From a virus (Duplodnaviria > Caudoviricetes), in the IMG/VR virus record IMGVR_UViG_3300044724_004722, positions 1 to 32,315 of that record: a DNA stretch of 32,315 nt, one strand, 5' to 3'. Shown here piece by piece: positions 1 to 32,315 of the stretch (its first letter is position 1; each line of letters begins with the position of its first letter). A program made the position numbers and the translations under genes. The notes below the pieces were generated by a model. It saw only the letters and a program-made list of their open reading frames with translations, made no database searches and was not told where the DNA came from.

Positions 1-436
1 CTTAGAAACCGACAAGACATTCAGCAATTCGATTTCGGCAGAGTTGAAAGCCGCAGGGCTTCCCGCCGCGTTCGGGATGACTACCCGCCGAATCATCGAC
101 GGCAAGGTTCAGAAAGGACATTCCCGCGCCTTTGCCATCGACGTAGACGAATCCCAGCGATCCACCGTTCAATCGGTACTTGATGCACACGCACCGCACT
201 TCGACCATGCCGATAAAAAGATAGCGGAAGCCAAAGCCGAAGCCCGTAGACGCATAGACGCAATAGCTCCTTTGTGGAAGCAAGTTAATACTGTGAGGGA
301 AAACCCTAGTGACCCTATGTTCAAAAAGATTGACGCTATTAGAAAAAAGTCAGATTTAATTGAGGCACACCTAGCCACACTAACGGATGGCGAGGCTGGT
401 AAGTACGACATTGAAAACAGCCCACTTTGGGACTAG
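1..436. repeat. Direct repeat copy 1 (matches 27571-28006)
   Basis: 1-123 identical to 27571-27693; 4 mismatches in the first 282 nt; divergent over 283-406; identical again over 407-435. Confidence 0.98.
2..436 (+). CDS. 5'-truncated tail-fibre-associated protein (allele of 27563-28006)
   Basis: Frame open from base 2 (LETDKTFSNSISAELKAAGLP...); near-identical to the ORF following the fibre genes. Confidence 0.75.
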   Translation, partial: LETDKTFSNSISAELKAAGLPAAFGMTTRRIIDGKVQKGHSRAFAIDVDESQRSTVQSVLDAHAPHFDHADKKIAEAKAEARRRIDAIAPLWKQVNTVRENPSDPMFKKIDAIRKKSDLIEAHLATLTDGEAGKYDIENSPLWD

Positions 437-472
437 TCCGATTGTTATTTGAAACAAAAAAGGTGACGCACG

Positions 473-1363
473 TTGGCAAATCATGACTGGTCTGTAAAGG
501 CGTTAAGCAGGAATGCACACGTAATAACCGTTTTGGCAGATTGGAGAAGGCCGGGCTTTGAATTTGATGCCCTTCTGACTTCAGATTGGCATTATGACCA
601 CCCAAAATGCAACCGAACATTATTAAGGAAACACCTCGACCAAGCCTTAGAAAAAAAGGCTCCCGTATTTTGCAACGGTGACGCTTTTTGTGTCATGCAG
701 GGAAAGAAGGACAGACGGGGTAGCAAAGGCGATGTTAGACCAGAACACATGGTTGCTGATTATTTTGACGCGGTTCCAAGATCAGCGGCTGAAGAGTTAG
801 CGGAATACGCTCCTGTATTAGCGGGTTTTGGTTACGGAAATCACGAAACAGCAATCATAAAGCACAATGAGACGGATGTGCTTCGGTCATTTGTTTCCAC
901 GCTGAACCAAGAACACGGTGCAAAAGCGTTTTTAGGTGGGTATGGCGGCTGGCTTTTCTTTCGATTTGTGAACCCAAAAAATCCAAAGGAAATGATGACA
1001 AAACGAATGAAGTATTTTCACGGTTCTGGCGGTGGTGGAATCATGTCAAAAGGTACGCTGACCAATGTTCGGCAAGCAGCAATTTATCCTGATGCTGATA
1101 TTGTACACAAAGGTCACATTCATGAGTTGTGGGAAATGACTCTGATGCAGGAAAGCGTTACATCTCAGGGGCGCGTATACCATAAGACACAAAAGCACAT
1201 CTGTACATCGGCTTATAAGGAAGAATATGGCGATGGTGCAGAAGGTTGGCACATTGAACGCGGCGCACCACCAAAACCACTAGGCGGTTATTGGCTGAAA
1301 TTTCAGGTAGACAAACGAGCCAGAGCGCAGGAGATGTTTATATCAGCTACTCAAACCGTTTGA
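473..1363 (+). CDS. Calcineurin-like metallophosphoesterase
   Basis: Motifs SDWH, NGD, GNHE, FHG, GHIH in canonical order; AGGTGA upstream of TTG start. Confidence 0.9.
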   Translation: MANHDWSVKALSRNAHVITVLADWRRPGFEFDALLTSDWHYDHPKCNRTLLRKHLDQALEKKAPVFCNGDAFCVMQGKKDRRGSKGDVRPEHMVADYFDAVPRSAAEELAEYAPVLAGFGYGNHETAIIKHNETDVLRSFVSTLNQEHGAKAFLGGYGGWLFFRFVNPKNPKEMMTKRMKYFHGSGGGGIMSKGTLTNVRQAAIYPDADIVHKGHIHELWEMTLMQESVTSQGRVYHKTQKHICTSAYKEEYGDGAEGWHIERGAPPKPLGGYWLKFQVDKRARAQEMFISATQTV

Positions 1364-1490
1364 TGCGTTACATATACCCCACAGAGGCCACAGGATCGCC
1401 GCAGACGAACGCAAACAGTTTTTCCATATACTAATGCGGAAATGTATTGGCGTTGCCTACGGTCAATTCCTAGTGTTCTCCCGCGCGTTT

Positions 1491-1739
1491 CTACTTGGTC
1501 GGCGTATTTGCCTGTCCTTCTGATACAAATATGCCTCGCGTCTTACCGATCTCTTGCATTATACGCAAGGTGACGTCAAGGTGGTGCAAGGTCTTTGAGT
1601 CGGACCCTCGCTTCCGTAGGGCGTGTTTGACGTAGATGTACACGATGATGTCCACCCACTCACGGGCTGAGACATCGAACTTGTCCTCTATCTTGTCTAT
1701 TATGGCTAGGAAGCGGGGTAGTCGATCTTCTGGTTTCAT
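1491..1739 (-). CDS. Hypothetical protein, paralog of the N-terminus of 1984-3057
   Basis: RLPxFLAxxDKxEDxFDxSAREWVDxxxYIYxKHALRKRGSD shared; ATGA coupling with the upstream ORF. Confidence 0.8.
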   Translation of the reverse strand: MKPEDRLPRFLAIIDKIEDKFDVSAREWVDIIVYIYVKHALRKRGSDSKTLHHLDVTLRIMQEIGKTRGIFVSEGQANTPTK

Positions 1740-1987
1740 TTTCTGTTTAGTTTAACTGAATAGGTTATCTTGAAAAACATTGAAATCAATATAGGGTATG
1801 CAACGGCTCCAATGCTCACGATCTCACTGACACCTGCGGCAAGCATGATGCAAAAGGCGGTAAGGGCCATGAACATTTCGCACCCTACGACCGACCAGAA
1901 GAACGGTATATCTTTGGAGTTGATCGAAGCCCACGACAAGCCGCAGAACACAGCAGACAGCAACACCGCAACGAGGAGGAATATCAT
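1736..1987 (-). CDS. Small membrane protein (about 3 TM segments)
   Basis: Three hydrophobic stretches; 4-nt overlaps on both sides. Confidence 0.7.
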   Translation of the reverse strand: MIFLLVAVLLSAVFCGLSWASINSKDIPFFWSVVGCEMFMALTAFCIMLAAGVSEIVSIGAVAYPILISMFFKITYSVKLNRK

Positions 1988-3057
1988 TTGCTCACCTCTT
2001 TTGGAGGTTCCTGTACAGGGGAAGACGGTAGATCCTCGTACCTAATCCCCTTCTCCGTACTGGACTCCGGTTGGGCGGGAGGAAAGGAACGATCAAGAAG
2101 ATTAATTGCCTGCTCTAATTGGGTACTGGCGTATAAAAGGTCTGTTTTAGGCGGGGTGATTTGCCTTAGCGCATTAAATAGGTGATTACGTACAACAGAC
2201 GGCACATATATCCATTGAGGTGTCGGTATCGTGTGACGTACTGCGACCAATGCCATTCTAATGAGCGACTTCGCTTTATTTACATCAATCACCATCATAG
2301 TAGCAGGATGGTATTCTGCGGGATCAGAGTATTCGTTGACCTCTCGGTTGTACCAATCCCAATCCCCTCCCTCCTTCTCCGTACTAGAAGCATCTTCGAT
2401 GCGTTGATCCGTAGGATCGGACTCCGATTGGGCGGGGTGTATTCCCTTTTTAGTTGCATATCCCTCTGGAAGCCCAAGCGTATCGCGTAGATTCTCCCAC
2501 AGTTTGTACTGATCGCCAGTACCACCGACTAATTCCCACCGCCCTGCCTCGTAGAGAGCAAGTGCAGACTCCCTCAACCCCTCACCATCAACGGGAGCGG
2601 ATTGGAATAGAGATAACAAGTCAGATACCAGTACCACGCTACTTTTTACATATCCGGTTCCATTACAACTTTCACAAGAGGGCGCAGGGTATTCTCCACC
2701 TTCCATTCCGTTGCCAAAACACCAGTTACAAGTATCATCCATTTCAAAACCATGCTCTTCGAGGTCGCACCATTTTTCCATGAACTGAAGGGTTAATCCC
2801 TCACCATCAGGCTTCGCAACGTCATCGGAGATGACTTGAGGCGGGACGGGGTTTCCAAACCACTCTTCAAACTTGGCATAGGCATCTTCTTTCTGCATCT
2901 CCCAAATCGGATCAGATCCCCGCTTCCGCAAGGCGTGTTTGGTGTATATGTACATCATAACATCCACCCATTCGCGGGCAGAGATGTCAAACCTGTCTTC
3001 GAGTTTGTCAACTACCGCCAAGAAATGTGGTAGTCTTTTGTCAATATCGCTTATCAT
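1984..3057 (-). CDS. Mosaic hypothetical protein with DnaJ-type CxxCxGxG zinc finger
   Basis: CNWCFGNG...CESCNGTG; internal repeated linkers. Confidence 0.75.
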   Translation of the reverse strand: MISDIDKRLPHFLAVVDKLEDRFDISAREWVDVMMYIYTKHALRKRGSDPIWEMQKEDAYAKFEEWFGNPVPPQVISDDVAKPDGEGLTLQFMEKWCDLEEHGFEMDDTCNWCFGNGMEGGEYPAPSCESCNGTGYVKSSVVLVSDLLSLFQSAPVDGEGLRESALALYEAGRWELVGGTGDQYKLWENLRDTLGLPEGYATKKGIHPAQSESDPTDQRIEDASSTEKEGGDWDWYNREVNEYSDPAEYHPATMMVIDVNKAKSLIRMALVAVRHTIPTPQWIYVPSVVRNHLFNALRQITPPKTDLLYASTQLEQAINLLDRSFPPAQPESSTEKGIRYEDLPSSPVQEPPKEVSK

Positions 3058-3175
3058 TTATCTTTTTTATTTTTAAGATCACCCACCGCTTCAAAGCCGC
3101 AACAATACTTCGTTGTTCGTTTGTCGTGCGCGGCTCATCAGGAGCAAGGCTTTGTTCTGTCCAATGTAATTTCAT
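3041..3175 (-). CDS. 44-aa hypothetical protein (MKLHWTEQ...), not in the ORF track
   Basis: ATG overlaps the XRE gene stop (ATGA); fills the gap in the operon. Confidence 0.55.
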   Translation of the reverse strand: MKLHWTEQSLAPDEPRTTNEQRSIVAALKRWVILKIKKINDKRY

Positions 3176-3375
3176 GCTTCATCCCACATCAACAGGTTGT
3201 CAATACGTACCCCGTACAGCAATGACATTTTCATCAGAACGCGCAGACTCGGCGTGAGCTTGCCTTTTTCATATCGGCAAAAAGTGTCTTTATGCACTTC
3301 CAACTTCCGCGATACATAATACTGCGACCACCCATGTTGTAGGCGTAGTTGCTTGATGTATTTCAGATCAATCAT
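3172..3375 (-). CDS. XRE/Cro-family HTH regulator
   Basis: IKQLRLQHGWSQ...LEVHKDTFCRYEKGKLTPS...LYGVRIDNLL. Confidence 0.92.
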   Translation of the reverse strand: MIDLKYIKQLRLQHGWSQYYVSRKLEVHKDTFCRYEKGKLTPSLRVLMKMSLLYGVRIDNLLMWDEA

Positions 3376-3680
3376 TGTATTTTTGCCTCGTATATGTCAG
3401 CCAAGTCATCCAGCCCAGCGGCCCGCATCACTCGAATCGAATCGGCGGTTATCCGCGACCCCTGTTGAATGTTCTCCTGATACGGCACGAACTCCAAATT
3501 CATTTCCGAGCCGATGATGGCGGGGTCAATGTCGAGCGCGAAGCCCCGTGAAACGGGGATGATGTGGTTGCACGTGTACCCGGCTGGGCGTGAGCCGAGA
3601 TTTGTCTTTGATATCTGCGTGTGCAGTTTAACGGTGTGCTTGTAGGCGGCATACCGCTTCGCCCGTGTTCCTTTTTTCAT
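3372..3680 (-). CDS. HNH-like protein (degenerate)
   Basis: NHIIPVSRG...NLEFVPYQEN resembles the DHxxP-x(n)-NL-x(n)-N beta-beta-alpha motif. Confidence 0.6.
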   Translation of the reverse strand: MKKGTRAKRYAAYKHTVKLHTQISKTNLGSRPAGYTCNHIIPVSRGFALDIDPAIIGSEMNLEFVPYQENIQQGSRITADSIRVMRAAGLDDLADIYEAKIQ

Positions 3681-3877
3681 ACGTTAAGTTTCCAATCTGG
3701 GTTCTCAACATAGATGCGCCTAACTATCCATTCGTGAAACTTTTTTGGCTCCTGCTCCAAGAGGCCCCGCACCGCTTCGATGGCTTCCTTTATATTGTCA
3801 GCCTCCACGATGTTGTACGTGTCATCGTGAAAGCCTAAAATATCCCAGTATTCAAATGCGATTAAATATGTGTTCAT
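3677..3877 (-). CDS. Hypothetical protein
   Basis: GGAG RBS; 4-nt overlaps on both sides. Confidence 0.75.
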   Translation of the reverse strand: MNTYLIAFEYWDILGFHDDTYNIVEADNIKEAIEAVRGLLEQEPKKFHEWIVRRIYVENPDWKLNV

Positions 3878-4239
3878 TTCGTTTCTCCTATTAAGTATTC
3901 GTTTAGTAATGTTAGGGCGTGGTCACAACCATAAGCAACGGCGCAATCATACCCAGCCGCAGACAGCCGTTCCAGCCAATCCTTCTGGCTGGGCGTGAGC
4001 CGACCCTTTGGCTTCACCCGCTTCATCTCAATGAACAAACCGTGTTTTCCAGCGACAGGTATGGCGGCAAACACATCAGGCACACCAGGCTTTAGACCTT
4101 CGGCCTTCATCCACCGTCCCTGCCGGGGTGTTCGCTTCGCCGCGTTTGGTATAGCGAATACGTTTTGTAGCCGCTTGTCATTGCGTGCGCGGATTTCTAC
4201 GATCTTGAAAAACATGACTTGTTCCTGGTGTTCGGTCAT
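3874..4239 (-). CDS. VRR-NUC domain nuclease
   Basis: EHQEQ, FAIPN, GLKPGVPD, LFIEMK, GRLTPSQKDW, GY; start placed at MTEHQEQ. Confidence 0.92.
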   Translation of the reverse strand: MTEHQEQVMFFKIVEIRARNDKRLQNVFAIPNAAKRTPRQGRWMKAEGLKPGVPDVFAAIPVAGKHGLFIEMKRVKPKGRLTPSQKDWLERLSAAGYDCAVAYGCDHALTLLNEYLIGETK

Positions 4240-4276
4240 TGTGCCTTTAGGTGGTTGATATTGCCGCGCATCGTTT

Positions 4277-4681
4277 TCATTTGAAATCAGAAGGTCTAAT
4301 GTCGTAATGGTAAGCACTCTCAAACCTGCGTCGCATGACAAATCCAGCGTTGAATAAGTCTGTCAAGGAGGGAGAGACCGACGATTGTGGAATATCCAAG
4401 ATCGAAGCGACACCTTGAGCGCTAATGGGTGCCCTGATGGCAACCGTTTGCAAAATGCGATCTACCTGCGTGTCCTTTCGTGGTGCGCTCTTGGATTGAT
4501 AAGCACCGACAAAAGACCATCCCGATGGGTGCAAAACCTCGCGGAGATATGCCACTCTTTTGCGCGAAGGCACTTCGGGTTTTGGCTCGGTTTCACCTTG
4601 AAGATATTTGAGAATGGCTAGAAGTTCTTCGGCGGTGTCGGCCTTGATGGTTCCGACCTGTTTATTTTCGATTGTGATCAT
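4277..4681 (-). CDS. Winged-helix HTH protein
   Basis: ISAQGVASILDIPQSSVSPSLTDLFNAGFVMR. Confidence 0.75.
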   Translation of the reverse strand: MITIENKQVGTIKADTAEELLAILKYLQGETEPKPEVPSRKRVAYLREVLHPSGWSFVGAYQSKSAPRKDTQVDRILQTVAIRAPISAQGVASILDIPQSSVSPSLTDLFNAGFVMRRRFESAYHYDIRPSDFK

Positions 4682-5190
4682 TTGAGTTTCTCGATTAAAT
4701 TGGACACTTGTTCGGCGTTGGCGGTCTTCGCTTGATCAATCAAGCCATCCTGTTCGTTCTCCGGCTGACGCTTGATGAGCGACCACAGATATTTCTTCTG
4801 CTTGTCGGTTGGCGCACCCATCGGCGGGCCGTTCTGTTGGCTGATGGCATTAGCCACCTCATCAGCGGAAGCGTATTCCGTTCCTGCAAAACCACAGGCG
4901 GCAAGGGCGCGGCCTATTGCTGATGTCTCAGCATTTTCAAGGGCCGATGTTTTATTGATGTTGGACGATCCACGCACTTCTTCGCCGTGTCCCGTTCCAA
5001 TGATGCGCCCATCTGCATCAGTAATAATGGCGCGAATAATGACGCTCCGTTCATCGAAGTGATGCAACTGGGTTTCAATACCCCAGCCCGCGTCTATCTT
5101 ACACAGCTCCCGAAACTCGGTGACACGCAGAGCAACCGTCTTGTATTGCTTGCCGTGTATGTTGACAATTCCTGAATCCTTCTTAGCCAT
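4678..5190 (-). CDS. Probable Rad52/Sak-like single-strand annealing protein
   Basis: YKTVALRVTEF...ALENAETSAIGRAL helix motif; C-terminal PTDKQKKYL; GGAG RBS. Confidence 0.65.
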   Translation of the reverse strand: MAKKDSGIVNIHGKQYKTVALRVTEFRELCKIDAGWGIETQLHHFDERSVIIRAIITDADGRIIGTGHGEEVRGSSNINKTSALENAETSAIGRALAACGFAGTEYASADEVANAISQQNGPPMGAPTDKQKKYLWSLIKRQPENEQDGLIDQAKTANAEQVSNLIEKLK

Positions 5191-5200
5191 CTTGTTTCTC

Positions 5201-5488
5201 CTAATTTTTATTCCAACGGAAACGCCGATTTTCGGGCCTCCAATAGTGTTCGTCGCATAGCCAACCGGGAAAGCGTTCTTCGCCCGTCAGCTCATGATTG
5301 CAACCCTTGTGAGCGCAGGGCCATACGGTATCATCCACAAACTTCTTCGGTTGTGGCACTTCGCGTATTTCGTTGGCCTCTGGGTTATTGGCCATCATCT
5401 CGTTGATGCGCTCACGCCGTTGGTCAAACCATTCATTATCAATGCGCGTGGCCTCCTGCTCTTCAGGAGTTTTGCGGTAGTTATTCAT
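5201..5488 (-). CDS. Hypothetical protein with C-x4-C...CDEH zinc finger
   Basis: Start at MNNYRK avoids the long overlap; CAHKGC...WLCDEHY. Confidence 0.65.
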   Translation of the reverse strand: MNNYRKTPEEQEATRIDNEWFDQRRERINEMMANNPEANEIREVPQPKKFVDDTVWPCAHKGCNHELTGEERFPGWLCDEHYWRPENRRFRWNKN

Positions 5489-5783
5489 TGTAGCGGCGGT
5501 AGCGGGTGACGTATTGAGACAATGCCGCAGACAACACGTTGGAGATGGTTTCGTCGTGGCCTTCTTCCCTGCGTTTTTGCATAATGGTTTTCGCCGCTTT
5601 GATTGTCTCCATTGGTACGCGCCCCGATACGCGCCCGCGATGCGGAATATATTCCTCTTGGACGCTAAACCTAGATGCGTGGTGGTCATTGACTGCGGCA
5701 ACTATATTGCCTCCCGCGTCATGTTCGTCGCAGAAAAAGGGATTTCCAGATACGGGATTATCACAGCGTATGCACTTCATCAT
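5481..5783 (-). CDS. Zinc finger plus ribbon-helix-helix-like protein
   Basis: CIRC...FFCDEH; C-terminal VSGRVPMETIKAAK...TISNVLSAALSQYV. Confidence 0.6.
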   Translation of the reverse strand: MMKCIRCDNPVSGNPFFCDEHDAGGNIVAAVNDHHASRFSVQEEYIPHRGRVSGRVPMETIKAAKTIMQKRREEGHDETISNVLSAALSQYVTRYRRYNE

Positions 5784-6067
5784 TTCGCTACCTCAAAAAA
5801 TTTATATGTGTATGTCTTGCGTTGGTATGGCCCAGCATATACTGAACCGGTGCAGACCAATTTTCCCTCTTTTGCCAAGTCTGAAATGGCTCGACGAACA
5901 GAAGTGATTGGTGTTTTGCTTCCTAAACAGGCGTGAATTTGCCAAGCGTGAATGGATCGTTCAGGCATTGTTTGAAACAACGCCAAAATCCGCTGTAATT
6001 GCGTGGTCGTAGATGCGCGGTGCAATTCGAGTTTGCCGCCCGTTTCGCTGGTAGTGTTATAGTACAC
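5780..6067 (-). CDS. Winged-helix protein
   Basis: GGAG-7nt-GTG start; PITSVRRAISDLAKEGKL. Confidence 0.7.
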   Translation of the reverse strand: MYYNTTSETGGKLELHRASTTTQLQRILALFQTMPERSIHAWQIHACLGSKTPITSVRRAISDLAKEGKLVCTGSVYAGPYQRKTYTYKFFEVAK

Positions 6068-6236
6068 GTTTGTTCTCCAAGATTTTAGTGGCACGTTCAA
6101 GGGCTGACACGCGGAAAAACGCCGAGCGGGTGCGGTCTTCAACCTGCGCCGCCGCGTCAATCTTCGCGAGATCAGAAAGCGGAATCATTAGACCCACCAT
6201 CTTATCGTTGGATTTATCTTTGATTTTCTTGCTCAT
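6057..6236 (-). CDS. Ribbon-helix-helix (CopG/DUF1778-like) protein
   Basis: MVGLMIPLSDLAKIDAAAQVEDRTRSAFFRVSALERA. Confidence 0.8.
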   Translation of the reverse strand: MSKKIKDKSNDKMVGLMIPLSDLAKIDAAAQVEDRTRSAFFRVSALERATKILENKRVL

Positions 6237-6369
6237 TATTTCGTTTGATGATGATTGTTGAAATGGAATCTTTGATGGCGAACCACGCAAAGAAAGTGAT
6301 TGTGCCGCCAATAAACATGAGGCCCACTATTGCGAGCGTGTAAATGAAGGCAATAAATACGGTGGTCAT
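6214..6369 (-). CDS. 51-aa membrane peptide (MTTVFIAFIY...), not in the ORF track
   Basis: GGAG RBS; about 28-residue hydrophobic run. Confidence 0.6.
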   Translation of the reverse strand: MTTVFIAFIYTLAIVGLMFIGGTITFFAWFAIKDSISTIIIKRNNEQENQR

Positions 6370-6393
6370 ACTTCTCCAATTTGGTTACACCCG

Positions 6394-6422
6394 AAAAGCC
6401 CGTGACCGAAAAGGCCACAGGC
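6394..6422 (-). terminator. Hairpin plus T4 after the first early gene
   Basis: GCCTGTGGCC-TTTTC-GGTCACGGGC-TTTT on the minus strand. Confidence 0.5.
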
Positions 6423-6446
6423 GAAGCGGTCGTGTTGTTTTAAAGT

Positions 6447-6671
6447 TTATCTTGCCGCGTCAACATATACAGAACCCTTTGAAGGAAATTCAAGCGTCAC
6501 ATTATATACAAAATCTTGTTTGATTTGAACCAATCCCAGATCGATCAAGTGCGCGGCGGCTTTCCAATCTCTTGTTCCACCTCGTTCTACTGATCCTAGC
6601 CCTCCCGTGTATATGTGTGCTTGTCCGGTATCAACTATTGATTTCAAAATTTTATGTTCTGTCTTCGTCAT
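6447..6671 (-). CDS. Hypothetical protein, first gene of the leftward operon
   Basis: MTKTEHKILKSI... preceded by AAAGGGG and a promoter-like sequence. Confidence 0.65.
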   Translation of the reverse strand: MTKTEHKILKSIVDTGQAHIYTGGLGSVERGGTRDWKAAAHLIDLGLVQIKQDFVYNVTLEFPSKGSVYVDAAR

Positions 6672-6707
6672 CGTCGTGTTTGACCCCTTTTGTTTGGTTA
6701 CATTTAT

Positions 6708-6736
6708 ATAATACATTGAAACTATTTAATAACCAA
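6708..6736 (-). promoter_or_regulatory. Putative sigma70 leftward promoter
   Basis: TTGGTT-17bp-TATTAT. Confidence 0.5.
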
Positions 6737-6784
6737 ATACAAACACAAATATATAGATCACTACCCTCCATACGAAAAAAACCA

Positions 6785-6857
6785 GCGTGTCATATGTCAT
6801 ATATGATATGACATACGCCAAACTTGTAATGTGTAACGCGACCCATTACACGTTACA
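6785..6857. promoter_or_regulatory. Two inverted-repeat operator-like sites built from heptads
   Basis: TATGTCATA-5-TATGACATA (6793-6815); TGTAATGTGTAACG-5-CATTACACGTTACA (6825-6857). Confidence 0.6.
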
Positions 6858-7000
6858 GACTAGACCTTTGCAGCCCTCCGATTGAAATGATTTAATCAAC
6901 ACCAATCAACAAAAACAACAAACATCGCATCTCCTGCCATATAGCGAAATAATGTGGCGGCGTAGTTGTTGCGTTTATTCGCAAAACCTGTCAATATCCC

Positions 7001-7081
7001 AAATTCCTGAAATTCCTGAAATTCCTGAAATTCCTAAAATTCCCAAAATCCCAGAAATCCCAGAAATCCCAGAAATCCCAC
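7001..7081. repeat. Nine-copy 9-bp tandem array
   Basis: AAATTCCTG x3, AAATTCCTA, AAATTCCCA, AAATCCCAG x3, AAATCCCAC. Confidence 0.95.
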
Positions 7082-7181
7082 CGCCCTTTTTTCCCTGCAT
7101 CTTATGTTGATGCGGTGTATATTGGCTTCACGCGATGGGTCTGGTAAGGTCTTTCCCTGAATAGCGTTAACAGATTTCTTC

Positions 7182-7229
7182 GCTCGGCCCCGCAAGTAAC
7201 CTTACTGCTTCGGGGTCGGGCTTTTTTTT
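7182..7229 (+). terminator. Intrinsic terminator/attenuator upstream of the replication initiator
   Basis: GCTCGGCCCCG...CGGGGTCGGGC 11-bp stem followed by T8. Confidence 0.8.
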
Positions 7230-7240
7230 GGTTGAACATT

Positions 7241-8080
7241 ATGGCAGATACAAACCCCTGGATGAAGTGGTGGGTTGGCGATTGGCGAAAAAACCCAAAG
7301 GTGCGTTTGCTTTCCGCAGAATCGAAGGGCGTTTGGCTCGAATGTTTGTGCGTCATGCACGAGCTGGGAACGTATGAAATCGGCGGTACGATTCGTGAGC
7401 TGGCAAAGATGGCAAGCGTCGATTCTGATGAAATGGAACGCAGTATTTTAGAGCTGGAAAAATACGGTGTGGCAGATGTGGAATGGGACAGGTCACAAAA
7501 TGTCCCATCATTATCCCTCGTTTCTCGTAGACGAAAAAGGGAAGGCGAAAAAGCCTCATACGACAGGGAAAGGAAGAAAAAGTACCGGGATTCAATAAAA
7601 GAAAATGCGTTGTCCCAATCATGTCCCACAAATGTCCCCCTATCTGACTCTGTTTCTGACTCTGTTTCTGTTTCTAATAAAAGAAAAAAGGTGAAAAAAT
7701 TGGAAGTCGAAACCCTGTATCAGCACTACCCAAAGAAGGTTGGGAAACGTGCTGCCCTCGTAGCTATAACGAAAGCCCTTGAGCGCATCGCCGGCCGCGT
7801 AGAAGATCCCGTAAAATGGATGGATGAGCGCGTGGCCTTATTCGCCCGCTCACCAGTTGGGCAGGGTTCGTTTTGTCCGCACCCATCAACGTGGTTTAAT
7901 CAGGATCGATTTGATGACGATGTGGGTGAATGGCAGAAGACCGAGAAAAAGGAAAGGCCGAAATGGGGCGAAACCGACAAGGTGGCCAAGTCAAGATCCT
8001 GTTGCGTCTGCGGCGGCAAGGCCACCCATTCGTATCAAACAAAAAACTATTGTGAACAACACGATCAATACTCAAAATGA
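7241..8080 (+). CDS. Phage replication initiator (YdaU/DUF1376-like N-terminus, helical C-terminus)
   Basis: PWMKWWVGDW...LSAESKGVW; SDSVSDSVS linker; YPKKVGK; PHPSTWFNQDRFDD. Confidence 0.85.
   Translation: MADTNPWMKWWVGDWRKNPKVRLLSAESKGVWLECLCVMHELGTYEIGGTIRELAKMASVDSDEMERSILELEKYGVADVEWDRSQNVPSLSLVSRRRKREGEKASYDRERKKKYRDSIKENALSQSCPTNVPLSDSVSDSVSVSNKRKKVKKLEVETLYQHYPKKVGKRAALVAITKALERIAGRVEDPVKWMDERVALFARSPVGQGSFCPHPSTWFNQDRFDDDVGEWQKTEKKERPKWGETDKVAKSRSCCVCGGKATHSYQTKNYCEQHDQYSK
7611..7700. repeat. Putative origin: TGTCCC iterons, a 12-bp repeat and an A-rich tract
   Basis: TGTCCC at 7611, 7622, 7633 (11-bp period); TCTGACTCTGTT x2; A-rich segment follows. Confidence 0.6.
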
Positions 8081-8505
8081 ATACAGCTCAGAAGATCAGA
8101 CAAGCGAAAACGGTGGTATATTGGATGCGTCAATTTCAAAAGAAAGGGGATCAGGCATTGCCCCGAATGAAGGAGGAAATTTTTTGGCACATTATCAAAA
8201 TCGTTTCTCAGGAATCGGGTGTTGATTTTGACGCTATTTTAAAGCCTGGCAGACAAGAATACCTAGTTTGTGCTCGTTTTGTGTTTATCCTGCTTCTGCG
8301 TGAATACACCCACAACACGTTTAGCGAAATTGCTTTTAGCGTTTACGGCAGGGATGGCCGACATGACAACGCTTTCCACGCCTGCCGCAGGGCATCCGAG
8401 CGCATCAATCAAGAAGGTTATTCGGATTATACCTCCCTGTACCACGCTGCTATTGAGCGAATTGTATATCCAAAACGGCGATATGTTGCCGAGGTTGCAC
8501 AATGA
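8077..8505 (+). CDS. DnaA domain IV (Bac_DnaA_C)-like DNA-binding protein
   Basis: RQEYLVCARFVFILLLREYTHNTFSEIA...GRHDNAFHACRR. Confidence 0.8.
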   Translation: MNTAQKIRQAKTVVYWMRQFQKKGDQALPRMKEEIFWHIIKIVSQESGVDFDAILKPGRQEYLVCARFVFILLLREYTHNTFSEIAFSVYGRDGRHDNAFHACRRASERINQEGYSDYTSLYHAAIERIVYPKRRYVAEVAQ

Positions 8506-8753
8506 GATCAGCCCAGTTGAGCATCACGGAAGACGGTGATCTGTGCATCTCGCTTGAATCAGAATCCTTTGTTTTTGATAAGTACACCTTACTGGAACGC
8601 TTACACCAGGCTCCCTCAAGTTTGCGCATGGTCGATTGTCTTGCGATCAGGGCAAGGCGCAGGAAGGGCGTAAGCGTGTCCGAGATTGCCAAGCAGTTTG
8701 GCGTTCATGTGCGCACCGTCTACCGCGTCACTTCCCCGGATTGGAAACTGTAA
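8502..8753 (+). CDS. HTH protein, possible late regulator
   Basis: GVSVSEIAKQFGVHVRTVYRV; located just before the late genes. Confidence 0.75.
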   Translation: MRSAQLSITEDGDLCISLESESFVFDKYTLLERLHQAPSSLRMVDCLAIRARRRKGVSVSEIAKQFGVHVRTVYRVTSPDWKL

Positions 8754-8898
8754 TTGATGAAAATGCTTTTTTGCATTTGCTTTCTTATCTTAAATAATGG
8801 AGCCAATAAAAAAAGTTGATATTCTGCCGCCCGCCCGCGTTCCGTCAAATGCACCTGCGCAGAAGCTCCGCAATTTGAAATTAAACCATATATGGGTT

Positions 8899-9084
8899 AT
8901 GAAAGCAATTCTGAACAGATTGAAGGAAGCAAGCTCATGGGCGGGCGTAGCTATTTTAGGCGGTTTATTCGGTCTTGAAGCCGAAGAATCAAACATCATT
9001 TGGCAGGTTGTCACAGCCATCGCCGCCGCCGTTGCTATTTTCCTCCCTGAAAACGGCGAGACGAAGACGGAAACGAACGACTGA
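8899..9084 (+). CDS. Putative holin
   Basis: RLKEASSWAG plus two hydrophobic segments; coupled to the endolysin. Confidence 0.75.
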   Translation: MKAILNRLKEASSWAGVAILGGLFGLEAEESNIIWQVVTAIAAAVAIFLPENGETKTETND

Positions 9085-9473
9085 TGCCAAAATTTGGGAC
9101 ACGTAGCAAAGCCGTGTTGTCCGAATTGCATCCTGATCTTCAAAACGTACTTGCCGAAGCCATCAAGGTGGTAGATTTTATATGCTATGAGGGCCACCGC
9201 TCACATGAGCGACAACAGCAGTTGTTTGATTTGGGCAAGAGCAAGGCGCGACCGGGACAATCGAAGCACAACACGACACCATCAGAGGCCGTTGATCTTT
9301 GGGCGTACCCAATAAACTGGGACGAACTTCAACAACAGACCTATGTTGCTGGAATCATCATAGGCATCGCTCATTCGATGGGCGTAGCAATGCGCTGGGG
9401 CAACGATTGGGATCAAGACGGTGATACCCGCAACAATGGATTCGATGACCTGCCACACTTTGAGTTGATGTAA
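9084..9473 (+). CDS. Endolysin, peptidase M15 (L-Ala-D-Glu type)
   Basis: EGHRS..RQ, SKHN...AVD, WGNDW, DLPHFEL. Confidence 0.92.
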   Translation: MPKFGTRSKAVLSELHPDLQNVLAEAIKVVDFICYEGHRSHERQQQLFDLGKSKARPGQSKHNTTPSEAVDLWAYPINWDELQQQTYVAGIIIGIAHSMGVAMRWGNDWDQDGDTRNNGFDDLPHFELM

Positions 9474-10036
9474 TGAGCAAAACCAGTAAAATATCAGACC
9501 TGACGTTTGATCCTAAAAATGCGCGTGTTCGCACCGCAAAGGGTGAAGCCATGATTCAGGAATCGTTGCAACAAGTGGGCGCGGCGCGTTCAATTGTCAT
9601 CGACGAAAACGGGGTCATCTTAGCCGGGAACGGTACGGTTGAAGCGGCTGGACAAATCGGTATCGACCGCGTGAAAATCATCGAGGCTTCAGGTGATGAA
9701 ATCATTGCCGTTCGTCGTTCGGGTCTGACAGACGAGCAGAAGAAAAAACTGGCGTACTACGACAACCGCACAGGCGACGAAGCCGAATGGGACATGGAGC
9801 AGATCGCCGCCGATCTTTTAGGTGGGTATGATTTCCTCGACGAACTATTCGACGAAGTAAGCGACCTTGATCTTAAAATGCCGACTGATCTTGTCGCAGA
9901 AAACAAAGATAAGCCTGCAACACTAAAAATAACATTTGAAAGTGAATCTGACCTTTTATCTGCACAGTCTGAGGTTGAAAGTATAGTGTCAAAATACGAA
10001 GGCGCAACATTTTCAGTCAGCATGGGTGAGCTTTGA
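9473..10036 (+). CDS. ParB/Srx N-terminal domain protein
   Basis: DPKNAR, SLQQVG, IVIDENGVILAGNG, DNRT...WD. Confidence 0.85.
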   Translation: MSKTSKISDLTFDPKNARVRTAKGEAMIQESLQQVGAARSIVIDENGVILAGNGTVEAAGQIGIDRVKIIEASGDEIIAVRRSGLTDEQKKKLAYYDNRTGDEAEWDMEQIAADLLGGYDFLDELFDEVSDLDLKMPTDLVAENKDKPATLKITFESESDLLSAQSEVESIVSKYEGATFSVSMGEL

Positions 10037-10098
10037 AACTTAAAAAAAACGGGGCAGATCCGATCCATGCGCTCAATAAACTTTTAACGGTATAAAAG

Positions 10099-10437
10099 AT
10101 GCCTTCACAATACACAAAAGCGCAGTTCATGAAAGCGGTACAAGGAAGCGGCGGGTACGTTTCTTTAATTGCCGAGCGCGTGGGGTGCAGTATTCCCACC
10201 GTATACGCTTGGAAAGACAGGGATGATGATATTTTTGAGGCCATAAACAAAGAAAAGATCAAGCAAGTCGATCACGCAGAAGGCAAACTTCAATCGTTGA
10301 TTCAAAAGGAAAACCCGACAGCGATCATCTTTTACTTGAAAACTCAGGGCAAAGATCGTGGATATGTCGAGCGGCAGGAAGTCGCAGGCGTAGCCGAAAG
10401 CCCATTGTCATTCAAGTGGACTGAAGGAGATGATTGA
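10099..10437 (+). CDS. terS: Terminase small subunit
   Basis: N-terminal HTH; AIIFYLKTQGKDRGYVERQE; upstream of TerL. Confidence 0.8.
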   Translation: MPSQYTKAQFMKAVQGSGGYVSLIAERVGCSIPTVYAWKDRDDDIFEAINKEKIKQVDHAEGKLQSLIQKENPTAIIFYLKTQGKDRGYVERQEVAGVAESPLSFKWTEGDD

Positions 10438-10678
10438 GATGAAATTAACTCCAATGTGGGGATATGAAGACCCACCCACGCCAAAGGGCTTGAACTGGGA
10501 AGACATACAAGTCGGCGGCTGGTATCGCTACGAGGAAACACCGTCATTTACCTGTCGCAAGGTGGATGCAACCACCTACGAGCAATGGAGCCATAATTCC
10601 CTTTTTTGTGGTCGAAGAAGCGTCACGATTCTGATGAAGGGATGTTACCATCCATGTAGTGGACTTGGACGAAAGTGA
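10430..10678 (+). CDS. Hypothetical protein between terS and terL
   Basis: Overlaps both neighbours. Confidence 0.6.
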   Translation: MIEMKLTPMWGYEDPPTPKGLNWEDIQVGGWYRYEETPSFTCRKVDATTYEQWSHNSLFCGRRSVTILMKGCYHPCSGLGRK

Positions 10679-11847
10679 TTGAGATCAACAAAACATATTT
10701 GCCCGCTTCAAAGACCTCGTGCCATTACCGTGTTCTCGGTGGCGGTGCGGGGTCTGGCAAATCTGTATTTGTTGCCCAGAACATCCTCCAACGTGCCGCC
10801 GAACAGGGGCGCAGGATCTTGGTGGTGCGCAAGACCGCCCGAACGCTCAGACATTCGACGTTTCAACTGTTCCTCGACATTCTTAGCGCGATGAAGCGCA
10901 CTTCAATGGTGCGGGTTCACAAGTCAGAGATGCGACTCGATTTCCCGTCAGGCGGGGCCATTCTTCACGCTGGCCTTGATGACGCGGAAAAGATCAAGTC
11001 TATCGCCGAGATAGATGACATATGGGTCGAAGAAGCCACCGAGATCAGCAAGCTCGACGCGCAACTGCTCGACCTGCGCCTGCGTGGTAAAGGGTGGCAG
11101 CAGATCACGTTCACCTTCAACCCAACTGTTTTGGCGAAGTGGATTCGCACTTGGTTGGCTGAACGCACCGACACCGACAGCCCTCACGCAGAAGATGTAT
11201 ATGTCCAATTCACCACCGCCGTAGATAATCCGTGGGCGGGTGATGAATATATCAAGCGATTGAAGACGCTACCCAAAGACCTCCGCGAGGTATACTTGAA
11301 AGGCAAATGGGGCGAAGCCCTGCGTGGTCTGGTGTACCCTGATTACACCGTCACCGATACTGCGTGTGAACCTTCGTTCTATGGCCTTGACTTTGGATTT
11401 AACAACGCCACCGCATTGGTGGGCATCCAGAACGCCGACACCGCGATGAGACTGGATGAGATTCTGTATGAATCAGGGCTGACAAATACCGATCTTATTC
11501 GGCGCATGGAAACGCTCATCAAAGACAAGAGCGTCCGCATATACTGCGATGCGGCAGAACCCGCACGAATCGAAGAACTTTCCCGCGCAGGATTCAACGC
11601 GCACCCGGCAGACAAGAGCGTCAACGATGGCATTGATACCGTCAAGCGATACCATCTAGAAATCACACGCACAAGCCAACACCTGCTGAACGAGGTGCGC
11701 GAATACCGATGGGACGAGAACCGCCGCACAGGCGAGCTTCTCGACAAGCCCGTCAAAAACCGGGATCACGCAATGGATGCAATGCGCTACGGCATCCACA
11801 CCGAGTTGGCAGGCGCACATCATACTTTCGGCCTTTGGGGCCAATAA
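10675..11847 (+). CDS. terL: Terminase large subunit (PBSX/Terminase_3-like)
   Basis: Walker A GGAGSGKS, Walker B WVEEATE, TFNP, GLDFG, DHAMDAMRY. Confidence 0.97.
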   Translation: MIEINKTYLPASKTSCHYRVLGGGAGSGKSVFVAQNILQRAAEQGRRILVVRKTARTLRHSTFQLFLDILSAMKRTSMVRVHKSEMRLDFPSGGAILHAGLDDAEKIKSIAEIDDIWVEEATEISKLDAQLLDLRLRGKGWQQITFTFNPTVLAKWIRTWLAERTDTDSPHAEDVYVQFTTAVDNPWAGDEYIKRLKTLPKDLREVYLKGKWGEALRGLVYPDYTVTDTACEPSFYGLDFGFNNATALVGIQNADTAMRLDEILYESGLTNTDLIRRMETLIKDKSVRIYCDAAEPARIEELSRAGFNAHPADKSVNDGIDTVKRYHLEITRTSQHLLNEVREYRWDENRRTGELLDKPVKNRDHAMDAMRYGIHTELAGAHHTFGLWGQ

Positions 11848-11860
11848 ACCTATCAAAAAA

Positions 11861-13279
11861 ATGCTCATTAAAAAGCCTGATATATATTTGCTTGACGGTA
11901 CAACAAAGGGGTTAAGCCTGAAAAGCCCAACCCTCAATGATGTGTTTGGTTATGACACCAATGACCGTAAGGCTGATATGAGTATACAGCAAGCATATAC
12001 CCAGCAGGGTTGGTACAAGCGATGCGTGGATGTGTTAGCCAATAGTCTGGTATCTATGCCGTGGAACGTGTACCGCACGAACTCGGAAGAACCGATTTGG
12101 TCAAGCGGTCAAGAGATCCCCGATGAATTGCAATGGTTTCAGCCCGACGATATTTTGTATCGGGTTGGGGCTTCTCTTGCTTTAACTGGTGCGGCTTTCG
12201 CAATGAAAGAGGGCGAAACCAGAGCAAATGGTCAATTTACATCCGTAACAGGGCTGAAATATATTGCGCCAAAAAACATAAAAGTGGTGACGGAAAAGGG
12301 CAAATATGGGCCAGACAAATACGGTCAATTCCAATTTTTCAAACGCACCGCAAACGGAAAAGACTATTTTATCCCAAAGGAACTGATCGCACATTTTTTT
12401 GCGCCCGATCCGTATATAGAACAGGGGCCGGGTTCATCTTTGGGTTTTTCTGCCCGTACAGGAGCGCAAATCCTTTCCGATCTCGAATCCTTTTCCAGCG
12501 ACCAGTTGCGCAATGGCTTGATCAAACAACACGTATTCGTTGCCGATAAGGATGCTCGACCGCCATCAACCGAACAAATGGACAAGTGGAGGCGGTGGAT
12601 TGTTCGTTTCTTGTCTGGTGCAAAGGGTACAGCTCCCGAAATAATGCAAGGTTTGGACACCAAAGAAATTGGATCTTCTCTTGCCGATTTGCAATCAAAC
12701 GCATTGTCAAAAGATGCAAGGGAAGCAATCACTACGGCGTTTGGGATACCCTTGTCATTGGTAATGTCCAACGCCTCAAACTACGCAACCGCTCAAGCCG
12801 ATCAGATCAACTTTCAGACCATGACCAACATTCCCCGCGCTAAGTTGTGTCAACGGGTTTTGAACAACCAAGTTTTTGCCGATTTGGGTTTGAGAATTGA
12901 AGCAAACCCTGCTCGCTTAGAAGTTTTCCAAGCGGCCGAATTGCAAAAAGCGCAGGCGGTAGCCGCCCTTTCTCCCGGTCGCGTCTTTGTGACCAGAAAG
13001 AAGTTCACGGAAATGATGGGCTGGCAATACAGCCCCGAAGAAGAAGCCGAACTGGAAGCACTAGAGAACCGCCCCGCAAACCCGTCTCCTGTTCGCTCTA
13101 CGCCACGCGAAGTCAAAACCGATGTGGTAGCATGGCGCAGAAAGATCAAGACACATGGGCGCAATGTGGCCTTCTCTCCTGATGCTCTGAATGAACACGA
13201 ATCGTCTGTGATCCGTGAGCGGCTGATGGATGACCTGCCGTTGGATGAAGTCTTTGCCCCGCCATATGTGGGTTTTTAG
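11861..13279 (+). CDS. Portal protein
   Basis: Follows TerL; about 472 aa; ITTAFGIP...SNYATA motif. Confidence 0.93.
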   Translation: MLIKKPDIYLLDGTTKGLSLKSPTLNDVFGYDTNDRKADMSIQQAYTQQGWYKRCVDVLANSLVSMPWNVYRTNSEEPIWSSGQEIPDELQWFQPDDILYRVGASLALTGAAFAMKEGETRANGQFTSVTGLKYIAPKNIKVVTEKGKYGPDKYGQFQFFKRTANGKDYFIPKELIAHFFAPDPYIEQGPGSSLGFSARTGAQILSDLESFSSDQLRNGLIKQHVFVADKDARPPSTEQMDKWRRWIVRFLSGAKGTAPEIMQGLDTKEIGSSLADLQSNALSKDAREAITTAFGIPLSLVMSNASNYATAQADQINFQTMTNIPRAKLCQRVLNNQVFADLGLRIEANPARLEVFQAAELQKAQAVAALSPGRVFVTRKKFTEMMGWQYSPEEEAELEALENRPANPSPVRSTPREVKTDVVAWRRKIKTHGRNVAFSPDALNEHESSVIRERLMDDLPLDEVFAPPYVGF

Positions 13280-13308
13280 AGGGTAGCGTCCACGCCGACC
13301 ACGCACCC
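13270..13308 (+). other. Predicted -1 ribosomal frameshift signal joining portal to MuF
   Basis: G GGT TTT in register directly before TAG; stem GGGT(A)GCGT/ACGC-ACCC 4 nt downstream; -1 frame open into MuF. Confidence 0.7.
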
Positions 13309-13380
13309 GGAAGAAAGGCTTTAAAGCCGCTGGCATCATCAAAAAAAGAGCGCAACGAACACGCGCAGACCATTGAGCGC

Positions 13381-14091
13381 ATGAGGGCCAAGTTGAAGCC
13401 CGATGCCACGAAAACAATCTTGGCGGTGTTAACCCGTCAGGTGACAGCCGCAGCCGATGCAGTTGCTACGGGCGATAGCGTAAGCGAAGCCATCGACGCG
13501 GTAAAAATGAACAAGGCACTTGCAAAGGTTTGGAATCAAGCTATTCCCGTCTTTGCAGGTGCTACGTTCAATGCCATTGAAAAGACGCTGAAAGGCTACG
13601 GAGCCGGTGAAATTGTCGATTGGGCCGAATCCGCTGATGATCTGATTGCAACTATTGGAGCCGAAAAAGTTTTTTTGATAAACAAAGCCACCGAAAATTA
13701 TATTCGCCGACAGATGCGCATAGGCGTTCAGGAAGGATTGGCTGTCAAAGAAGTGGCTGACAAAATCCGCGAGGAATGGGACGAAAAATCATTAAACGGC
13801 TTGACCTACGGGGCTAATCGTGCCGAGCGCATAGCATCAACCGAACTGGTGGGCGCATCAAATTACGGGTCTATCATTGGAGCAGAATCGACGGGGCTGG
13901 ACTTAGAAAAAGTTTGGCTCACGGCTAATGATAACGTTGTTCGAGATTCGCACCGAGAAATGAACGGAAAATTTGCAAATCTGAACGAAGCCTTTTCAAA
14001 CGGTATGCAATACCCCGGCGACCCGAATGGCGGCGCGGCAGAAGTAATACGGTGCAGGTGTACAATCTATCATAGAGTAATCAAAAAATGA
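13381..14091 (+). CDS. MuF/SPP1 gp7 minor head protein (frame open from 13249)
   Basis: RAERIASTE, KVWLTANDNVVRDSH, YPGDP, IRCRC. Confidence 0.93.
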   Translation: MRAKLKPDATKTILAVLTRQVTAAADAVATGDSVSEAIDAVKMNKALAKVWNQAIPVFAGATFNAIEKTLKGYGAGEIVDWAESADDLIATIGAEKVFLINKATENYIRRQMRIGVQEGLAVKEVADKIREEWDEKSLNGLTYGANRAERIASTELVGASNYGSIIGAESTGLDLEKVWLTANDNVVRDSHREMNGKFANLNEAFSNGMQYPGDPNGGAAEVIRCRCTIYHRVIKK

Positions 14092-14351
14092 CATACGATA
14101 AATCTAAACAATACAAAGATGCTTTTTTCTGGTTATTGGGGGTCTTTTGTGCGGTTTCCCTTACCGCCGCATCGTGGTCATTAAACGAAACGGCAAGACT
14201 AACAAGCAGAGTTGACGTAATAGATGACAGCAGATTCACGAAAGAGGATGCTTTGCGCCTTGAAATACAACTCCGCAGGGAAATGGTATCAGCCGTAAAT
14301 GAGATAAAAGATTGTTTAGTGGCGTTGCAGTTTCAGGAGGAATGCCAATGA
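14088..14351 (+). CDS. Single-TM protein with helical tail
   Basis: AFFWLLGVFCAVSLTAASWSL; ATGA overlaps. Confidence 0.7.
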   Translation: MTYDKSKQYKDAFFWLLGVFCAVSLTAASWSLNETARLTSRVDVIDDSRFTKEDALRLEIQLRREMVSAVNEIKDCLVALQFQEECQ

Positions 14352-14530
14352 TATATCGCTACAAATACACCGATAAGAAAGGCGGCGAAATTGAGATTGA
14401 TCACCCAATGAAAGACGATGCGCGAACCGAACACGCGGGCCGACCAGTTCAGCGCATTTTTGAAGGTGGCCGACACATCATTTTTAAGGGTCAGGGTTTC
14501 TATTGCACCGACTACAAAGAGAAAAAATGA
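14348..14530 (+). CDS. FmdB-family-like small protein lacking the CxxC pairs
   Basis: IYRY...MKDD...IFKGQGFYCTDY; AGGAGG RBS. Confidence 0.75.
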   Translation: MIYRYKYTDKKGGEIEIDHPMKDDARTEHAGRPVQRIFEGGRHIIFKGQGFYCTDYKEKK

Positions 14531-14706
14531 GCAACGACAAACCAGCATACGACGCAGAACGCCAACGCTTTCTTGAAGAGGTAATGCACCTTGCGATGAA
14601 GGTTTGGGATGGAGAATTGGCAGAAATTCGCTTGATGAAAAATAGAAATGGAGCGTCCGTATTTTCAACGGAGCGAATGTACCACAGCGTGAAATTGATT
14701 AAATGA
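14527..14706 (+). CDS. Hypothetical protein
   Basis: ATGA coupling; 59 aa. Confidence 0.6.
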   Translation: MSNDKPAYDAERQRFLEEVMHLAMKVWDGELAEIRLMKNRNGASVFSTERMYHSVKLIK

Positions 14707-14730
14707 GAAAATAATCCTTATATTCTAAAG

Positions 14731-14882
14731 TGTAGCGCGTTCCTACCTCTCCGCGCTATAACGATCAGGATGACCGCTTCTGCGTTATTTCTCCGGCGCA
14801 GGAGCGGTTTTATCCTACTCAACATAAAATTTCCCACCAACTGGGGCCAATGTTTCGCTTTTGCGGAGTATGGCCCCTTTTT
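14731..14882 (+). ncRNA. Structured leader: three hairpins, the last terminator-like
   Basis: Stems 14731-14760, 14767-14816, 14843-14877 plus T5; promoter-like TTGATT-18-TATATT at 14695-14724. Confidence 0.5.
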
Positions 14883-14888
14883 GCATTT

Positions 14889-16673
14889 ATGGAAGATCCC
14901 GGAAAAGTCGAACACGACGAAATTCTTGTTGCCATCGGCGGCGAACTGAAGGCCATCGGCGAAAGCCGCATCGGTGGCATGATTGTCAACTTTACGGGGC
15001 CAGAAGACCCCGATCTTGTAGGTGATTATTTCGCCAAAGACACCGAGTTTGGCATCCACGAACAGCTTCCCGTCTACTACGATCACGGTATGAACCCCGC
15101 CTTCGGAAAGAAATCCATTGGCATCGGCACGATCAAGCGCATGGATGCGGGCCTTTGGTTCGAGACTGAACTGGACAAGGCCGATGAGTTTGAGCAACAC
15201 ATCCTTGAGTTGGCCCGAAAAGGAAAACTTCGTTCATCCTCTGGGGCCGTTGGCCATTTAGTGGATCGCATCAAAGACGGAAACACATACAAAATCACAA
15301 GCTGGCCACTCGGCGAATTGTCGCTAACCACCCAGCCAGCGGGAGGCATGGCAACTACTGTGATGCCTCTTAAATCCCTATTTCCAACCGAACCCGATCA
15401 CGAGACGGAACAGGCAGAGGCGGTACAGGCCATGACCGCGCCAACCGTAGAGCAAGGCGAAGTTGAAAACACAGGCGGCGCAGAGCCGCAGACAACAGCC
15501 AAAGCGGTTGAAGTCACTAAACATCCAATCCAAGAGGATAACATCATGGCCGAAGAAGCCAAAAACACATCCGAGGACGCTTTAAAAAACGTCAACGAGA
15601 TGATCGAAAAACTACACGCAAGACTTGACGCGACGGAAGCGAAAGCCGCTGAACCTGTTCAAGAAGTCAAGTCAGTCGTGGAAACAGGAGCCGCACCTAC
15701 AATCATTCGCAATATCGGTAACAGTCAGAAAGCCGCGTTCGGCCATTGGCTACGCACCGGAGACGTAGGCGGTGTAAAACATTTGATTACAGGCGAAAAC
15801 CCTACCGGCCCAATCGTTGAAATCAAAGCGAGCAATGCCGCAGATATGACAGCCGGTGTGGCCGCTGAGGGTGGCAATACCGTCACGGATGATATGTTCG
15901 GGACAATTATTCGCCGCCGTGACGAGGCATCTATTGCATCACAGCTGGGCGTTACTTCATTCACAGGTACAGGCACTACGCTTGATGTGCCGATTGATAA
16001 TGAAGGTGACTCTGAATTTGTTTCAACAGCAGAAGCTGCCCAGTATGATGAGGACTCTCCGGCAATCGGTCAACTCGTACTGACAAAAACCAAGTATTCC
16101 AAGCGGACGTTGATTTCCAACGAACTGCTTGGTGATTCTTCGGCTGATGTGATGAATTACATCATGGATCGTGTTGCGCTGGGTTATGCAAAAACCGAAA
16201 ATGAACTGCTAATAAATGCGGTTAAATCAGGTGGGACGCAGTTCAAAGCCCTTGCAGGTGCAGCAGCAATTGCCGTTGACGAACTCGAAGATGTCGTATA
16301 TAACGATGACAATGCGTTTTATTTGGACGACTCGGGATCTGTTGCATGGGTAATGAAACCATCAACGCTGAACGCTATCGCAAAACTGGACGATGCTAAC
16401 ACGCGCCGCTACGTTACCAACACGCAGGACACACCGGGGCCGCTCGGCTACCGCGCTGTACTGTCAAACAAGTGTGACGCAATCGGAACAGGCAACAAGC
16501 CCGTCCTATTCGGTAACTGGCGTTATGCAGCGAAGTTTGAAGATCCAACACTTCAGTTCCTGCGCGATCCATTCACCCGCGCAGATTATGGTCAGGTCAG
16601 GCTTCTTTGGTACTTCCGAACCGCTTTCGGAATTACACAAAGTGCGGCACTAGGCTACGCTGAAAACGCATAG
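14889..16673 (+). CDS. Prohead protease-major capsid protein fusion (HK97 fold)
   Basis: Protease motifs DLVGD, YYDHG, GLW, SSG, ELSL; capsid motifs GGNTV, WVM, VLFGNW; no intervening stop. Confidence 0.92.
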   Translation: MEDPGKVEHDEILVAIGGELKAIGESRIGGMIVNFTGPEDPDLVGDYFAKDTEFGIHEQLPVYYDHGMNPAFGKKSIGIGTIKRMDAGLWFETELDKADEFEQHILELARKGKLRSSSGAVGHLVDRIKDGNTYKITSWPLGELSLTTQPAGGMATTVMPLKSLFPTEPDHETEQAEAVQAMTAPTVEQGEVENTGGAEPQTTAKAVEVTKHPIQEDNIMAEEAKNTSEDALKNVNEMIEKLHARLDATEAKAAEPVQEVKSVVETGAAPTIIRNIGNSQKAAFGHWLRTGDVGGVKHLITGENPTGPIVEIKASNAADMTAGVAAEGGNTVTDDMFGTIIRRRDEASIASQLGVTSFTGTGTTLDVPIDNEGDSEFVSTAEAAQYDEDSPAIGQLVLTKTKYSKRTLISNELLGDSSADVMNYIMDRVALGYAKTENELLINAVKSGGTQFKALAGAAAIAVDELEDVVYNDDNAFYLDDSGSVAWVMKPSTLNAIAKLDDANTRRYVTNTQDTPGPLGYRAVLSNKCDAIGTGNKPVLFGNWRYAAKFEDPTLQFLRDPFTRADYGQVRLLWYFRTAFGITQSAALGYAENA

Positions 16674-16680
16674 AAACGAA

Positions 16681-16716
16681 GCCTCTCAGCCCCGTAAGGC
16701 TGGGGGGCAATGTTTT
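16681..16716 (+). terminator. Hairpin after the capsid gene
   Basis: GCCTCTCAGCC-CCGTAA-GGCTGGGGGGC followed by AATGTTTT. Confidence 0.65.
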
Positions 16717-16744
16717 GGACATTACCCAAAAAGCGGGTTAAAAA

Positions 16745-17317
16745 ATGACATTGACCGTAACTGTTGCCCCAGCATCTGAGCCGATTTCCACAGCCGAAGC
16801 AAAGGAATGGTTGCGTATTGACACGGCAGATTCAAGCCAAGACAATGTGTTGGCTATCCTGATTACCGGGATTCGTAAGCGCGTGGAAAATGCGCTGAAC
16901 CGCACGTTGATCAACACCACGTATTCGCTCGAATTGAATAGTGATGAGATGATTGGGATGGTAGAACTTCAGCGTGGCCCCGTCTCATCCATTACCAGCC
17001 TCACGACCTATGATGATTCATCTGGATCAGAAGTCAGCACAACGGTCAACGCGACAAATTATCAGTTGATAGGATCTCATTTGCTGGTTGAGCGCAATGA
17101 TGGCTGGGATATAGATCGAACTTATCGGGCTGGAACGGTGGTCTACGTTGCAGGCTACGGCGCATCTTCAACGGATGTGCCATATGATATTCGGATGGCC
17201 CTTCTTGAAATGTTGGCTTTACGCTATGAACGACGCGGTGATGAAGACCGTGACGAAATAAAATCTAGGGAAGACCAGCTTTTTGACGATCTATACCACT
17301 ACAAATTGATCACATGA
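16745..17317 (+). CDS. Head-tail connector (gp6-like)
   Basis: EPISTAEAKEWLRID, YVAGYG, VPYDIRMALL, YERRG. Confidence 0.92.
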   Translation: MTLTVTVAPASEPISTAEAKEWLRIDTADSSQDNVLAILITGIRKRVENALNRTLINTTYSLELNSDEMIGMVELQRGPVSSITSLTTYDDSSGSEVSTTVNATNYQLIGSHLLVERNDGWDIDRTYRAGTVVYVAGYGASSTDVPYDIRMALLEMLALRYERRGDEDRDEIKSREDQLFDDLYHYKLIT

Positions 17318-17640
17318 TTGGGAGCCGCCGACATCTTATTACAATACAGAAGAATACGCCCACGAGAGTAAAAGGCGTAAGGGCAGATGTGTGGAGTACC
17401 CTCGCCAGCGTTTACGCTGAAATCAAAACCCTCGGCGGTGGTGAGCGACAGGCGGCCGACCAACGCGAGATGGTGGCAACGCATGAGATTACGATGCGCT
17501 ATCGTGCCAGCGCAGCAGACATTACCCGCAGCCGATACCGCGTAACATTCAGCGGCAAGACCTTCGATGTGCGTGGGGTTGTGCATCCAGATCCTCGCAA
17601 GGAATTAACGATTATGCGCGTTCAGGAGGTGGTCACATGA
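17314..17640 (+). CDS. Head-closure/stopper protein (SPP1 gp16-like), copy 1
   Basis: GSRRHLITIQ...W...GGE...THEITMRY...FDV. Confidence 0.88.
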   Translation: MIGSRRHLITIQKNTPTRVKGVRADVWSTLASVYAEIKTLGGGERQAADQREMVATHEITMRYRASAADITRSRYRVTFSGKTFDVRGVVHPDPRKELTIMRVQEVVT

Positions 17641-17972
17641 TTGATAAGCTATGGAGACGCGCACAGGTGCAGGAGCGTAGCGTAACGCGCGCTCAAGGCG
17701 TTAAAACCTCAGATGGGTGGTCTACTATCGACACGGTGTACTGCTCGTTAAAACCGCTGTCAGCGCGTGAATTGAGAATTGCCGATCAGAACGGTGAAAT
17801 TGTCGACCATGAAATATGGATGCGCTACCGCAATGATTTGGGAGACAGCAACACCGAACTGCTTCCCCGTCACCAGTTAATCATTGATGAACGCACTTTT
17901 GACGTTCGGAGCGTAGAGAACGTAGACTTCCGCGACGAATGGACACGCCTAAAAGTTGAGGAACGCACATGA
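17637..17972 (+). CDS. Head-closure/stopper protein, copy 2
   Basis: WSTI...PLSARE...HEIWMRY...TFDVRSV. Confidence 0.85.
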   Translation: MIDKLWRRAQVQERSVTRAQGVKTSDGWSTIDTVYCSLKPLSARELRIADQNGEIVDHEIWMRYRNDLGDSNTELLPRHQLIIDERTFDVRSVENVDFRDEWTRLKVEERT

Positions 17973-18442
17973 TTACCTTCGACGATAAGCGGGCAAGAGT
18001 AGATATAAAAAACTACAAACTGAAAGTTACGGACGCAGTACGCGATGCCGTGAACGAAACCGCCATAAACATTGAGGCAAAGGCTAAAAAGAACGTAACC
18101 AAACACGGCGAATTGACGCGCCCCGATGGAAAGAAGCGCAAACTGCTAGTTGATACAGGCCTAATGCGGGCATCCATTCACATTGGATTTAGTGAGAACC
18201 TTTCAGACCTCAAGGTTTTCGCCGATGGGGACAATCGAAGCAGCGCCGATGGTGTGGCGGGAAGCCGATTGGCGCAAGCGTCTGCGGGCCTGAAGACTGC
18301 CGCATCAGTGGCCGTTGGTGTGCATTATGCCAAATATCATGAACTGGGGATTGGCGTAAAGAAAAGACCGTTTTTATTGCCCGCCACAGAAAGCGAACGC
18401 GCTGCCCACCGCAGACGCATAAAAGAGGCATTGAAGAAATGA
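17969..18442 (+). CDS. HK97 gp10-like neck/tail completion protein
   Basis: VDTGLMRASI, YAKYHELG, RPFLLPA. Confidence 0.9.
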   Translation: MITFDDKRARVDIKNYKLKVTDAVRDAVNETAINIEAKAKKNVTKHGELTRPDGKKRKLLVDTGLMRASIHIGFSENLSDLKVFADGDNRSSADGVAGSRLAQASAGLKTAASVAVGVHYAKYHELGIGVKKRPFLLPATESERAAHRRRIKEALKK

Positions 18443-18837
18443 ACATCCAAAATCTCGTACAAGATGCCTGTTTTGACAAATTGAACGCGGCCAGCCTCAC
18501 CGTATACGTAGACCCTGAAGACTCGGACGCGCTACCGTATACCGTCCTGCGTGTCGGCAATGTCAGCGAAGGATTGATGATGAGCAAGACCCATGACGGG
18601 TTTTCCTGCGTGGCCTCAATGGTGTCGTGGTCAACATCGCCGAACACGGCTCAGGCAAACGCCGCCACAGGTGTCTCGGCTCTGCTCGACCGGGGCGTAA
18701 CGTGGTCAATCGCAGGCTTCACCGTTTCGATGGTGCGTCTGGAGTTCATGGGTGACATTGAAGAGGATGCTTCGCGCCCAAATGATACGTACTGGGCCGT
18801 TCCTTTCAACGTACGCTTTGAGGTTGAGGAACAATGA
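18439..18837 (+). CDS. Tail terminator (DUF3168-like)
   Basis: VYVDPEDSDALPYTVL; position before the tail tube gene. Confidence 0.75.
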   Translation: MNIQNLVQDACFDKLNAASLTVYVDPEDSDALPYTVLRVGNVSEGLMMSKTHDGFSCVASMVSWSTSPNTAQANAATGVSALLDRGVTWSIAGFTVSMVRLEFMGDIEEDASRPNDTYWAVPFNVRFEVEEQ

Positions 18838-19052
18838 TTACAGCCTTGTTGATATTGACAACATTTTTTTTGACCTCCTACTGGTTCTACGTGGTGTATA
18901 AATCAGAGGAATGGAGATGATAAAAACAAATACAAATTGCGGCCAATTTTTGAAATACAAAAATTTCATGGCCGTGTGCTTCAATTCCAAATTGGAATTG
19001 GATTTTTTCATTCCCGGCATACGGGATTTTTCAAACAAAAAAGAACAACACA

Positions 19053-19499
19053 ATGGCTAATTTAGCAGGCCGCGCTTATCTGTGCTATGCCGGAACGTCA
19101 GCACCATCAGATGCCGCAGACAATACAGATGGTGCTTATGCGTTAGTTGGTAAAGCAACCGACATCAGCATCTCGCGCTCACGGAACGCAATCGACACAT
19201 CAACGAAAGACGATGGCGATAACAGTTCATTTATCTCTGGACGCAGGAACGAAACGGTTTCGATCTCTGGGCTTTTCGACCACACCGAAGACGCAGGGTA
19301 TACTAAACTTTCTGATGCTTTTGAAGCAGCCACAGGTACGGTTTATTTTCTCGTCACATCCGCAACTACGGGAGATACCGAATGGCATGGAAGCGGCGTG
19401 ATCACCGATCTGTCAACATCGTTTGCAGATGAATCTGCATCTACGTTCACGGCAACCATTCAGGTTTCGGGAGCATTTACGGAAGTTGCTGGATCGTAA
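19053..19499 (+). CDS. Major tail tube protein (TP901-1-like)
   Basis: IDTSTKD, ISGRRNETVSISG, GSGVIT. Confidence 0.9.
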   Translation: MANLAGRAYLCYAGTSAPSDAADNTDGAYALVGKATDISISRSRNAIDTSTKDDGDNSSFISGRRNETVSISGLFDHTEDAGYTKLSDAFEAATGTVYFLVTSATTGDTEWHGSGVITDLSTSFADESASTFTATIQVSGAFTEVAGS

Positions 19500-19564
19500 A
19501 AACCAGCTATTAAATAAGCTCAACAAATGAGCAATTATTTTAAATCATAAGTCAAAAAACTGAC

Positions 19565-19921
19565 ATGAAAAACAATCATCCTGAAACACTCGAAATCGAA
19601 TTAAACGGTGAAACCAAAACCATCAAGCTCGGCCCCGCCGCGTTTAGATTGGCAGAGATACGCCACAAGATTACTTTTTCAATGGCCGATTTATCGAATC
19701 CGACACTCGCAACGCTGGCACAGTTGGCGTATGTGGGATGCCTACCCGATGATCCAAAATTGAAGGAAACAGATTTTGTTGTTTCAATGGCAAATTCCGA
19801 CGAGGGAAAAATCATTTCCTCTGTTGGGGTCGCACTACAACGCATGACGGATGGTCTGACCTTCGGCGAAGACCAGAACGCGGGTGGTGATGATGAGGGA
19901 AACGACAAGCCGGGGAAGTGA
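19565..19921 (+). CDS. Tail assembly chaperone (gpG-like)
   Basis: Between tube and tape measure genes; slippery G GGA AAC at 19897-19903. Confidence 0.85.
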   Translation: MKNNHPETLEIELNGETKTIKLGPAAFRLAEIRHKITFSMADLSNPTLATLAQLAYVGCLPDDPKLKETDFVVSMANSDEGKIISSVGVALQRMTDGLTFGEDQNAGGDDEGNDKPGK

Positions 19922-20250
19922 TTTCTTCGGCTTCGTTCCCTGATTTTGATCGCCTCGACGGGCGTTGTGCTTCACTTCTGGGCATGACACCCGCCGAGGT
20001 TGATCAATGCTCTTTTCGAGATTTAAACGCCATGATGCGCGGCGTATTGCTTCACCAGCGCGATCAGAACGAAGACAACTGGCGGCGCACCCTTACAATA
20101 TCGCAGGCAATTATCAACACCGTTTCGCGCAAGCCAAAGCCACTTGATGCCATGTGGCCGAAGCGGGCGCAGAAGAACACGGAGACGATGCCGCTGGCAG
20201 AATACCGAGCATGGCGAGATGATGTCGTGCGCAAAATAAAGAGAAAATAA
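19918..20250 (+). CDS. Tail assembly chaperone gpT-like, reached by -1 frameshift
   Basis: -1 frame from G GGA AAC is open into this ORF; LGMTPAEV motif. Confidence 0.8.
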   Translation: MISSASFPDFDRLDGRCASLLGMTPAEVDQCSFRDLNAMMRGVLLHQRDQNEDNWRRTLTISQAIINTVSRKPKPLDAMWPKRAQKNTETMPLAEYRAWRDDVVRKIKRK

Positions 20251-23200
20251 TGTCAACGCTGACCACGCTGAACGTCCGAATAGCAGGCGATATTACCGAC
20301 TTCAATAAGAAGATGACATCGGTGTCTTCTCGCATTGAGAATGTGGGCCGCAAGATGCAGTCGGTAGGAAAGAGCATGACCTTCGGCCTGACAGTTCCGC
20401 TTTTGGCGATGGGCGGCGCGATGGTTAAAACAGCATCGGATGCGGCAGAAATGCAGTCGAAATTTGATACTGTTTTTAAAACGGTGGGTGGCGATGTAAC
20501 GCGAAGTTTGGGCAATTTTGCATCGGCGGCAAATCGTTCTCGCTTTGAATTGATGGGGATGGCATCGGAACTTGGTGATATTATCAAGCCAATGGGTTTT
20601 TCAGAGGCCGTTGCTGGGGATATGGCCGTGACACTTACTAAACTTGCGGTTGATCTTGGCTCATTCAACAATATGCCGATGGGCGAGGCGTTGACCCGAT
20701 TGCGTGGGGCCTTGATAGGTGCGCACGAAAACGTGGCCACCTTTGGGGTAATTATTAACGAAAACACATTGAAGCAAGAGTTGGCGCGAATGGGTGCCGA
20801 CAAGTTTACAGGGTCATTGAAGGAACAGGCAAAGGTTCAAGCCCGCATGAACCTGATAATGGCACAAACCACCGATGCACAAAATGATGCGGTGCGAACG
20901 TCTGGCGGGTTTGCGAATCAGTTGGAGGGATTAAAAAACTCAATCAAGGATTTAGGTATTCAGATTGGGAATATGCTTTTGCCCCACGCTCAAAAATTAG
21001 TTGTCGGGCTTCGTGGCATGGTTGAAATCGTCTCAAATCTATCTCCACAAATACAACGGACGGCCCTTGCCGTTGCGGGTTTTGCCGCCGCGTTTGGCCC
21101 TGCGGTTTTTGTAGTTGGTGGCTTAGCCAGTAGTATGTCTGCCGTTTTTAATGTTGGCTCTCTGTTGATGGGTTTGTTTTCACCTTTGGGCATTGCAATG
21201 GTAGGTATAGGCGTAATCGCCTTTGCCCTTGCTCGAAACTGGGACTCAGTAACGGCGGCCGTGTCGGGTTTTTATGATTCCATTGTAGATGATTTTCAGC
21301 CCGCGATTGATCAAATTAAATCTTATGTTGAGAATGTTGTTGATATTGGAGCGTCCATATTCGGAACCCTTTTGACTTGGTGGGATGACAATAGGGACGG
21401 CGTTTTCGACAAGGTTGGGGCGATGATGGCCGCCATAAGTGGCGCACTAGGGGCTGGAATAGACGCGGCGTATACCGTTATAAATAAGGGGCTGGGAATA
21501 ATATCTGGCTTGTGGACTGCTCACGGTGCAGAGATTATCACCATACTGGGCGGCGCGTTCAATCAGACGCTTTTGGTGATCACCAACGCCTTCACGCAGA
21601 TGGCAAACGTAATAGGTTTGGGAATGGCAATCCTGAAGCCCGGATGGGAAGGTGAATGGACAGCACTTAAAAACATTGTAGACACACAACTCACATACAC
21701 GAATAACACGGCATCCAATTTTGTAACCACAATAAAGGACACTCTAGACGTAGGCGATGCTGCACTAGACGAAAAATTTGGTTCAACAGATTTCAAGACG
21801 CTTGTTGAAGGGGCCATGACAGGCATCACGACCGCTATCACCAACATGAAGACCAGCGGTTTGAGTTTGCTGGGTGACTTTGGGGACGGAGCCAAGAAGG
21901 AATTGACGGGCGATGAAAGTGTAGAGTTATCTGCTGAAGATGTAGCAACAGCCTTTGATAATATCAAAACGGCGGTGGGTGATGTTGACGGGCTTAACCC
22001 AGCGTTTGCGGTTATCAAGTCGGCGTTGAGTGGTGGAAAGTCGACGGCAATCTTATTTGATTCTGCGTTGAGAGATATTGAATTGGCGGTGGGTGGTGTT
22101 GACAAACTCGCTCCATCATTTGCAACTATCAAGTCTGCCTTATCAGGCGGGAAGGTAGACGCTGATGCCCTTGAATCTGCTTTTGGCAATATCGAAACGG
22201 CGGTGGGTGATACGGATAAACTTGCTCCATCGTTTGCAACCATCAAGTCTGCTTTGTCTAGCGGGAAGGTAGATGCCGAAGCCCTTGATGCCGCCTTTGG
22301 TGACATCGAAACGGCGGTGAATGATGCGGATAAACTCGCCCCATCGTTCCAAACCTTGAGAGATGCGCTTTCAGAATCCAAAACATTCAGCGTCGGTGCG
22401 GCGGCAAGCAATGCGGGGCGGTCTATTGGTGGTGTAAAAAATGTTGTTGCAGAGCTTGAGGGGTATAGACCCAACTTTAGCACGTTTATTTCTGCCATAA
22501 AAAGCGTAAGTGATGAAGCCGTAGTGCTAACGGGCAATCTGCGTGTTCCGTCTACGCTGGAAATGCCCGAATGGGATGTAGATCCACCTTCAGAAGAGGA
22601 CATAAACGCATGGGGTTTGTTTGGCTTAAAAGTGCAAAAAGCGTCCGACTACATGGGCGATCTAGGCTCAGATACGGGGCTGGTGGCTGGTGCGTTAATG
22701 GACGTAAAAGGAGGGCTAGATGCCTTGTTTGGCTCAAAACTTGGCGGTTGGGCTGATAAAATCACGAAGGCGGCAACCGATGTGGCAGATGTGGTTTTGG
22801 GATTTGAAGCATTGCTAGTCCTTTTTAAAGCCGAGACGTGGGATTCAATCATTGATATTTTAGTTGATGTAAAAGATGTCATCAAGTGGATTGTGCTTAA
22901 AGTCTGGGGTTGGTTCGATGCTCAAACGGCGGTCAATACCGCCTCACAAGTCAATGACACAATCAATACACTTATGCCGGGCGCAGGCGCAGGAGTAGGT
23001 GCAGGAGGAGGCGCAGGCACAGCAGGCACAGGAGGAGGCGCAGGCACTGCACTTGGCCTTGCGGCTACGGCATTGGTTTTTGTTGAATCAATACGCAGAT
23101 TATTTAAAAAAGGCACTTCACTTGCCGATCTTGGTTTGACATTAGAACAATGGCAGCAAATGGCTTCAGACAGCGGTGTCTTTCTCGGTGGCGCGGGGTG

Positions 23201-23381
23201 GGCTGATAATCTTAGTGGCGTAGACCTTAGCGGCTGGGGTGATTTCTCTGATATGGGTGGCTGGCAGGGCCGCGCTACTGGTGGTCAAAACGTGTATGTG
23301 ATGTTGGACGGGCAGACCATAGCGAACGCAACTGTACCTTACATGGCCGAAGAATTAACAGTATACGGGACAAACTACTAA
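20250..23381 (+). CDS. Tape measure protein
   Basis: 1043 aa; Ala/Gly-rich helical sequence with Trp/Phe periodicity; position. Confidence 0.95.
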   Translation: MSTLTTLNVRIAGDITDFNKKMTSVSSRIENVGRKMQSVGKSMTFGLTVPLLAMGGAMVKTASDAAEMQSKFDTVFKTVGGDVTRSLGNFASAANRSRFELMGMASELGDIIKPMGFSEAVAGDMAVTLTKLAVDLGSFNNMPMGEALTRLRGALIGAHENVATFGVIINENTLKQELARMGADKFTGSLKEQAKVQARMNLIMAQTTDAQNDAVRTSGGFANQLEGLKNSIKDLGIQIGNMLLPHAQKLVVGLRGMVEIVSNLSPQIQRTALAVAGFAAAFGPAVFVVGGLASSMSAVFNVGSLLMGLFSPLGIAMVGIGVIAFALARNWDSVTAAVSGFYDSIVDDFQPAIDQIKSYVENVVDIGASIFGTLLTWWDDNRDGVFDKVGAMMAAISGALGAGIDAAYTVINKGLGIISGLWTAHGAEIITILGGAFNQTLLVITNAFTQMANVIGLGMAILKPGWEGEWTALKNIVDTQLTYTNNTASNFVTTIKDTLDVGDAALDEKFGSTDFKTLVEGAMTGITTAITNMKTSGLSLLGDFGDGAKKELTGDESVELSAEDVATAFDNIKTAVGDVDGLNPAFAVIKSALSGGKSTAILFDSALRDIELAVGGVDKLAPSFATIKSALSGGKVDADALESAFGNIETAVGDTDKLAPSFATIKSALSSGKVDAEALDAAFGDIETAVNDADKLAPSFQTLRDALSESKTFSVGAAASNAGRSIGGVKNVVAELEGYRPNFSTFISAIKSVSDEAVVLTGNLRVPSTLEMPEWDVDPPSEEDINAWGLFGLKVQKASDYMGDLGSDTGLVAGALMDVKGGLDALFGSKLGGWADKITKAATDVADVVLGFEALLVLFKAETWDSIIDILVDVKDVIKWIVLKVWGWFDAQTAVNTASQVNDTINTLMPGAGAGVGAGGGAGTAGTGGGAGTALGLAATALVFVESIRRLFKKGTSLADLGLTLEQWQQMASDSGVFLGGAGWADNLSGVDLSGWGDFSDMGGWQGRATGGQNVYVMLDGQTIANATVPYMAEELTVYGTNY
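21951..22385 (+). repeat. About four 114-bp (38-aa) repeats in the tape measure gene
   Basis: Units start at 21951, 22065, 22179, 22293 (..IETAVGDxDKLAPSFATIKSALS..). Confidence 0.9.
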
Positions 23382-24886
23382 TGGCCATTACCATACAAGA
23401 CGGGGCCGCTGCCGATGTGAACTACATCAAGGAATCATTGGTGTACGAGGACACTATAAATCAGCGCGGCGCGGTGCAGTTCGCCGCCGATGGTTCTTCG
23501 CCGCCTTTGGATATTGGCGAGGATGTTTTTCTGGTTGACGTCTCTGATGCATATTTAGAACTTGTCGGCGGTGGCGCATTAGAACTTGTCGGCGGTGGTG
23601 AGCTGGGTGTTGTGGCACGAAGTACTTTTTGGGGCGGTACGGTTAACGGCTACGATGAAATTGACATAACCGTTGGCGCATCCACGCACCTGCGCTTCAT
23701 TTATCGGTGTGTCGATTTTGATCAACTCCTGTCCAAGAGATTGATTCAACGCTCTTTTACGGACAGCACCGCCGGGGAAATTGTCGAAGCTATAATTGCA
23801 GATTCCCATTTAGTAGCCGAGGGCATCACGGCGGGAACGATTGCCGCAGGGCCACTAATTGAAAAGAAGGTCTTTAATTGGAGGTACGCAGAAGATTGCA
23901 TGGACGAAATGGCCGAGTTGACCGGCTTTTCGTGGAACATAGACAAAGACAAAAAGCTCAATTTCTTTCCCCGCGACCTTCTGCGCTCAGCGTATGATAT
24001 AACAGATGCAAACGCCGACTACCGAAAGATCACTTTCAAGCGTAGTCGCAACCTTTTGAGAACGGTGCAATACGTGCGGGCAGCATCGGAGATCGGCGAA
24101 AGTCGCGCAGAAACACAAACAGGGGACGGAAGCAAGAGGGCTTTCCTTGCCGAAACAGCCATCGGTACGGTTCCCACCATTGAGGTTAATACGGGGTCTG
24201 GATATGTATCTAAAAACGTTGGCGTGGGTGGTGTCGATACTGGAAAGGATTGGTATTACAACATAGGCGTTAGGGTGTTTTATCAAGACGGTGGAGGCTC
24301 AGTATTATCATCCAGCGACAAGGTAAAAATCACCTACGAACCGCGTATTCCACTTATTGTCAGTAACATCAACAAAGACCTTGAGGATGATCGCGCCTTA
24401 GTTGAAGCGGGAAATGGAAGATACGAGCATATATATGACGCGCCCGACATTGAAACCCGCGCCGAGGCGATAAACAAGGCCGTTAGCTTATTGGCTCGGT
24501 TCGGCAACCTTCAGGAAACGGTACAATACGAAACCGATACAACAGGGCTGGTGGCGGGAACGCTTCAAACAATCAACCTTTCGGCGCATGGCGTAAACGC
24601 TGATTATCTTATTGAGCGCATTTCGGCCAACATAAAAGATAACGGATCTTTTCGCTATACTGTTCAGGCTTCGGCCTCTGCCGCCTACGGTCGGTGGACG
24701 CATGATTTCAAAGACAAAACACGGCAAGATCGCAAGTTTACCCCGCGCGAAAACGAAACGGTGCTGAATTTACGAGAATCAAAAGATTCAATCACCATGC
24801 AGGATTTACCGTCAACAACAAGTTATGCAGGCGCATATACTGTCAACGGCGTAAATACATATATCAATGGATTCCATGTTGGATAA
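23381..24886 (+). CDS. Tail tip/hub protein
   Basis: Follows tape measure; beta-rich; DEMAELTGFSWNIDKDKKLNFF. Confidence 0.7.
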   Translation: MAITIQDGAAADVNYIKESLVYEDTINQRGAVQFAADGSSPPLDIGEDVFLVDVSDAYLELVGGGALELVGGGELGVVARSTFWGGTVNGYDEIDITVGASTHLRFIYRCVDFDQLLSKRLIQRSFTDSTAGEIVEAIIADSHLVAEGITAGTIAAGPLIEKKVFNWRYAEDCMDEMAELTGFSWNIDKDKKLNFFPRDLLRSAYDITDANADYRKITFKRSRNLLRTVQYVRAASEIGESRAETQTGDGSKRAFLAETAIGTVPTIEVNTGSGYVSKNVGVGGVDTGKDWYYNIGVRVFYQDGGGSVLSSSDKVKITYEPRIPLIVSNINKDLEDDRALVEAGNGRYEHIYDAPDIETRAEAINKAVSLLARFGNLQETVQYETDTTGLVAGTLQTINLSAHGVNADYLIERISANIKDNGSFRYTVQASASAAYGRWTHDFKDKTRQDRKFTPRENETVLNLRESKDSITMQDLPSTTSYAGAYTVNGVNTYINGFHVG

Positions 24887-25322
24887 CATAAACCCACGCG
24901 GCAAAGTTACTGTTCAGGTAATGCGCGAAGGCCGCGAAATACAGCGCACAACGTCTAAAAACATGGTTGTCAACACCGGGCGCGACAGGATCGCCGCCTT
25001 GATTGCTGAAGACTCTACGGCGTTGCCCTCACACATTGCCGTTGGTACAGGCACGACAGCTGTTTCGCTTACCGATACCGCAATGGAATCCGAGGTTGAG
25101 CGCAATGCGTTTACCACAAAAACAAGTTCATCGGGTGTGGCAACCTTTAAGGCTTTTTTTTCAAAGTCGGATGCCAACGGTAGTACACTAACGGAAGTCG
25201 GTTTGTTTGACCAATCTTCTGGCGGTACAATGTTTTGCCATGCTATACTTGGTGTTCCCGTTGTAAAAACCTCGTCTGATTCAGTCATAATATCTTGGAC
25301 ATTAACCTTTGCTGACGCATAA
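24867..25322 (+). CDS. Tail fibre anchor-like protein
   Basis: NMVVNTG, HIAVGTG, LTEVGLF. Confidence 0.7.
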   Translation: MDSMLDNINPRGKVTVQVMREGREIQRTTSKNMVVNTGRDRIAALIAEDSTALPSHIAVGTGTTAVSLTDTAMESEVERNAFTTKTSSSGVATFKAFFSKSDANGSTLTEVGLFDQSSGGTMFCHAILGVPVVKTSSDSVIISWTLTFADA

Positions 25323-26113
25323 TGAGTACCACCATTTTCCCCGAATCAGGCGATCAGATCACCGAAGCGGCGTGGTCTACGCAGAACCAAGCCCTAACGG
25401 TTGCTGAACGCTACCGCGTCAGCGGCTACACCCTATCGGCAGGGACGGGCCTTAATGCTGATGTGGCGGCTGGAACGTGCGTTGTCAATGGCTACCACAT
25501 TGTTAGCGACGGAACGCAGGCGGTCAGCGTTACAGCATCTCAGACCAATTACATTTGGCTCAACGCCGATGGTACACTCTCGGCCAATACGACAGGGACG
25601 AACCCCGGATCTGAATTGCTACTGGGTACAGCCGTTGCCGATGGGTCAAGCGTCACCAGCGTTTCGCACACGTACAACATCGCCAACAGCCAAAACGTGC
25701 TGATCATCAAGCCAAGCGATGAGACGGTGAACAACTCGACCACCTTTCAAGACGATGACGATTTTCAGTTTACGGTTTCTAGCGGTGATCAATGGGAGAT
25801 TCGCACAATTCTGATCATTGACAATCCCGATGCGTCAGCGGATTTCAAGATGCAATGGTCAATCTCTGGCGGGTCGTTGACTGAGTACACCACTATTCAA
25901 GCGGAAATTCAGTCAAACGGGTTTCATACGTCGGGTGATGGAACGATCAACTACGGCGGCTCAGTTACCGACGCGGTGGCCATTGTGGATAGTATTGTAT
26001 TCGTCGGCACAGGCGGCACGTTGGCCCTGCAATGGGCGCAGGAAACAGCCTATGCAGGCAACACCGTAGTCAATGCCAACAGCGTAGTTATTGCGCGGAG
26101 GGTCATAGGATAA
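25322..26113 (+). CDS. Tail fibre/receptor-binding protein 1
   Basis: VAAGTCVVNG, LLLGTAV; beta-rich C-terminus ending LQWAQ...IARRVIG. Confidence 0.7.
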   Translation: MSTTIFPESGDQITEAAWSTQNQALTVAERYRVSGYTLSAGTGLNADVAAGTCVVNGYHIVSDGTQAVSVTASQTNYIWLNADGTLSANTTGTNPGSELLLGTAVADGSSVTSVSHTYNIANSQNVLIIKPSDETVNNSTTFQDDDDFQFTVSSGDQWEIRTILIIDNPDASADFKMQWSISGGSLTEYTTIQAEIQSNGFHTSGDGTINYGGSVTDAVAIVDSIVFVGTGGTLALQWAQETAYAGNTVVNANSVVIARRVIG

Positions 26114-26700
26114 TGGCCACTACTGTATTCCCCGAAACAGATGACACCGTTACCGAAGCGGCGTGGTCGGCAATGATTGCCGCCCTTGATCGTGGCGCGG
26201 TGGATGTGCTATCTGATTCAACGCCTGATGATGGTTATGATTCGGCGCGGCTTACGTTTGATTACAATGACACGGCCAGCATCACTAACGACACGTTGCA
26301 GGATATTGTCAGCGTCAACATAGACGAAGGCCAATGCTACGCGGGTACGTTTAATTGCGAAATTGAAAACGATGCTTCAAATGATGACAACTTTGTTTGC
26401 GCGGTCACCGTACCAACAGGCGTGAGGGCTTACATTTACGGCCACCGGAAGCAAGGCTTTGCCACGAATAGCGTGGTTGGCCTTGCGTTGGAAAAAACAG
26501 CCGTGACAGATGACAATATCCTTATGATTTCTTTTTCAGCGTTTGTTGGTGAGGTGCAGAGCTTGCGCCTTACGCTTGTTTTGTTTGGCGAATCAGCCAG
26601 CGGAACGACTAAAATTCAAATGGCTAAAAGTGGAAACTCGTACCCCGCTGAATCCTACGAAATTACAAAATCAAGGCTCTCATTGCGCCGCATCTGGTAA
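26113..26700 (+). CDS. Tail fibre/receptor-binding protein 2 (shares N-terminus with protein 1)
   Basis: MATTVFPETDDTVTEAAWS vs MSTTIFPESGDQITEAAWS; TAATG coupling. Confidence 0.7.
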   Translation: MATTVFPETDDTVTEAAWSAMIAALDRGAVDVLSDSTPDDGYDSARLTFDYNDTASITNDTLQDIVSVNIDEGQCYAGTFNCEIENDASNDDNFVCAVTVPTGVRAYIYGHRKQGFATNSVVGLALEKTAVTDDNILMISFSAFVGEVQSLRLTLVLFGESASGTTKIQMAKSGNSYPAESYEITKSRLSLRRIW

Positions 26701-26706
26701 AAATTT

Positions 26707-27558
26707 ATGTCTACTGTACCCAGTTTATCCGAAAACACCGCACCCGATGGGACGGATGTTATATACTCCACCGATGGCACGAACGACGAAAAGGTTCAGA
26801 TCAAAAACCTGTTGAAAGGTAGCGGGGCCGAAGTACCCGCCGCCAAGATTACCGGGACGGTGGCCCATGAGCAAGGCGGTTTGGAAGCAGATGTTTCTGC
26901 GTACTCTGGGCTGGTGAAGATTACAGGCGGGGCCACGTCTGCCGTAGCCGATCCCAATGCTACCGCAACAACTAAAGGTGATCTTCTGGTGCGCGGTGCT
27001 TCTGCTCTTGGTCGTGTTGCCGTTGGCACGAATGATCAAGTATTGACCGCAGATTCGACAGAGGCGAGCGGTGTGAAATGGGCTGATGCTGGTGGCGGTG
27101 GTGGTGGTGGCATCTTGGTCGTTCCGATGGTTTACTCATTCAATTCTGGGGGCAGTCCCGTACTCGGCAGTCTCGGTTATGCCTCCGCAACCGAAGCGGG
27201 GGCGTCCGCGTGGATGTTAGGCACTGGCTATTTTATCGTTGGAAACACTACCTTGCCGAGCAGTCTTACAAGTATCGACAGCGCATATATATGGTTATCG
27301 TCGGGGGCTGTCACTGAAGGCGAAGTAAGAATAACGGTAAATTTCGCGTCAGCAGGAGAAGACTTCGAGGCAGGCGGGAGCGTAAACACGCTTACATCAA
27401 GCACATGGTACACGCCAGGCGCAACATACGATTTGTCAAAATTTGACATTTCGAGTTTGATGACGGGCGCGGCAGCTGGCGATACGGTTCAAATCGCCGT
27501 AGAAAGAACGGGGAGCGAAATTGTTTTGGTTGTTAACGCATTTATTGAATACTCATAA
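26707..27558 (+). CDS. Tail fibre protein 3
   Basis: TTKGDLLV...RVAVGTNDQVLTADS...GVKW, poly-Gly hinge, beta-rich head. Confidence 0.75.
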   Translation: MSTVPSLSENTAPDGTDVIYSTDGTNDEKVQIKNLLKGSGAEVPAAKITGTVAHEQGGLEADVSAYSGLVKITGGATSAVADPNATATTKGDLLVRGASALGRVAVGTNDQVLTADSTEASGVKWADAGGGGGGGILVVPMVYSFNSGGSPVLGSLGYASATEAGASAWMLGTGYFIVGNTTLPSSLTSIDSAYIWLSSGAVTEGEVRITVNFASAGEDFEAGGSVNTLTSSTWYTPGATYDLSKFDISSLMTGAAAGDTVQIAVERTGSEIVLVVNAFIEYS

Positions 27559-27562
27559 TAAC

Positions 27563-28006
27563 ATGATATACTTAGAAACCGACAAGACATTCAGCAATTC
27601 GATTTCGGCAGAGTTGAAAGCCGCAGGGCTTCCCGCCGCGTTCGGGATGACTACCCGCCGAATCATCGACGGCAAGGTTCAGAAAGGACATTCTCGCGCC
27701 CTTACCATCGACGTAGACGAATCCCAGCGATCCACCGTTCAATCGGTACTTGATGCACACGCACCGCACTTCGACCATGCCAATAAAAAGATAGCGGAAG
27801 CCAAAGCCGAAGCCCGTAGACGCATAGACGCAATAGCTCCTTTGTGGAAGCAGATGAACGCCGTAAGGGAAAACCCTAGTGATGCTATATTTTCCGAGAT
27901 TGATGTTATCAGGAAAAAATCAAACATGATTGAAGCACACTTGGCGACGCTAACAGATGCTGAAGCGGGTTTATATGACATTGAAAACAGCCCACTTTGG
28001 GACTAA
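27563..28006 (+). CDS. Tail-fibre-associated/assembly protein
   Basis: 147 aa directly after the fibre gene; helical C-terminus ending in WD. Confidence 0.65.
   Translation: MIYLETDKTFSNSISAELKAAGLPAAFGMTTRRIIDGKVQKGHSRALTIDVDESQRSTVQSVLDAHAPHFDHANKKIAEAKAEARRRIDAIAPLWKQMNAVRENPSDAIFSEIDVIRKKSNMIEAHLATLTDAEAGLYDIENSPLWD
27571..28006. repeat. Direct repeat copy 2 (matches 1-436)
   Basis: See copy 1. Confidence 0.98.
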
Positions 28007-28036
28007 TATAAAAACAACCAACTAAGGGAATTGACA

Positions 28037-28417
28037 ATGGCAAAAAGGGACGTACAATACTTTCGCATCTGGCAAAGCAAGCCGATTATAGAAAAGTTAT
28101 TTATGACTTCCGAGAGTGGAAAGTTAAGAAGAAAGTGCAAGCATCACCTAAAACAGATGGCACCATTCTTTGAGGACTGCATCGAGGAAGCCAAGCGTAT
28201 TATGGAAGAATTAGACATTGACGGTGTATCTATTCCATTTGAGCACAAAGAGTTCGTTCATGAGTTTGAGGAGTTTCTTCTATCTACAGATGAGATGGTG
28301 TCTTACGAAATGTATCAATTCTCAGAGGAACTGATGGAGTTTGCTGATGGGATCTCAGGAAAGGAAGAATTGTCAATCTCGTGGCTTTTTGATGAGAACC
28401 AACCACAGCCTGACTAA
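28037..28417 (+). CDS. Acidic hypothetical protein
   Basis: AAGGGA upstream of ATG; 126 aa. Confidence 0.75.
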   Translation: MAKRDVQYFRIWQSKPIIEKLFMTSESGKLRRKCKHHLKQMAPFFEDCIEEAKRIMEELDIDGVSIPFEHKEFVHEFEEFLLSTDEMVSYEMYQFSEELMEFADGISGKEELSISWLFDENQPQPD

Positions 28418-28418
28418 A

Positions 28419-28661
28419 ATGGCTATTAAGGCGTCAATAAAGATGAATGAAGTAGACCTAATCATTGGCCTCATGTCTGGGGGTGGCTTGGTCGGGATAT
28501 TGACAAAATATATTCAGTATCAACACAAGGCACACATTGCAGACTTGAATAAAACTATTGACCAGGAACGAGAGAGGAGTGCGGCGCTATTAGAGTCTTC
28601 ACAGATTGCAGCCCACTCTTTGCCCGCTATTGAGGCACTCTTGAGTGAGAGGATAGAATAA
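28419..28661 (+). CDS. Small TM plus coiled-coil protein (lysis-associated type)
   Basis: LIIGLMSGGGLVGILTKY followed by a heptad-like helix; start could be 28443. Confidence 0.6.
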   Translation: MAIKASIKMNEVDLIIGLMSGGGLVGILTKYIQYQHKAHIADLNKTIDQERERSAALLESSQIAAHSLPAIEALLSERIE

Positions 28662-29161
28662 TGAATACAGCACCAACACAACTACCAGTACAGGCAGCAA
28701 GAACAATACAGGCAGCGGTGCTAGGCTTGCGCCGAGCAGCCGTGATCCATGTTGCAGGCAAGATCGACTTTAGAGATGCCGTGCGCCTAGACGTTATCTT
28801 CTCTGACGACGAGTGGACACCTTTTGAGGGTATGTCTGGGTTTGAGACGCGCATTAGCGAGCGTGACAACAGCGGTCTAATCTTAGCCCTAGAGTGCGCT
28901 TGGCACAAGTCTTCATTTTTTCCTCCACACTACCACGAGCAAGAGGAGACTATTCACGTCCTGAGTGGATTAGCCACGTTCTTTCTTGACGACGGTAGTG
29001 GCGAGGTAAGCGAGGTTGACCTTAGTGACGGGGACGTATTACGCATAAAGCCCAATCAGGCACACGCGGGGTACGTTCACGCAGGGACAAATATAGTGTG
29101 CACCTACCGCCCACCAATCCCGCAAGCTAATGCTTGCGATTGCGACGACAGTTGTAAATAA
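28661..29161 (+). CDS. Cupin-domain protein
   Basis: PHYHEQEETIHVLSG...GDVLRIKPNQAH. Confidence 0.88.
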   Translation: MNTAPTQLPVQAARTIQAAVLGLRRAAVIHVAGKIDFRDAVRLDVIFSDDEWTPFEGMSGFETRISERDNSGLILALECAWHKSSFFPPHYHEQEETIHVLSGLATFFLDDGSGEVSEVDLSDGDVLRIKPNQAHAGYVHAGTNIVCTYRPPIPQANACDCDDSCK

Positions 29162-29179
29162 AATCAATCTTGGTAAAAT
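29152..29179 (+). promoter_or_regulatory. Putative extended -10 promoter
   Basis: TTGTAA-16bp-TAAAAT with TGn. Confidence 0.5.
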
Positions 29180-29267
29180 GATGGGTGGCTCTCAGGAACC
29201 ACGCTGATCCCTCGCTTGCCCTTGGGGGTCGCCTATCTTTTGCCAAATTAAAGCGAGAAAAAAGTAT

Positions 29268-29846
29268 ATGAGAAGCATTACAAAATTAACTATTGTTGAT
29301 GCCCCAAAAGGGTTTATTGGCGCTGATGTTGGATTGCAGACGGCTTGGATAAAGCACCTCAACACACCAGATAACGCCTTGTCCGTACACGTAGATGGGC
29401 CCACAAGTGTCTTTAACGTAGTCACGTCGGCTCCTGGCACTACGGGAACGGTCCTTGGTGTCAACTCTATGCAGTCAGGGCTCAAGGTCTGGGCTACTAA
29501 GCAGAAGTTTGACCCAGCCAAGGGAGAAACACACTGGAAACTACACGTCAAGGCTGAGAGTATTCCAGATGCAGAGGACCCGTTCAGCAGTGCTATTGTA
29601 CGTGCTGTATCTCATTTTAATGGCGGTGGAACCTCTATGGTAGATGCTAGGCTAAACATAATGGTAAAGCCCAGACAGGATACCGAGGTCATCCCAGAGG
29701 CCCCAATTCCAAGCCCCGAAGTCGAGACACCTGTTGTTGAGGAAGAGCCCGTAAAGCCAGAAGGTCTTGACGAAGTGCTGGTTATCGCTGAGAACATAGC
29801 AAGAGAGATCACGGATCTCAGGGGCACACTTAAAAACATCAAGTAA
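29268..29846 (+). CDS. Hypothetical protein (beta-rich domain, Pro/Glu linker, C-terminal helix)
   Basis: 192-aa ORF abutting the holin-like gene. Confidence 0.75.
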   Translation: MRSITKLTIVDAPKGFIGADVGLQTAWIKHLNTPDNALSVHVDGPTSVFNVVTSAPGTTGTVLGVNSMQSGLKVWATKQKFDPAKGETHWKLHVKAESIPDAEDPFSSAIVRAVSHFNGGGTSMVDARLNIMVKPRQDTEVIPEAPIPSPEVETPVVEEEPVKPEGLDEVLVIAENIAREITDLRGTLKNIK

Positions 29847-30248
29847 ATGGACATTATAGGAATCGGCAAAAGGATCGTGGGGCCCATCCTTGACATCATC
29901 AAGGGAAAGCAAGATCGCAAGAAGGCTCTTCAGCAGGTAGAGTCCAAGATCAAACTAGCCCAGACAGAGACTGAGGGAGACTTAGTGCTAAAGCGTCACG
30001 AGGTAGAAGCCCTTGCTGTGAAGGGACTCTCTGAGACGTGGCGAGATGAGTACGTTACTGTGTCAGTGGTGTCCATCTTCAACCTGATCGTCCTTGGAGG
30101 CATCCTGACAGCCTTTGGCTATCCACAGGTCCTAGAGGGCATAGCCGTCTCCGTAACGGCGTTAGAAGCCGCAGGAGTGGACTTAGGCTTTCTTATGACC
30201 GCTGCTGTCCTAACCTCCCTTGGCGTCTACACGTTCAAGCGATCCTAG
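29847..30248 (+). CDS. Putative holin (3TM/GTA-holin-like)
   Basis: TWRDEY followed by two hydrophobic segments and a basic C-terminus. Confidence 0.65.
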   Translation: MDIIGIGKRIVGPILDIIKGKQDRKKALQQVESKIKLAQTETEGDLVLKRHEVEALAVKGLSETWRDEYVTVSVVSIFNLIVLGGILTAFGYPQVLEGIAVSVTALEAAGVDLGFLMTAAVLTSLGVYTFKRS

Positions 30249-31147
30249 ACGGGCCTCACAAGAGCTTCTTTCTGTTTTGCCGTCTTATCCGCTCTCCGCT
30301 CCTTCGATATTTTGCCGCACTGCCCACATCGGTGAGTCGCGTAAATACCTGTTTGGGTTTGGGCGAAGCGCCCTGTTGGAACCATCTCATCAGAGCCACA
30401 AACGGGGCAAAGGATCTCTTCACTAGTATCATCTCTCACGGTTAGGCTTGGGTGAAGACTATCCCACCCTCGAAGTTTAAGGTACACCTTCTCTAGCAAT
30501 AGGACATCCTGATCGTTGTACTTAACCATATCCTTCAAGGCATCGGCGTCACCCGCTAGGCACTTCTTCCACATACTGAATCCCTCGTGCTTAATCTTCT
30601 TGTCCTCTACCAGCACCGTGCCGATGTGGTCCAACCTGTTAGACGAAAACTTGAATTTGCGCTTGGCAACCTTCAGTGTGTCGATGCTCTTAAAGACGTT
30701 AGGCTCAGGCAGTCCGTGCATCAGGAAGCGAGTGTTCATCTTCTTGATGTCAAACTTGTCCCCATTGTGCGCTACCACGTAGTCTGCGGTGTCCAGCAGT
30801 TGCCACAGGGCTTCACACACGTCGAAGTCGTCTCGTGGATCTGACGGGCTCACAGAGGCGTTCAGGATACCGTCACTACCGAGCCACTTTGCACTCCACG
30901 TAAGCACCGTCCAGTCCTGTATGATAAAGTCGTGCCCCGTGTACTTATCCCACAGCGACCAAGCGTACACCTCCATAGGTGCCGTCTCGATGTCAAATAT
31001 AAGGATCTTCTTATCACGAGGGGGGGCGTACTTTAGCAAGAAGTCATTTAGGGTTGATGTTGGTACGCCCAGTTTGTCTGAGATGTACCGCTGCGTGTAC
31101 AACCCAGTGTCCCAAAGGCGTGTAGCCTCATCTTTCCAGTCCTTCAT
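30245..31147 (-). CDS. DEDDy/RNase H-like exonuclease with N-terminal HTH and C-terminal zinc ribbon
   Basis: FDIETAP, AHNGDKFD, IDTL, YNDQD; CPVCG...CGQCG; GGAGG RBS. Confidence 0.9.
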   Translation of the reverse strand: MKDWKDEATRLWDTGLYTQRYISDKLGVPTSTLNDFLLKYAPPRDKKILIFDIETAPMEVYAWSLWDKYTGHDFIIQDWTVLTWSAKWLGSDGILNASVSPSDPRDDFDVCEALWQLLDTADYVVAHNGDKFDIKKMNTRFLMHGLPEPNVFKSIDTLKVAKRKFKFSSNRLDHIGTVLVEDKKIKHEGFSMWKKCLAGDADALKDMVKYNDQDVLLLEKVYLKLRGWDSLHPSLTVRDDTSEEILCPVCGSDEMVPTGRFAQTQTGIYATHRCGQCGKISKERRADKTAKQKEALVRPV

Positions 31148-31151
31148 ATGA

Positions 31152-31562
31152 TCAGTCCTCCCATCTACGTGAAAAGCCCCAAACGTCACAGTGTGTAAAC
31201 GTCTTGTATCTGCCTACACCCCCAATCTCTTCAGATTCAAGCCAAGAGGCAACCTCCGACGGCTCCACTCCCTTGACTACGATGTCGGCAGCCATTCCCA
31301 GAACGTGCTTACTCTTCTTGGCACCGCCAATAGACTTGTTGTACTCCTTCGTGCGGTACGCCGAGTTTATTGTAACGGGTGCGTCAAAATGATTGCGCAC
31401 TTGCTGTAAAAGGGCTACCAGCGAGGGGTGAACCTTCACGATGTCTGACCCATCGGAGCAAGCAAACTCGCCCAGTGCGAAGTTATCACTTAGAAAGGTT
31501 TGTGCTCCATATAGCTTCAAGCTAAACCACTCCACCTCATTCTCTTCCTGATTAGAAAACAT
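31152..31562 (-). CDS. Peptidase M15A (YcbK-like), second endolysin
   Basis: EFAC, SAYR...N...GGAKKSKH...AADI, FTHCDV. Confidence 0.92.
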   Translation of the reverse strand: MFSNQEENEVEWFSLKLYGAQTFLSDNFALGEFACSDGSDIVKVHPSLVALLQQVRNHFDAPVTINSAYRTKEYNKSIGGAKKSKHVLGMAADIVVKGVEPSEVASWLESEEIGGVGRYKTFTHCDVWGFSRRWED

Positions 31563-31593
31563 ACCTTCGTACTCTTCTGTTTAACAAGGGGGT

Positions 31594-31622
31594 AATATAC
31601 GACTAGAAGCCACTTTTGTCAA
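31594..31622 (-). promoter_or_regulatory. Near-consensus sigma70 promoter
   Basis: TTGACA-17bp-TATATT. Confidence 0.75.
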
Positions 31623-31630
31623 AGAATTAC

Positions 31631-32314
31631 CTATAGTCCAGACCACCTTTCGACTAGCTCGTCGTCCATATGGGCAAAAACCTCACTTGGAGACTCTACG
31701 CCCTCGATTCCAGGTAGTCTCTTGACCCATTCCCAGTCCCACATATTCTCATCAGTCTTGATGTCTATACAGGCGGGCTTGTACATAGAGGCTTGCTTGA
31801 TCTCGGTTCTACCGCTTGCAAGGTATTGATCAGGACCACTATCGACATTCTTGTCCTTACACTCGTCATACGGGTTCCAGTTACTCTTGTCTAAAAAATC
31901 CCTAGAGAAGTATTTCCCTGCTCCACACTTGAACTGGTGGTCGAATACCAACTGCCCCGTCTTGGAGTTAAAGAAGTGTACGCCACGTACCTCCTGATAA
32001 AAGGGTCTTTTTTTCGCCACCCCCTCAAAGACCCAAGGGGCAATCAGGTCATCTGACCCGACAATCATCACGCCCTCGATGTCTAGCATACGGCAAGCGT
32101 CGATCCCCTTGTTGAATTTGGCTGCCAGTGGCTCGTTGAGGCTGAACGCCTTTGGTGGATTTAGTTCATTCCACAGGTTACACTCCAAGTCCGACAGCAC
32201 GGGAACCACGAACAAACGAAGGCCCCGCACGTCTAGCGACTCGTAGTACCCAATAACTCTTCTGGCTAGTTCTTCCCGCTTGTGAATGGGGATAACTACG
32301 GCTATATTCATCAT
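31631..32314 (-). CDS. GT-A (family 2-like) glycosyltransferase
   Basis: IAVVIPIHKREEL, KFNKGI, VMIVGSDD. Confidence 0.7.
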   Translation of the reverse strand: MMNIAVVIPIHKREELARRVIGYYESLDVRGLRLFVVPVLSDLECNLWNELNPPKAFSLNEPLAAKFNKGIDACRMLDIEGVMIVGSDDLIAPWVFEGVAKKRPFYQEVRGVHFFNSKTGQLVFDHQFKCGAGKYFSRDFLDKSNWNPYDECKDKNVDSGPDQYLASGRTEIKQASMYKPACIDIKTDENMWDWEWVKRLPGIEGVESPSEVFAHMDDELVERWSGL

Positions 32315-32315
32315 A

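Follow-up and report, generated by a model that had tools for sequence, protein, structure and literature searches.

In phage SPP1, the MuF gene (gp7) directly follows the portal gene (gp6), and the portal, to which gp7 binds, takes one or two copies of it into the prohead (1–2 copies per capsid); the two separate products are linked non-covalently (PMC6316719, PMC5576092). The MuF family is found in 35% of surveyed tailed phages (PMC5576092), and it is also used for carrying toxins. In Microbacterium phages of the clusters EA3, EA5, EA8, and EB, in-frame portal–MuF fusions are described as single ORFs with one product (PMC7302621). Where phages are known to use frameshifts, these fix the proportions of tail chaperones and of capsid or tail-tube extensions: In the tail chaperone pair G/GT (lambda; SPP1 17.5/17.5*), a heptamer near the end of a structural gene and an open −1 frame yield two products with a common N-terminus, the shift being −1, −2, or +1 depending on the phage, and in T7/T3 gene 10, Lactobacillus A2, Listeria A118/A500/PSA, and SPP1 17.1* some copies of a virion protein receive a C-terminal extension by a shift whose direction again varies among the phages; Ig-like or other accessory domains are thereby added to many-copy shell or tube proteins (PMC5009743, PMC6316719). 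At the level of individual motifs, G_GU in T7 gene 10 is a documented shift site with bacterial ribosomes, G_GAU_UUU adjoining a stop codon is a documented shift site in an umbravirus, and UUU_Ynn is named as +1-prone in bacteria (PMC5009743). A frameshift between portal and MuF was not found in a literature search of the main text of articles, and genome-wide frameshift surveys might have such sites in their supplements: The passages covered in PMC7911831, PMC12846349, PMC2628397, PMC10299305, and PMC8601537 hold no report of it, the word "frameshift" is absent from PMC5576092, and "portal" is absent from the first 300,000 of the 449,034 characters of PMC5009743. This agrees with the preliminary description of the locus, which knew of no characterized case.

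We report here that the portal gene of a marine and estuarine tailed phage very probably ends in a programmed −1 ribosomal frameshift site that would give a portal–MuF fusion, a reading that is based on comparative sequence analysis and was already put forward in the preliminary description; none of the tests run that could have spoken against it did so. It would be a familiar type of mechanism acting on a gene where our search turned up no published example. As at the G/GT site, the heptamer of the putative site stands shortly before a structural gene ends and leads into an open −1 frame, but the site lies in the portal/head module instead of between the major tail and tape measure genes, it abuts the stop codon and is followed by a conserved hairpin, and the extension is an entire MuF protein. 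Its heptamer starts with G_GU as in T7 gene 10, whereas, in contrast to the capsid and tail-tube extensions, two normally separate head genes would be joined, on the portal ring. The domain order of the predicted shifted product is that of the in-frame portal–MuF fusions (the Microbacterium clusters as well as phrog_2662, phrog_859, and the protein P0016), but the zero frame stops here; and while the gene order is that of SPP1, the link between portal and MuF would be covalent and set by recoding.

The window, by which we mean the whole 32.3-kb stretch of DNA analyzed, is a tailed-phage record that occurs in estuary and marine metagenomes. Its late genes are arranged in the order terminase, portal (11861–13279, plus strand), MuF (to 14091), protease–capsid, connectors, tail tube, tail chaperones, and tape measure. 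The portal is of the HK97 type (Pfam PF04860, E 2.7e-23; phrog_12 and phrog_2662) with a zero-frame product of 472 aa, its homologues measuring 448–496 aa; an alternative upstream ATG at 11777 would give 500 aa, and homologue alignments begin at 11861. Counted from its first ATG, the MuF ORF occupies 13381–14091 on the plus strand (PF04233, E 2.1e-12; phrog_2468, E 1.1e-38), and with 48.2 bits against a PF04233 cut-off of 29.6 and a position downstream of the portal it belongs to the MuF1/SPP1 gp7 family. The Pfam domain lies at about 13702–14067 and the ORF ends about 7 residues beyond it, without the C-terminal toxin extension of polymorphic MuF toxins. Foldseek returned no PDB match at E ≤ 0.001 for the MuF model, and the predicted portal model is poor (pLDDT 60.6). 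The search for a close cultured relative found none, with a best portal match of 22.7%, MuF-only matches, and three weak records for the fusion as query. With respect to the host, GTDB yielded distant bins only and no match to the junction pattern, and the label Pontimonas MAG on one cluster member does not count as host evidence. Elsewhere in the window we observed a tandem pair of head-closure genes at 17314–17972 (Hc1, phrog_25) and two peptidase-type endolysin-like genes on opposite strands, at 9084–9473, upstream of the terminase genes, and at 31152–31562 (minus strand).

The portal gene ends with GTG GGT TTT TAG. As had been claimed, this places a slippery heptamer, G GGT TTT (13270–13276, plus strand), in the X XXY YYZ register of the zero frame at the final two sense codons, directly before the stop codon TAG (13277–13279, plus strand), which adjoins the heptamer and forms part of a 4-nt spacer. 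The −1 frame is closed upstream by a TGA (13246–13248, plus strand), with no ATG, GTG, or TTG between this codon and the heptamer. From the heptamer onward it reads GF-LEGSVHADHAPGRKALKPLASSKKERNEHAQTIER-M into the ATG at 13381 and continues to 14091, which confirms the 35 open codons leading into MuF and the product lengths of 472 aa in the zero frame and 743 aa for the −1 fusion. At the predicted junction, VGF-LEG, the fusion would be recognizable by a junction peptide ending in PPYVGFLEGSVHADHAPGR, as opposed to the free portal C-terminus ending in PPYVGF. Of the 7625 codon positions in the 35 plus-strand ORFs of the window, 61 (0.8%) carry an in-register slippery heptamer, and no ORF except the portal has one at its very end. 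The site is separate from the tail chaperone −1 site of the same phage: There, a lambda-type G GGA AAC (19897–19903) lies within the ORF 19565–19921, the −1 frame opens exactly at this heptamer and runs to 20250, and the corresponding position of the relative L248 is occupied by G GGA AAG. The presence of this second site in the genome speaks in favor of recoding at the portal end. An internal Shine–Dalgarno stimulator 5′ of the heptamer, an optional feature of dnaX- and IS-type sites, is absent from the window, and the SD-like matches of some relatives lie mostly about 17–22 nt upstream and are not common to the clade; a conserved 5′ stimulator of this kind was not found. Two arguments of the preliminary description are weak. 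The lack of a good SD sequence before the MuF ATG carries no information, since the start of the portal and several others match the anti-SD just as poorly, and the 101-nt gap between portal stop and MuF ATG, held to be anomalous, is accompanied by gaps of 65, 71, 106, 215, and 319 nt in the same gene run. Among the late genes, many starts have no SD sequence and are preceded by A-rich leaders; this may point to SD-independent initiation in the host.

The interruption of the portal–MuF reading frame is no assembly error. No base is inserted or missing over 13000–13600 in the assembled contigs of four out of four sequencing runs from four studies, one of which (X6) may be the source sample of the window, and heptamer and stop codon are identical in 4/4 IMG/VR contigs; the indel error in the T-run that had been named as a possible flaw was therefore not encountered. 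The stretch is also present in contigs from RNA libraries, which are no proof of transcription. A single-ORF fusion is ruled out for the window, as the TAG at 13277 is present in it and in all near-identical contigs. Fifteen protein homologues of 33–59% identity stop at the same place (11 with GF, two with DF, and two with SF), and a sixteenth, P0016, is a 715-aa in-frame portal–MuF fusion. For P0013 and P0014, the homologues ending in SF, a search for the underlying DNA found none; both may lack the heptamer. These data bear on the idea that an assembly error or a recent mutation broke a normal portal–MuF fusion gene, for which one may quote the susceptibility of homopolymers to indels and the frequency of in-frame fusions in this family. 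Yet no indel was found in the four runs or the four IMG/VR contigs, 15 lineages are all interrupted at the identical codon, and even protein homologues with as little as 33% identity terminate there. Judged from these comparisons, this idea is already refuted by conservation, and we leave it a practically negligible probability.

To assess conservation at the DNA level, we gathered 168 records with the core of the portal, which does not include the junction, as the search seed; further searches and the window itself contributed as well. The group of the window comprises 74 records, 67 assigned by a C-terminal protein motif and seven added for ending in Phe. They are redundant, including the window, contigs fetched twice, and the same contig in two collections, and, when compared over their last 200 aa, collapse into 15 clusters at an identity of 90% and into 12 at 75%; as records and sequence pairs are related, counts do not represent independent events. 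A slippery motif stands directly before the stop codon in 74/74 records (GGGTTTT in 53, GGATTTT in 20, GGATTTC in one), and the −1 frame is open in 74/74, which bears out the expectation that homologous junctions would keep heptamer and frame relationship. The two main variants have counterparts among the documented shift sites, GGGTTTT in the G_GU start of the T7 gene 10 site and GGATTTT in the G_GAU_UUU of the umbravirus. The third bases of the last three portal codons are G in 12/12, T in 12/12, and T in 11/12 lineages: The third-last amino acid is variable, yet its codon keeps the G in all 12, and the lone third-base change, G GAT TTC, still satisfies the slippery motif. By comparison, no fixed third base occurs in the near-invariant columns of these portals (0 of 29 four-fold, 0 of 15 two-fold), and over all columns there is one in 259. 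In a quick IQ-TREE phylogeny of 62 of the 162 usable portal cores (no bootstrap, midpoint root, L119 left out), the heptamer rows form one branch that contains nothing else (13/13 rows, SH-aLRT 100), and three lineages of the seven records added for their Phe also fall inside it. The search for natural in-frame fusions was likewise positive: They exist in the wider family (37 of the 168 records, phrog_2662, P0016), so that the fusion is a natural architecture, and phrog_2662, itself a fusion family, matches both the portal and the −1 frame.

Downstream of the heptamer we found a predicted 3′ stimulatory hairpin (13281–13308, plus strand) that is weak in the window and stronger in most relatives. 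The stem previously described 4 nt past the heptamer is indeed there (4+4 bp with one bulge and an 11-nt loop), but its stability in the window alone does not exceed that of shuffled sequences (z 0.05; z 0.01 in a second analysis). Its conservation, on the other hand, could be verified across the clade. The predicted stem starts 3–5 nt past the heptamer in 15/15 lineages and reaches z ≤ −1.7 in 12 of them, the exceptions being the window, L017, and L031 (z −0.37 in the latter), and averaged over 12 lineages the MFE is lowest at the stop codon, with −14.7 kcal/mol, whereas 60 other offsets give values of −5.4 to −11.7 kcal/mol. In 18 aligned junctions, eight of nine pairs change on both sides; both-side-changed cells number 27 versus 13.7 after shuffling (0/500), with lower values in slid controls, while the number of pairs with both-side change is non-significant against shuffles (96/500), and because the structure was drawn from the same 18 sequences the test favors it. 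Synonymous change is suppressed over the hairpin codons, with 51 changes in 11 codons versus 746 in 20 (148 non-independent pairs). A candidate 3-bp pseudoknot (13294–13319, plus strand), in which the loop GCC at 13294–13296 would pair with GGC at 13317–13319, can form in 87% of cells of the 18 sequences and is speculative because its pairs never covary. Rfam gave a single match over 12800–14900, with E 0.085 and far below the gathering score. Taken by sequence, the clade thus carries a 3′ structure of the kind predicted to stimulate frameshifting, which is weak in the window.

The same region could be read in terms of transcription. If the T-run were part of an intrinsic terminator or an attenuator where the portal gene ends, the structure would be no recoding signal, and a terminator-like 5-bp stem plus T-run is in fact called at 13258–13272, with Pro–Pro codons able to pair weakly with GG in many relatives. 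However, the same rule is satisfied in only 2/15 lineages, the conserved hairpin is located 3′ of the T-run and hence on the wrong side, transcripts would lack the stop codon and would not reach the capsid gene, and the coding constraint on the −1 frame would be left unexplained, which makes a terminator extremely improbable. Alternatively, RNA polymerase could slip on the T-run and add a U, producing a fusion mRNA. The site is T-rich, but its run consists of just 5 T in 14/15 lineages and of 3 T in L119, and polymerase slippage usually needs longer runs; moreover, the fixed upstream GG and a hairpin at a fixed 4–5 nt suit tRNA re-pairing. Polymerase slippage is more plausible at the runs of 7–8 T found in relatives with an inverse layout (see below), although one of these, L052, has C CCT TTC, which is not a homopolymer. 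For the window we consider it very improbable.

Ribosomal frameshifting would further account for the sequence leading up to the annotated MuF start, 13276–13380 (plus strand), which would encode a 35-codon linker and the N-terminal helix of MuF in the −1 frame and contains a conserved K-A motif (13315–13320). MuF is matched by HMM in this frame in 70 of the 74 clade records, and the contigs of the other four end within 33–338 nt. Within the first 31 codons past the portal stop, stop codons occur in 0/15 lineages in the −1 frame, in 10/15 in the zero frame, and in 12/15 in the +1 frame, and at linker codons 11–30 the changes at −1-frame codon positions 1, 2, and 3 amount to 272, 196, and 961 (148 related, non-independent pairs). 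Among ten aligned proteins, K16 is invariant, and a K-A pair, or K-G or K-Y, follows downstream of the hairpin. The profiles phrog_2662 and phrog_2468 match the −1 frame from residues 22 and 25, respectively, the annotated Met being residue 38, and an AlphaFold model of this frame (pLDDT 85.5) contains a helix of residues 25–67 that starts 13 residues before this Met, which would consequently lie inside the helix. These features weigh on the possibility that MuF is an independent gene, started from the ATG at 13381 or by re-initiation near the portal stop, and that the terminal GF is kept for protein reasons. In its favor, the ATG is in frame, SD-less starts are common in this phage, other lineages often encode MuF separately, with initiation close to the stop of the preceding gene, and a Met occurs at +95 to +104 nt in 8/15 lineages; together with a TTG that overlaps the stop in L027, the latter makes some independent initiation of MuF possible. 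Yet protein conservation is unable to fix synonymous third bases, the stretch of 35 codons ahead of the ATG shows coding constraint in the −1 frame and matches fusion-family profiles, and the ATG falls within the predicted helix. Furthermore, no start codon is available for 254 nt in L093 and for 161 nt in L042 and L043, in L112 a stop codon closes the −1 frame right before the heptamer and a start codon is lacking over 119 nt, and the triplet overlapping the portal stop is TTA in 13/15 lineages. An independent MuF gene is, in our judgment, very improbable as an explanation of the locus.

On the basis of the preferred reading, a programmed −1 frameshift, we propose the following mechanism. Ribosomes on G GGU UUU would be slowed by the adjoining stop codon and by the 3′ hairpin at the mRNA entry. 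An occasional slip by one base would then yield the 743-aa portal–MuF protein beside the 472-aa portal, probably by tandem slippage in which tRNA-Gly moves from GGU to GGG and tRNA-Phe from UUU to UUU, resulting in the junction VGF-LEG. At a low rate, MuF would enter the prohead attached to about one or two of the portal subunits in the ring, a number resembling the 1–2 gp7 copies per SPP1 capsid: As the ring consists of 12 subunits, we infer that a shift rate of about 10% would suffice for approximately one fused subunit per ring. The preliminary description had the fused subunits as a minority that fixes the stoichiometry, but they need not be a minority. Prohead proteases of this type cleave after Lys and, speculatively, the protease might cut the linker at K-A and thereby free MuF. 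In the window, the prohead protease (PF04586) is fused to the major capsid protein (14850–16673), and K-A and K-S pairs are seen in the protease–capsid linker, as in the portal–MuF linker. If the proposed frameshift is true, a recoded fusion explains how a symmetric portal ring loads only 1–2 MuF, mixed portal rings are to be expected, and the MuF genes of the clade are annotated with false internal starts.

Outside the clade, two other layouts of the junction came to light. In layout B, the portal terminates in Y-P-stop at 16 distinct junctions, almost always as W-x-x-Y-P. The downstream frame is +1 in 11 of these, and all 11 have C TTT Y 5–23 codons upstream, within the part of the sequence that can be read in the +1 frame without a stop. 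With the near-copies L164 and L166 counted once, the 11 junctions represent ten lineages of a candidate +1 class (L054, L057, L059, L086, L125, L126, L135, L152, L162, and L164/L166), nine of which have a MuF match, the contig of L125 ending early. Several of these loci also possess an ATG or GTG 7–25 nt past the stop, and the joint probability of the layout (about 1e-14) is post hoc because the set was split by eye. The other five Y-P-stop junctions have their own start codon at the stop and no C TTT Y. A shift at the Pro-stop itself was considered for this group and rejected, because CCA, CCG, and CCT cannot re-pair in the +1 frame and these five loci start at the stop.

In layout C, the inverse case, 22 of the 37 in-frame fusion records carry T TTT TTT (21) or C CCT TTC (one) at the matching place, at about codons 450–500 of the fusion ORF, and their −1 frame ends in Y-P-stop. 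These records (L048, L049, L052, L062–L065, L067, L070, L071, L073–L079, L082, L085, L154, L159, and L167) amount to about three lineages; the signal may be the relic of a fixed indel, and polymerase slippage on runs of 7–8 T is plausible here. A hidden Y-P-stop in the +1 frame occurs in none of the fusion records, and 15/37 are without such a signal. Layout-B and fusion rows are interleaved on the portal tree. In a MuF-seeded sample of 80 loci, read by eye, lineages outside the clade have long fusion-like ORFs or separate genes, the latter mostly with a start codon near the upstream stop.

Judging by their sequence patterns, distant relatives thus seem to obtain this pair of products in a different way, through a +1 slip or a truncating −1 slip. 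We regard it as somewhat better than an even bet that a single portal family has wired a recoding switch in three ways, that selection acts on the ratio of bare to MuF-bearing portal and not on the mechanism, and that many "fusion" genes make two proteins: In the clade of the window, a −1 slip would extend the portal; in layout B, a +1 slip at C UUU Y would bypass the W-x-x-Y-P stop; and in layout C, the fusion would be read in frame and a −1 slip at U UUU UUU or C CCU UUC would exit to the Y-P stop. Should layouts B and C hold true, bare portal would also be made from some of the fusions annotated as single ORFs.

Several minor observations concern the same proteins. A conserved 60-aa C-terminal portal module (D-x-x-x-W-R-R-K … I-R-E-R-L; 13097–13276 in the window) has no Pfam or PHROG match, and a module related to it sits before the junction in all portal–MuF layouts. 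At the portal ends of L087 (a Caldilinea bin), L045, and L046, the reading frame breaks, with +1 as the frame on the MuF side, and the Y-P motif is absent; L087, a sister of intact fusions, may contain an assembly indel. Finally, long C-terminal extensions are found in L066, whose fusion ORF measures 1209 aa, and in L057 and L152, which have long MuF ORFs.
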